This document shows positions 1 through 64,000 of a DNA stretch of 64,000 nt, piece after piece; the stretch's first letter is position 1; each line of letters begins with the position of its first letter. The notes below the pieces were generated by a model. That model saw nothing but the letters and a program-made list of their open reading frames with translations, had not been told where the DNA came from and ran no database searches. Position numbers and translations under genes: made by a program. This stretch comes from a virus (Duplodnaviria > Caudoviricetes), in IMG/VR virus record IMGVR_UViG_3300013383_000001, positions 1 through 64,000 of that record; one strand, given 5' to 3'.

Positions 1-142
1 CGACTATTGTTGCCCCAAACGATTACTGCTACTTTTTCGATAAATTCTGCTATTGTCATGATGATTGTTTTTTTTTAATGGTTAATGAAAAGAATGATCG
101 TCTAATTCCGATCTGCCACTCATCTATATACTGAGATGAGAT

Positions 143-376
143 TCAGTGTGAGAGTACTACTTTACCGCATACACGGAACGCCCATACTCTTTCTTCTTGA
201 TTGAATATGTAGATCTTTTCTCCTTCCTCAAGCTCCTGAATATCATTGGTGATGTCCTCTGCGTCAAGGGTCTTATAACCCAGAACTTTGAGCATGTCTG
301 CCACCATGATTGTTGCACATGTTGTCTTGAGATTGTCACAAGAGATGGACTGAAAATGAATACCTGTTGTTGCCAT
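143..376 (-). CDS. hypothetical phage protein
   Basis: 77-aa ORF with ATG and an A-rich leader, co-oriented with neighbours. Confidence 0.65.
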   Translation of the reverse strand: MATTGIHFQSISCDNLKTTCATIMVADMLKVLGYKTLDAEDITNDIQELEEGEKIYIFNQEERVWAFRVCGKVVLSH

Positions 377-527
377 TGTTGTTATGTGTTTTATTGGTTT
401 GACTTAGGCTATCAGTTTAAAGCTCCCACGCCACGTGTGTAGAAAGTTACGCTTTCTACACACAGGCTGCCTTATTAGTGGGAGATTTTAGTCCTCTCTA
501 TAAAGAGAGGACAAGGGATTTCAACCT

Positions 528-767
528 TTATACGCAAAGAAGTTTGCCAACCATGAACATAGGACATTTGAATGACATGATCTCATACTCGTCTTCTTCA
601 TGAAGTGATTCTCTGTATCCGACACGAATGTCACAGAGTGAGTTTGAATACTCACCATGCGAATAGTCAAAGCATTTTTCACGGAGAACATCCATTGCTT
701 TTATCTCGGATTCAAGAATCTTTGCAAACTTTACGTTTCCATCGATAATTATTATTACACTATACAT
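528..767 (-). CDS. hypothetical phage protein
   Basis: 79-aa ORF, ATG to TAA, A-rich leader. Confidence 0.65.
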   Translation of the reverse strand: MYSVIIIIDGNVKFAKILESEIKAMDVLREKCFDYSHGEYSNSLCDIRVGYRESLHEEDEYEIMSFKCPMFMVGKLLCV

Positions 768-789
768 ATCTGTAGTTTTTTATTGATTA

Positions 790-848
790 TTCCTGACCCC
801 ATCCATGGACGGGGTTTCGTCTTAATTTTCAAAGACTCATCAGAGGAA
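790..848 (-). ncRNA. type I hammerhead ribozyme
   Basis: Minus strand reads UUCCU-CUGAUGA-GUCUU(loop)AAGAC-GAAA-CCCCGUCC(AU)GGAUGGGG-UC^AGGAA: complete catalytic core, three paired stems, GUC cleavage triplet (cut between 795 and 794). Confidence 0.9.
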
Positions 849-850
849 CT

Positions 851-994
851 TTAGAACACTTTCACAATTATACTAAGTGCTTCTTTTTTCTCTTCGCTCG
901 GAATCTCTTCATACAGTTTGAAGATTTCCTTTTCGATCTCTTTTGTCAGCTCAGTAGAGTTACAAAGACTCTTCAGTTTTTCGATCTTTTCCAT
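851..994 (-). CDS. small hypothetical protein (47 aa, MEKIEKLKSL...IIVKVF)
   Basis: Manual translation; below the ORF-track size cut-off; fills the gap between co-oriented genes. Confidence 0.55.
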   Translation of the reverse strand: MEKIEKLKSLCNSTELTKEIEKEIFKLYEEIPSEEKKEALSIIVKVF

Positions 995-1104
995 ACTTCT
1001 CGATTGATTTTACTTGGTCTTACAAAGAACACGTTTCTCACTAGGAACTTACATACAGCACCCTACAAAGAGCAGAGAGAGGATTACTCCTCCCTCCACA
1101 CTTT

Positions 1105-1695
1105 TTAGTAGTCTGATGCCTGCAATTTGCGTACACACACCAGCGAGTGCTTTGTGGTGTATTTGCTGCCCTCTACCTCGCAAGTTGCAATAATACGGAA
1201 CACTTGGTTATCGGAACACAGTTCACGACACGCAGCCTCAGCAACGTTGCTGGCGCGGTAGACCGACCAGCCGTTTTTCAGGTTGCTGACATCAATGATG
1301 CTCTCACCATTCTCGGTAGGACGGACAGTAATGCCCATCTTCTCCAAGACTTCGGCTGGTGCTACTTCGTCCAGTTTGTGCGGCTTCGTCCAGAACTTCT
1401 TGCTAGGATGTCCCTGGAAGCGAGAGAGTGACATACCGCCCTCGAACTCGAAGCCTTCCTCGACGCTGGCGACGGGTACACGTACCCACTTATTACCAGT
1501 GCCCTGAATGTTAGACAGTCCGGGAAGGCCGGATACTTTGAACGTCATTCCAGCGTCTGGTGCGTTGTTTGCACCACGTGCAGGCATAGTGCCAGTGAAG
1601 GCGAGTGTCTCCGCGAAGGCCTTGCGAGCCTCTTCGGAAGCGTTCTGAAACAGTGATGAACTCTCGTAATTCTTGTTATCGATGAAATCTGACAT
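1105..1695 (-). CDS. hypothetical protein (probably early)
   Basis: 196-aa ORF, more GC-rich codon usage than the rest of the window, no TAG. Confidence 0.75.
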   Translation of the reverse strand: MSDFIDNKNYESSSLFQNASEEARKAFAETLAFTGTMPARGANNAPDAGMTFKVSGLPGLSNIQGTGNKWVRVPVASVEEGFEFEGGMSLSRFQGHPSKKFWTKPHKLDEVAPAEVLEKMGITVRPTENGESIIDVSNLKNGWSVYRASNVAEAACRELCSDNQVFRIIATCEVEGSKYTTKHSLVCVRKLQASDY

Positions 1696-1753
1696 AATGT
1701 ATTGTGTTTATTGTTTAGGAGTGCAGGGGGGACTGAAAGAGGTAGTATACTCC

Positions 1754-1826
1754 CTCGTTTATAACTAAATAAAAATTTTACCATCTCGTTTATAACGGAG
1801 ATATTTTTAATCCTCCTATTTATAAC
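1754..1826. repeat. three iteron-like direct repeats (CTCGTTTATAAC x2, CCTATTTATAAC), ~30-nt period
   Basis: Copies start at 1754, 1785 and 1815 in the divergent intergenic region; G11 tract at 1839-1849. Confidence 0.7.
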
Positions 1827-2010
1827 AAAGCCTAAGGTGGGGGGGGGGGTATTTTTTAAAATATCTTAAATTACTTTGTGCAACTGTATAAAAATTGTAA
1901 GTTAGCATCGTTCCCACTATAAGAGAATAATCGTTCACACTTATAATAGAAAGTTGGGAATAACCAAGAACTTTAAGATTAAATGAACTTTAAACTCAAA
2001 TAAAAAAATT

Positions 2011-3486
2011 ATGAATATCTCAAATCAAATTATTAGAAATTGTAAGTACTTATCTGAATTTATTACCGTTCCCCCTAGTCACTGTCTTATAAATAAAGGC
2101 ATAACTGGGTGTGGAGGGACAACTTTAGAATTGGAAGCACCTAGAGACAGTATTATACTATGTCCTACTAAGAATCTAGTTACTAGTAAATCTGCATTAG
2201 GATATTTTGGAGTTACAGGTGATGTGACTAAATCGGAGATCGAATCTTATATACATTCGTCAATTAAATATAAAAAGATTGTTGCAACGTATGATGCTTT
2301 AAAAAGATTGATAGAGATAATTCCCAACTATAGAGAATATTTTCTTTTAATTGATGAATATCACTTACTTTTTAATGACTACTCTTTAAGAAGTGATGCA
2401 ATACTATACATATTAAATAACTTTCAATCTTTTAATGATTGGGCGTTTTTAACTGCAACTCCTTTAAAGGATGAATTTATTCTTGATGAATTAAAGGATG
2501 TAGATCAGGTAAATTATATTTGGGACAATGCAGTAGCAGTATCTTTAAATATAAGAGATACTTATTACGTACAGAAAGAATTATTAAATCTAATGTCTAT
2601 TTATAAAGACAGGAATCTTCATATATTTTTAAATTCAGTATCTACTATATATAAGATTATAGAGAAATTAGATACTGATGATTTTCGAGTAGTTTGCTCT
2701 GAAAATAGTAAAACTAAAGTTAGAAATTTTTCTAAGATAACAGATCCTGTTAGACATATTAATTTTTATACATCCTGTGCATTTGAAGGATGTGACATTT
2801 ATGATGAAGATGGATATTGTATTATAATCTCTGATACAAATATAGCAACAACAGTATTAGATATAACTACTAAAGTAAGACAGGTTTGTGGAAGACTTAG
2901 AGATTCAAAATATAAAGACGAAGTAACAATTATATTAAATACAAATAAGCATAGATATGCCGGAACTACAAAAACTGAATTTTTAAATATAGTAAAAGAC
3001 TCAGAAGATCTTGGGAAAGTAAAAGAGAATCAATTTAGAAATGCCACATATAGAGAGAAAGAAGCAGAACTTAGGCTTTATAACAGAGAAATGTATTCTT
3101 CTTTATATTTAAATAAATACAATGGTGAAATTTTCTACGATGTGAATTTAAAGAAACTAGATTTGTATAATTATGATTTAATATCTGAGATTTATTCAAA
3201 TTCTATTTCAGTTTTAACAGAAGCAAAGAAAACAGGATTTAAAGTATCTACTCCAATTGAGACAAATAAGAAAGGGTTAGATTGGGTTCGAGATAAACTA
3301 AAAGAATTAGATAAAAAAGAATATACTTATAAAGAATTGGAAGAAATATTCAAACCAATGTTTCAAGAGAAAGGAATTAAATGGAACTCCAAAACATCAA
3401 TTAAAAATTATTTCCCAAACTTTAAAAAAGCAAAGAAAAGAAACAACGGAGAACAAAAATTATACTATACATTTAACATTCTTTAA
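2011..3486 (+). CDS. SF2 (DExH) helicase-like protein, possible origin-binding/replication protein
   Basis: Motifs GITGCGGTT (Walker A-like), LLIDEYH (Walker B), LTATP (III), QVCGRLR (VI). Confidence 0.8.
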   Translation: MNISNQIIRNCKYLSEFITVPPSHCLINKGITGCGGTTLELEAPRDSIILCPTKNLVTSKSALGYFGVTGDVTKSEIESYIHSSIKYKKIVATYDALKRLIEIIPNYREYFLLIDEYHLLFNDYSLRSDAILYILNNFQSFNDWAFLTATPLKDEFILDELKDVDQVNYIWDNAVAVSLNIRDTYYVQKELLNLMSIYKDRNLHIFLNSVSTIYKIIEKLDTDDFRVVCSENSKTKVRNFSKITDPVRHINFYTSCAFEGCDIYDEDGYCIIISDTNIATTVLDITTKVRQVCGRLRDSKYKDEVTIILNTNKHRYAGTTKTEFLNIVKDSEDLGKVKENQFRNATYREKEAELRLYNREMYSSLYLNKYNGEIFYDVNLKKLDLYNYDLISEIYSNSISVLTEAKKTGFKVSTPIETNKKGLDWVRDKLKELDKKEYTYKELEEIFKPMFQEKGIKWNSKTSIKNYFPNFKKAKKRNNGEQKLYYTFNIL

Positions 3487-3517
3487 TTTGTCATTATAAA
3501 TAATGGATCTAATTTTG
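3487..3517 (+). promoter_or_regulatory. Bacteroidota housekeeping-sigma promoter
   Basis: TTTG (3487-3490), 19-nt spacer, TAATTTTG (3510-3517), matching the -33/-7 consensus TTTG-N19-21-TAnnTTTG. Confidence 0.65.
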
Positions 3518-3521
3518 ACGT

Positions 3522-3881
3522 ATGGAAACAAAGATATTATATCGTAACATTAATGGTAAAGAATAGCTCTTCCTAAACGGAGAAGAGCTTCCTCTCAAGA
3601 AGTTTCTTGATATGTTCTTTACAGATGAAAAAGAAGAATCATTCATTGATGAGTATTTAAATAATGTAGCACTTGTAGATGATGATGTGGTAGATAATGC
3701 AATGAATATGCTTTCTGATAACTATTGTATTGAAGAATATATAGATCTCCTTAATAAGGATAATCATAATCCTACTGAACTTGCAATACTTTCAGACTTT
3801 ATTGATGATGCTAAACTTGCATTAAAAATTGAGATTGATAATAAGATTGAATTTCTTAATGAATTGAAAGATAAACTTTAA
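3522..3881 (+). CDS. hypothetical acidic protein (one in-frame TAG=Gln)
   Basis: ATG 3522 METKILYRNINGKE(TAG 3564)LFLNG continues in frame into track ORF 3612..3881. Confidence 0.7.
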
Positions 3882-3940
3882 ATACCTGTAATTACAGGTA
3901 ATACTGGGGTATGATTGTAATGGTTAGCAAGTCGGTCTCT

Positions 3941-4931
3941 TAAAATTAAAGTAATGGAAAATAGAATTTATAAACTTACGGATGAAGAGTTTTTAAACTT
4001 AGTTAAGTCAAGTTTAAATATCTCAGAAGTTTTATTCAAACTTGGATTGACTACAGTTGGTAACAGTTGGGGTTATTCTCAAGTTAAACAAAGAATGACA
4101 GATTTAAATTTGACAGGTAAGGATTTCCGAGGTAAGAATACAACTCATATTGAAAAGAGTGATAAAATTGATCCTAAGAAATTATTGTGTGAAAACTCTA
4201 GGCATCAAAGAACGGTTCTTAGAAAATATCTTATTAAACATGATTTAGTTTCTTATAAATGTGCAATTTGTGGAATTAAAGAATGGCAAGGTAAAACCCT
4301 TTCTCTTGAACTAGATCACATTAACGGAGTTAATAACGATAATCGATTAGAGAATCTAAGGTTCTTATGTCCTAATTGTCATTCTCAAACTACAACATAC
4401 GGAGCTAAAAATAAACAAGTAGTTGAATCAAAATATGAAATATCTGATGAATTACGAGAACTTATTATAAATGCTTACCACAAATTGCAGTCTTATAAGA
4501 AGATTGCTAATAAATATAATTTACAACTTAAAGCAGTTAAACAAGTTCTTTCTGATGCAGGTCTAACTAAACAGAAGCAGAAGTATGTAATTCAGTATGA
4601 TATGAATCATAATGAGATTCGTAGATTTGGTTGTATAGCAGAGTGCTGCCAGTGGTTAATGGATAATAACATTGTTAAAACAAAACTATTAAAAACTTGT
4701 AGCACTACATTAAAGAGAAATGCAAATAAACTCTGGAATAACTATTACTTTGAAATATTGGATGCTTAAAGGATAATACATAATCTTTAAGTAGAATCTC
4801 CTTTAATTGACTTGGAAGCGTATAGTGACAGGGCGCAAGCAGAGAAATCGTGCAGCGTGAACGACTAAACAAGGAGACTGGTCTTAGGACTGGATGTGAT
4901 AGTCTAATCCATTAAAAATGGTGTTAAAATG
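3941..4931 (+). mobile_element. group I intron in tRNA anticodon (position 35/36)
   Basis: 5' exon ends in U and intron ends in G; P3 TCTCCTT(4797)/AAGGAGA(4871); P7 GACTA(4863)/TAGTC(4900); ORF lies upstream of the core. P1 is weak, so the splice site is inferred from restoring a 7-nt anticodon loop. Confidence 0.85.
3954..4769 (+). CDS. intron-encoded HNH homing endonuclease
   Basis: CAICG...LELDHING..DNRLENLRFLCPNCH motif; NUMOD1-like C-terminus; no TAG. Confidence 0.9.
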   Translation: MENRIYKLTDEEFLNLVKSSLNISEVLFKLGLTTVGNSWGYSQVKQRMTDLNLTGKDFRGKNTTHIEKSDKIDPKKLLCENSRHQRTVLRKYLIKHDLVSYKCAICGIKEWQGKTLSLELDHINGVNNDNRLENLRFLCPNCHSQTTTYGAKNKQVVESKYEISDELRELIINAYHKLQSYKKIANKYNLQLKAVKQVLSDAGLTKQKQKYVIQYDMNHNEIRRFGCIAECCQWLMDNNIVKTKLLKTCSTTLKRNANKLWNNYYFEILDA

Positions 4932-5240
4932 AAAACCGAAAGTCATGGTTCAAATCCATGTACCCCAACTCGTGTATACTTTAGATACAATAATATTATT
5001 TATTATCCCAAAGATTTAAATAAGAAATTAAAACAGCTTGGGATTACAATAAATGATATTGAAGTATTAGATGAACCTCCTACTAAAGATATAGAATTTA
5101 TTCCTACTCAATGGAAGTATATCTTTAAAAATAAAAAAGGAGAAACCTTATGTAGTAATTTATCTTTAGAAGAATTAATTAAAAATGATGTTGGAAGCAC
5201 AGATTATTCTCAATGGGAAATTGTAGAATGTAACAAATGA
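4929..5240 (+). CDS. hypothetical protein overlapping the tRNA 3' exon
   Basis: 103-aa ORF; its only in-frame ATG ends on the intron's terminal G; start site uncertain. Confidence 0.5.
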   Translation: MKTESHGSNPCTPTRVYFRYNNIIYYPKDLNKKLKQLGITINDIEVLDEPPTKDIEFIPTQWKYIFKNKKGETLCSNLSLEELIKNDVGSTDYSQWEIVECNK

Positions 5241-5356
5241 ATTAAATGAAATAGTGAAATATGTAGAAGAGAATAATCTTTATAATACGCAAGAGTATTT
5301 AGACTTTGAGGATTATTTAAATAGAATATCAGTAAGAGATCATACTATAAACAATT

Positions 5357-5398
5357 AAAGGAGGGTAGCAATTAAGCTACTCTCCTTTTTTATTTTTT
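5357..5398. terminator. intrinsic terminator between convergent gene blocks
   Basis: AAAGGAGGGTAGC-aattaa-GCTACTCTCCTTT hairpin followed by a T tract. Confidence 0.8.
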
Positions 5399-6068
5399 AT
5401 TCTATAATACGTGAACCTCTTAAATAATTTCCTGATGCTCTCTCATAAATATCACGAGCTGATCCATCGTCAACATATGGTCTCCATACACTATCAGGTG
5501 TATTATAATGATTTTTTATATAATCGACAATATCATTATTACGTTTTTCTATTGCCTTACCAATCAATCCATTTGCCCAAGTTTCATGTAAAGGAATAGG
5601 AGAACCGTGTGACATATACTCTCTATATGTTTTATTTTTTGCAACTTGTTTTTTAGCTTCTCTTGCTGTTTTAAATAAACTTTCAGGATCTTCAATAACT
5701 TCAACTTCGGGTAAAGAATCACCACGTCCTATTTGATTGTAATACCAATCTACAGGAGCTCCTCCCACATTACTAGCAGCTTCCATCATTTGTGAAACAG
5801 CTTCAGGAGTATATTCATATCCCTAAGAATCTGTAAAAACCATTTGACCTGAAGGGATGTATGAATCCATTTCTCCTCTAGCCATTGCTGCTGCATTTTT
5901 ATCAGCAGAATAAATATCACTTAAATTTTCAGCTAATTGATATCTATTAAAAACATTTTGAGGATTATACATCAATGGATTAAAAACTAACTAACCAAAT
6001 TGATTAGTTGTAAAATATGGTGCGTATGATTGCTTATATGTTCTATACGCTTGTGCTGGACTTGTCAT
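5397..6068 (-). CDS. hypothetical putative cargo protein (TAG=Gln)
   Basis: ATG 6068 in frame with track ORF 5397..5789 through two TAGs; LPEVEV motif. Confidence 0.75.
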
Positions 6069-6100
6069 TGTTTTTTTTTTTGTAGTTATAAATACGATCT

Positions 6101-6949
6101 TTAATACTGTATATAGAGTAGTGGTACATTTATTGGATTTCCTTTAGTTGCAATACCATTCTAAATATAAATTGATCTTTGACCTGCAGGAGTATAATTT
6201 CCTTTATTAGTTACCACTACTTCTGGTAATAATGTGTCATAATCACCAGGGTAATATTTCCTAAAGAAATTAATATGACTATTGGTAGAATTTGGAGATA
6301 TGTTGCCTTCAGTGTCAACTACTATGGGATTTCCTGATTTAAAAACTTTATCACTCATAGTGTTAACATTAGTTCCACTGTAGTCCATGTAATTATCATC
6401 TTCTGTAAAAGAATTAAACACTGCATTTAAAGGCATATCTTTTTTATATCTAGTATGCCCATTACTATATCTTACTAAAGGAGTTCCTGCAGGAACAGTC
6501 CACTTTCCCAAATCTAATACATCTTTAACTTCATCTTTATCCTAAAACCCACTTACTAACATAGCGTGCCTTGTAGTTCCATTACGACCTTCCTAATATA
6601 TAGCTAAATCTCCTGGTAAAATCAAATACTCTGGAATAGAAACATATCCGTATTTGCCTGGGTTATTTAAAACAGAGGTATTCTATACAATAGGGGTTTC
6701 AGGATCTATCCACTAACTTGCGGTTAGAATACAATTTGCTAGACCTCTTTTCCATCCAAGTAAAGATTTTGCTTTAACACCAAGTGAAGCATCTACTCCA
6801 TCTTCATAATTATCAGCAACTTCTGGAACACTAGATCTTGCAAGTATTTCTTTCTATTTTTGATCTAAATTAACATGATAACCTTTGTTATTCATATTTA
6901 AAAGAAAAGTCGTTGGATCAGTTTTTAAAAAATCATTTTCGTCGTCCAT
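6101..6949 (-). CDS. papain-fold NlpC/P60-like protein (TAG=Gln)
   Basis: 282 aa under code 15; NCILTASQW...PGDLAIY...HAMLV pattern; TAATG overlap with the upstream gene; LPEVVVT motif. Confidence 0.65.
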
Positions 6950-7164
6950 TATTTCAATTTACCTCCTTTTTTATGCCATAATGTAATATTTCCTGGTTTA
7001 GTTCGTTCAAGAGGAGTATGTATTCCGTGAACGTCATGATGTCCGTTAATGTGACCATCTGGTCTTTCTACAGTCTGATCTACTTTTTCAATATACGGAG
7101 CTTCGTATCTTTTCATTGTTGGATATCCATCTCTAACATACATTGGATTATATCCATCCTCCAC
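6949..7164 (-). CDS. small hypothetical protein ending KKGGKLK
   Basis: Track ORF; start could be GTG 7164 or ATG 7143. Confidence 0.5.
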   Translation of the reverse strand: MEDGYNPMYVRDGYPTMKRYEAPYIEKVDQTVERPDGHINGHHDVHGIHTPLERTKPGNITLWHKKGGKLK

Positions 7165-7240
7165 AAACTCTTTTAGAAGAAATTCCAGAGTGAGAGGTTA
7201 TCATTAGTTTAATATATTCTTTTATTTTCTTCTTTTTCAT
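7148..7240 (-). pseudogene. truncated paralog of the 10927..11145 membrane protein
   Basis: MKKKKIKEYIKLMITSHSGISSKRVCGGWI* versus MEFIKKLIMSHSGVSSKRLCGILGF. Confidence 0.55.
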
Positions 7241-7676
7241 ATTGTGAGAAATCTGGATAGTATTGTTTATAATTCTTTGTAAAATAATCTGCGAAATACG
7301 GATCAGTAAATTCTAAATAATCATGATTATCTAAAGCATTATTTTGTGCATCCTATTTACCATGCTTATATTTAGAATCTGTGAAATCATGTAATTCACC
7401 ATTTATCTCTTGAACTAAAGGATAAACTATATTAACATCCTCATTGTCAAATCCAATAGTACCATAACTCATTTTATGAGTAGCTACCTAACCAGGAACT
7501 TCCCAATTAGGGATAGTTTGTCTATTCGGATCTTTTAACCTTTGTACAAAGTTAGGAGTAGTAAAATTAGATTGACGCATGAAATACAAAGGTGAATTTA
7601 CTATATAGTTTCTTAATCTAAAATCGTTTAATATTGGATTATTAAACAGTGCAGTAATTAATTTATTAGGTTTCAT
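7209..7676 (-). CDS. hypothetical protein (TAG=Gln)
   Basis: Track ORF 7488..7676 reads through two TAGs to TAA at 7209. Confidence 0.75.
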
Positions 7677-7882
7677 AACTTTCCTCCTTGTTTCTTTATT
7701 GAGATAATAGGATATATTGGATAAAAATTACAATTCTCATCTTCAAATACTGAATCGGTATTAATTCCTGCCTTAATATCTGGCTTTATACGAACTTTTA
7801 CTAATTTTCCAGTGTGTTTATCTGTCATAGTAAAATATCCTTTATCCCAAGTACTATAATTTGTATACTGTTCTCCTTTCAT
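7673..7882 (-). CDS. hypothetical protein ending KKQGGKL
   Basis: ORF with 4-nt overlaps on both sides. Confidence 0.7.
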   Translation of the reverse strand: MKGEQYTNYSTWDKGYFTMTDKHTGKLVKVRIKPDIKAGINTDSVFEDENCNFYPIYPIISIKKQGGKL

Positions 7883-8763
7883 GTCATATACTAAAAATTA
7901 AAAGGTGATTGCTAAGTGTCATTATATCCTACATATTTTAAGGCATCTCTTACTGCTTTACTTTTAGCTTTTGTATCTAAAGTTCCATTTTCCATTTCTT
8001 CCTATTCATCTTTAAGTGATGATGTATAAGGCATAGTGTAATAGAATTTCAATAGCAAATCATCAGGTATAATGTCTATATATTCATCTAATTCTTTTCC
8101 TACTAACCCGGTTGCGTCATATATGCAATATCTAAGCTCTCTATTTACCGAACTTTTTTCTATAGGTCCATCATGATATACTCCTTTTAAAGTAGGATTT
8201 TCAGAATCCTTGAAGTATTCATAATTGTATGCACGATTTAATAAATCTAATTCTTTTTTTGTATATGGAGAAAGATTAGACTTCAGTCTGTATCTGTGGT
8301 CTAGTTCGTGCATGAGAGTTACATCAGCTATAGGCTGATGTTCTTGATTAGAGTCCAAGTATACAAAATCCTCTTCAGGGAAATAGGCTCCCGTCAAAGT
8401 GCCTGATCCCCCAAATTTACTACTCATCCTATTAAGATGAGTAGTACCAAATATCATTAATTGAGGATTAGTTAAGTCAGTATATTCTTCTACGTCATCA
8501 TAAGGAAGTTTTTCATTTTTTCTTGCTTTAACCAATCTTGGTCTAACGTCCTATTCAAGGAACTTTCTCATAGATTCAAGCTATTCATCACTAAATTCAT
8601 ATATCTCGGGAGATTTATCGTGTAACCTTCCAAATATAGAATCAAGCCTATCTTTAGATACGTTCTCAAAATTTGATAAATAGTAAGAGTACTAATCTAC
8701 GGGAACATCTTTTAATTTATAAGGATATAAGGAATTTAATTTTTGTAGTTCTTCGTTTGTCAT
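7879..8763 (-). CDS. putative zincin metallopeptidase (TAG=Gln)
   Basis: 294 aa under code 15; HELDH (HExxH) with downstream E; ATGA overlap. Confidence 0.7.
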
Positions 8764-8764
8764 G

Positions 8765-9277
8765 TTATATTGTAATTATTAGGTTGCCAATCGCGAAATC
8801 TCTAACATCACCAGGAGTTGTAAAACCTATTATACCTGCTTCTTTTCCGAACACAGCTTCTAATGCTTCTCTTGTTGCATCAGAACAATTATTTGTTACT
8901 AAATTATAATCGTCATCATCGAAATATCTAGTAACCCTTCTATCTCCTACATCTAATTCACTATGTCCTATAGGCATAGTATCATCAGAGTAATCACGCC
9001 AAGGATGTCCTATAGGATACCATGTTTTTAGAAATATAGGTTCCCATGCTTCTACTTCAACTTTTTGAGGATCTGCGTCTAAATGAATGTAATCAGGATT
9101 ATTGTAATAATAGTCAAAATGAGAATTAATAATAAAATCGCTCATTTTATCTACATTATTATAATCATTAGAATTATCAAATATAGGAGAAAGAGTATCC
9201 TCATCTAACTTATCTTTATAATATACACCTTTTAGGTAATTCCGCATTGCTTCTATTGAAATATCATTATCTTCCAT
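8765..9277 (-). CDS. permuted papain-fold (PPPDE/LRAT-like) protein
   Basis: GHSEL...YNLVTNNCSD motif order (His before Cys); start placed at ATG 9277 because the upstream gene reads through to 9267. Confidence 0.65.
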   Translation of the reverse strand: MEDNDISIEAMRNYLKGVYYKDKLDEDTLSPIFDNSNDYNNVDKMSDFIINSHFDYYYNNPDYIHLDADPQKVEVEAWEPIFLKTWYPIGHPWRDYSDDTMPIGHSELDVGDRRVTRYFDDDDYNLVTNNCSDATREALEAVFGKEAGIIGFTTPGDVRDFAIGNLIITI

Positions 9278-10934
9278 TTCCGAATCCTGACATTTGTTTT
9301 GCATACCAATCTGCTGCTTGCTATCTATCTGAGAATCCTGCAATCATTTCATTATCTGCGTTATAAAAATTATATGCACCGTTATCTACTTCTGGAGTGT
9401 TATTTAAATACCCAACATAATTAGTAAGATAATTAGACATTTTTGATGCTAAACTTGGTTTAGATGTTTCTTGAACAGGTTCTTCAACTTTCTCTTCTGG
9501 GATTCCTGTTAATCTACGCATTATAGATTCCGCAGATCGAGGCTGGTGTGGACGAAACATTGAAGCATCTCCATTTAAATATTCTTGCGTTAAATGTCCT
9601 ACATCATATAAAGTTTCGTCTGTGCCAAACTTATTATTAAGTGGAGCAACTCTATTACCAAGCCGAGAGGTTTTTGTAACTCCGTTAAGTTCATCTCTTC
9701 TTTTAATACTGCTAAAAAAATCATTTTCGGACCAAATATGTTTGCCTTGAGCCTTTTCTCCTTCCCAGACTTTTTTTTGTTGAGCTACTGCTTTTAATTG
9801 AATTTCTCTGTCTAACTACGCTATTGTATTTTCAAATTTATCTCTTAACGCTAATGCTTTGTTATTCAATTCAGCATTTTGATTAGTGGTAGTATTATCT
9901 TGTTCGTTATAATATTTCACAAATCCGTAAGTATCTAAAGCGGCTTCTGATCCAAAGTCAAAGGCTGATGAAGCAAAGAATGATAAAACTGATTTTGTTG
10001 CTGGGGTTTTAGCAGTTTTTAAAAGCATTTTTGCTGTAGGACCAGCAAGCATACAAACTGCTCCTACAACTGCTTCTATAGAATTAGTTGTTGCTTCATC
10101 TTCATCTCCACGTTCATGGGCGCGAACTGCCTAAATTCCATCCACAATAGTCCCTCCTGCGCTAATAGCTGTACCAACCCAAGCAGCAGCTGTGTATATC
10201 ATAGCAGCAGATGCAGCAGATGCAGTACCAGCTGAAGCAACAGCAAGAGCCACCGCCGCAACTACTGCAGTAATAGCACCTGCCCAAGTAAGACCAATCT
10301 CCCAATCTGATAGTGCCTTATCTGTGCTATCTTCAGGGGTTATAAAGAATTGCGGATTAAGTTTTATTTTCTCATCTATTAATCTTTTAGCAAGAGTAAA
10401 AGAAGGACCTGTTACCTATATTGACATAGGGTTTCCTTTTTCATCAGTATATATTGCATTGTTATTTGCTTTAAATCCTTCAATATCAACCCAATCGCCA
10501 CGTCCCTTTCCGTCAGAATAACTACTATAGATTTGAGTTTTTCCTTGATTTATGTCCTCCTAATCTTCTTTAGAAAGATCTCTATAATTAGTTAAATATA
10601 TATTATTTGCTATATCATAGAGCATTGCATCTGCACGCTTGGTAGGATCTTCTGGAAGAGTTTTAATGTAATTTTGAACATCTTTATCGTTTGCTAAATC
10701 TTTATAATTTTGTTTGTATGATTTATTTAAAGTATCAAGATATGTTTCTTTTAACATACTCTCGTAAAGACTTTTTGCTTGAGGATTAGTCATAAGTTTA
10801 GAAGGATCTAGAAATTCCTTAGGAGGAGATGTATGAAGAAACTAATAGGCTCGATAAATAATTATTAAATTTCTTATATTTTCACTAATCTTTTCTTCTT
10901 TAGAAATAGGTTGATGTCTTCTACCTTTAGCCAT
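9267..10934 (-). CDS. putative cargo/ejection protein with Ala/Gly-rich hydrophobic helices (TAG=Gln)
   Basis: Track fragments 9321, 9816 and 10560 share one frame; 555 aa; segment WAGAITAVVAAVALAVASAGTASAASAAMIYTAAAWVGTAISAGG. Confidence 0.75.
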
Positions 10935-11145
10935 TATCAAACTTCTTAAAAATTCCTGTAATACTATCTACTCCTAACAAACTTACAATACTTATTATAA
11001 ATGTATCCATACAATTAGGAGTGTCTATTTTAAATATAGGAAATATTATCATAATACATACTATAACAATAAATCCCAGTATCCCACATAAGCGTTTGCT
11101 GCTAACGCCTGAATGAGACATTATTAATTTCTTTATAAATTCCAT
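10927..11145 (-). CDS. small two-TM membrane protein (holin-like)
   Basis: SSKRLCG followed by two hydrophobic helices and a basic C-terminus. Confidence 0.6.
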   Translation of the reverse strand: MEFIKKLIMSHSGVSSKRLCGILGFIVIVCIMIIFPIFKIDTPNCMDTFIISIVSLLGVDSITGIFKKFDNG

Positions 11146-13220
11146 TAGAAATACTGTTTTATTAGTTTTCCTCCTTTTTTCTTAAATGTCGCAATAGGAT
11201 AATTATAGAAATAAGGAAATCCTAGTTTAGCCTGTCTGACAAAAGGTGCCCACATTGGATTTGTTGATAGTACTTCTTCGGAAGGTTTGAACTTTCCATC
11301 AACCCTAAACATCTACCAATTATCAGAATTCTATCCAAACCCATTTAAAAGTTCTATGTGTGAAAAATTAGCTGGTTCAACGTGCATTCGTTTAGGTCTT
11401 TCTAAATTACCTAAAACCATAGGATATGAATCAGTGGAATAGTCGTAATTTAAATTTAAAGGACCATCTGCAGAAGGCTTATAAAATATCTAAGGTGTTT
11501 TAACATAGTCTCGTATCATTTTCCATTTTTCAATATCTGGAATAGATAGTGACTTTACTCTAGCAATAAAATTAGAAAGCGGCAGTGCAGAATATTCTCC
11601 AGATCCTGTATCCAAACCCCTTATAGGTTCTGTAGCTAATTTACGTATTACACCTCTATAAAACTACATAGATAAAGGATCTATCTTTCTTACAGGTTCA
11701 CCATTTGGGTTTACTCTTTCTTCGTCTAATTCCAATTGAGGAATTTTTCTAGGAGTTCTACCTTCTGCTGAAGCCAATGCTGTTTCCTCTGCCATTTTCT
11801 TAGCCTATTCAGCTATAATTTGTTTAGTTAATAAGTAAGATTGAGATTCGTTATTTGGAGAATGATCAGTTACTAAAATTGGATTAGACTCATCCATGTT
11901 TCCGAATATTTTCTACATGTACTCAGTAGTACTTCCTGTATTATAAGGGCGCACATCCATTACAGCTTCTGTACCTTCTGGAGTGAGTGCCTCGTGGTCA
12001 CCAAATGTTTTACGAATATAATTATTTAACTAGTCTATCGCAGATTGTTTTATTGCTTCAACACGACTTGTAGCTTCAGCTGTATTTACCAAAGGACGTT
12101 CTAATCCAAATCGTATTGCGTCTTCATAACCTTTATCAATTCCAAGCATCTCAGAATAACTAATATCTGGGTTATATTCAAAATTTGGAACATTACCTTC
12201 TTCTAAAGAATATTTTATAGGAGTTACTTTAACTTCTGGTGCAGGTAATGCTTTAGGAGCTTCTGATGTACTTGTTATTGCACGTTGTGGTCTTGCTTCT
12301 ATAGCTTTAGTTGGACCTGTTATTTCTAACCCATTATAAGGAGATGGTGCAACATCTTGACGTACTTCTAATGCAACTTTATTACGTGCTTCATTCGCTG
12401 CATTATTCCACATAGTTCTTACATCAGAAACTGCCCTACTAGCACCATTTACTGCCTTACCAGCATAAATGTCTCCTAATAAATTTCCAAGTAATGCAGT
12501 TCTAGGATTCTATGATGCCCAATCTTCATTAAAAAAACCGCTATTTCCATTCACCCATGCATCTACAGCATCATTTGCCCCATATTGAAAACCTCTGCGA
12601 AATGTTCCGAATAACTAATCAAATGGCATAAAACCTTGACTTAATCCAAACATAGTTCCAGCAGCAGAATTACCAAATGCCCCTCCCATGAAAGGAGCAA
12701 GAGCAACTCCGTAAGCGATTCTAGCATTCTATGCAAATCGCTAATTTATAAGACTGGGGTTTTCGTATGCATATCTGTCACTAACTGGATTTGAACCATA
12801 CATGTTAAGAAAGAAACCATTAGTTAGTTGATTCATTCTTACTGCCTATTCTCTTTGCTGTCTATTTCTTTCCAGTTCGGCATCACTCAACCCTGTCCTT
12901 AATTGAGGCTACCCCGACTTATAAGCCTAGTCTTGTTCAAATTTATTCCAAAGATCATTTAACATAGAAGGAGGAAGTGTCATACCTTTATAAATTTCAG
13001 GTAAGTATCCTTGAGTTATTAAAGTTTCTATTTTACTCTATTCCTCATCCTATTTAGCTTCAAGTGCACTTCTAGTAAACTTCCTATTCCATTCTGCACT
13101 AAAAGGCTAAGAACTACTAAATGGATTTATAGGTTGTGTCATGTACTCAAGCTAATATGGCACACCTCTATACTATTCATTAGATTGTCCTAGATCAGTT
13201 GTTTTGTAATCCTCTTCCAT
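11145..13220 (-). CDS. large hypothetical putative cargo protein (TAG=Gln)
   Basis: ATG 13220 and TAA 11145 are in frame with track fragment 12030..12413; ends FKKKGGKLIKQYF; TAATG overlap. Confidence 0.7.
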
Positions 13221-13223
13221 TTT

Positions 13224-13847
13224 TTAAATACTAATAGTTACATCAGTAGTAGGTGATTGTACCCACTTATTCCATGTTCTTACTGCCCAAGTATCAGGAC
13301 CAAAATGAAAATGAGGTCCAGTACCACCTGTTCTTGAGAGAATCTCAGGAGTTATCTCATTTATAATACCCCATCCTTTCTGGGACATATATGATTTAAC
13401 AGTTTCATTAGAAGTAAGAATCCTCATGAAATCTTGATAATCTTTAGTTGTTCCTCCAACAATAGAAATATCTCTAGCCATAGCATTTCCAGTATCTGGA
13501 TCTTTACGTCTATGATTACTAGTCTTTGAACCAATATTAGAAGTTCTTAATGCTTTATTACCAAACTTAATCTGTTTACCATTAACACTAGTAATTCCTT
13601 CTCGTTTAAGAAGATCTTCTATATCAATATTTTTTAAATTATTCATTGTCTTCTTTTTTGGTTTTTCCTCCTCATCTACAAACTCAGCTGTTGGATCAGT
13701 ATAGTATTTACTCCAATCAACTGATTGATACGCAGGAAGATCCTAATAGTCATCATAATCATCAGGATCTTCAAAAGTAAACGTACTCAATTTAGGAGGT
13801 TTAACTACATTGTATGTAGCAAATATATCTTTAAAGTTTACTGCCAT
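13224..13847 (-). CDS. M15/LAS-family peptidase-like protein (TAG=Gln)
   Basis: SNH...GNAMARDI and GPHFHFG zinc-ligand pattern; N-terminal extension through one TAG. Confidence 0.65.
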
Positions 13848-15280
13848 TATTTAGAAAGTCTAAATGGATCATTAGGATTAAATTGCTTCACTCCTACATA
13901 TTCCAAAAATTGATTTTGTGGAACCTTTATTGTACCATCTGCGTTAAAAAAAGAATTATCATAACTTATATTAAGCTGCTTCTTAATCTCTTCGTCAGTA
14001 GGTGTGGTTTGAGTAGGTTGAAAAATAGCAGGATTAGTCTGAAGATATTTATTTAAGTTATCAAGAGTTCTTCTTTGTACACCTTTTAAATTATTGAGAT
14101 ATTGTTGTACTGATTCACCTCCACAGTATTGTTTATCATATCCTTGTAAACCGTATGTAAACTCATAAAGATTTTTAGCATTTCTACAATGCTTAAAATT
14201 CGTTTCAAGAGTATTAACATATCCTCTAGCATAATCATCTATATCATTAAAAGATTGCCAATTATCTACTGTACCTCCACTTAGACCTCCATAGTTATAT
14301 CTATCTGCCAGATTAGAACGACCATACGAGGATTCATGAGCTGCTTGCTAAGTCCCCCAAGTTGCAAGATTTCTTGCTTGAGCATCATCAACACCTCTTT
14401 TTCGCCATTCCTTGTAAAGAGCAGGAAACATTTCACTTACAAATTTGTAATATGTCCCATCTGCATAACGACCTCCTGTAGTAATTTTTTTCTATTTACC
14501 TCCGCCTTTTAAGAAGCGAATTAATCCTCCAAATCTATAAGCTAAAGTTTGATCTGTTGGGGCTGTAGTTGGATCATTCCTTAATTCCTTTAATGTTTTA
14601 TCACTTGTATATTCACTAGGATTAAATATATAATTTGAATAATCTTTATTAAGTTGTTGTTTAACTTCTTCATCAGTAGGAAGAGCAGGTTGTTCGTATG
14701 CACTCATTATATCATACAACTGTTGTGCTATTGCATATCTTTCTCTAGCTTCTTTTTCTCTTTGCCCAGGTCTAACAAATCCATTTACTAACGCATGATT
14801 AATCTGTTCCAAAGTTGCATTAGGATCTGAAAAAACTTTATAAGCAGTTCTTTTACTACTATACCCATTAGCAGAACCTCCAGAGTTCCAACTCTTTCTA
14901 TCTGTTGTATTATTAATTGTGTCATTAATTAACTTAATTTGAAGATCTAATGCTTGCGTAGGAGAATAGGATCTGCTATAATTATTTCCTATTCTATCAG
15001 TACCCCACTAAATCAATCCTTTAAAACTACCATTTATTGCAAACGGATCTCCTCCAGATTCCTAAATAATCGTAGCAAGAATTGCACATTTCTATTTAAG
15101 ATTTAAGTTAGATAATCTATCCGCAATATAATTTAGATTATCTACATTATATTTTCTACCACCTGTTTTTAATCCAGAGAAATCATATTTATTCTAAACT
15201 CCTCCTTCTCTATATACACGAATCATTCCTCCTGATTTATAAAATCGAGGAGGTTTCTTATTAATTAAATATTTGATCAT
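13847..15280 (-). CDS. two-domain peptidoglycan hydrolase: phage-tail-lysozyme-like plus GH73-like (TAG=Gln)
   Basis: II(TAG)ESGGDPFA...GLI(TAG)W lysozyme motifs; QAAHESSYG...YNYGGL glucosaminidase motifs; 477 aa. Confidence 0.75.
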
Positions 15281-16371
15281 TTTTTAATTGAATTATAAAT
15301 TTTAGTTACATCAGATGCATATTTTCTAGAATGAGGACCTCCTCTGTCACTACCATATCCACTTACTAATAAGGTCATTGCAAAATCGTAAGGTTTATTA
15401 GCAGCAACTCTATTAAAAATATTATATCTACTATTAGACACCAAATTAATTTTGAATCTACAATAATCATTTAAAGAACTGAAATCTCTAAACTTAGTTT
15501 TAGTTTTATACATTCCTTTATTTGGATCCCATTGTGTAGTGTATTTATAAGTCCCAGGAGCATTCTTACTGGCATTAATTCCTCCATAATTATATTTACC
15601 TGTAACATGTTTACCCCATCCTGATTCTAATGCATCTTGAGCAGTTAAAGCGTAAGCATACTCAGGATTTAATCCTTTCTTAGTCAACTCTTGTTTATAA
15701 GCTGCTATCAACGAATTAGAAAAAGATTCTTTAGTTTTATATTTCTGAGGAGCTTGTACAGTATTAGAAATAGATCCTCCTTGATTGATTACACGTCTAA
15801 TGGTTATAATACTAGAAGTAGGTTTAGTGAATTTATCCTCTACAACTCCATAATCTTTGCCTTTAGCTTCTAATACATATATACTTCCATCTGAACCTAT
15901 TCTACTAACCATTGAGACGTGCCTACCTGAAGCACCGCTTCCTTTACTACATATAATATCTCCTACTTGAAGATTATTTAAAGATACTTCTGTACCTGCT
16001 TTAAATATTCCTTCAGTACTCTTAGGAAGATCAATTCCATTCTGCTTAAATACATACTGCAAATATCCTGAACAATCAAATCCCTTATCAGGAGAGTTAC
16101 CTCCTGAAATATATTTATTACCAAGTAAAGATCTACCTGTATTTAATATATTGTTAGTTAAAGATGTGATTGTAGGGTCACTATTCTTAGGGATATTTTC
16201 ATCTACAAATTCAGGAGTATTATTAGCAAATATAAGAGTGTTATCAAATGGATAATCAATCTCTATATCATCTCCATAAAAATCTAACATTGTGTCATCT
16301 GTTAATATATCCTCATCAATCTCAGGAGGTTTAACTACATTATAAGTTGCGAATATATCACTATATTTCAT
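15277..16371 (-). CDS. NlpC/P60 peptidase plus GH73 glucosaminidase
   Basis: GFDCSG, GD, HVSM motifs; QDALESGWG, YNYGGI, FRDFSS motifs. Confidence 0.85.
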   Translation of the reverse strand: MKYSDIFATYNVVKPPEIDEDILTDDTMLDFYGDDIEIDYPFDNTLIFANNTPEFVDENIPKNSDPTITSLTNNILNTGRSLLGNKYISGGNSPDKGFDCSGYLQYVFKQNGIDLPKSTEGIFKAGTEVSLNNLQVGDIICSKGSGASGRHVSMVSRIGSDGSIYVLEAKGKDYGVVEDKFTKPTSSIITIRRVINQGGSISNTVQAPQKYKTKESFSNSLIAAYKQELTKKGLNPEYAYALTAQDALESGWGKHVTGKYNYGGINASKNAPGTYKYTTQWDPNKGMYKTKTKFRDFSSLNDYCRFKINLVSNSRYNIFNRVAANKPYDFAMTLLVSGYGSDRGGPHSRKYASDVTKIYNSIKK

Positions 16372-16625
16372 TTATGATTCCATTTTCTAGCATTTAAAGC
16401 AAAAATAGCTCTCTTCCTAGTAAGAGGATTTTTGCTATGTGCTAATTCCTCAGTAGTTTTACCTGTTCTCTTTTTAGTTTCAGTAAACTTACCTCTATTC
16501 TCTTTCTTTATCTTTATTTTATATCCATTCTTATAAAACGGAATATTCTCATTATCATTATCTACACCATTTCCATAATCATTTGTGTAATAGTTGTAAA
16601 ACTCTGCAAAAGTCATAATTTTCAT
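16368..16625 (-). CDS. small basic crAss-type protein
   Basis: IKIKKENRGKFT...RKRAIFALNARKW motif, recalled from crAss-like phage proteins. Confidence 0.7.
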   Translation of the reverse strand: MKIMTFAEFYNYYTNDYGNGVDNDNENIPFYKNGYKIKIKKENRGKFTETKKRTGKTTEELAHSKNPLTRKRAIFALNARKWNHK

Positions 16626-16666
16626 CGTGTATTATATATAATAATATATGTTGTGTCAGATCTCAT

Positions 16667-16707
16667 TTTGTACTAACAAACTTAATTATTAAATTTGTAA
16701 TTACAAA
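16667..16707. promoter_or_regulatory. overlapping divergent Bacteroidota promoters
   Basis: Plus: TTTG 16667-16670, N19, TAAATTTG 16690-16697. Minus: TTTG 16707-16704, N19, TAAGTTTG 16684-16677. Confidence 0.75.
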
Positions 16708-16737
16708 CCAATGTTAAATTTTAAATGTTTATGTTGA

Positions 16738-17643
16738 ATGAAATATGATAAAATTAATGGAAATGTAGGGTTTGTAGAAGATACACATGAGTATTCTTCT
16801 TTAACTGACCCAGATAAGAAGTATGTTAGTGTTACAACATTAATCCACAGTTATACTCAGCCATTTGATGAAGATTTTTGGAGTGCTTATAAAGCATTAG
16901 AAAAATTGCTTCCTAAAGAATCTTGGAATATGGAAAAGAAGTCTTTATTATCATCTCATAAGTTTAATAAAGAGCTTCTTAATCTTTATAACATATCTGA
17001 GAATGATTTCAACAGAGAGCAACAAAATATTCTTGATGAATGGCAAGCTACTAAAGATGAAGCATGTGAGAGGGGTACTAAGATGCACGCAGAGATAGAA
17101 CATAGTTTTTACGATGCAGGTACTAAATGTGATGTAAGTAAATTTGGGATTGGAGGAAAATTCACTTGTAAAAAAGATTATTCTGATTTAGATTTAGAAA
17201 AGGGTGTATATCCTGAGTATCTTATTTATAGAGAATCTGATGATGGTATTCTTAGGATTGCAGGGCAAATTGATTTAATCATTAAAAATGGTAATGAACT
17301 CATATTAGCAGATCATAAAACAAATAAAGAAATCAAGCAGAAGAGCTTCTATGATTCAAAAACCAAGAGTTCTGCTAAGATGAAATATCCTTTAAACAAT
17401 CTCGATGACGTAAATTATTATCATTATGCATTACAATTATCCACATACGCATGGATGCTTCAGAAATTAAATCCTGATTTCATTATCAAGGATTTAATTA
17501 TCAATCATTATGATCACAATGGTAAAAACACATTATACCATTGTCCTTATCTTAAAAAGGAAGTAGAACGTATGTTATATGATTATAAGAAAAAGATTCA
17601 ATTAGAAGCTAAGAGAAATAAACGCAAACATATAGAATATTGA
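16738..17643 (+). CDS. PD-(D/E)xK exonuclease
   Basis: SVTT, RGTKMH, GQIDLII, LADHKT, YALQLSTY motifs. Confidence 0.85.
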   Translation: MKYDKINGNVGFVEDTHEYSSLTDPDKKYVSVTTLIHSYTQPFDEDFWSAYKALEKLLPKESWNMEKKSLLSSHKFNKELLNLYNISENDFNREQQNILDEWQATKDEACERGTKMHAEIEHSFYDAGTKCDVSKFGIGGKFTCKKDYSDLDLEKGVYPEYLIYRESDDGILRIAGQIDLIIKNGNELILADHKTNKEIKQKSFYDSKTKSSAKMKYPLNNLDDVNYYHYALQLSTYAWMLQKLNPDFIIKDLIINHYDHNGKNTLYHCPYLKKEVERMLYDYKKKIQLEAKRNKRKHIEY

Positions 17644-17646
17644 GTT

Positions 17647-17916
17647 ATGTGGAATGTTGGACAAATTGTTGAAGGAACAGTAAAAAATATATTAGATATA
17701 AATACAGAATTGAGCGATGAAAGAATGAAGATATGTAAAGAATGTCCTTTGTTTATTCCGTTTATGGGAGGTCAATGTAATAGTAAGGGATGGTTGAATC
17801 CTAAAACAAATGATGTTTCAACGGTAGCAAAAGAAGGATATTATAAAGGTTGTGGTTGTATATTAAAATCAAAAACAAAAGCTAAATATGCAGAATGTCC
17901 TGCAGGTAAATGGTAA
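17647..17916 (+). CDS. zinc-finger protein
   Basis: CKECP, C, CGC and CPAGKW cysteine pattern. Confidence 0.75.
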   Translation: MWNVGQIVEGTVKNILDINTELSDERMKICKECPLFIPFMGGQCNSKGWLNPKTNDVSTVAKEGYYKGCGCILKSKTKAKYAECPAGKW

Positions 17917-17923
17917 ATGAATT

Positions 17924-18520
17924 ATGGCAAATAGAATTGTAATGACTGAAGAGGAAAAGCTCGCACAGAAGATTGTTGGTGGTGAGCAGTTTAACATGGC
18001 AGAAAATCACATTGAAGATATTATTGCTCGTAATGAAGCAACTAAATATAATAATCAAGTAGATGAATATGCAGAGAGATTGAAATCTCATATTGAGAAT
18101 TTACAGAAGGTAGCTGAGGAAATTGGATCAAACGTGGATAAGATGGAAATCAAACCTATGTTTAATAAAGTACTTCTTAAACCGTTTGAACAAAATCCTT
18201 TCCAAAAGGTTACAATAGATAAAGCAACTAATCTTATAATTGATACAGGTGGATTTGATCCTGGGTATCACAAATCACAAGATACAGGTAAATTTGAACA
18301 AGAAGAAACAGTTATACTTACAGGGGCAGTACAAGAAGTTGGTCCTGACTGTAAATATCTTCAGCCAGGCGATGTAGTATTTTATGATAAGCGTATGGCT
18401 ATGCCTGTGCCATTCTTTAAGCAAGGTTTGTGGCTTATAGGTGAGAGTGCAGTTATATCTGTGGTCAATGAAGGATTAGAGGAAAGATTTAAAAAAATTA
18501 AAGAAAATGGAAGAGAATAA
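17924..18520 (+). CDS. GroES/Cpn10-like protein
   Basis: IKPMFNKVLL...VQEVGP...LQPGDVVFY. Confidence 0.7.
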   Translation: MANRIVMTEEEKLAQKIVGGEQFNMAENHIEDIIARNEATKYNNQVDEYAERLKSHIENLQKVAEEIGSNVDKMEIKPMFNKVLLKPFEQNPFQKVTIDKATNLIIDTGGFDPGYHKSQDTGKFEQEETVILTGAVQEVGPDCKYLQPGDVVFYDKRMAMPVPFFKQGLWLIGESAVISVVNEGLEERFKKIKENGRE

Positions 18521-18740
18521 TGTTTATTTTAATGCAGGAGATATAGTCACACTAAGACAAGATATTCCTAATAAGCCAACTATGTTAGTTATTAAAAAAG
18601 AAACTAATATCTTTAAACATGATCCTGATAAGTTTACAGATAAGAAAGCTGTACTTATTGGTATTAGATGTCGTTGGTTTACAAAAGATGGTTACGTACA
18701 AGAAGCTATTTATAATACTAAGGATTTAATTAAAGTATAA
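18507..18740 (+). CDS. YodC/DUF2158-like protein
   Basis: FNAGDIVTL...PTMLV...CRWF pattern. Confidence 0.65.
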   Translation: MEENNVYFNAGDIVTLRQDIPNKPTMLVIKKETNIFKHDPDKFTDKKAVLIGIRCRWFTKDGYVQEAIYNTKDLIKV

Positions 18741-18741
18741 T

Positions 18742-19455
18742 ATGGACGAACAAATGCAACAACAGATTATCCAGCTTGTTCAAGCAGCAATGCAGGGTAA
18801 TTAGGAAGCTAAACAACAAATTGAACAGATAATGCAAGCTGCTCAGTAGGGCGATCCTCAAGCACAGCAAATAGCACAAGCTATTCAAGGTATAGTACAA
18901 TAGATGCAAGGTGTACAATCTGCAAGGCGTGGTGCTAAACTTGCATACGTTAGACAACTTCGTGGAATCTGTCCTGAAGGCACTGAAATGAGATACTATA
19001 AAGTTGGCGGAACCATCTGTAAGAAGTGTGTACAGAAAGCTCGTGCAGGTAAGAAAGTAAGTAAACCTAAGAACGCAGTTGAAGAGTTTAAATGTGGCAG
19101 AAAGGTTAATAAATTTGATGGCGGAGGTAAGAATAAAAAGGTTGTCGGAAATGGAGATACTCCTGCAAGAGACATCTACAGAGGAGGTAGGTATTATACG
19201 ATAAGTGATAAAAATCTTAACGCACGAGATGAAGTAATAGAAGGTACTGGTGGAGATCTTTTAATTTGGCCCAATACAATAACAATTGGAACTGTTGGCA
19301 GAGATAGTGTAGCTAGTGAGATTCCAGCTCATTTCAGAAGCGGGCTTTTCGATAGCCACGCGGAAAGTTATTCTAAAAAAGAAAATCCTGTAGGGTTTAA
19401 TAGAATCAGAAATCGCTTCCGTCAGGCGCAATCTGTAGTAAAGAAGAAAAAGTGA
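18742..19455 (+). CDS. Gln-rich hypothetical protein (TAG=Gln)
   Basis: MDEQMQQQIIQLVQAAMQGN...; TAGs at 18802, 18847 and 18901 fall within a Q-rich tract. Confidence 0.8.
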
Positions 19456-20042
19456 TTAATAATATATTTGAATTAGACAATCGAACTAATCAGGTAATTA
19501 TTAATAGTCCAGAAGCCTTACTTATAAGAGAATTTAAAGCTCTCTTTGAAAAGAATAGAAATAAATGCAAGGAAGATCCTACTGGTGAGTAGGGCCTTCG
19601 TGCATACAGAGAGTTAACATATATAGTGTTAGCAATCTGGTGGAGGAGTCCATACTCAGATTACGATGAGCAAGAACGACATCAAGAATCATTAAAAGAT
19701 GCAAACTTAACAGAAGAGGAATTTAATGATCCTACATTCCGAACTGCTTGTAGAAAATACAAATCTTTACAAGAATCAAATCGATCTATAAAGATGTTAA
19801 AAGCAGCTTAGGAAATGTGTGATAAGTTTATAGAATATTTTACAACAGTAGATCCTTTAACTGACCGTAAAGAAGACGGAACTCCTATTTATAAAGTGAA
19901 GGATTTACAAGTTGAAATGTAGAATATCATAAAAGTTCATGAAACTCTTTTGTAGCTTGAAGCACAAGTTAAAAAAGAGATAGAATCTAGCTCATCTCTT
20001 AGAGGAGGTTTCGAGGACGGCTTTATGCCTGATGATATATAA
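19452..20042 (+). CDS. helical protein upstream of terL, possible terminase small subunit (TAG=Gln)
   Basis: GTG overlapping the previous TGA; 196 aa under code 15; function inferred from position only. Confidence 0.6.
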
Positions 20043-20044
20043 TT

Positions 20045-23000
20045 ATGGCAAAAAAGAAGAAAGTTGAATTACCAGATGAGATCCAATCATTAGTAAATGA
20101 GGTCAAAGATGTTATAAAGATAATTCCCGATGATGAAGTTATTGAGGAGCCAGTTAATACGTTTGTAGACTGGGATTTTTCTTTAAATGATAAAATTGAT
20201 TTCTTTGATATTAATTTATCATACGAATTAACAGGGTATAGACCTATTACTAAAGATAAAGGATTAGATTTTGATCCAGATTGGTTTACTGAGCCGAGAG
20301 AAACATTCTTAAGAACTGGATAGTATACATCCTTCCGTAGAGGAAGTAAAGCATTTGCTGATTTCTGGAGGACACAATACAAACGTTGTAAACATGGAAT
20401 GACAGTAAATGGATATACTATTACAGGTGATAATTATTTCTTTCTTAACTTTTTCTAGTTGATGGATCTCGATAACACCTCCAAAGCAGGTGGTGGTCGT
20501 GCTTATATATTCCCTGCTTTCTATGCAGGTTAGTATGAGATGTTCCATTATATCGAATTATGCAGAAAGCTACGTTTAAATGCTTGTATAATGAAATCTC
20601 GCGAGGTAGGATATTCAGAATTATTATCGGCAGTTGTAGCTAACTCATATAATAGTACTAAGAATAGTATAAACTTAGTAACTGCATTTAACTCTGATTA
20701 TTTAACGAATACATTAGGAAAAGTTTGGAATTGCTTATCATTCTTAAATGATAACACAGGAGGAGGTTTCTTTAAACTTCGTTAGGTAGTAGACAAATCT
20801 GATCATAAAAAAGCATCTGTATTAAAAATGATAGATGGTCAGAAAGTAGAAACTGGATGGATGTCTGAAATAATAGGAATTGTTGCAGACAAGCCGAATA
20901 AGATTCGTGGTTATCGTACTGATTTGCTAGTCTTTGAAGAAGCAGGTAGCTGGCGTAACTTAGCCAAAGCGTATGTTCAGTCAGAAGCACTTGTTGGTCC
21001 TCCAGGATAGGCTTGGGGATTAAGACTTGTAGGAGGTACTTCAGGTGATACCAAAGAAGCATTAGATGGTCTTAAATCTATGTTTTATAACCCTGATTCA
21101 TTTGGTATACTTCCATTTAGACATAACTACACTTAGACAGGTGAAACTTCAATAACTTCTTTCTTTGTACCGTGTACAAAGATACCTAAGAATAGAAAAA
21201 GATTCTTAGAACATAGAGGTTTTGTTGATACTGAAAAAGTAAAAGAATGGCAACTTGAAGAGCGTGCAAAAAAGATTAATACACCTGATGTGTTAATGTT
21301 ACATTGTGCAGAGTTTCCATTTACTGATCAAGAAGCATTTTCTGCAGGTGTTGTTAATAAGTTTAATAAATTATATATAACAGAACAGCTTACGAACATT
21401 AGAGCATTACATAAATGTCCTCCAATAGATGTAGGTTGGTTGGAGTATACTTTTAAAGATAAAAAACAAACTCAAGAGACAATTAATGGATTTATATGGA
21501 AGCCTTATAAAACTGGTAAGGTTAAAATATTAGAACATCCTTTATGGACTCTTCCTACAAAACGAAATGAAGATGGGGATGTTGAATGGGTAGCACCTTC
21601 TGAACGAATCAATAATCTGTATGTAATAGGTATAGACGGTATTGATATTGGTGCATCTCAAACATCTGAATATACTAAAAATCCATCTGATTTTTGTGCA
21701 GTAGTATTAAAAAGGGCATACGGTCAAGAACCTCCTAAAGTGGTTGCTATTTATAAAGATAGACCACAAGATATTCGAGAGTGTTATAAAATTGCTATAC
21801 GACTAGCGTAGTATTATAATGCTATGATTAATGTTGAAGCAACTCGTATGTCTATCGTACCTTGGGCAAGAACTATGGGGTACATCAAATGGTTTATGAG
21901 ACGTCCTAGAGCTACTCTTAGCGAGAGCTTACGTAATACTAATAAGTAGTTTGGTACACCTGCTACTGCGGCTATTATCGCACATCAAACTGATTTAATT
22001 GCAGATTTCATTAACGATAACTGGGAAGAAATGTGGTTTGATGAAATGCTTGATGAATTAAACAACTATACTGATGATAATAAACGTAGATTTGATATTG
22101 TCGCGGCTTTCGGTAGAGTTTACATGCCGAATAGTGTAGAAATACACTAATTAAAAAATTCCGCAAAATCGGAGAAGGCTAACGTGATTAATAATTTTTA
22201 AATAAATATCAAAATGAGTAATCATTCTTTTTTGAAACAATTAAAATACATTGAAGAGAATTGTCCTTTAACAAAAAGTACAACAGCTAAAAAAGAAGTT
22301 AGACATACTTTCTTTAAAGAGATTAAGACTGAAATTCAAGCATATTTACTTGGTCTTTTAATGTCTGACGGGAGTGTAAACACGGATAATCAAATTAAGT
22401 TACATATAAATGAAAAAGATAAAGAATTATTTGAATACTTAAAAGTGATTAGTCCCAACGCGGGAGTTTACACAATGAAAGGGTATGAATCAAAAGCTAA
22501 AGTACGAGGAAGAGCTGTTAAAAATAAAGGAAGTATTGCTTTATTTTTAAACAGTAAAACAATGTGTGAAGATTTAGCAAAGTATGGAATTGTTCAAAAC
22601 AAAACATATAAACAACTAAGTTTGCCGAAAATTTCAGATGAATTAATTAGACATTTTATAAGAGGGTATTTTGATGGAGATGGATGCTTTACTACATGTT
22701 TGCGAAAGCCCAACCCTAAACACAGAATGGTAAATTATGGAATAAGAGCTTCTTTTAACATCTGTGGTAAATTAGATAATATATTTGTCGAAATGCAAAA
22801 ATGGTTTGCAGATAAAGGAATTAAAACTGGAATTTTTTATGAAAAACGAGATGACATGTATAGAATACATACATAGGCTCGACAAAATTTAATAAATCTA
22901 TTTCATTTATTATACGACGACAGCAGCTGCTATTTAAAAAGAAAATTCGATAAGTTTAATCATTATGCTAACACCGAGGTAACTCAGTTAATCACTGAGC

Positions 23001-23388
23001 ACCGTAACGCATAGGAGGTGAACGTTAAAGAGAGTAATAATCCTCCCACGAGTGCGGAACCCTTAACAGATAATGCTGAAGGTGAAAATATATGCTGAAC
23101 TTATAGGAAACTATAAGAACTATAGGATAAAAAGCCTATAGGATAACATAATTGATGGCACTCTTGGCTAACGAAGAGTTAGAAGGCAGAGTTCCCAAAC
23201 AAGTAGAAGTTTATACTGAAGATAATAGTTGTAATATTGGATATTATGTTGATAATGATGGACGTAAAAGATGGGGAGTAATTCCTAATAAGAAATAGCC
23301 AGATATAAATTGGAATAATGACTTTGGATAGTATGTCAATTACGGATATAGAACAACTGACACTAGATTTTATACGGACATTCTATAA
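20045..23388 (+). CDS. terL: terminase large subunit; exons 20045-22114 and 23155-23388 (TAG=Gln)
   Basis: MKSREVGYS (Walker A), LVFEEAG (Walker B), GIDGID nuclease motif; junction RFDIVAAFG|MALLANEE; 767 aa. Confidence 0.9.
22115..23154 (+). mobile_element. group I intron in terL
   Basis: P1 TTCGGT/GCCGAA with U.G pair; P3 TTCCGCA/TGCGGAA; P7 GCATA/TATGC; terminal G; removal restores the frame. Confidence 0.88.
22214..23098 (+). CDS. intron-encoded double-motif LAGLIDADG homing endonuclease (TAG=Gln)
   Basis: YLLGLLMSDG and FIRGYFDGDG motifs; reads through TAG 22874 to LYDDSSCYLKRK and TGA at 23096-23098. Confidence 0.85.
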
Positions 23389-23641
23389 GAAGGAATATAT
23401 TGGAAAACTTGAGGTAGAAGCACTTGAACCTGAAGGTTATTCGGTAACTTTATATCCTCAAGGAGAATATGAACCAATGTAGTTTTGTGCATATCTAGAT
23501 GATGAAGCATTTGTTAAATAGTTGAGAGAATTTATTAGACAACGTAAGTTTCATCTATGCACATACGGACGTATGGAAAAGGTTCAACCGTATTTATGCT
23601 AGCCAATTAATAAATCATGTAGTTGTAATGACGAAGGATGA
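23333..23641 (+). CDS. hypothetical protein between terL and portal (TAG=Gln)
   Basis: MSITDIEQL...YIGKLEV; 102 aa under code 15. Confidence 0.7.
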
Positions 23642-25984
23642 ATTAATTGAAAAAACGGATACTACTATCAACGAATTAGTTTATCCGAAATGGAATTTGT
23701 AGAAAGCATACAACTACTATAATGGAGTAAGAGATAAAGATCAGTTTAAGTATCTTGAAGAGAAATTTGGTACAAGTACTCCTACTGAACTTAATTTTAC
23801 TCCTCTTATAAAGAAGCATATAGATGCTTTAGTAGGTGAATACTTAAGTATGCCTATAATTCCGAAAGTGTATTGTAAAGATAGTGAAACCATTTCTAAC
23901 ATGGATCGCGAAAAGCAATTAAAGGTTGTTTCTGAAATACACTCATTTTTAAAAGGACATCTTAAATAGAGTATCTTGAAATTTATGAATGGTAAAGATA
24001 CAGATGATCCCTTAATCGCAGAATAGATTGAAGATATAAAAGACTCTATTGATAATACTTTTGTTTCAGAATATGAAGCAGCAGCATAGAATGTTGTTGA
24101 TTATATTATTCAATCTAGAGATACTGATTTAATACCTTCTCTTAGGAATTTGATAATGGATCTACTTATAACAGGATTTACTTTTTATAAAGTAGAACCC
24201 ACTGTAAGTGGAGATAATATAAAGATAAGAGTATTAAATCCATTAAATACATTTATAGATAGAAATCTTGAATCACCATACATTAAAAATTCTTATCGAG
24301 CAGTTGTAAGAAATTGGATGTCAAAGAATGAAATTCTTAATAAATATGGAAAGAAAATGTCTCAAAAAGATAGAGATCTTTTAGAAAGTCATTGGCAATC
24401 CATATATGACAATTCAATGTATTATGTTAGAATGTAGAATGATAAGACAGGTAGACCTATGACAGATGGACTAATGGCGGGTGTAGAAGTTACTCCTGGG
24501 TATCCAACGGTAGGACATCACGGTATTAATTGGGAATTGATACCTGTTTATGAGGTAGAGTGGTTGGAGGTTGATAAGAATTTTGTCATGTAGAGATATG
24601 AAACTATTAGAATAGGAGAAGAGATTTATATACTTACAGGTAAAGTTGAGGATGTTCAACGTAGTAAATCTAATCCTAACTATTGCGGATTATCTATAAA
24701 CGGTGTGTATTTCTTGAATAGAAGTTCAGAACCTTACTCTATGGTGCTTGCATGTGCACATTTGCAGGATTAACGTCTTACCAGTCCTGCTAAAATCTCG
24801 TGAATTGCTGAGAAATCTTTGAAATGAAAATCAGCATCCTATTTTATAAATAAATTGGATCAACGACTATTCTAATAGAATAATAAATAAAGCGCGAGAA
24901 TATTAACTAGATTAATATATGAGATAGTCTAATTTACAAATAATTGAGGTATGACCTTTTGAACTTCTATCGTGATAATTTGATAGCTAATAGCGGTACA
25001 GTAGGTGATTGGATTGATGAAACATTAATCCCTGCACATTTAGGTGTTAATATGCCTGAACGTATTGCCCGATGGATAGAATTAAAGAAGCAAGGTATTG
25101 CATTATTAAATTCTTCTGATGAAGGTAGAGCTACATCTTCTGGACCGTTAAATACTATTTTTAATGGTTATGATGATACCATTAAAGTGCAAGCAATTCA
25201 GTCTATACAAGTTGCATTAGATTCTATAGAAGCTACTACATCATCAATTACAGGTGTCTTCAGAGAAAGATTAAATGGAATTGAGCAAAAAGATGCAGTA
25301 ACTAATATTAAGCAAGGAGTAAATAATTCATTCATTATAACCAAGCAATATTATCATTAGATGGATTTAGTAGTGAATGAAATATTACTTGATTGTTTGA
25401 ATCTATCTAAAAGAGTTTTTGCTAATGGTTTAACAGGTACGTTAGTACTTGGGGATAAGTATTAGAAGATATTTACTGCACTTCCTGAATACTTTACTAT
25501 GACAGATTACGATATTCGTGTAGTTACAAGTTCGGAAGCAGTTAAAGATCTTGAATAGATTAAGGCTATTGTACCTGAATTTGTAAAAGTAGGTGCATTA
25601 CCTCCTGATATTGTAATGGATGCTTTAACTAGTAAGAATTTGCCTGATCTTAAATAGAGAGTTAAGATTGCTATGAAAAAGTAGAAAGCAGAGAATAATC
25701 AACTACAGCAATTATCTCAAAAAGCTCAAGAACTCGAATAGCAATTACAACAAGCATCTAAACAACTAGAAGCAGCAAATAAAAAAGTAGAACAACTCAA
25801 TCAAGAGAAAATGCAATTAGAAAAACAGAAAATAGATATGCAATACAAAGTAGACTGGTTTAAAGCACAAACAGATCGTGATTATAAAAAGGAAATGTCT
25901 GAGGAAACTAAACGTAGGACAGATTTGGAGTTAGCATAGCTCCATGATGGTAATCTTTATAACGATAAAATTGCTCAGGTTTAA
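23628..25984 (+). CDS. portal protein; exons 23628-24770 and 24947-25984 (TAG=Gln)
   Basis: KAYNYYNG, PLIKKHIDALVGE, GVFRERL motifs; junction AHLQD|RYDLL; Q-rich coiled-coil C-terminus; position after terL. Confidence 0.85.
24771..24946 (+). mobile_element. ORF-less minimal group I intron (176 nt) in portal
   Basis: P1 GCAGGAT/GTCCTGC; P3 TCTCGTG/CGCGAGA; P4 TGCTGA/TCAGCA; P7 GACTA/TAGTC; terminal G; removal restores the frame. Confidence 0.85.
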
Positions 25985-26040
25985 TTTTTATAGTCCATAT
26001 CTTTAGATATATAATTTTAAATAATTAAATCTCGTAATTA

Positions 26041-27150
26041 ATGAAAGTTAATTTTTTAAGAGGTAAAAGAGTGTTATATGCTTATTCATCTGACACGCCT
26101 TCAAAATTTAATGACGCTCTTTATTTTGCCACAGATACTGGCGAGTTGTTAATGAATGGAACTCGTTATGGTATCGATGGTGAAAGAATTAAAAATGTTG
26201 AATTTGAGGATTCAACAAACACTTTTACTTTTACTAAGCAAGATGATACTACAGTTGTAGTAAGTCTTGGTAACAAACTTCTTACTGCTGATGATAGAAG
26301 TCTTCTTGAGCAAGTAAAAGATATTATCGATACTGGTAATATCAGTGTAATGTATGATTCTCAATTAGATGAATCACTTAAAACTGTTTCTGCTCTTGGA
26401 GGTATTCCAGCAGGAACTACTGTAGGTTCACTTAAAGCAAAGACTCTTTCTCAAGTATTTGATGATCTTTTGTTCCCAACAGTTGATCCTACTATGACTG
26501 CTCCTTCTGCTAGTCTTAGTTTAAAAAGTTATAATAGTGTACAGCTTGTGGGTTCTGCTGCACCTTCTGCTGATACTAATTTTACTAAAACATTTAATAG
26601 AGGTTCTATTAAAATTGGTAATACAGAACAAGCTAAACGTGCAGGTGAAGCAACTAGCGAAGTCGTATATTATAACACAGAGGCTACTACATATCCTACC
26701 TCTGTAGTAGAAGGTGCAATGAAATTCTACTATAAGGTAAATCACGCAGCTGGTCCTCAACCTAAGAACTCAAAAGGTGAGAATTATAGCACTGCATTAG
26801 CAGCTGGTTCAGTGACTTCTGCTGCTTGTACTGTATATGGTGTATATCAATATTATGCAGGTATTGGAAATCTTACTACTAAGATTCCTTTGACTAATGA
26901 TACTAAGTTTACAGTTACACTTGGTGCAGAGAATGGTACTAATAAGCATCAATTTGCAATTCCTGCTAAATATATTCTTACTAAAGTAGAAGTACTTAAT
27001 ACTTTAAACAATCAATGGGAAACTTATAATCATACAACTGGTTTAACAGTTTCTACTGAGGATATTGACGAAGTTTCTTATAAAAAATATGTAAGAAATG
27101 ATGCTGGTCTTAATGGAGAGTTACAATATCGTATAACCTTTAATAAATAA
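26041..27150 (+). CDS. virion structural/fibre protein
   Basis: LYFATDTGEL N-terminal motif shared with other fibre genes here; Thr-rich, predicted beta-rich C-terminus. Confidence 0.7.
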   Translation: MKVNFLRGKRVLYAYSSDTPSKFNDALYFATDTGELLMNGTRYGIDGERIKNVEFEDSTNTFTFTKQDDTTVVVSLGNKLLTADDRSLLEQVKDIIDTGNISVMYDSQLDESLKTVSALGGIPAGTTVGSLKAKTLSQVFDDLLFPTVDPTMTAPSASLSLKSYNSVQLVGSAAPSADTNFTKTFNRGSIKIGNTEQAKRAGEATSEVVYYNTEATTYPTSVVEGAMKFYYKVNHAAGPQPKNSKGENYSTALAAGSVTSAACTVYGVYQYYAGIGNLTTKIPLTNDTKFTVTLGAENGTNKHQFAIPAKYILTKVEVLNTLNNQWETYNHTTGLTVSTEDIDEVSYKKYVRNDAGLNGELQYRITFNK

Positions 27151-27155
27151 TAATT

Positions 27156-28148
27156 ATGGCAAGAAATAGAGGCGCATTTGGTTTTTCAGGATCTCTTGAG
27201 ATCCATAAGACAGCTCCGTTAGACGCGAGACTTTTAGTTCCTACACTTGCTGAATTAACACAAGAGGAAACTTGGTTAGACGGTGGCGGTATTTGGCTTT
27301 ACAATAATATTGTAGTAACTGTACAAGATCAGAAGGGTCTTTACATGCTTACTAATTATGATCCTGTTACTGCTCCTGAAGCATATAAGACAGCAGATAA
27401 TTGGGTACGTATAGATGCATCAGCTGCTAAGATTGATGTGGTAACTAATCTTGAATCTACAGATGATACTAAAGCACTTGCTGCTTCACAAGGTAAAGCC
27501 TTGTCTGATAAAATTGAGGAAGTAAAAACATCTCTCTCTTCAGTATATTCTTATAAAGGTTCTGTAGATAATTATGCAGATCTTCCTTCAGCGGATCAGA
27601 AAGTAGGTGATACCTATAATGTAGTTAATGCCAATGGAAATATTCCTGCAGGTACTAACTATGCTTGGAATGGTGAATCTTGGGATGCTCTCGGTGGTTC
27701 TATAGACCTTTCTGTATATTACACCAAATCTGAAACAGACACTCTTGTTACAGGTGCAAAAGACTATGCAAAAGGTTTGGTAGACACTTTATCTACTACA
27801 GTAGGTGAGCATACTGCAGCATTAAATGTTATTAAGGGTACAGAAGAAACTACTGGATCACTTCTTAATACATTAAAGCAATCTAAGGATTATACCGATG
27901 AATAGCTTACTGGGTATGTAGAAAAGGTTGAAGGAAGCAGTCTTATTACAGAAGAGAAACTTACTTTAATCGATACTTTAAATACTAAGGTATCTGCATT
28001 AGAAACAGCTACTGCAGATCTTACTACTTTAAAAGCTCAAGTAGAAACAAATAAAACAGATATTGCTACACTTAAAGGAAATTCAGAAACAGAAGGTTCG
28101 GTAGATTATAAAATTGTTAACGCATTATCTTGGGAGGATATTAAATAA
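27156..28148 (+). CDS. fibre-like structural protein (TAG=Gln)
   Basis: PLDAR, ALAASQGK, YKGSV...GDTYNV, WDALGG motifs; one TAG read-through at 27903. Confidence 0.7.
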
Positions 28149-28150
28149 TT

Positions 28151-29773
28151 ATGGCAGCTATTAAATTTATACATATTGCAAAAAAGGAGAACTTTACTAC
28201 AGCTCTTCAAACTGAACACACTAATAATATTGTATTTATAAAGGATACTCAGGAAATCTGGACACACGGTCAGTATTACGCAATTCCTGATTCTTATAAG
28301 ACTAAGATCACTAATCTTGAAACTGCTGTAAAAGCTCTCCAAGCTGCTACAACTGCACAGAAGTATTTCTCTAAGATTTCTGATGGTACTAACTCAGCAG
28401 AAGCTCCTGGAGGTGAAGCTACTATTGCATTTACAGGTGCTGGAGGTACAACTGTTTCTGTTGGAGCTAGTGGCGTTACTGTAACTTCTAAGGAAGTTAC
28501 TGAATCTACTACTAATGGTAACATTAAGTGGGGTACTGCTGAGATTCCTGTACATGGTCTTGGAACTGCAGCTTATCAAGCAGTTGATGATTTTGCAGCA
28601 GCTGCTGATTTGGCTGCTGTAAAGTCTACTGCTGATAAGGCAAAGACAGATATTGCATCTCTTACTACTCAAGCAGAAGATTTTGATACTCGCATTACTG
28701 CGGCGCAGACTGATGCAACCACAGGTATTACTAATGCTGCTACTGCTCAGGCTGCTGCTGAAGCTGCTCAATCTACCGCAGATACTAAAGTTGCTAGCGT
28801 GACTGGTAAGGATGCGATTGCAGTAACCACTGGTACTGCTCCTGTGGTAAGTCTTAATCTTGATAATACTGGTAATGTAACTCTTTCTCAAGGGAAGTCT
28901 GGACTTAAAGCATCTGTAACTATTCCTTCTGCTACGGTAACTGGTGTAAAGGAAGGTGACAAAGTACTTGCTCTTGATGGCACTGAATTATCTACTACTA
29001 TTGCTTTCTCTGTTGATTCAACTGCAGATAAGGAAGGTAAGAAGTACTTACGTCTTACTGGTATTGATGGTGCTGATCTTGGTAAAGTAGATATTGCTTC
29101 TTTTGTAAAGGACGGCATGCTTTCTGATGCTAAGTTTACTGAAGCAGATCATAAACTCACTCTTACCTTTAATACTGATTCTGGTAAGGAAGCTATTGAA
29201 GTAGATCTTTCTAGTCTTGTTGATGTTTATGATGGTAGCAATGTTAAGATTACTACAATTCCCGTTATTGAAACTTATGAAGATCCTAAGGCACAGGATT
29301 CTGTAAATACTGCTATTGCTAAACTTATAAAGGGTAAGAATGACTTAGATACTAAAGTAAGTAATCTTACCGCAGGTACTTATGTAAACAGCTTTGGTGG
29401 TAAGACAGGTGCAATTACTCTTAAAAAAGCTGATAAGACTACTAATGGTACTGTAAACCTTGAGATGTCTGATAATGAACTTCAGGCTTCTATCGTTGGT
29501 CTTGGTTCCGCCGCTTATACTGAATCATCTGCATACGCAACAGCAGCTCAAGGTGGTAAGGCAGATACCGCTCTTCAAGGTGTTACTAAGGGTACTGATG
29601 GTACTTATGTAACTACTACTATTGGTGATAAAGTTGCTGGTAAGCAGACTATTGGAGTTGCAGTAACAATCGGAGGATTTAATGATAATGGCGAAGTTGC
29701 AACTAATGGTTTAGCACAAGTTTCGACTGTAAAGTCTTATGCAGATGGTCTTCTCGAGTGGGTTGAACTTTAA
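28151..29773 (+). CDS. Ala/Thr-rich fibre protein
   Basis: IVFIKDTQEIWTHG, GLGSAAY repeats, FVKDGML; no TAG. Confidence 0.75.
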   Translation: MAAIKFIHIAKKENFTTALQTEHTNNIVFIKDTQEIWTHGQYYAIPDSYKTKITNLETAVKALQAATTAQKYFSKISDGTNSAEAPGGEATIAFTGAGGTTVSVGASGVTVTSKEVTESTTNGNIKWGTAEIPVHGLGTAAYQAVDDFAAAADLAAVKSTADKAKTDIASLTTQAEDFDTRITAAQTDATTGITNAATAQAAAEAAQSTADTKVASVTGKDAIAVTTGTAPVVSLNLDNTGNVTLSQGKSGLKASVTIPSATVTGVKEGDKVLALDGTELSTTIAFSVDSTADKEGKKYLRLTGIDGADLGKVDIASFVKDGMLSDAKFTEADHKLTLTFNTDSGKEAIEVDLSSLVDVYDGSNVKITTIPVIETYEDPKAQDSVNTAIAKLIKGKNDLDTKVSNLTAGTYVNSFGGKTGAITLKKADKTTNGTVNLEMSDNELQASIVGLGSAAYTESSAYATAAQGGKADTALQGVTKGTDGTYVTTTIGDKVAGKQTIGVAVTIGGFNDNGEVATNGLAQVSTVKSYADGLLEWVEL

Positions 29774-29822
29774 TAAATTGAGTATTGGAAATATCTTTAT
29801 AGATAACTCTTAAATAACTTAT

Positions 29823-29865
29823 AATTACAGTATGCTAGGTTAAGTTTCCTTAGCATACTGTAATT
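29823..29865 (+). terminator. long hairpin (terminator or processing site)
   Basis: 15-bp perfect stem AATTACAGTATGCTA/TAGCATACTGTAATT, intergenic. Confidence 0.55.
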
Positions 29866-29884
29866 TCCAAATATCATATTAAAT

Positions 29885-32500
29885 ATGGCTATAAATAAAA
29901 AACTTATACACTTTAAAAAGAAAGAAGACTTCAATTAGAAGAAACTTTCTACTAATGAAGCTAACACACAATATAGACTTGGTATTGCAGGTACTGTCAC
30001 AACAGGGAATCCTGATATTAAATATCAATCAATAGTATTTATAAAAGATACTAAAGAGATTTGGACACATGATCAGATCTATCCTTGTCCTTATACAGAG
30101 GAGGAAATAGTTACTATGATTAAGGAGATGACCTCTTTCACTAAGGCGGATATTGAAAGTGTTTTAACAGGTAATATCACATCACATACACATAATTATG
30201 CAGGCTCCACCTCAGCAGGTGGTGCTGCTAATAGTGTAAAATCATCTTTGACTGTACAAGTTAATTCAGGAACCACTGAAGGAACTAATAAATATACTTT
30301 TAATGGTAGTACCGCTAAAACTTTAAACCTTAAAGCAGGTAATAATGTAACGCTTAGCGCATCTAGTGGTACAATTACTATAAATTCTACAGCTTCATCA
30401 TCGGGTGGAACTACATTAGACGATCCTACTTCAGAAAACTAGATTTTGGTTGCAATACCTGGAGGAGCAAGTGTACAAAGCAGTGACGTTTCTACCTAGG
30501 CTACTGTAGACGCATTACATCCTACTTGGGTTAATTTTGAAACAGAATTAAATAAGTTTTCTGTAAGTGTTCCTACTCCTACTCAATCTGGGCAGACATT
30601 AACATCGGCAACTAAAAATGGTGAAGTAGTTCCAGTTTGGGAAGATTCTTATGATGAAGATTCTTATGGTATTACTTATTCTGGATTGAATGTGTCAGGA
30701 TCTTTTAGCACTAAAGTAGGTACATAGCAACTTCTTAGTAAGATGCCTGTACAATCAGGAATGAAAGGATGTGTGTATAACCCAAAGACTAAAAAGTTAC
30801 AATATTGGCTTGATCCTGATGATTGGAATTATATTGATGGAATTACTTAGGAAATGAATAATACTATACTCAATGATTCAGAGGCATAGCAACTTCCTAT
30901 ATATAGAAATAATGGATATCGAGATAGTTACCACCATCAAAGTAAGTACCAAACAGAAGGAATTGTAATTTGTGATTCTAATGGAGTAGTTGTAAATACA
31001 GATTCTGAATTTAAAGCAGCAGTAGATTAGAAAAATAAGATGTTTTATGTAAGACTTCTTTTAGAGTCTACTAATCCTGGAATAAGCATGTTAAAGGAAC
31101 GTATTGCACAAAATCCAAAAAGATTATAGATAAGTATGTGTGATATGTCTGATGAACAAAAAGGAACTCCTGTAATTACGGACTTTAATCAATTGTTATG
31201 GACAGACAGTAATTCTAAGAACACTCAAGTTGGAAAAATTACAACAATGTCGGCAACATTTAAGGAAACTTCAGAAGGACAGGTATTAATTGTAACATTA
31301 CAAGATCCAAATTTAACTAGTGACATCACATTTGATATGTATGTTCATTATTTTGCAGAATAGTTTAATTGTAATGCGGAGGAGTATCAAAGAGCATTTA
31401 TTCGCCTTAAATCAGATCTTTCTGGTTATGACGGAGAAGTAATGGTATGGGTTCCTCCATTTCAGCTTAGAAATGAACCAGGACAAATAAGAATTAAGGA
31501 AGCATCTGCTACTAAATATGATCAGTATGATCAAATAAAAGGATTTCTTGTATCTGCATATCCATTATCTATTGTACGTTCTAATCCTAATGATGGTGGT
31601 TATTTAAGTACTATTGGTACATATCCATGTTTAGCATCTGTTTGTAATGATAAAGCATACTGTAGAGGAGGTAGTGATAATTCATCAATGGATCAGTGGC
31701 TGACAATGTATTCTAATGGATACTCAATGACTTAGTTTACTCAATTACGTAAGCCTATAACTGCTATAAATAGATCTTCAGCAAGAAATTGGTGTAAATA
31801 TTCAGGTACTGAATTGATAGACTTTGAACATGTAATGCTTATAAATATTCTTGCTTTAATTGAGGATAAATTAAGCATTTATAAGAGACAATCTGGATTT
31901 GTTTTTAACGGAGCTACTCCTAAATATTTAATAGGAGAAATGAATGAATATGGTAATAATACTTCAGTTAAAAATATGACAGTATTTAAAAATACTGCTC
32001 TTCCTAGTGAGATTACTTCAAGTAATGTTTCTTCAAAAGTATGCACAGATGTCATTTATAAATATCGAGGAATTGAAAACTTTTGGGGAGATTCACTTAT
32101 AATAACTGATAAAGTTCTTGCTTACGGTCAGACATCAAATAGAGTAGTATTATATTATAATCCAAAATCTACTTCATACGAAGATCCAACAAACTACTCA
32201 AATAACATAGCATACATAACTCCTTCTGGTACGACATATAAGTTTAATTATAATGAGTTTAAACAATTAAATGGAAGCAATCATTCATTGTTTCCCAGTG
32301 ACACTTATGTCAGTTCGTCTTATTAGAAAATAGAATGGAGTTCAGGAACTAATAACGCAACAGTTGGATATTGTAATAATGTAAATAGTTATATGTTAGA
32401 TATAAGATGTTCAGATTCAGTAACAAACGCACCTTCTAATGTGAATTTTACATCAGTGTATAGATCTATGGTAATACTTGATAAAGAACCTACATTATGA
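29885..32500 (+). CDS. tail fibre / receptor-binding protein (TAG=Gln)
   Basis: Track fragments 30116, 31136, 31442 and 31814 share one frame; 871 aa; GEVMVWVP and YRGIENFWG motifs. Confidence 0.75.
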
Positions 32501-33321
32501 TATTAAATAATAAAACTTTCTCAGAAAGAAGACCTTTGAAGTATTATCATAAAGGTAATACATATACATATAACTTCAATATAGAAAAGGATACACAACC
32601 TACATATACTGAAGTAGATGGTCAGATAGAAGTAGGATCTAAGAATGGATATTCTTATGTACCTATTGTAATTACATCTATAATAGTTCCTGATTATAAC
32701 GAATGGGTTAAAGCAGTAATAAGAAAGTATATATCAGCTGAAGATGAATTTAAGTTGATCAATTCACACAATATGTACCAGCTGGGTGTTACTGATACTG
32801 TAAAAGATTATCAAGAATACTTGGAACTTGTAGATTGGATTAAAGGTATTGTAAGAACAGATTTCAACCATCAATCTTCTGATAAGGTTAGTTCAGAACC
32901 TAAACAATCTGATATAATTAAATTGATACAAATGACCATAGATACAATGGATTTAACTGATCAACAAGCATTATCTGTTAAATCATTATATCCTGAATGG
33001 GAATCGTTTATAGGAGAAACTATTCAGAAGGATACTAAAGTAAAATACGAGAATAAACTATTCAAAGTAGTTCAGTCTCATTTAGTACAAGAACAGTACC
33101 CTCCTTCTATTGAAACTGCTTCTCTTTATACAGAGATAGTAGAAGACCACAAAGGAACAAAAGATGATCCTATCCCATACCCTGCAGATGGTAATATGGT
33201 GATCTATAATGGTAAGTATTATTTAGAAGATAATATTCTTTATAAGTGTATAAGAGATTCAGGTAATCCGTTGTATGCTCAATTAAAGAATCTAGTAGGA
33301 ATTTATGTTGAATTAGCATGA
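32497..33321 (+). CDS. tail-fibre-associated protein with carbohydrate-binding-like modules
   Basis: LFKVVQSH...YPP and GTKDDPIPY...LYKCIRDS motifs; follows the fibre gene. Confidence 0.6.
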   Translation: MILNNKTFSERRPLKYYHKGNTYTYNFNIEKDTQPTYTEVDGQIEVGSKNGYSYVPIVITSIIVPDYNEWVKAVIRKYISAEDEFKLINSHNMYQLGVTDTVKDYQEYLELVDWIKGIVRTDFNHQSSDKVSSEPKQSDIIKLIQMTIDTMDLTDQQALSVKSLYPEWESFIGETIQKDTKVKYENKLFKVVQSHLVQEQYPPSIETASLYTEIVEDHKGTKDDPIPYPADGNMVIYNGKYYLEDNILYKCIRDSGNPLYAQLKNLVGIYVELA

Positions 33322-33716
33322 GAAAATTACTTTTGATAATTCCTTTATTGTTTTTATTGGCAGCTTGTTCAGTTAAAAAACAAATTGTAGAAGTTCCAGT
33401 ACCAGTAGAAACAGTAAGAACAGAATATATACATGATACTAAAATTGATAGTGTCTTTGTAAGAGATAGTATCGATAGATGGATGAAAGGTGATACTTTC
33501 TATATATATAAAGAGCATACTAAATATAAGTATCTTTTTAAAACAGATACTTTGGTTAAGGTAGATAGTATTCCTAAAATAATTAGAATACAAACCACAA
33601 AAGAAGTGAAAGTAAATTATATTACTTGGTATTAGAAAACTCTAATGTGGATTGGCGCAATAATTTCATTACTTGTAATTGCATATATAATATGTAAATT
33701 AAAGAAATGGATATAA
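33318..33716 (+). CDS. putative unimolecular spanin (lipoprotein with C-terminal TM; TAG=Gln)
   Basis: Signal peptide with LAAC lipobox, beta-rich DS/DT repeats, then WY(TAG)K-TLMWIGAIISLLVIAYII-CKLKK. Confidence 0.7.
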
Positions 33717-33761
33717 GTATATTTTGAGTTGTAGATCTATAATTAAATTAATATTTTTATT

Positions 33762-34706
33762 ATGGCTGAGTTAATAAAAATTCGTCAACGTGGTACAAAA
33801 GCAAGTTATCTTCCTGAAACCACACATAAAGATGTAATTTACTTTACTACAGATACAAATGAGATTTATCTTAATGGATAGGTTTATGGAGGATCTTCTG
33901 ATATAAATACATCTATAAATGAAACTATTAATACAGAAGTTGCAGCTCGTAAAGCAGTTGATGGTATTGATGGTAATACTTATGTTGCTAATGCAGAAGC
34001 AAACTATATATCTGATGCAACATCTTTAAATAATGCAGATGTAAAGTTAGACACAGCTATTAAAGCAAATGCAACTGCAGTAGCTAATGCAAATAATACT
34101 ATCTCTACAGTTAGTACTTCTGTTGATACTATTAATGGTAAGATTCCTGAAGGTGCATCTACTACTAATAAACTTGCTACTGCTTCTGATGTTTCTACTG
34201 CTATAAGTACTGCGACTGGAAATATCAATGATTCTATCAATTCAGTTAAAGAAACAGCAGATGCTAATAAGGAAGTTATTGATGCTGGTGTAGTTACAGA
34301 GATTACGGCTCTTACTAAGATTGATTCTAATTATGTATTGTAGTACACTACTAATCTTGGTACACAACAGATAAATTTCAATCAACTTGCAGTAGAGTTT
34401 ATTAAAGATGGGATGCTTGATAATGTAGAACTTGTTAAACCTTCTACTAAGCCTGAAGATTTCGGAGATGGTGCATTTACTGCTAATCATCAGTATCTCA
34501 AGTTTACTTGGAATACAGCAGGTTCTAAAAAGATTCTATATGTAGATGTAAATTCACTCGTTGATGTTTACACTGCGGGTACTGGTATCACTGTAACAAA
34601 TAATTAGATTGCATTTGATAGTACTAATTATAAGCTCGTTACTGTTGCAGAGTATAATGATCTTGTAACACGAATAACTAATCTCGAAACTGTTACTAAG
34701 TGGTAA
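33762..34706 (+). CDS. fibre-like structural protein (TAG=Gln)
   Basis: IYFTTDTNEIYLNG and FIKDGMLDNV motifs shared with 26041 and 28151 products. Confidence 0.7.
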
Positions 34707-34707
34707 T

Positions 34708-35430
34708 ATGAATCTTAAAATTGAAATAAATCCTAGAAGTTATAAAGTAATTTTAAAAGATTCTACACCTGTTGGACAAGATGGGTATTTTAGTGAAGAA
34801 GCTATAAATCCTATCGGTTACAATAGGTTTAAAAAATCGGATACTATTTCAATAATCAAGGTTAGCTGCAATAAATCTGAAGTATGTATTTAGAAAGAAA
34901 ATTCTACATACACAGAAATAGATCTTCCTGAAGATGGAAGATTCACTGTAAATTATTACGTTCTGCCTACCCTTGAGTGGGTAGAACGTAATGTTTCAGC
35001 ACTTGATTTATATGCGAAAGTATATTGCGCAGATTTAGATAAAATCTATCTTTATAAATTAGAAGGAGGTAAATATCTTAAAGAAGAGATTAAAGTAGAA
35101 GATTTTACAGATATAGAACATTCTACTTTATCTTATACTACTGCACAATTCTTTTCTATTATAAACACAAGAGGTTGTTACCTTGATTTAGTAAAAGATT
35201 TGTTTGAATCTAGAGCATTAACAGGTTGCTTTTCTAAATCTAATATTGATCCTGAGCTTATTTTCAAAAGAGATTTAGCGTGGATGACATTAAATATAAT
35301 TGAATATTTAGTAGATTTAGGACAATTAGAAGAAGCACAAAGATATATTACTATTCTTTTTTAGAATTGTAATGGTATTTGTAAATCTAAAAATAGTACA
35401 AGCAATGGATGTGGATGCTCTCAAAAATAA
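34708..35430 (+). CDS. hypothetical structural protein ending GCGCSQK (TAG=Gln)
   Basis: 240 aa under code 15. Confidence 0.7.
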
Positions 35431-35596
35431 AGTTATAGATGAATATAAAGAATTTATTTGTAAAGTAAACTAGGGATATAGACCTGATTATGAATTTATT
35501 CTTGAAGAGATTTCATTCATAAACGATATGGATGATTTAGATAGTGAATCTATGTTATAGTATTATCTTAATAACAAATGGCGGATACAATCTTAA
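35411..35596 (+). CDS. small hypothetical protein (TAG=Gln)
   Basis: GTG start; 61 aa under code 15; fills the gap between neighbours. Confidence 0.5.
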
Positions 35597-37338
35597 CTCC
35601 TGGAGATAATACTCAGGATACTCCTACTACTTCTGTTTATTTAATAACGGATAACTTTTTAAGCGAATTTGAAACTGAAGCAGCTAAGAAAGCAGCTCGT
35701 ACTAATCTCAATGTATTATCTGCTGATGATACATATACTAAAGATGCTATTGAAAATGTAGCACTTACTGCAGCTAAAGAAGTTGTTGAAGATTATTCTA
35801 ATAGTGCAGAGTTTATAACTCCTGCAAAACTTGCTGATCAGTTAATTAAATACGCTAGATTAGATGGTACATATCCTTTTACCAAGCCTTAGAAAGGTGT
35901 TACTCCTATTTCTGATGAAGATTTGACTACTAAGAATTATGTCGATCTTCTTATAAAGACTTGCCTTAAATCAGAAGATAAATAGATAATTGTTGATTAG
36001 GTAAAGCAATTGCTTCGTAGTTATGCACAAACATCTTCTGTTTATAGTAGAAGTTAGACTTACACTAAGACAGAAGTAGATGAACAATTAAATAAGTATG
36101 CTAAATTAGATGGAACAACTCCATTTAAAGGTATACAAAAGGGTATTTATCCAAAGGTTGGTAATGATTTAACTACTAAAAATTATGTGGATGATGTGAT
36201 GAAAAATCACAATAATGAAGCAGATCCTCATAGTTTTTATTCTACATTAGCAGATCGTTTGGATAAATATTATACTAAAACACAAACATATCCTCGAGAG
36301 CAACTTTATACAAGAGATGAAACAAAAGATATGGTAAGTAAAATTGCTGAGTCTATTGTTGATTCTGTACTTAAAGATGCTCAAGATGTAATTATAGATA
36401 AAGCTGTAGAAAGAGTTGCCTATAAAGGAGGATATGTAAAGCAAGATGGGTCTACTAAAATCGCTAAACCTTAGAAGGGTGTAGCTGCACAAGATGCTAA
36501 TGACTATGTAGTATTAAGTCAATTAAAATAGGTAGTATCTGATGTTAGTAGTAATATCAAATCTATAAGTAATGTATGGAAAACAAGTGGTCCTTCGACA
36601 GTTGTAGTAGGCAACATTAAAGAAGGAGATACTCTTGCTAACGAATATACTTTACAACAGATTATGGATAAGATATTCTATGGTAAGTATATATCTATTT
36701 CTCATGATGGTGATTATGTTTCTTTTGGAGAAGCAGTTACTGTAACAATTTGTGCTTACGGAGGAATTGATAATGTAGATACTGCATACATTGCAGTGAA
36801 TGGTAAGAAAGTTATGGATATTGATCCTGAAACTTTAAAGAATGGATGCTAGGAAGTTAATATTCCTAACTCTGGTGATACGGAAATGAAAATTGAGTTT
36901 GTAGTAAAAGATAAGAACGAAGTGGAGCATAAGGATTATTGTGTTGTAAAAACATCTGCACCCTTATTTACATTATGGATTCCTTTCTGGAAGGCTACGG
37001 CAGATTTAAATTGGGATTATATTACAGATGCTATTACAAACGATTCGACGAATAATAAGAAGTGGGATATAAGTCCTAATTCAACATCTTTAAAAACTGC
37101 TATAGATTTCAGTTCTTCAGATGGGACTTTATATACTCCTGTGATATTGATTCCTGAGAACTATAATGATCTTGAATCACTTAATATCACAACTTAGATA
37201 TTTAACAAGTAGGCATTTGATTATGTGTCTATTCCTATTGAGATTCCTAATGCTGGTACGTTGATTTATAAAGTATATAAATTTAAACAAGGTAATGCAG
37301 CATTTCACTCTAACATACAATATACATTTGAATCATGA
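35578..37338 (+). CDS. repeat-containing structural protein (TAG=Gln)
   Basis: Four track fragments in one frame; three YxxxDGxxxxxxxQKG repeats; 586 aa. Confidence 0.75.
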
Positions 37339-37793
37339 CGAATCCTGATCAAATACTTATGAATAGTATTCTTGCATCATTCGCAAGAGGTGGTGGATAC
37401 CCGTTGGAAGCATATTCTGTTTTTAAAACAGAAGAAGCAATGAAGAGCTTTTATTCTGTTCCTGAGAATAAAGCTACAATGTATGCTGGTATGCTTAGAG
37501 TAGTTCTTGATGGGAAGTCTGCATCTGGAGAATCATTAGGTCAACAATTATGGTGGTGTATTGAAAACTCTAACGGAGAATTAGAATTACAATTAGTTCC
37601 TACTTCTGGAGTATCTCAACAAGATTTGCAAGTAGCAATCACCACTTGTAAGAAATATACTGATGATAAAGTAAATGAAACTTCCACAGGTGCGTTAGAA
37701 GAACGTATACAAGCACTTGAAGATAAATTAAAGAGCTATGATGAATTGCTAGCTCGTATGACTAATGTTGAGGAAATATTAACTTGGGAATAA
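37335..37793 (+). CDS. hypothetical structural protein
   Basis: 152-aa ORF with 4-nt and 1-nt overlaps. Confidence 0.7.
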   Translation: MTNPDQILMNSILASFARGGGYPLEAYSVFKTEEAMKSFYSVPENKATMYAGMLRVVLDGKSASGESLGQQLWWCIENSNGELELQLVPTSGVSQQDLQVAITTCKKYTDDKVNETSTGALEERIQALEDKLKSYDELLARMTNVEEILTWE

Positions 37794-38407
37794 TGGAAAG
37801 TTATAATCAAAATACAAGAACAGTTTCTGGAATAGAAGCAAATTATAGACCTTTTTCTACACATGCTGGATTAATATATTTTGCAATAGACACTGGTAAA
37901 GTATTTTTTAATGGTAAGAATTATTCAGGTTCTGCACCTACAGAAATAACAATTGTAGATAAAGTATCTGATCTTAAATATACTGGCAATATTCTTTACT
38001 ATGTAAAATCTACACAAAATATATATAAAGCTATTAAATCAGGTAATAATTATACATTTAGTACTTTATCTGAAGAGAAGCCTATTAAATCAATGGTTAA
38101 CTTAGATAATAGAGAACTTAATGTATTTGATGGTAAATTCTTTAAAGATCCTAAGTATATTAAAGTAATAATGGATTCCAATAACAGTTTCACTACTACA
38201 GACGCTTTAAATCTAAATCAATATATTAAATACAAAGGTACTGTATGTAAGGTAACTGGCGTAAAGGATGGTAAAATTACTATTGATAATACTTTAAAAG
38301 TAAAGGAAAATCAAACTATTACTATTGAACTCGGTGCAATACAAGGCGAATCTATAAAAATACTTCGTGAAGGGAATTTGTTCGCAGAAGCAGGTTTTGT
38401 AATATGA
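37793..38407 (+). CDS. hypothetical structural protein
   Basis: LIYFAIDTGKVFFNG motif; TAATG overlap. Confidence 0.7.
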   Translation: MESYNQNTRTVSGIEANYRPFSTHAGLIYFAIDTGKVFFNGKNYSGSAPTEITIVDKVSDLKYTGNILYYVKSTQNIYKAIKSGNNYTFSTLSEEKPIKSMVNLDNRELNVFDGKFFKDPKYIKVIMDSNNSFTTTDALNLNQYIKYKGTVCKVTGVKDGKITIDNTLKVKENQTITIELGAIQGESIKILREGNLFAEAGFVI

Positions 38408-38775
38408 ACTATATATTAGGTTTACTCATTTTTTTAGCAGTTGTGTTTATTTGGAGTTTATTCTTTAGATATAAGAAGTTGGATTTGATTTAGAAAGAAA
38501 CTAATCAAGTACTTCACGCAAATGAGAAAATGCTTGATACTTTAAATAATCACATTGAGATGTTTCACACATACTATTTAGATGCTATTGCCAAGCGTAG
38601 ATAGGAAGCTGAATAGTTATCTAAAGAAAATAAAGAACTCTAGATTAAGCTATAGGATGCTCAAGATGAAATTAAAATACATGTAGAAACTATAGCAGAG
38701 TTATCAAAAGAATTAAAATAGGTGCGATGTGATGTGGAAAATTGTGTAATGAGGGAACCTAAAGACGAATACTAA
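38404..38775 (+). CDS. N-terminal TM coiled-coil protein (TAG=Gln)
   Basis: MNYILGLLIFLAVVFIWSLFF; ends RCDVENCVMREP; absent from the track because of many TAGs. Confidence 0.7.
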
Positions 38776-38777
38776 TT

Positions 38778-39233
38778 ATGTTAGATACTATTATAACAAT
38801 TATCTCTACTATTGGTGTTACTTTAGGAGGATGGAAAGGAGTTGAATATCTTATAAACCGAAAGGCTAATAAACGTATTGCAACTAGTTCTGCTGATAAA
38901 TCTGACATAGAGGTGGAGAAGGGTAAATTGGAAGTTGAGAATATACGATTTGAAGGATTACTTGAAGTAAATCTTAAGTTAAATCAACTTTTAGAATCAA
39001 AAACTGCACGTATTGTAGAGTTGGAAACTAAGTGTGATAGACTTATTGATGAATCCTTGCAGAAGGACGAAAAGCACAATAAGGAAATATAGGAATTAAA
39101 ATTGAAGATAGATGAATTAAATAACAAACTGAGAGAACAAGATGCTAAGATTGCAGCATTGGAATCTCAATTTGCTATAAAGAGATGTGATATTACTAAA
39201 TGTAATAAACGTACACCTAAAAATAATTATTAA
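38778..39233 (+). CDS. N-terminal TM coiled-coil protein, paralog of the previous gene (TAG=Gln)
   Basis: TM, coiled coil, ends RCDITKCNKRTP. Confidence 0.7.
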
Positions 39234-39235
39234 TT

Positions 39236-41077
39236 ATGGCAGTACCTGAAATACCTAATATTAGAAAAAAGGGATTAAAGAGTGCTTATGCTCCTAATGG
39301 TGAACATAAAGATGTAATATATTTTGCAACAGATACTGGTGAATTACTTTTAAACAATGTACCATATGCTAATGATATTCCTGAAGGTGGCTCTGAAGGA
39401 TAGATATTAATGTATGCTGGACCTCGTTAGGTTAAATGGGCAACCATTGAAGGAAGTGATGCAGTTACTGAGAATACGTATGCATACGGTGTAGAATGGA
39501 CTAAGAATCAATCATCTCCTATTTTAACTCGTATCGGTAATCTTTCTTTACATAAAACTCTTCCTATTCAATCTAAGTTAAAAGGGTGTGTTGCTACAGT
39601 TGATGGATAGATAAAATATTGGCTTAGATACAATAACTGGTTTTTGAAAGAAACCAAAGAAGACAATATAACTGTCGATAGTCCTGAGTTTGCTTCTTCT
39701 AATGACTTAACCAAAATCAATATACCTGAAATTACTAATAAAGGTTATTACGTTGGAACTGGTGTAACATTAATCGATTCTAGCAATAACTTTAAAGCAG
39801 CTGGATTCATTAAAAGTGTCTCTGAAAAACAATTAGCAGGAGGTAAAAAACAACTCACTATTGAATGGATTAAAAATAATGCTACATCTGATTTCTTCAC
39901 AAATGGAGGAACAATGGTGTTAGGTTCTAATCTTACTGGCAAAGATGGTGTTGTTAAAGTATATGTTCCAGAGTTCTACATTAAATCGAAGAATGTAGGA
40001 AATAAGAAACAAGTATTAATCTCCGAAAAAAAGATTGATAGTAGTTGGGAAAAACAACCTGCTTGTTTGGTGGATGCTTATCACTGCACCTTATGGAGAG
40101 GTGAACCTAATTCAGAATCTGACTTTTATACAGACGGACTTGAAACAAATACACTTGTGTCTGTTTCACATAATTTCCAAGAATCTTATAAAGGTGGAGT
40201 TTATAATGGAGATAGTACTGGTAATACACATCCTATTAGTGATTCTTGTTATGCAAAACCTATAACAGGTTTGAGTAGAGAAAATGCACGTACTTATGCA
40301 CAAAACCAACGTGCAGAAGGAGGTAATGGACATCTTTTGACATACAAAGAATGGAAGAATATTTTCTATTGGTTGTATGTAATTGAGTATGCTAATTTTA
40401 ATGTAAAAGATGTATATAGTGCAGATATAGACGGATATAAAGCAGGAGGTTTATTTAGAAATTATACTATAGATTCATTTACTGCTTTAACAACTAAGTT
40501 TAGTATGCCTGAAATATTTGCTCAATGCGGATCAACTGATATATTTGCTAATACTTCGTGTTCTTCTAAACTTACATTCTCTGTAGATGATGTTTCGTAT
40601 ACACTTCCTATAAATCGATATAGAGGATTTGAGGATATTTGTATGGAGTTTGGTACTATGTTGGATGGTATTGTTATAAATGGTACTAATGCAGATAGTA
40701 CTTTTAATATCTATATAAATGATTCTTCAGATCAATCTGCTAATTCTGATGATGTAACATAGTTAACATTGTTAGGTGCTTAGAGTGGAGGAGAAGCATC
40801 AATTAAAGAATTTACATTAGGTGATACTGCTGAATTACTTCCATTAGATGCTGATTCATCTGCTACAGTGACTACACATAAATGTTCTTTATTTACAGCA
40901 GATGATTTCGGTCCAAGTGCAAATAAATATGGGATATATGTCTAGGGGGGATGTAAAAATATTGGTAACGATACAGGTTTAGCTACAATGGATTGTACAA
41001 CAGATATAACAGATCCTGATGTTTGGAGTTATGGATTCAGAACAGTTGTAAATATAGACCCTATTGAAAATGTTTAA
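39236..41077 (+). CDS. second tail fibre / receptor-binding protein (TAG=Gln)
   Basis: IYFATDTGELL, LPIQSKLKGCV, YRGFED, YGFRTV motifs; paralogous to 29885..32500; 613 aa. Confidence 0.75.
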
Positions 41078-41798
41078 TATAAATGATAGTGCCTTTGAGC
41101 CTTAGAAATTAATTGAACTCGATAACGGAGATTATATTTATAACTTTGATATAAAACCTTACAATAAGGTAAAAACCGTTATTGAAGATTTTGAAAAGAA
41201 AGAAATCACTAAAGTTAGATATAAGTATTATAGTGTAACTATTAAAGGTGGATTTAATGTTGCAAATACATACGATGCACTTTTAAAGGCATATTATGTA
41301 GATGACGATAAAACATTATATGATGCTTTAAATTCTCCGTCAAAAACATCTGAAATGGAGTCTATAGCATCTGACCTGTACGATCAAGCACAAATACTTC
41401 TTGGAGTTATTGCAGAACCTACAGAATTAGAAACCGCAAAGAAAAAGATGATTAAGCGAATAAACGAATACGATGTATCTCCTGATGTAAATTCATTCTA
41501 TTTAAATGGATTGCAAGTATGGTTAGATAAATCTACTCGTGTTGGTTTAATGAACTCTTTAAATATAGAGAAGTCCTCAGGCAAAACTTCTTCTACATTG
41601 TGGTTTGGTAATATTAAACTGGAGATCAATATAGATACTGCTACACAAATGTTAAGTTCACTAGAAATATATGCTTTACAATGTTATAATAAGACTGCAG
41701 AACATAAAATGAATGTAAATAACTTATTTAGTGTATCAGAAGTAAATTAGTACGATTATACAAAAGGCTACCCAGAGAAGTTAACCTTTAATGTATGA
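41070..41798 (+). CDS. DUF4376-like tail fibre assembly protein (TAG=Gln)
   Basis: YDVSPDVNSFYLNG..WLDK..R and YDYTKGYPEKL motifs. Confidence 0.65.
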
Positions 41799-42268
41799 GT
41801 ACTTTTTCTTTAATATGTTGGATTATATCTATAGTAATTTATATTGCATATACTGCATATACTTACATTAAATATAAGCCAGACTGTATATCAGAAACAT
41901 ATTATAAATTAAAGAAACCTTATATATTTACTATATGGCTTCTATTAATTGGAGTATTAATATTCCCTTCTTGGGTGGAAATTACTAATGAAAACTATTA
42001 GTTCTTAAGTTTTCTATCTGTAGTTTCTTTAGCTATAGCAGGATTTGCTCCGAATTATTTAAAAGATAATAGGGTAACACATATATGTTTTACTCTTTTT
42101 GCTGTAGTATTATCTTTAATTTGGAGTATGGTAATGACAAACCATATTATATCCCTTATAGCATTTATAATAACTATATTATTAATCGTAGGAAAGTCTA
42201 AGAATATAATATTCTGGGTTGAAAACTTAGCTTTCCTAAATATATACTTATCCATAATATTCAAGTGA
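41795..42268 (+). CDS. multi-pass membrane protein (TAG=Gln)
   Basis: About five hydrophobic helices; CISETYY motif; 157 aa. Confidence 0.7.
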
Positions 42269-42294
42269 AGCCGGGCATTTTGCTCGGCTTTTTT
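42268..42294 (+). terminator. intrinsic terminator
   Basis: AAGCCGGGCA-tt-TTGCTCGGCTT hairpin plus T tract. Confidence 0.8.
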
Positions 42295-42332
42295 ACTATG
42301 TATACTATTTAACATTTCTTAACATCAAATTG

Positions 42333-42363
42333 TTTGTGAGTAACCTACTCCAGTATAAATTTG
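42333..42363 (+). promoter_or_regulatory. Bacteroidota promoter
   Basis: TTTG 42333, N19, TAAATTTG 42356. Confidence 0.7.
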
Positions 42364-42450
42364 TTATGAAACGTTAACAATATATTGCAATATGTTAGAT
42401 GAATAAGTTTCAAAGATTATCTTATTTTTAACTTACAAATTTATAAAACA

Positions 42451-44223
42451 ATGAGTGAAACTAAAGTATTTGCATTTCCTGAATCAAATAATACAGGAAT
42501 GGACGCCGCTCTTTTAGCCAATCTCAATCGTAACAATGATCCTATGGCTGCAATGGCTATGATGAATGGTGGAATGAACGGAATGTGGAATAATCCGTAA
42601 ACAATGCTAAGTCTCGAACATTTAATTAAATTCAGTGAAATTTGGAACATTCCGGAATAATTCATATATTTGAATATAATATTAATCTAAAATTCAAATT
42701 TTATGGAAAATTGGAAAATTATTGAAGGAACAAACAATCACTATGAAGTTAGTAATTTAGGAAACATAAGATGTGATGGTCAATTGGTTAAGACAGAAAT
42801 TGAAACATCTGGATATGTAAAAGTTAGAATAAAATTGATTTTTGGGACAAGATGGTTTTCTCTTCATAGAGTGGTAGCTGCATATTTCTGCGAGAATCCA
42901 GAAAATAAAGAGCAAGTTAATCATATTGATGGAAATAAAGAAAACAACAAATCTGAAAATTTAGAATGGGTAACTAATACAGAAAACCAACGTCACAGAA
43001 TAGATGTTCTGAAGAAAAATTGTAAAGGAGAAAATAATCCTATGTATGGAATGTCTGGAGAAAAATCCCCAGTATTTAAAGGATATATTTATCAAATTAA
43101 TCCTAAAACTAACGAAGTAGTAAACAAATACGCAGGTAGCGGAGAGGCTGCCAGGGCAGTTAAAACTCAACCTTGTAGTATTTTAAAAGTTATCAATAAA
43201 CCAAATAGAACTTGTAAAGGATTTAAATGGACGAGATAATAAGCGGATTTAAAACCTCGTAAATTCACGGAAATTCCTAGTATTAGGACAATCTTGATCC
43301 AATCTTTATTAAAGATGGAGCAACGACTATTTAAATATTTAAATAAGGTTTAAGCAAATCTTAAATACGAGGGCTTTTCAATATAGAAAAGTATGATATA
43401 GTCTAATCTCTATAGTAATATAGAGAGAATATACAAACGCGGTATATTCATAATACAAAATGTTATTTACTTAGTGTGGATGATGTTTGCCCAGCGTATG
43501 TGGGGTAATAATTGGGGAAATGGTCAAGGAGCTCAGAATATTGAGATCTAGGATCAATTATCTGCAATCCGTGAACAAATGGGTACTAATCAGAATACTA
43601 GTCTTTTAATGGATGCGATTAAGGGTAACGGCACTGCTGTCGGTCAGCTCGCTGGTCAGCTTAATTGTGATTTCAATACTCTTAATTCAGCTATATGTGA
43701 TGTTCGTGGTGGTATTGATAGACTGGCAGGTGAAGTTGGATTTAGTGCAGAACGTGTTATTAATGCAATTAACGCAGGTGATGCTACTATATCTAGACAA
43801 CTTGCTGAGTGCTGTTGTAATACTCGTGAAGCTATTACTCGTCAGGGTTATGAGAATCAGTTAGCAACAGTCAATCAGACTAATGCTTTACAGAGTGCAA
43901 TTAATTTTGTTAACTCTTCTGTGGAGCGTGGTTTCTCTGCTACTAATTATGAAACTCAACGTCAGACGTGCGATATTACTAAGGCTATAGGTGAATCCAC
44001 TGCCGCCATTTTAGCAGGTCAGAAAGCCGCTGAGATGCGTGAAATGCAACGTGAGATACAGAGCTTGAGAGATGAGCGTACTGCTTATCAGATGTCAGCA
44101 TTGACACAGTAGCAAACTCAGAATCTTGTTAATCAGTTACGTCCTTGTCCTGTACCTGCATATATAACTTGCAATCCATTTGGATGTCAAGGTGATTATG
44201 TAACTTATAATGGTGGTTGCTGA
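42451..44223 (+). CDS. conserved gut-phage hypothetical protein with ECCC motif; exons 42451-42598 and 43463-44223 (TAG=Gln)
   Basis: Splicing restores WNNPF-IYLVWMMF; LAECCCNT and RPCPVPAY motifs. Confidence 0.8.
42599..43462 (+). mobile_element. group I intron with ORF in the P1 loop
   Basis: P1 AATCCGT/GCGGATT closes after the ORF; P3 CCTCGTA/TACGAGG; P7 GACTA/TAGTC; terminal G. Confidence 0.85.
42703..43239 (+). CDS. intron-encoded NUMOD4-HNH homing endonuclease
   Basis: WKII..YEVSNLGNIR, HRVVA, VNHIDGNKENN..NLEW. Confidence 0.9.
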   Translation: MENWKIIEGTNNHYEVSNLGNIRCDGQLVKTEIETSGYVKVRIKLIFGTRWFSLHRVVAAYFCENPENKEQVNHIDGNKENNKSENLEWVTNTENQRHRIDVLKKNCKGENNPMYGMSGEKSPVFKGYIYQINPKTNEVVNKYAGSGEAARAVKTQPCSILKVINKPNRTCKGFKWTR

Positions 44224-44246
44224 TGTACGGACAATGGAGTAATTAG

Positions 44247-44609
44247 ATGCTTGCTAGACGTTTTCCAATAAAACGTTTAAATGGTATTCCAATTATTAAA
44301 ACAATTTCAGTTGCGACCAATGGCAGTGTTGTAACTTATCAACTATGTCCTTGGCGATATAGACAGCTTCCCAATGAGGGATTGTTGTTAGTTAGAATCG
44401 CGCAGACACCTTCCGCTGGTGCAGGGTCTGCTGCATTTACAGTATCTTTAGAAACACACGCTACTCCATAGACAGGTTCCACAGGAACTCCTGTAATAGA
44501 CGGAGTAGGTGAGAATATTACATCTAACAAAGTAGTTACTGGGAATGTACTTTTAATGTATTTCAACAAATGCGATGGTATTTTCCAAGTACTTAATTCA
44601 GTTGAATAA
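44247..44609 (+). CDS. hypothetical protein (TAG=Gln)
   Basis: 120 aa under code 15. Confidence 0.7.
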
Positions 44610-44623
44610 AAAATTTATAACGT

Positions 44624-45154
44624 ATGTTTCAGTCACTTAGAGTAAATCAGCAATTTTACATATTAACTAAAGGTCCATAGCCAAGATTAGATATAGGTAC
44701 TGTAACTTCAGTATCTGCTCCATAGATGAAGTTTCCTTCTCTTCCTCAAGGTTTAGGTGCGCAACCTGAATATATTGTGGATGTAACAGTGCAAGTAAAT
44801 GGTGCTACTCAATAGTATTAGAAGTTACCTGCTAATAAGGAGATTGCAGACTTCGGAGATGGCTTTGGAAATATAATAGTGTCAACGAGCAGAGATGCAA
44901 TGAATAGTGAATTAGCAACTCTCAAAAATAAATCAGAAGAACATATCAGAAGAGTTGATGAAGAAAAATAGAAAATACTAATGTATGAATCTATTTTACA
45001 ACAATTAAATCCAGAATATGCAGAAAAGTAGAAATAGGAAGCAGAAATAGCTAATTTAAAAAGTCAAGTATCAGCAATGGCACAATCCAATGCTAATCTT
45101 GAGAAAATGATGTCTTAGTTATTAGCTGAGATTAAACAAACTAAGGACGATTGA
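44624..45154 (+). CDS. hypothetical protein MFQSLR... (TAG=Gln)
   Basis: 176 aa under code 15; LNPEYAEK coiled-coil C-terminus; absent from the track. Confidence 0.75.
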
Positions 45155-45175
45155 AATATTTAAAACATTACTCTT

Positions 45176-45358
45176 ATGAAAGGTTATATCGAAATTAAAG
45201 AAGATGCATACGATGATACTATCGAGCATCTCCATCGCTTAAAAACTATTGCTTGTAAAATGATCAAGAAATTAGAAGAACATTCTGATATTTATGATGA
45301 TGAATATAATGAAGAGATGAAGTCACGTAGTCGTAGTAGAAATAGATACGACTATTAA
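45176..45358 (+). CDS. small hypothetical protein
   Basis: 60-aa ORF in operon. Confidence 0.65.
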   Translation: MKGYIEIKEDAYDDTIEHLHRLKTIACKMIKKLEEHSDIYDDEYNEEMKSRSRSRNRYDY

Positions 45359-45417
45359 TAGATCTAAAGGGAGATAGGAGATTTTTCTGTCTCCCTTAAT
45401 TTTTAACATATACGATT

Positions 45418-45804
45418 ATGTCTTATAAAGAAGACTTCACAATATATGATATTAAACCTGAATATTTTGAGAATTATTTAAGGTATTATGGATCTCATTT
45501 CAGTAAGAAGTTATGTGAGTTTGCTTGTAATAAACTATTTGGTAAAATGGAATATGATAAAGATAAATTGAGAATATTACTACAAGCAAATATGATTGAT
45601 TTCAGTGAAATGGAAATGGACGATGCTGTATATATTGCAAATTGGTGTAAATATGTATTCTTCGGATCTTCTGTACCTGAAGAAAAACATATTGCATTAT
45701 TTATAAAAGATATATACGCTAAAGAAGAAGATCTTATATTTAATAGATTTATTGCAGATTGTGCTAAAAAAGGTATTCCTATTCAATGGGAAGAAATGAT
45801 TTAA
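45418..45804 (+). CDS. hypothetical protein
   Basis: YLRYYGSHFSKKLCEFA...GIPIQWEEMI. Confidence 0.75.
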   Translation: MSYKEDFTIYDIKPEYFENYLRYYGSHFSKKLCEFACNKLFGKMEYDKDKLRILLQANMIDFSEMEMDDAVYIANWCKYVFFGSSVPEEKHIALFIKDIYAKEEDLIFNRFIADCAKKGIPIQWEEMI

Positions 45805-45806
45805 GT

Positions 45807-45861
45807 TTTGTTAATTCCAGAAAATTATCTAACTTTGCGGCATAGGTAGTTTTCTGGAATT
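45807..45861 (+). promoter_or_regulatory. Bacteroidota promoter overlapped by a 19-bp inverted repeat
   Basis: TTTG 45807, N19, TAACTTTG 45830; inverted repeat arms 45813-45831 and 45843-45861 with 2 mismatches. Confidence 0.6.
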
Positions 45862-45947
45862 TTCTATATGAAGACTATCGTAGTATATATTCTATTAATT
45901 AGATACAGATGAATTAATGATAGTTTGTGTATAAAATATATGAATTA

Positions 45948-46544
45948 ATGGATAAGAATAATTTTTTAATTGCTCTAGATGGCGGTCATGGGATCACAAC
46001 GCCTGGAAAATCAAGCCCCGATCTTCGTTTGAAGGAATATAAGTGGGCGAGAGAAATGGTTGATCTTTTAATTCAGGAATTTACTAAGTTAGGAATTAAA
46101 ACTTATAAAGTTACTCCTGAAGAAACTGACATCTCTTTAAGAGAACGTTGTAGAAGAGTCAATCAGATGTATAAGAATAATAAAAATATGATTCTAATAT
46201 CTGTACATTGTAATGCTGCAGGTAATGATAAGAAGTGGCATACTGCTAATGGATGGAGTGTTTATATTTCACAGAATGCTTCATCTAATTCTAAACGTCT
46301 TGCTAAAGATCTTTACGAACAAGCTATAGTAGAAAAAGTGCAAGGAAATAGATCTGTGCCTAAAGAGAAGTATTGGGTACAATCATTAGCTATGTGTAGA
46401 GATACACACTGCCCTGCAGTTTTAACTGAGAATATGTTCCAAGATAATAAGGAAGATGTTGATTTCTTACTCTCGAAAGAAGGTAAAGAGAAACTTGCTA
46501 GATTGCATGTAAATGGAGTATTGAATTATATAAATGGAAAATAA
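45948..46544 (+). CDS. N-acetylmuramoyl-L-alanine amidase (Amidase_3), endolysin candidate
   Basis: LDGGHG, E, ISVHCNA, PAVLTEN zinc-amidase motifs. Confidence 0.9.
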   Translation: MDKNNFLIALDGGHGITTPGKSSPDLRLKEYKWAREMVDLLIQEFTKLGIKTYKVTPEETDISLRERCRRVNQMYKNNKNMILISVHCNAAGNDKKWHTANGWSVYISQNASSNSKRLAKDLYEQAIVEKVQGNRSVPKEKYWVQSLAMCRDTHCPAVLTENMFQDNKEDVDFLLSKEGKEKLARLHVNGVLNYINGK

Positions 46545-46782
46545 AATAAAAGAATTAGAAGAACGTATTGCTGCATTAGAAAAACCTAATAAAAATAGAT
46601 TGTTTGGTAGATCTTACACACAGTTAGGAGATTCTAATACAGATATTATACTTCTTACTAAGGGACAGATTAAAGTTAAATATGGTAATAAGTTTTTCGA
46701 TCTTATTAAAGATGGAAAAGTAAATGCTGATTTATCAGATATAATTAAAAGATTAGAAAAACTAGAAAATAAAGATGATTAA
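46534..46782 (+). CDS. hypothetical protein
   Basis: 82-aa ORF overlapping the amidase stop. Confidence 0.65.
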   Translation: MENKIKELEERIAALEKPNKNRLFGRSYTQLGDSNTDIILLTKGQIKVKYGNKFFDLIKDGKVNADLSDIIKRLEKLENKDD

Positions 46783-46808
46783 TCATTTTAAATAAATGTA
46801 CAATAGGA

Positions 46809-47771
46809 ATGGATGAATTTAATGAATTTGAGGAAGATTTTTCACAAGACACAACTACAACTCAAAATAATGAAGATGATGCACCGCATAGTGCAGTAGA
46901 GTATGATGATTCTGATCTAATCTCAGAACTTTTAAGATCTAAAGGTATTCAAGATCCCAGTCGCATTAAATTTGAAAATGCATCAGGACAGATTGAAGAA
47001 CTTGACTGGAATAGCTTAGATCCTCGTGAACAGATAAATATTCTCAATCAAGGAACTTCTGAAGAAGAATCACTTGATACCGATGAAATCTTGTTGCTTA
47101 ATGCAATTAGAAATAGTGGTCTCACGCCTAGAGAATATATGAATTATGTTCAGCAAGATACTATCAATCGTTATAATGCTACTAATAGTCAGCCTAATTT
47201 TATGATTGATAATTATACAGATGATGAGCTGTTCATGGCAGATTTTAAAAGTAGATCGAATGACATCACAGATGAAGAAGCTGTAGAAGCACTTGAAAAG
47301 ATTAAATCTAATCCTACTTTATATCAGAAGCAGGTAGATGCTATCAGACAGAATTATAAACAACTCGAATATCGTCAGATGCAGGAGCAGCAAATGGAAC
47401 AAAATGCTCAAAGGCAGCAACAGTATCAGCAGTACGCTAATCGTGTTGTAGATAGCATTAATGGATTTACTGATTTTTCAGGATATAGCTTAAATATGAA
47501 TGATGAAGATAAACAAGAAATATACGACTTTATTACTGGGTACGACGCGGCTGGAAACAATTATTTTCAAAAAGCCCTGAATGATCCAGATCTTCTCGTT
47601 AAGATGGCGTGGTTTGCGCTTAAAGGAGAACAGATGGTAAGGGATATAGACGCTTATTATCGTAAAGAGCTTGCGTCTTCCCGGTATAATAATAGACAAG
47701 ATGTTATTTATAAACCTAAAAGCAGGGCTAAGTCATCATCCACAGCATATATTGATGATGATTTAGATTAA
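46809..47771 (+). CDS. acidic protein preceding capsid gene (scaffold-like)
   Basis: Acidic N-terminus, coiled coil, position directly before the MCP. Confidence 0.65.
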   Translation: MDEFNEFEEDFSQDTTTTQNNEDDAPHSAVEYDDSDLISELLRSKGIQDPSRIKFENASGQIEELDWNSLDPREQINILNQGTSEEESLDTDEILLLNAIRNSGLTPREYMNYVQQDTINRYNATNSQPNFMIDNYTDDELFMADFKSRSNDITDEEAVEALEKIKSNPTLYQKQVDAIRQNYKQLEYRQMQEQQMEQNAQRQQQYQQYANRVVDSINGFTDFSGYSLNMNDEDKQEIYDFITGYDAAGNNYFQKALNDPDLLVKMAWFALKGEQMVRDIDAYYRKELASSRYNNRQDVIYKPKSRAKSSSTAYIDDDLD

Positions 47772-47787
47772 TTAATTAAATAAGTAT

Positions 47788-50700
47788 ATGTTAGTTGCAA
47801 ATTTTACTACTAAGTTGCCCAACATGGGCCAGACTAAGACTTACGAAGAGTTCTCTACATATTTAAATACAAAGCCCCATCGTCTCGGCGTTGTAGCTCG
47901 TATGTATCCCGAGAACACTCTTAATTATATTCTTGATGGTCTTCGTAATGTATTTTATAACGATGCTAAGGGTTCTAATCGTTATCAGCCTATTGACAGT
48001 TTGTTCTTTGAGTGGTCACTTGAGACCAATCAGATTAAGAGAATTGCATTTGCAAACGCTCCTGAACAGACTGGTGAAGGTGGTACTGATATAACCATGG
48101 CATTTACTGAGAATTGGTATCAGAAGTATGACATCTTCCGCATTGATGAATCTGGTCAGATGTGTATTGTACTTTCTCGTCCCATTCGTAAGCGTGATGA
48201 AAACCCAATGATTGTCTCGCTTATTATCTGCAACTAACATTAAATAAATTCTTTAAAATGCTGGGAAATCGCTAGACAACCAGCAGCGAGATTACAAAAG
48301 ATAATAACGTTCAACGACTAAGGGAAACCTATAGATATAATTTGAAAAATGGAATTACAATGAAATATATAGTATTTTTGACTAAGAATAATAAATCTAC
48401 AATTAATAGTATTAATAGAATCCTTATAGGAGTACATAAAACAGAGAACCCTGATATATTTGATGGATACCTAGGAGAAGGAGTAAGAGTAAATAAAGCA
48501 TCTACATTTATGTATCCCAAAACATCATTCCAATATGCAGTAAAGAAATATGGAGTCAAATCATTTGAAAGAATCACCTTATACATATATGATACTTTAA
48601 AAGATGCATATAATAAATATCATGAAATTGTAGATGATACATTTATAAATGCTAGTTATACATATAACACTAAAATATATAAGAAATATGCAGGAATGTG
48701 TGATTATCGTCCTGTTTATCAATTCAATTTAAAAGGAGAGCTTGTTAAAGAATGGAATTGTATAGATGATGTTTGTGATTTCTATTGTTATCCTAAATGG
48801 AGATTTTACTATGCAAGAGCATCTCGTACACCACTTCTTAATTTCTATTGGTCTGGAACTAAAGTATTAAATATAGTGAATCCAGATGATAAAAGTCATC
48901 CAGTACACATGTATAATAAGGATGGTAAATTGGAATTTTCTTTTGGATCGTATGAAGATTTTGGTGAATTTATAAATGCGAACATTAAAGAAATGAATGA
49001 TATTATTTATAAACATAGATTTATAAATGGGTATTATCCATCTAACAAACTTCTTGAATCATTTGCCCCGAAAGCAAGAAGGAAATATTTAAAAGAGTAT
49101 ATGTATGTCTATAATAAAGAGGGAGAGTTTGTTGGTAAATTCTTTGGTAAAGAAGTTATGACACCTATAGGCACTCACTCTTGGAAGAAGATAGAATATT
49201 CTATAGAGCATAATGATGGGTGGTTTAATGATTTCTATATATCTTTAAATGAAGTTGATTCAGTGCCAGAGAAGAAAGAGAAAGTAACATACATTGAAGT
49301 ATTTGATAAGTTCGGTAACTTTATTGAGAAAATTGATACAATCAAAGAAGTCAAAGAAAAGTATGGTATTACATCTGGTAAAATAAACAGAATTAAACTT
49401 GGTCAAAAACATTGGGGTGACTATATATTTGTATACAATCGTAAATGATATAGTCTAAAGGATTATTGGGAGGTAACAGTTCGTCTTATTGATAATGATT
49501 ACTCATCTATCCTTGACGATTCTGCATGCCAGCCTGGCATGACTACTACTTGGGTATCTGTATCAATGCCTGAGTTGCATGAGGAAGGATACACAAAGAC
49601 ACTTTCTTCATTTGAAAAGCATCGTAATTGCATTCAGACATTCCGTAATGACATTTCTTGGTCTTCACTTTATCAGGCGCAAGAGCAAGCATTTATGTCT
49701 ATTGCTGATGATAAGGATGCTTCTAAGTCAGATGGTGTATATAAGATGGTTAAGAAGGAGAAGGAACTTCTTGATAACTTCAATTATTCAATGAACGCAG
49801 GTCTTCTTCTTAACGTGGGTAACGTTGACGCACAAGGTCGCGCTACTATTTCTGACCCTGATACAGGTCGTAAGTTGATGATTACTGAGGGCGTTATTCC
49901 TCAGGTTGAAGCATTTGCTTCTAAGTACGTATATAGCGGTAAGTTCAAGCGTCAGATCTTGAATCTTATCCTTTCTAATATGGCAGAGAAGTCTGAGAAG
50001 CTCACTGGGAATCATTATTCCATTCTTTGCACTCAGAAGCTCTGGAATGATATTCAGGAGACCCTTGGTGAATATCTTGCCAATTTCCGTACCGATGGTA
50101 CATATATGTATTCTAAGAACGCCAACAAGGGTGACGGTGGCTATATAAAGGTAGGTGCTACCTTTAATACTTATGAGATTGCCGGTAAGAAAATTGCCGC
50201 ATAATAGTAAAATGTTATTATGATAAAAATTTATTAAATTGCTGGAAAGTTACGACTAATCAGCAGCTTATTTTAAATATAAATAAGTTCATCGACTATT
50301 TTAACAAATAAAGAAATTTAAATAATAAACATCTTATGGAATTAAAATATATAGTATATATTACTATTAACCTATGTAATGGAAAGTTCTACATAGGCGT
50401 GCATAAAACCAATCCAGATGTATTTGACGGCTACATTGGATGTGGGATTTATAGACCTAATGACGCTTGTAAAAAGTTCCCTTTTCATACAGCAGTGAGA
50501 AAATACGGATATGAAAACTTCAAACGTACAACTATAAAAATATTTGAAGGGACAGAAGAGGGTAGAAAACAAGCACTTGAGTTAGAAAGAATATTAGTAA
50601 ATGAAACCTTATTAAAAAGTAAACAAGTATATAACTCAGCACTTGGTGGACAGTTGGGATGTGAAAATACTTTTAAGACGGTATATATGTTTAGTTTAGA

Positions 50701-51555
50701 TGGAAATTATATACGAAAATTTAAAAATACCAGAGAAGCTGCGTTTTTTATAGATCCTGAAAACTTAGAAGTGACAAGACAAGCTATAAAAAATAATTGT
50801 AGAGGAATTACTACAAAATCTCATGGATATTTTTGGTCTTATAGGAAAGAGTTTGTAAAGAAGGATAATGAAAAATGGAAGAAAGTTGCACAATACACAT
50901 TATCTGGAAAGTTTATAAGATATTTCGATTCTGTTACTGAAGCTGAAGAAGAATTATCTTTAAACAGCATTAGTCAAGCGGTTAAAAAAAGATACCAGTG
51001 TGGCGGATACCAATGGAGATATTATGAAGGAGATGACAATAATATTGGTCCCTTAGTAAATGCTAAATCAAAATTTGGATCTTTACCCATTGATATGTTT
51101 GATAAGGATGGAAATTTTATTAAAAGTTATGAGTCTATAAATGAATGTACGCAAGAAAATCCTAATCTTGACAAAAGTCAAATAATGCGAGTTATTAGAA
51201 AAATAATTAAAACTCACAAAGGATTTAAATTTAAATTTAAAGATGAAGATATAGTCAGTTCTAATTCAGAATGAATTTTGTCTCATTTATACCTGATAAG
51301 TCACTTACTCGTTGGTATGGCAATAAGGGCTATGGTCTTTGCCTTGATTTAACTGCAGACAAGACTAGCGGTACTCCTGCTATTGCTAAGTTCTGTCTTA
51401 AGGGTCAGGAAGTCCAGACTAATAAGATCTGGGGTGTTGCTACTCGTTCAGGTGATGTATCTTCTAACGTAGCAGCAGCTAAAATGACTATGACGGGTAC
51501 TGCTGGTGTAGCAGTATTTGCTCCGTTTAAGAGTTTTATTATCTACGAGGCTTAA
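47788..51555 (+). CDS. major capsid protein; exons 47788-48198, 49461-50186, 51274-51555 (472 aa)
   Basis: Junctions PIRKRD|DYWEVTVRLID and TYEIAG|NFVSFIPD; PELHEEGYTK and EGVIPQVE motifs of crAss-type MCP. Confidence 0.85.
48199..49460 (+). mobile_element. group I intron 1 of capsid gene
   Basis: P1 AAGCGTGAT/GTCTCGCTT; P4 TGCTGG/CCAGCA; P7 GACTA/TAGTC; terminal G; removal restores the frame. Confidence 0.85.
48360..49448 (+). CDS. intron-encoded GIY-YIG-like/NUMOD1 endonuclease (divergent)
   Basis: YIVFLT...LIGVHKT..FDGYLG; repeated VYQFNLKGELV-type modules. Confidence 0.75.
   Translation: MKYIVFLTKNNKSTINSINRILIGVHKTENPDIFDGYLGEGVRVNKASTFMYPKTSFQYAVKKYGVKSFERITLYIYDTLKDAYNKYHEIVDDTFINASYTYNTKIYKKYAGMCDYRPVYQFNLKGELVKEWNCIDDVCDFYCYPKWRFYYARASRTPLLNFYWSGTKVLNIVNPDDKSHPVHMYNKDGKLEFSFGSYEDFGEFINANIKEMNDIIYKHRFINGYYPSNKLLESFAPKARRKYLKEYMYVYNKEGEFVGKFFGKEVMTPIGTHSWKKIEYSIEHNDGWFNDFYISLNEVDSVPEKKEKVTYIEVFDKFGNFIEKIDTIKEVKEKYGITSGKINRIKLGQKHWGDYIFVYNRK
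50187..51273 (+). mobile_element. group I intron 2 of capsid gene
   Basis: P1 CGGT/GCCG; P4 TGCTG/CAGCA; P7 GACTA/TAGTC; terminal G; removal restores the frame. Confidence 0.85.
50336..51274 (+). CDS. intron-encoded GIY-YIG/NUMOD1 endonuclease
   Basis: YIVYITINLCNGKFYIGVHKT, FDGYIG, three NUMOD1-like repeats; stop codon spans the 3' splice site. Confidence 0.85.
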   Translation: MELKYIVYITINLCNGKFYIGVHKTNPDVFDGYIGCGIYRPNDACKKFPFHTAVRKYGYENFKRTTIKIFEGTEEGRKQALELERILVNETLLKSKQVYNSALGGQLGCENTFKTVYMFSLDGNYIRKFKNTREAAFFIDPENLEVTRQAIKNNCRGITTKSHGYFWSYRKEFVKKDNEKWKKVAQYTLSGKFIRYFDSVTEAEEELSLNSISQAVKKRYQCGGYQWRYYEGDDNNIGPLVNAKSKFGSLPIDMFDKDGNFIKSYESINECTQENPNLDKSQIMRVIRKIIKTHKGFKFKFKDEDIVSSNSE

Positions 51556-51646
51556 TTGTCTTAATAGATAAATTAAGATATTGAAGATCTGGTGGAGGGA
51601 GCCTTAAAACCCTCTCTCCGCTCTATTTTATGTAATATGAATTAAT

Positions 51647-52501
51647 ATGGCTAAAGTAACTAAATCAGAAATTGATCTTGATGAAGTAATTGTCTTGCGA
51701 AGTGTTTATGAGAAAGCGATCAATATGAAGTATTATATTCAGCCTTGCCGAGATAAGTTTGGTAACTATCCTCAGTGTGTAAAGTTTGTTGATGCGGCAG
51801 GTAATATGATTCTTACAGAGAAAGAAAAGGAACTTATCTCAGAGCATAAAGCAGTTTTCTTTCCTGAAAATCACATGTTTGAAATTACTTCTGGTAAAAC
51901 ATACAATCTCAATCGCTTAGAAGATAAAGCAGAATGGGATTGCATTAAAAATTGTAAGTTGATTGCTAAGAGCAGAGATGAACGTGATGAGAAAGGTAAT
52001 CTCTTAATTGACGGTATTCAGCCTACTGCGAATAAGGCAGGTGTTAATGGAATTGCAGAGCTTTACATTGATCGTCCTGGACTTGATACTCAAAGACGTG
52101 TATCTAAGAAAGAGCTTATACATAAAGCAGAATCCTTTATCTTTGATGATCCTCGTGGTAACGATGGTCGCTTGAAGATGGCTCGTATTCTTGGTAAGAA
52201 TATGTATAACCAGCCTGATGCTGATGTAAAGGATTTCCTTCTTAGAATCGCAAGCAAAGAGCCTAAGAAAATTATAGATCTGTATACAGGCGGAGATACT
52301 ACATTGCGTATCTTGTTTATTGATGCCAAGGAAAAGCATACTATCTATGTAAAGAATAAACTTTATCTTTATGGTGATAATATTGTACTTGGTGCAACCG
52401 ATGATGCAGTAATTGCGTGGATGAAGAATCCTACTAATCTCAAGGTTCTTGAACTCATTAAAAAGGATACATATCCCGACTTGTATAGTGCTGAAAAATA
52501 A
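51647..52501 (+). CDS. hypothetical protein following capsid gene
   Basis: 284-aa ORF, no TAG. Confidence 0.8.
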   Translation: MAKVTKSEIDLDEVIVLRSVYEKAINMKYYIQPCRDKFGNYPQCVKFVDAAGNMILTEKEKELISEHKAVFFPENHMFEITSGKTYNLNRLEDKAEWDCIKNCKLIAKSRDERDEKGNLLIDGIQPTANKAGVNGIAELYIDRPGLDTQRRVSKKELIHKAESFIFDDPRGNDGRLKMARILGKNMYNQPDADVKDFLLRIASKEPKKIIDLYTGGDTTLRILFIDAKEKHTIYVKNKLYLYGDNIVLGATDDAVIAWMKNPTNLKVLELIKKDTYPDLYSAEK

Positions 52502-52516
52502 TAGCTGTAAACAACA

Positions 52517-53620
52517 ATGACAGCCAAGCAAATGTTTGAAGCATTACTTACTGAGTTAAGTAAAGTAAATGCTCCTTCGATGTTGCTTCAAGATTTCAAC
52601 TACTTTATGAATAAAGCAGTCTATTAGTATATCAATAAAAGATATAATATTTATGATGTAAATCAATAGACTACTGATGATTTAAGGGTGTTAAAAGCAA
52701 CTGCTACAATTCCAATCGCTGATTCTAATTATAATACAGGATTTGTTAAAAGTGTTTCGTTTGACTTACCTGAAGATTATTTACACATGCTTAATTGCAT
52801 TTGTTTATATAATGTAACCAAACGAAATAAATGTTACAATCAAAATGATGACGTCCCCTTTGCAGCGAAAAGATTGACAGCAGATGCTTGGTCTATTATT
52901 ATAAATGACTATTATAACAGACCATTACCTTGGAGACCTTATTATTATATTCACAATGTAAACACTTCCAACGAGTTACCTACTAATCCGATGACTTCAG
53001 AAAATAAGTATGGTACAGATCCTACTACGGAAGAAAATGGTACTATAGAAACTGAGTGGATTATTAAATTAGATTTTACAACTAAAGATAATCCTAATCA
53101 AGTATTCGAGTTAGAAACTCCTGTAAAAAAAGAAGATGGCTGGGAGACGACAAAAGAATGTAAAGAATTAATTTCTGAACATGGTGATAATTATAAAGTA
53201 ATCACTAAAACTATCACTGAGTCAAAACCTGGTAATTTTAGGAGAGTAATTAATCTTACAAACTTCGATGAAAATCCAGTTTCCACAGTAGAAAGAGTAG
53301 CAGGTGTACGATATGGTAATCCTACTAAAGTACGTTGCGAAATACGTTATGGTAACGATATTGATACATATAAACTCAAGAAAGTTTACATTGATTATAT
53401 AAAAACACCTCAAACAATTAGACTTACTCAAGAGTAGGTTGACAAGATTGAAGACACATCACAAATACTAGAATTTCCTGATTATGTATGTTAGGAAATA
53501 GTTAATGAACTGGTTACTCTTGTGATGGAGAATACAGCAGATCCTAGATTACAAACACATATACCGATTACACAGTCTATAGCTAATCCAGCTCAATCAC
53601 AATAGGCTGCGCAATCTTAA
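52517..53620 (+). CDS. putative head-tail connector / tail ring protein (TAG=Gln)
   Basis: DLRVL, LPEDYLH, YIDYIKTP, LEFPDYVC(TAG)EIV motifs; 367 aa. Confidence 0.7.
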
Positions 53621-53631
53621 TCTAAATAAAT

Positions 53632-54630
53632 ATGTTTAATTTCACAACTACACATGTAATTAACAGTAATTACGATCTTTCATCCAATACTCCTCTTTGG
53701 ATTCTTGGTACTGATACTTTCACTGTAAAGGGTGTAAATACTTTCAAGAAAGAGAATGTAGAAGCAGCTTATAAGGCAGCATATAACGATGCAGTAATGG
53801 CTCAGATCACTATTGACTTCTCAAAGGCTAAGATCAATGGTGCTGCTATTGAGGATGGTGAGGATATGCGTCTTTATATTCCTCTTTATCTCTCTACTTC
53901 ATCTGATCTTTCTTATTATGCTAATGACACCAACCGTAAGGGTAAGGTTCTTAGCGTAGACTTTAAGTACAATGCAGCTAAGCCCGCTGAAAGTCTTAAG
54001 AAACTTATTGACAAGTTTGGCTTGTTTAAGTTTGAGAAGGATATGGTAAAGGTTACAGTTCCTGAGGATACTAAGCTCGTAATTACCGCAACAACTGAGT
54101 TTCAACGTTTTGATACTCCCAAGCTCCAGTATTATGTAGCATCTGATGTTCCTTATAAGGATGGTTACTACGATGTAACTGATGGTAGCACTGTTACTGA
54201 TAAGCTCTTTACTATGGTTGATGGTCATGAAGCATTTGGTTCTTATGATTACATCCTCCGTAATATCAAACTTCCTACCCACGAAGCTACTCGTGCATTT
54301 GGTATCAACCAGCATGAGAATCCTGTTCCTGGGGCAAAGTACGATCAGTACATTATTCGCTATTGCGTAAATCGTGGTCCTCTTGGTCTCAACGCAGTAG
54401 GTGATCAAGTTAAATCTGAGACTACTCATGTATTCTTTGTAAATCGTAATATTGAAAAGAATACTACTGATAAGGATGCTTTCAAGGCTCTTGATGGCGA
54501 AGGTCAGCCTGATGCAACTGTAGAGGATGCTAATGTTGCTGATTTCGATTCTGCATTTAAGGCTTTTGCAGGTGATAAGCTCGAAACTTATACCTATAAT
54601 GCAAGTAAGAACAAGATTGAGAAATCATAA
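53632..54630 (+). CDS. abundant structural protein (auxiliary capsid-like)
   Basis: MCP-like codon bias, no TAG, followed by a terminator; function inferred. Confidence 0.65.
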   Translation: MFNFTTTHVINSNYDLSSNTPLWILGTDTFTVKGVNTFKKENVEAAYKAAYNDAVMAQITIDFSKAKINGAAIEDGEDMRLYIPLYLSTSSDLSYYANDTNRKGKVLSVDFKYNAAKPAESLKKLIDKFGLFKFEKDMVKVTVPEDTKLVITATTEFQRFDTPKLQYYVASDVPYKDGYYDVTDGSTVTDKLFTMVDGHEAFGSYDYILRNIKLPTHEATRAFGINQHENPVPGAKYDQYIIRYCVNRGPLGLNAVGDQVKSETTHVFFVNRNIEKNTTDKDAFKALDGEGQPDATVEDANVADFDSAFKAFAGDKLETYTYNASKNKIEKS

Positions 54631-54635
54631 TTAAT

Positions 54636-54667
54636 AGGCGGGCGCAATCAAACGCCTGCCTTTTTTT
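54636..54667 (+). terminator. intrinsic terminator
   Basis: AGGCGGGCG-caatcaaa-CGCCTGCCT hairpin plus T tract. Confidence 0.85.
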
Positions 54668-54676
54668 CTTTTTATT

Positions 54677-55366
54677 ATGTATACAAAAGTAAACAAATTA
54701 GCATCAGCAGTTTATAATGACATAGTTTCCGGATTAAGAGGTTATCATCAAGGACTTTCTTTATCAATGGAATAGCTAGAAGATGAGATAATGATGATGC
54801 GGATGTAGGTATTGAAAGAATATTCTTTAAAAGGAATACTTCCTGTTAAAGATTTATATATAGCAATTAATTGCATAGAAGTTGATTGTAAAGATTTGGA
54901 AAGATGTAGATGTTTAGAAGACGAATGTCTTCATACACCAACAATGCATTTTGAGATCCCTCAACTTGTAAATGATTATGGTAAAGAATCTATTTAGTAT
55001 ATTGGTTCTGCTGATAGATAGCTTCCTTTTTCTTATTATACATCTTTAAATACATATAAGAATCATAAATGGCGTAAACGTGCAAAAAGTAGACCTTATG
55101 TCTGGATTGATACAACTCCTAATGAGAATGGAATGTATGATTGTTTTGTATTTAATGCACCATTATTAAAAGCAGTATCTGTGGTAGGCATCTTTAAAGA
55201 TCTGAGACAATTAGAAAAATATTCATGTTGTACTGAATAGGCAGATGATAATTTCTCATTTATAGATAATGAAGTTAAAGATAGGCTTACTAAACTGAAA
55301 ATTAATTATTATAGATCAATGCAAGCCCCTCTTAAACCTAATAATCAAGAATATACTACTGGATGA
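54677..55366 (+). CDS. putative tail ring protein (TAG=Gln)
   Basis: 229 aa under code 15; ATGA overlap. Confidence 0.65.
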
Positions 55367-56058
55367 ATAATTTTTATTATGCTCTCAGTTTATTAAACAC
55401 TATGTATGGTGTAGATATGGACGAGGAAGATTTTGCTGAAATTGCTTTAGTAGGTTGGAATTTAATAGGCAATAAACGTACTAAGCTATATAGAAGCTGT
55501 AAGACTTTTGAACCTTGTGAAAAAGAATATAAATTAGAATTACCTTGTAATTGTGATATATTAGAAGCAGTAACAGGTGATTTTGAAGATTTTGCTTTTA
55601 CTTCTGGAATAGATCCTGATGGAGTACCTCAGTCCTCAGAAACAGAAGAATATATAGAAGAACATAAAGCATTTAAGCAACCTTTGTATGCTAAAGGTAA
55701 GTTTATAAATTATGAAAGAGTAGGAGATACATTATATTTTACTCAACCAGTAAGAAAAGTAAATCTTTTATATAGAGGTTTAGTTGCAGATGAAAATGGA
55801 CTTCCTGAAATTACAGATTCGGAAGCATTAGCATTAGCTACATATGTTGCTTACATTAATCGCTTTAAAGAAGGATTAATGACTAATAATACAAATATTA
55901 TAAGTATAGGTAATGTATTAAAAGCAGAATGGGAAAAGAGGTGTGTACAAGCAAGATCTGAATTTAATTGGACTTAGAATGACTATGATGAAGTTCTTGA
56001 TGCAAAGTCTTGCTGGGATAGAAAAATATATAATAGAAGTTATAAATTAGAACGATGA
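55363..56058 (+). CDS. putative tail ring protein (TAG=Gln)
   Basis: ELPCNCDILEAV and DENGLPEI motifs; read-through to TGA at 56056-56058. Confidence 0.65.
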
Positions 56059-57080
56059 AATTAGCAACAGGATGCGCATTAAATGTTAAGTAGTTGCTAC
56101 GAAATTTTCCTGTATAGAAATTAAAGTTTAGTTATAAGGTAAGTCGTGATAAAGGACTCCCTAATGGAAGAATAACTCTAATAGAAGATATTTTTACATA
56201 TCACTTCTATTTAGTCATAAGGGATATTATAGAAAATAATACTGTTTTTCATCTTCCTTTGGTTGGCAAAAGAAAAGCAAGAATAGAGCCTTTTACTTTT
56301 GATGAAGAAGCATTTAAGTTAAGGAGAAAGGCAGGTTATTGGGAAAATCTTGATTATATTGCAAGTGATTTCAAAATGTATGGAATATAGTTAGTATTAT
56401 GTGGGAATAGAACTCCTAGATACAAACGTATTTATATAAATAAAACATACGAAAATGAAATAGTATAGAATGTAAACAAAGGAATGACCTATGGAGGTGG
56501 TCATGATCGTAAGATAGATGATTACTTTGAGTCTGTTATGGATAAATACGATGGAATCACTAAACGAGATATTCGACTTATATTGAATTATTGTTGGAGA
56601 TAGTATTATATGTTTATAAGTCGAGGATGTGATATACTAATTCGTAGTAAAAGATTCATTACATACACAGGATACCTTAAACATGATTCTATTAAATGGT
56701 TTTAGTCATATCTTAGAAAACTTGCTTTAAAAATAAGATGGCTAAATAAAACTAATAAAAAGAAGAAATGGGACGGATACTATTATTTTGCACTTTCCAA
56801 CGATCAATATAAAGAAACATTCGGCAAAAATGAAAATAAAAAAGGAAAACGATTATCTAAATTCACATTTACGGATATATGGTTATATACTTACTATGAT
56901 GAATGTTCTTTAAGAAATGCAGGATATAAATATATTTGTAGACTTCCTTATCACGCATGGATTAAAAATTGCTTACATTTTGATAAACTAACCACAAGCA
57001 AAGCAGAACTTATAACTATTCGAGAACCTTTAAAGTTTAAAGATATATTAGTAAGTGAAAATGAATACGATCTTTTATGA
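56055..57080 (+). CDS. basic protein, possibly IHF/HU-like (TAG=Gln)
   Basis: 341 aa under code 15; absent from the track; function tentative. Confidence 0.6.
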
Positions 57081-60000
57081 AAAGAGATTACGCAGCTAAT
57101 TCATTTAATAAAGGAATGATAATGGATTTGAATCCATTATAGATGACTGATGAGGCAATGACCTATTGCTTGAATGGTACTATATTAACATATAATGGTA
57201 ATGAAAATGCTCTACAATGTGATATGGGAAACGGTAGAGTAGAAACTGCTGTCCTACCAGAAGGATATATTCCTATGGGAACATGTTCTTATGGGGGAAT
57301 AATATATATAGTATCATATAATCCTTTAAAGGATTTATGTCAGATAGGTTCATTTCCTTCACCAGAGAGAAATATAGATTCAACAGAATTAAGTCCTGCA
57401 GTATATGATTTAAAAGAAACTGATATAGTTAATAAAGATGTATTAATACCGTCTCATAAATTAGAGTTGACTACTGAAAATTTATCTCCAGGAGATAAAT
57501 TTATGGTAGTAGCTAAAGATTTAGATGGAAGATACTTATCAGATTACTATAATACTGATAATACTATTGGAGGATTTCCAGGATTATGGAAAATGCGTTT
57601 AGCATCAATAGAAGATTCTGGAAAAATAACATACTTCGATAATGTAAAATGGTATGATAATAAATACTATATAAAGGAAACTAACGAGGATTTAGAAAAT
57701 AAATCTGAATTGAATGTAGATGAATATAGATCTATAGTTAGTTCTGCGTACACTATATTTAAAAGTAAATCATCGGGTAAACTTGCTATAATAGTAGAAC
57801 CTGAGATGATTGATGATTTCAGTTGTTCCTATAGTTTGTATGTAACAACAAATGAAAAGACAAACCAAGTAGAATATAAGGTATATTTAAATGTATCGTG
57901 GAATACATCTGATGTAAATATAAACCCAAGTTGTATACATGTTGAAAGTGACAAGATTTCAGGTGAATTTGATTTAAATAATTCTTATAATCTTGATTTA
58001 GAACACACTGAAGATTCGTATAAATTTTTTAAGCAGAATAATGCTAAAATAAAAACTGCTACTTTTAATAAAGAACATAGTGTTGGTACAACTATAGTCC
58101 AACTAAATTGTTAGGAAATAGACCAAAAGAAGAAATTATATAAAATATATAATAATGGTGTTCCTACTAAATCGTATTATAGAGATAGTACATACTATTA
58201 TATAGATAGCGATGGGTCTTAGGTAGGTGCAGAAAAGCGTGGAAAATTCTATTTTAAAAGTAATAAGTTTGAGAATATATCTGATGATATTGTAAACAAT
58301 GAGTATGATACTGATGTTAGTATTCATATTGGAACACTTACAGATCCTAAAGGAATATTAGAGTTGAAAGTAACTCCTTGGATGCTTTCAGGTGCTATGG
58401 ATCATCTATCTCAAACTATAAAAATAGATTTCGATAAAGTAGGAACTGGAGAAATATCATTAGACACTTGGAGATATTATCAATATAGTGATACTTTACT
58501 TTTAAATTGGGGAATCGATGCTAATCCTAAACCAGGAGAAGATGTTAGTAAAGTAGTAATGACTTTCTATGATAATCAAGGTCCAGCTGCTTGTTATATT
58601 GCAGATGATTATACTTCTTATAATGGTAAATTCTTAAACTATATCAATCTAGATAGAACGTCTGAATATTACGATATTAGTAATATTTTAAATGATGGAT
58701 CTATTATAAAACATATAGGAAAGTAGATAGAAATCTAGGATTTTGAATTAAGTAATTATAAGGATCAGTTTGATAATCATACAATTCTTATCACATCTAA
58801 TGATGATCCTTTGAATCCTGAATTTGTAGAATATTCTGATTCTGTTAAAAGTTCTACTCACAAGTTCTGGGAAAATGATTCAGGTATTCTTTACAAGAAT
58901 ATTCTTTATCTTGTGAAGATAGATATGTATACTTCTCATCGGGATACATTTACGCAGACAATAGGAGATCCTGTAACCGCATGGAGATGGTTATGGACTA
59001 ATGGAATATTCAATGATCAATATGATACAGAACTTGATTTTAATGAACTACGTCCTGAATTAAATCTTCGTGTATCTGCACAATATTCTGGTACTCTTAT
59101 CCCTGAATCTGATGAATCAAATAAAATAAGTTATACTTTTTCTGAAAATTAGATTCCTATAGAGAAACGAATAGGAGATGTAGTTTAGAAGTTAAAAAAT
59201 GCTTATATTAATGTAGATACTGATTTATATTTTGAGGATAATTATGAAACCTTTTAGATAGATGCTGAATAGGTAAGTAATATTACAAGTAAATTTGCAA
59301 TTACTAAGGATATAGATAATAGAGGAAATATTAAATCTGATCCAGAAGAACCTACTTTAATTAGAGGTAATTCTAATGATGAAGTATTTACTCGTCCCGA
59401 AGGTATGAAGGATCATGCAGAAGTGTATATGAAAGTTTTTGGGATAAAACCAGTACCTGCTGAGCAAGAATTTGTATCTGCATATACAAATGACTCTGTT
59501 GTATAGGATGTTGATTGGTATAATGTTAAAAAACCAATGTCGTTTGAAGTAAATGCAGAAATCCATAATCCATATTTCTTATCTTCAGATGCAGATAAAA
59601 CTACATCTACAGTTACTACTATAAGACCTTTTATAAAGTATGAATCTGATTTACATAAGTACAATCTTCAGTTATTAAAAAAATATAACCCAAGATATGT
59701 TACTTTAATGGATTAGGCTATTGCTAAATATTGGAATGATTATTTTAATCACAACGGAGGATTAAATACAGAGCAATAGAGTATTAAAACTTACAAAGCT
59801 GTAGTTGATCCAACTATACCTCCAAGTCCATCTAAAGATATAGATGATCTTGTAAAACCTGATGAAAATTTCTCAGGATCAGGAGGATCAGGAGATTCTG
59901 AAAATACAGGTGTTGGTGGAACTGATGCACAAAATAGATATGGAACAATTACATTTAGAAATGCTCTTGTGCTTGGATTTGGTGATAATGATGGGAATAG

Positions 60001-61540
60001 TTGTTTTCGTGGTGCATATATCGCCTCTTTATCTAAACCTTATAGAGCTGGAAGTGTAAAACGTATATTATGTGAAAGTATAGGGGAAGATACAAAGTCG
60101 ATGTCATTAGATATGTTGACAAAAGACAAAGATGTTATAGAACAATCTAAAAAAATATCTCCGTTATTTTATCCTACATTATTTATGGCATTTTGTAGAG
60201 ATATAGATGGATTACATACTAATCAAGGTGGAGATAAATTTGAAGCAGACCTTCATATTGGTACTTATTCAAAATTAAAAGATACTAAGGATGATGATAC
60301 TTACAAAAAATTAAACATAAATACAAGTGTACATGGCAGGTGGCTTCCTAATTATAATGAAGATACTGATTCTTATCGAAAGGTATATAATGGAATTGAG
60401 AAAAGAAATGGATTCAGTCTTTACGGAGGATATATTGGGTGTACAACTACTAATGGAGTAGTTGTTGATTTTTTAAATAGACCTGTTAGTACATAGACAG
60501 AATTAATAGAATCAGACATGAACTCTTAGTTTCCTTGGGCAGATAGATCTGTTATGAATGTAGCTTCCGAGTTTGTATTAGGCTTGTTGGGATAGCTTTA
60601 TTATAAGGACAGATCTGAAGTAAGAGAGGGGTATCATTATAAATACTTAAATTATTTTGAAGATAGAGTAGTATCTTATGTTAAAGATATTCTTTATAAA
60701 CCTGTAATTAGTAATAAAGTAACTAACACTAATAAGTTACTTCTTCTTAGAGGATTAAAGTATTCAGATTATTTATCTTCAATTGCAACAAAGGCAAAAC
60801 TTCTTGCAGATAATGTGGACTATTCAAATTCTAAGGTTAAAATAAATCAATTAGTTACTAATATTCCTATTATTCTTAATTTTAACGTAACAACTCCAGA
60901 TATAGAAGATGGAGTTATAAATTGTCAAAGATGGGATATTGAGCAAGGTAAGTATATTGAAAATAGGATTACTTTGAATTTTGATTCTATCGGAGTTTAT
61001 AATGAAGAAACTCATGCAATGGAAGATATAACAGGATTAACGCATCCTTTATACTTCATGGAATATGTACCAGAAAGCATCGACAGAGAAGGAGGAGAAG
61101 AGAATACATTCTGCCTTAAAAAGATTAGACGTCCTATAAGATCTAATAAATGGTTAATTGATACAGATAAAATTGGGGACGATGGAGTTAAGGTGTAGGT
61201 ATATGATGTTGAGCATTATCCAGATTGGAAATTTTCTATACAAGAACTAATACCTTATTTAGAAATAAAAGAGAATACATTAAATATAAAAGATTCTATT
61301 TCTGATATAGGATTTATACAAAATTCTGTATCAACTTTTGTTTCCTCTTCTAATAAAAAGGATGATGATAGTGCAGAAGCTCGATAGGTTGACAGTTTAA
61401 CATTGTATGAATTTTTTAGAGATGAAACTAAAGAAATAATAAGGAGTATAGATAAAGACAATAATGTAACTTATACTGAAGATGAATATACTTTACAGCA
61501 ACGGTGGGATAGTAAACGATATAATACATGGAACATATAA
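57077..61540 (+). CDS. large tail (stabilization/muzzle-like) protein (TAG=Gln)
   Basis: Five track fragments in one frame; NSFNKGMIMDLNP...NGNENALQCDMGNGRV N-terminus; 1487 aa. Confidence 0.75.
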
Positions 61541-64000
61541 CATCTTTATTTAACGGAACTACTAAGTTCTATGTGTAGACTAAACGTCTTCCACAAGAAG
61601 GAAACTTAGTATACGAATACAATCCGTTTCGTAATTATAGATTAGATGAGGATTTATATGAATACGAAGATAACTATTATACTCTTGGGGAACTTGCTTA
61701 GTTAGACATTATTCCAAATTGCAATATAATTGCTGCAGAAGATGATAAAGAACTTTCTATGAAGGAATTTAATGATCTAAACTATAATCCGTCTAAAAAT
61801 ATAACATATTTAATTTCTAAATACTCTGGGTATGTAACAGATAGAATATACACTAAGCGAATCTTGATAAGAAATATCTATAAAGAAGAACTTAAAAGAG
61901 CTTTACATAATTACTTTACACAAAATAAATTAAATGAGTGGTCTGGAGTTCCTGAAAATAAAACAGACCCTGTCCTAAGAGAAGCAGGTGAATTAGTTGA
62001 TTTCATAACACCTGAATTAGAATTTGATTTAGAACATCCTGTTAGTTTACTTCCTTAGAAATCATACGATAATTCAGTAAATCTTATTATAAATGATGGG
62101 AAAACATATCCTAAACTTATAAATAATAGATTTAGCGTTAAAGGAAGAAACCAGTATGAAATAATTGATCGTAAAGGAACTTCTGATACTAATATTTATG
62201 ATAGGGGTGAATAGTTTAAATCTGATACATCTCTTTATAAAATAACAGAGAAGTTTGCTAAGATTAAGCTGAAAGGAGTTTCTTATGGAGGTAATTTAAA
62301 AGTAGGAAACTATTTCTTCTATTTCAAATTAGCAGATTCAGATGGTAATGAATCTGACTTTATAGGAGAATCTGGATTAGTAAGTATATTCCTTGGAAAT
62401 AGTTATAAAACAGCAAGAACAGGAGAAAGAGATAATAATAGTTCTAAAAAAGTATCTTTCTACATATCTAATCTTGATACATCATATACATACATTCATG
62501 TGTACTATTCTAGAACATCTGCAGAAATATGGTAGAATAGTACTACAACGTATGCACAAATAGATAGAAAATATCTTATTTCTTCAAACGGAACATCTAA
62601 CATAGAAATAACTGGATTTGAAGAAGTAATAGATAAAACATTAGAAGATATAAATTGTTTCTATAGTATAGTTGAAAGTGCAGAAGCTCAAGAGCAATGT
62701 CAAAATATGTTGTTCCTAGCAAATGTATAGAAGACTAAAATTAATTATACTGAATTAGAAGATCTATCTTTAAGAGTACTTCCATATCTAAATGAAGAAG
62801 AATATAAGACTAAATTAAATCATAAATATAATTTACAAACAAATGAATTAGGTTATGTTGATCCTACATTCATTTATAATAAGACAGGATATTGGAATGA
62901 AGAATTATATAGATTTGGTATAGTCTATATATTAAATAATGGAGAATTGTCTCCTGTATTTAACATAAGAGGTGCTTTAAATATAAATTCAGACATAAAG
63001 TATTCTGATATACCTTTACGAAATAAGAAAGGAGTTCGTAATTATATTTAGTATGATGAAGAAACATATCAGTTAAAGAACAATACTAAAGATGATACTG
63101 AAAAAGTAACTGCTTCGTTTGAAAATTCAAAAGGTGTAGTCAGATTAACTTCTTTAAAAGATACTGATATAATTCATTCTTTTAAGTTTATAATATCTGA
63201 TGAAGTAAAGTAGGAAATGCAGAAATATGCACGAGGTTTCTTTATTGTTAGATAGAAACGTATGCCTATGTTACTTGTGCAAGGTGTTACATTAGGTATT
63301 GATAAACACTCTCGTACTCCGACTATTCCTACTGCTGGACCTATTTTAAGTAGTCAAGCAAGTAAATTAGAAAAAACTAATGTAGCAGTAGATAATATAA
63401 ACGGAGTAAACTATGTATCTGAAGGATTCCTGTCTAGATACCATTATTACTTCAAAAGAAAGAAGGGATCTATATGGAGTCAAATACTTAAGATAGGTGC
63501 GTTAGTTGTTGGCGCAGCAGCTTTAGCAGCCGCAGTTGTATTTACAGTAGGTGCTGCAGGTGCTGCAGGTGCTGTTGCTGGAGCGGCAGCAGCCACTGTT
63601 ATAGCAGAAGGTACCGCTTCCGTAGTAGGAGCATTGCCAGTGATTGGTATAGTAGCAGGAGCAACTATTGGTGCTACAGTTGTAGCTGCATCTACAGAAT
63701 CTATAGTATTAGCAACTAAGTCTGGGAAAACTACTTTAGATGGGTGGAGAACTAAAACACCATCAGGATTTACTAAAGAGGAAGAGGATGATTCTAGAAA
63801 GTTAACACAAGACTTTAAAGAAAGAATGATTATAAAAGATCCTTCTTAGAATGAAGTTTAGTGTATACTATCTCCTGAATACGAAACTAATATAGCATAT
63901 TTTAATACTATATTCTCTGGTAATACACATTATATATAGAGTGCTATAAGTTAGAATCAATTACAAATAGAATCTGAAGATGGAACTATAAGACCATATT
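61528..64000 (+). CDS. large tail protein, partial at window end (TAG=Gln)
   Basis: Track fragments 61759 and 63262 in frame; GGNLKVGNYFFY and GYWNEELYRFGIVY motifs. Confidence 0.75.

Follow-up and report, generated by a model that had tools for sequence, protein, structure and literature searches.

Previous reports have established that, in bacteria and plastids, group I introns interrupt the anticodon loops of tRNA genes, namely those for Leu (UAA), fMet, Ile and Arg, and a 2014 review noted that the phage introns then known all resided in protein-coding genes, despite the many tRNA genes that phages carry (PMC3984707). The intron of the Synechocystis tRNA-fMet gene encodes the endonuclease I-Ssp6803I (Bonocora and Shub 2001, cited in PMC3984707). 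Phage suppressor tRNAs are adjoined by theta (HDV-like) ribozymes, for which a role in code switching has been proposed (PMC10879173), and an intron-encoded HNH endonuclease of phage PhiPA3 acts in phage-phage competition, with the RNA polymerase gene as its target (PMC11620839). Studies of crAss-like phages have described clearly TAG-recoded genomes without a detectable suppressor tRNA, and host suppressors, incomplete sequences and very divergent tRNAs have been offered as explanations (PMC7886860, PMC12386605). A published report of a phage suppressor tRNA split by an intron was not found.

The locus described here lies in a stretch of 64,000 nucleotides (positions 1 to 64,000 of the IMG/VR record IMGVR_UViG_3300013383_000001; hereafter the window) from a crAss-like gut phage with a 166-kb genome. 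With considerable confidence we interpret it as the only recognisable amber-suppressor gene of this phage, a Gln-like tRNA(CUA), split between U35 and A36 by a mobile HNH group I intron that is a selfish passenger and not a switch. As in the bacterial and plastid tRNA introns, a group I intron occupies the anticodon loop and the anticodon is complete only after splicing, but the host here is a phage, the interrupted gene specifies an amber suppressor with the insertion at 35|36, and an HNH gene of ~0.8 kb fills the putative P1 loop. The host range of tRNA introns would thus be widened to a phage tRNA gene, compared with the exclusively protein-coding locations in the 2014 review (PMC3984707).

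Stop-to-stop ORF cover was 67% with TAG as a stop and 92% with TAG as a sense codon, and the longest ORF grew from 675 to 3996 amino acids. Approximately 75 ORFs, mostly late and structural, read TAG as Gln. In an alignment of TerL with its homologues, Q was dominant at six of the eight TAG columns. Such column counts alone are partly circular, since the database homologues had been called with TAG = Q, and the codons were hence read at the DNA level; at those six positions one or other of two homologues has CAA or CAG. Judged by the recoding metrics and these codons, TAG is Gln here, as in genetic code 15 and as had been claimed for the genes of the window. The original prediction had counted an uninterrupted second tRNA(CUA) as evidence against itself; a search of the 166-kb genome revealed no second CUA tRNA, and the tRNA matches obtained in four relatives with the intron likewise included no further one.

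The 5' exon of the tRNA(CUA) gene (3905-3940; this and all features below are on the plus strand) comprises the 5' strand of the acceptor stem, the D arm, the 5' strand of the anticodon stem and C32 U33 C34 U35. The 3' exon (4932-4968) comprises A36 A37 A38, the 3' strand of the anticodon stem, the variable loop, the T arm, the 3' strand of the acceptor stem and the discriminator A, and does not encode CCA. These parts were assigned with ARAGORN on the sequence spliced in silico, as the original prediction had suggested, and the join of U3940 to A4932 gave a clean tRNA(cta) of 74 nt whose 5-bp anticodon stem closes the loop CUCUAAA. CUA was obtained solely from this join, with 81 alternative junctions tried. 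Comparison of homologous intron-plus and intron-minus alleles fixed the 5' splice site at U3940, the last base of the 5' exon; a splice after U3941 was ruled out, as relatives carry A or C at that position and the intron-less alleles disagree with it. By these comparisons a single tRNA is divided between the segments 3905-3940 and 4932-4968, its CUA anticodon would form only upon splicing at U35|A36, and the coordinates and junction first proposed were correct. The spliced tRNA displays U1-A72, G2-C71, G3-C70 and U35, which are identity elements of E. coli tRNA-Gln, with A and not G as its discriminator, and charging of the tRNA(CUA) with Gln is predicted.

Standard scanners overlook this gene, as had been anticipated. 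ARAGORN with default settings reported zero tRNAs in the window, the Rfam tRNA model gave a partial match to the 3' half alone (4919-4968, 13.7 bits), and the intron mode of ARAGORN mislabelled the split tRNA(CUA) genes of relatives as Lys(ctt). An anticodon intron may thus explain recoded crAss-like genomes that were reported to lack a suppressor, and both gut-phage annotation and code prediction would gain from a search for split tRNAs.

Several lines of evidence identify the 991-nt insert (3941-4931) as a group I intron. First, its ends display the hallmarks of group I splice sites, with U as the last base of the 5' exon and G as the last base of the intron, the boundaries U35|...G|A36 being given by the intron-less alleles of relatives. 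The terminal (omega) G at 4931 is G in five of six lineages, and alignment with the intron-less alleles resumes at the next base. Secondly, a core structure drawn by hand on an alignment of six lineages (A1) accounts for their covariation: from P2 to P9, 98.7% of cells pair, compared with 37-45% in controls with slid partners, and 16 of 39 core pairs have compensatory changes, a result that none of 500 shuffles equalled. The P2 hairpin (4766-4790; three compensatory pairs, 96% of cells paired), the 5' strand of which overlaps the stop codon of the intron ORF, is followed by the conserved junction GUAGAA (4791-4796) directly before P3. The strands of P3 (4797-4803 with 4871-4877) pair in 100% of cells, with five of seven pairs compensatory, and those of P7 (4863-4867 with 4900-4904; one compensatory pair) form a pseudoknot with P3. 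Between the 5' strands of P3 and P7 lie P4 (4811-4832; 4811-4814 with 4829-4832), which encloses a variable P5 and has one compensatory and one one-side-changed pair with 100% pairing, and the mostly invariant P6/P6a (4833-4858; 4833-4836 with 4855-4858 and 4839-4840 with 4852-4853), with one compensatory pair. P8 (4878-4893) has two compensatory pairs and 100% pairing, and in P9 (4909-4921) three of four pairs are compensatory. Thirdly, the 5' strand of P7 lies inside an R-like and its 3' strand inside an S-like element, the latter placement being based on covariation and on comparison with the T4 td and nrdB introns; these elements, AACGACUA and AUAGUCU, recur in td and nrdB at the places aligned with the Rfam consensus. 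The group I core originally proposed for the intervening sequence is thus borne out by covariation across six lineages and by the terminal G, and on this comparative basis the insert belongs to the group I introns, with a P3/P7 pseudoknot in its core.

The search with a group I model that accompanied the proposal turned out differently. The Rfam model RF00028 matched nothing up to E = 10 in 3850-5050 (1201 nt), in 4760-4940 (181 nt) or in four related loci, yet the same search detected the T4 introns td (40.3 bits) and nrdB (35.7 bits), neither of which reached the gathering score of 50. A scan of the whole window with Rfam at the gathering threshold returned nothing. A covariance model built from eight core sequences (R1) matched, in the 166-kb genome, the intron alone, and is too narrow to link other introns. 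A theta-type (HDV-like) fold does not describe the element, since no Rfam ribozyme family matched within 3850-5050 and since it lies inside the anticodon loop with a group I core.

The internal guide of P1 can be assigned only tentatively. The candidate is GGA at 4760-4762, 820 nt downstream of the 5' splice site, which would form three base pairs only with U3938-C3939-U3940, G4760 being the wobble partner of the splice-site U. It is located 3 nt 5' of P2 and kept in all six lineages, without covariation within the family; at the equivalent place the sister intron in tRNA-Leu has GAGU, complementary to its exon end ACUU. Three other candidates were dropped: AGUAGA just 5' of P3 is a conserved junction that occurs also in the Leu intron and the Rfam consensus, a GGA in the region of the start codon is missing in two lineages, and a motif ~185 nt into the ORF is explained by coding.

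The putative P1 loop holds an ORF of 271 amino acids (3954-4769) with no in-frame TAG. Its protein matches the Pfam HNH family PF01844 over residues 103-146 with 27 bits (cut-off 21.4), which confirms the earlier report of a TAG-free HNH ORF inside the intron, and it shares 39% identity with the HNH protein encoded by the sister intron in tRNA-Leu; a sequence search of the PDB gave no match. By its Pfam domain the product is a predicted HNH homing endonuclease, and its ORF is whole and TAG-free in six of six lineages.

A hunt for split halves and intron-less alleles, as the original prediction had proposed, yielded five other split lineages and 55 uninterrupted contigs. In the five other tRNA(CUA) bodies the intron is inserted at the identical U35|A36 site, and all six lineages gave a tRNA(cta) after in-silico splicing at the same point, the 3' junction being placed by hand in L007 (Bohxovirus), which lacks the terminal G. 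The anticodon stems differ between lineages in a mutually compensating manner, and a split arrangement shared by five other lineages with such stems is not a product of chance. The intron of L007 lacks P9 as well as the terminal G, indicating that copies of the intron can decay. The 55 uninterrupted genes, all from IMG/VR, contain the exact junction predicted, and the exons of intron-plus genes are identical to the sequence of the intron-less alleles. When the intron-bearing locus L008 was compared with the intron-less loci L054, L069, L023 and L039, the flanks were 91-99% identical in most aligned blocks (85% in one outlier), and the alignment broke at the exon ends and resumed at the first base of the 3' exon. 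An element present in some close relatives and missing from others at precisely the same site is the footprint of homing, and this pattern was seen in this sister lineage rather than in the tRNA body of the window itself. For two tRNA bodies, uninterrupted alleles are approximately 10 times commoner than split ones, and among intron-less contigs of 9 kb or more, 18 of 20 are TAG-recoded.

For the tRNA body of the window, no exact intron-less allele was found in IMG/VR, where a looser pattern retrieved 113 tRNA(CUA) genes, all of them unrelated, and a scan of the JGI metagenomes gave two unrelated tRNAs that share the anticodon arm and no intron-less allele of this body. From these searches it could be hypothesized that the intron may have become fixed in the lineage of this phage. 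Intron-less alleles of the L012 and L015 tRNA bodies were likewise not found. The tRNA-Leu(UAA) gene of the same genome contains a paralogous HNH intron, inserted between U34 and A35, the classic position in Leu(UAA). Taken together, the 55 intron-less contigs, the similar flanks and the paralogous tRNA-Leu intron argue that the intron behaves as an optional mobile element.

A mechanism consistent with these data would start with a precursor transcript, running possibly from a promoter-like site to a terminator-like hairpin. The former (3487-3517) matches the Bacteroidetes-type pattern TTTG-N19-TAnnTTTG and possibly drives the tRNA and its intron together with a small ORF, although the evidence is weak, since the window contains eight such matches where 2.7 are expected; the latter (5357-5388) resembles an intrinsic terminator, with a 13-bp stem and a T run after it, and would end the unit. 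The neighbourhood of the suppressor gene consists of TAG-poor genes. The intron would fold from P1 to P9, and an external guanosine would attack after U3940; the freed U3940 would then attack after the terminal G4931, and ligation of the exons would create the loop CUCUAAA, a junction for which the evidence is comparative. Host enzymes presumably trim the ends and add CCA, and the Gln-charged tRNA would read the TAG codons of the ~75 mostly late or structural ORFs. The TAG-free endonuclease, translated from the precursor or from the excised intron, would cut the intron-less tRNA(CUA) genes that relatives bring into the same cell, and the intron would be copied into them by homing. The intron would persist because its host gene is indispensable to a recoded phage and tolerates exact excision alone.

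Besides homing, the endonuclease could serve as a weapon in competition: if it cleaved the single suppressor gene of intron-less relatives in the same cell, translation of their late genes would be blocked. We consider this possible, albeit doubtful. The target gene is essential to recoded phages, the HNH ORF has been kept intact in the six lineages, presence and absence of the intron alternate sharply among closely similar genomes, and the PhiPA3 intron endonuclease, which interferes with a co-infecting phage, provides a precedent (PMC11620839). However, ordinary homing explains the same data, and a role as weapon would add to the selfish-passenger explanation rather than replace it. An endonuclease aimed at the sole suppressor gene of a rival nevertheless offers a system for asking whether mobile introns are weapons between phages.

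The original prediction went further, and proposed a ribozyme-gated code switch in which slow or regulated splicing of the suppressor sets the onset of translation of the TAG-containing late genes. One part of this proposal stood: with ~75 TAG-containing ORFs and no other CUA tRNA found, splicing would be required for late-gene translation, and is to that extent obligatory for code switching in this phage. Its interpretation as an evolved timer did not, and we regard it as unlikely. The uninterrupted alleles that outnumber split ones in two tRNA bodies belong to phages that are equally TAG-recoded, an ordinary tRNA-Leu(UAA) is likewise split by a paralogous intron, and there was no sign of regulated or slow splicing. 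Moreover, the gene may have a host-type promoter and lies amid TAG-poor genes, a setting that gives no hint of late expression, and group I introns in tRNAs are generally quick to splice. The failure to find intron-less alleles for the window, L012 or L015 tRNA bodies favors the timer, as does the position of the candidate guide, which, if right, falls within the last codons of the HNH gene, so that ribosomes might compete with P1; control of a code switch by a ribozyme has, in addition, already been proposed for theta ribozymes (PMC10879173). These points can be combined into a more specific scenario, restricted to the phages in which the intron seems fixed (the present one, L012 and L015), where splicing of the sole suppressor would be a rate-limiting, translation-coupled checkpoint of the code switch: ribosomes on the HNH gene would block P1, and mature tRNA(CUA) and late translation would follow once endonuclease synthesis subsides. 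This scenario, too, appears improbable to us. The natural intron-plus and intron-minus alleles make the timer idea directly testable.

That the intron has lost splicing and the tRNA is a pseudogene, TAG being read by a host tRNA or an undetected phage tRNA, is highly improbable: the lack of a match to the Rfam group I model, the weak P1 and the missing P9 and terminal G of L007 would fit such a dead gene, but core helices and tRNA stems are kept across lineages by compensatory changes, the intron-plus exons are identical to working-looking intron-less alleles, and ~75 ORFs need TAG to be decoded while no other CUA tRNA was found here or in four relatives.

In conclusion, the presumably selfish intron in the suppressor gene can be compared with several known systems. 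With the group IA introns of T4 td and nrdB it shares a phage host, mobility, the R and S core elements and a terminal G after a P9 hairpin, and the intron of nrdB has an ORF of the HNH family, as here. The T4 introns differ in that they split protein-coding genes, have a P7.1/P7.2 insertion between P7 and P3 that is absent here, and are scored by RF00028; their ORFs are found in loops other than P1. I-Ssp6803I resembles the predicted endonuclease in being intron-encoded and in targeting a tRNA anticodon region, but its host is a bacterium, its target an initiator tRNA, and its family PD-(D/E)XK as opposed to HNH. As with the theta ribozymes, a ribozyme would be needed to mature the suppressor tRNA of a TAG-recoded gut phage; those are small, self-cleaving and located at the tRNA 3' end, whereas the present element is a group I intron inside the anticodon with a mobility gene of its own. 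PhiPA3, finally, likewise has an HNH endonuclease in a phage group I intron and an essential gene of related phages as the target, a target that is predicted in the present case; there it is an RNA polymerase gene, whereas here it would be the suppressor tRNA gene.

Both halves of the split tRNA named in the original prediction are present in the sequence (exons 3905-3940 and 4932-4968, intron 3941-4931), and the in-silico join of position 3940 to 4932 is recognized by ARAGORN as a 74-nt tRNA: its anticodon is CUA, in the loop CUCUAAA, and its acceptor and anticodon stems have 7 and 5 bp. This join alone, among 81 neighboring junctions tried with ARAGORN, gives CUA; we infer that the product is charged with glutamine. 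That standard scanners overlook the gene, as had been anticipated, was shown for ARAGORN and the Rfam tRNA model: default ARAGORN reports no tRNA in the unspliced window, and Rfam at gathering thresholds has no match there. In intron mode ARAGORN reports nothing for the window or for three related loci (L006, L010, L015), and for the split suppressors of three others (L008, L009, L011) it sets the intron at the archaeal/eukaryotic position and reports tRNA-Lys(ctt). Consequently, automatic annotation would overlook or misname split suppressors. A perfect 16-nt palindrome (3884-3899, plus strand) ends 5 nt upstream of the first tRNA base; it is not conserved in the relatives read, and may be what is left of a terminator, or else a hairpin used in processing.

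DNA and protein-guided searches recovered the intron in other phage contigs at 66-77% identity, always between CUCU and AAA, in tRNAs with bodies other than the window's. Five other bodies host it, all with U1 at the start and A72 at the end. The anticodon-stem halves are complementary within every lineage, although the stems differ between lineages, and the in-silico spliced tRNAs of all six lineages are called tRNA(cta) by ARAGORN. The proposed search for intron-less alleles was productive for two relatives' bodies: in 55 IMG/VR contigs the tRNA(CUA) gene is uninterrupted and shows the exact predicted join, some of these loci being base-for-base identical to the joined exons plus downstream flank of intron-bearing copies. 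On either side of the insertion, four of these intron-less loci match L008, which carries the intron, mostly at 91-99% identity, and the alignment picks up again at the first 3'-exon base. Because of these alleles and this alignment the boundaries (exon-final U, intron-final G) are, at the sequence level, fixed by comparison alone, and they conform to the group I rule. A splice one base later is ruled out, since in two lineages the intron begins with A or C. No intron-less allele of the window's own tRNA body or of two other bodies was found in IMG/VR or JGI metagenomes; these lineages may be fixed for the intron. A same-family intron in a Bohxovirus sp. (PV686213.1, Suoliviridae; L007:1436-2486) lies in a tRNA with a CUCU...AAC loop, which ARAGORN intron mode also names Lys(ctt). 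This copy, its 3' junction placed by hand, has neither P9 nor a terminal G, and one candidate helix has a different base facing the splice-site U; the intron is probably decaying and the tRNA dead.

The Rfam group I model (RF00028), suggested as a check, matched neither the intron nor its relatives, even with a 181-nt slice, whereas the same search scored T4 td at 40 bits and nrdB at 36 bits. The core was therefore drawn manually on eight aligned sequences, which represent six lineages, and its pairs were counted. The drawing contains P2, P3, P4, P6/P6a, P7 (pseudoknotted with P3), P8 and P9, followed by a terminal G. Standard pairs fill 98.7% of helix cells, against 37-45% with partners slid by 1-3 columns; both sides change in 16 of 39 pairs, and none of 500 shuffles reached the observed pairing values. 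These counts support the group I core that had been read in the intervening sequence. Where the T4 introns align to the Rfam consensus, their segments in the P7 region are the same as in the window's intron, but as IA introns they have a P7.1/P7.2 insertion that is absent here.

As a P1 guide the best candidate is GGA (4760-4762), a motif kept in all six lineages, which falls within the final ORF codons and 3 bases before P2. It would form 3 bp only, with U3938-C3939-U3940, placing G4760 opposite the splice-site U; with this guide, if correct, the P1 loop holds the endonuclease gene. That gene, a 271-aa ORF (3954-4769), matches Pfam HNH above its cut-off and contains no TAG, as originally described, and it is intact and TAG-free in six of six lineages (~1630 codons together), as would suit a gene needing translation whatever the suppression state. 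Downstream, the sole in-frame ATG of a 103-aa ORF (4929-5240, plus strand) is formed by the last three intron bases, its G being the terminal G, and the frame passes through the tRNA 3' exon. If that ATG is used, the 103-aa protein would be obtainable from unspliced RNA only. In three relatives (L006, L012, L015) the homologue starts at its own ATG after the tRNA, so the window's arrangement looks lineage-specific, perhaps through a lost start.

The full virus record (166,364 bp, terminal repeats, 31% G+C) contains the window as its first 64 kb. With TAG taken as a sense codon, stop-to-stop ORF cover goes up from 67% to 92% and the longest ORF grows from 675 to 3996 aa; TGA gives no such gain, and TAA raises cover with ORFs no longer. 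TAG-containing ORFs, among them the large terminase, portal and tail genes, occupy a plus-strand block (~18.7-110 kb) and a minus-strand block (5.4-15.3 kb), and the minus-strand arm at ~110-166 kb has almost no TAG. Gln predominates at 6 of 8 terminase TAG columns across 119 homologues (background 4%); the database homologues were themselves called with TAG = Q, and the codons of two were therefore read: at all six positions at least one of the two has a genuine CAA or CAG. These codons agree with the earlier reading of TAG as Gln. Two adjacent plus-strand ORFs (23628-24773 and 25052-25984) match a single portal family, phrog_6547, one its N-terminal and the other its C-terminal part, so the portal gene is split, by ~280 nt that are probably another intron.

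In our reading the intron is a mobile element, not a code switch. The original prediction saw splicing as an obligatory step that could switch the code or time late expression, and the first part stands. ARAGORN and the Rfam tRNA model found, in the whole genome, two tRNA-Arg(UCU), one tRNA-Gln(UUG) and partial matches at two split genes, and no second CUA tRNA; in four intron-bearing relatives, too, the split gene is the sole CUA tRNA among the recovered matches inspected, which makes splicing obligatory. The switch or timer is not supported. For the two bodies with intron-less alleles, uninterrupted genes outnumber split ones ~10:1, and TAG recoding is seen in 18 of the 20 intron-less loci that span 9 kb or more; the code switch thus works without the intron. 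The split gene may lie between a Bacteroidetes-type promoter-like site found by pattern match (3487-3517, plus strand), upstream of it, and a strong terminator-like hairpin (5357-5388, plus strand), downstream of it; its neighbors are TAG-poor, and this setting offers nothing to suggest late expression. No evidence points to a kinetic effect of splicing, as might arise especially if ribosomes on the HNH ORF compete with P1. Two relatives carrying split tRNA(CUA) (G004, G003) also have uninterrupted tRNAs with the ochre-type anticodon UUA (L189:3226-3311, minus; L191:623-693, plus), and their flanking DNA shows TAG recoding and no TAA recoding.

Mobility is further suggested by a second split tRNA outside the window, a tRNA-Leu(UAA) (L004; G000:C1 160736-161567, minus strand) whose U34 and A35 are separated by a group I intron of 745 nt; this intron carries an HNH ORF of 167 aa. 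The protein is paralogous, 39% identical to the 271-aa one, and P2 with a GAAA loop, the GUAGAA junction, P3, P7 and P9 are recognizable; GAGU stands at the equivalent place before its P2, complementary to the exon end ACUU. The family thus enters the anticodon loops of tRNAs generally. In cyanobacteria, plastids and some proteobacteria, group I introns at such positions are a classic finding, and U34/A35 is the classic site in tRNA-Leu(UAA). Nearby, 15 nt separate tRNA-Gln(UUG) from the start of a third HNH ORF (161834-162559, minus), in which two TAG codons occur in frame, one aligned with a Q of its paralogue. Between this ORF and the tRNA-Leu 5' exon, directly before the latter, a tRNA-like element (~161572-161636, minus) has an acceptor stem, D arm and T arm, the anticodon arm being replaced by ~8 nt; perhaps it is what remains of a tRNA, or else a signal for processing.

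The main interest of these observations is a possible explanation for missing suppressors, since two crAss-like phage papers describe recoded genomes without a detectable suppressor tRNA (PMC7886860, PMC12386605); moreover, natural intron-plus and intron-minus pairs are usable for experiments. The large terminase shares ~28-29% identity with its counterparts in named crAss-like phages and 49% with the one in an unverified human-gut phage record, itself with the split tRNA, and on these identities the phage is a divergent crAss-like phage. In size, recoding and intron load it recalls the Zeta group (Yutin et al., PMC7886860). No account of a phage suppressor tRNA with a group I intron emerged from a full-text literature search, and a 2014 review placed every phage intron then known in a protein-coding gene, despite many phage tRNA genes (PMC3984707). 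In PhiPA3 an intron endonuclease is active in phage competition (PMC11620839), and HDV-like theta ribozymes, located at tRNA 3' ends, have been proposed as a link between ribozymes and the code switch (PMC10879173).
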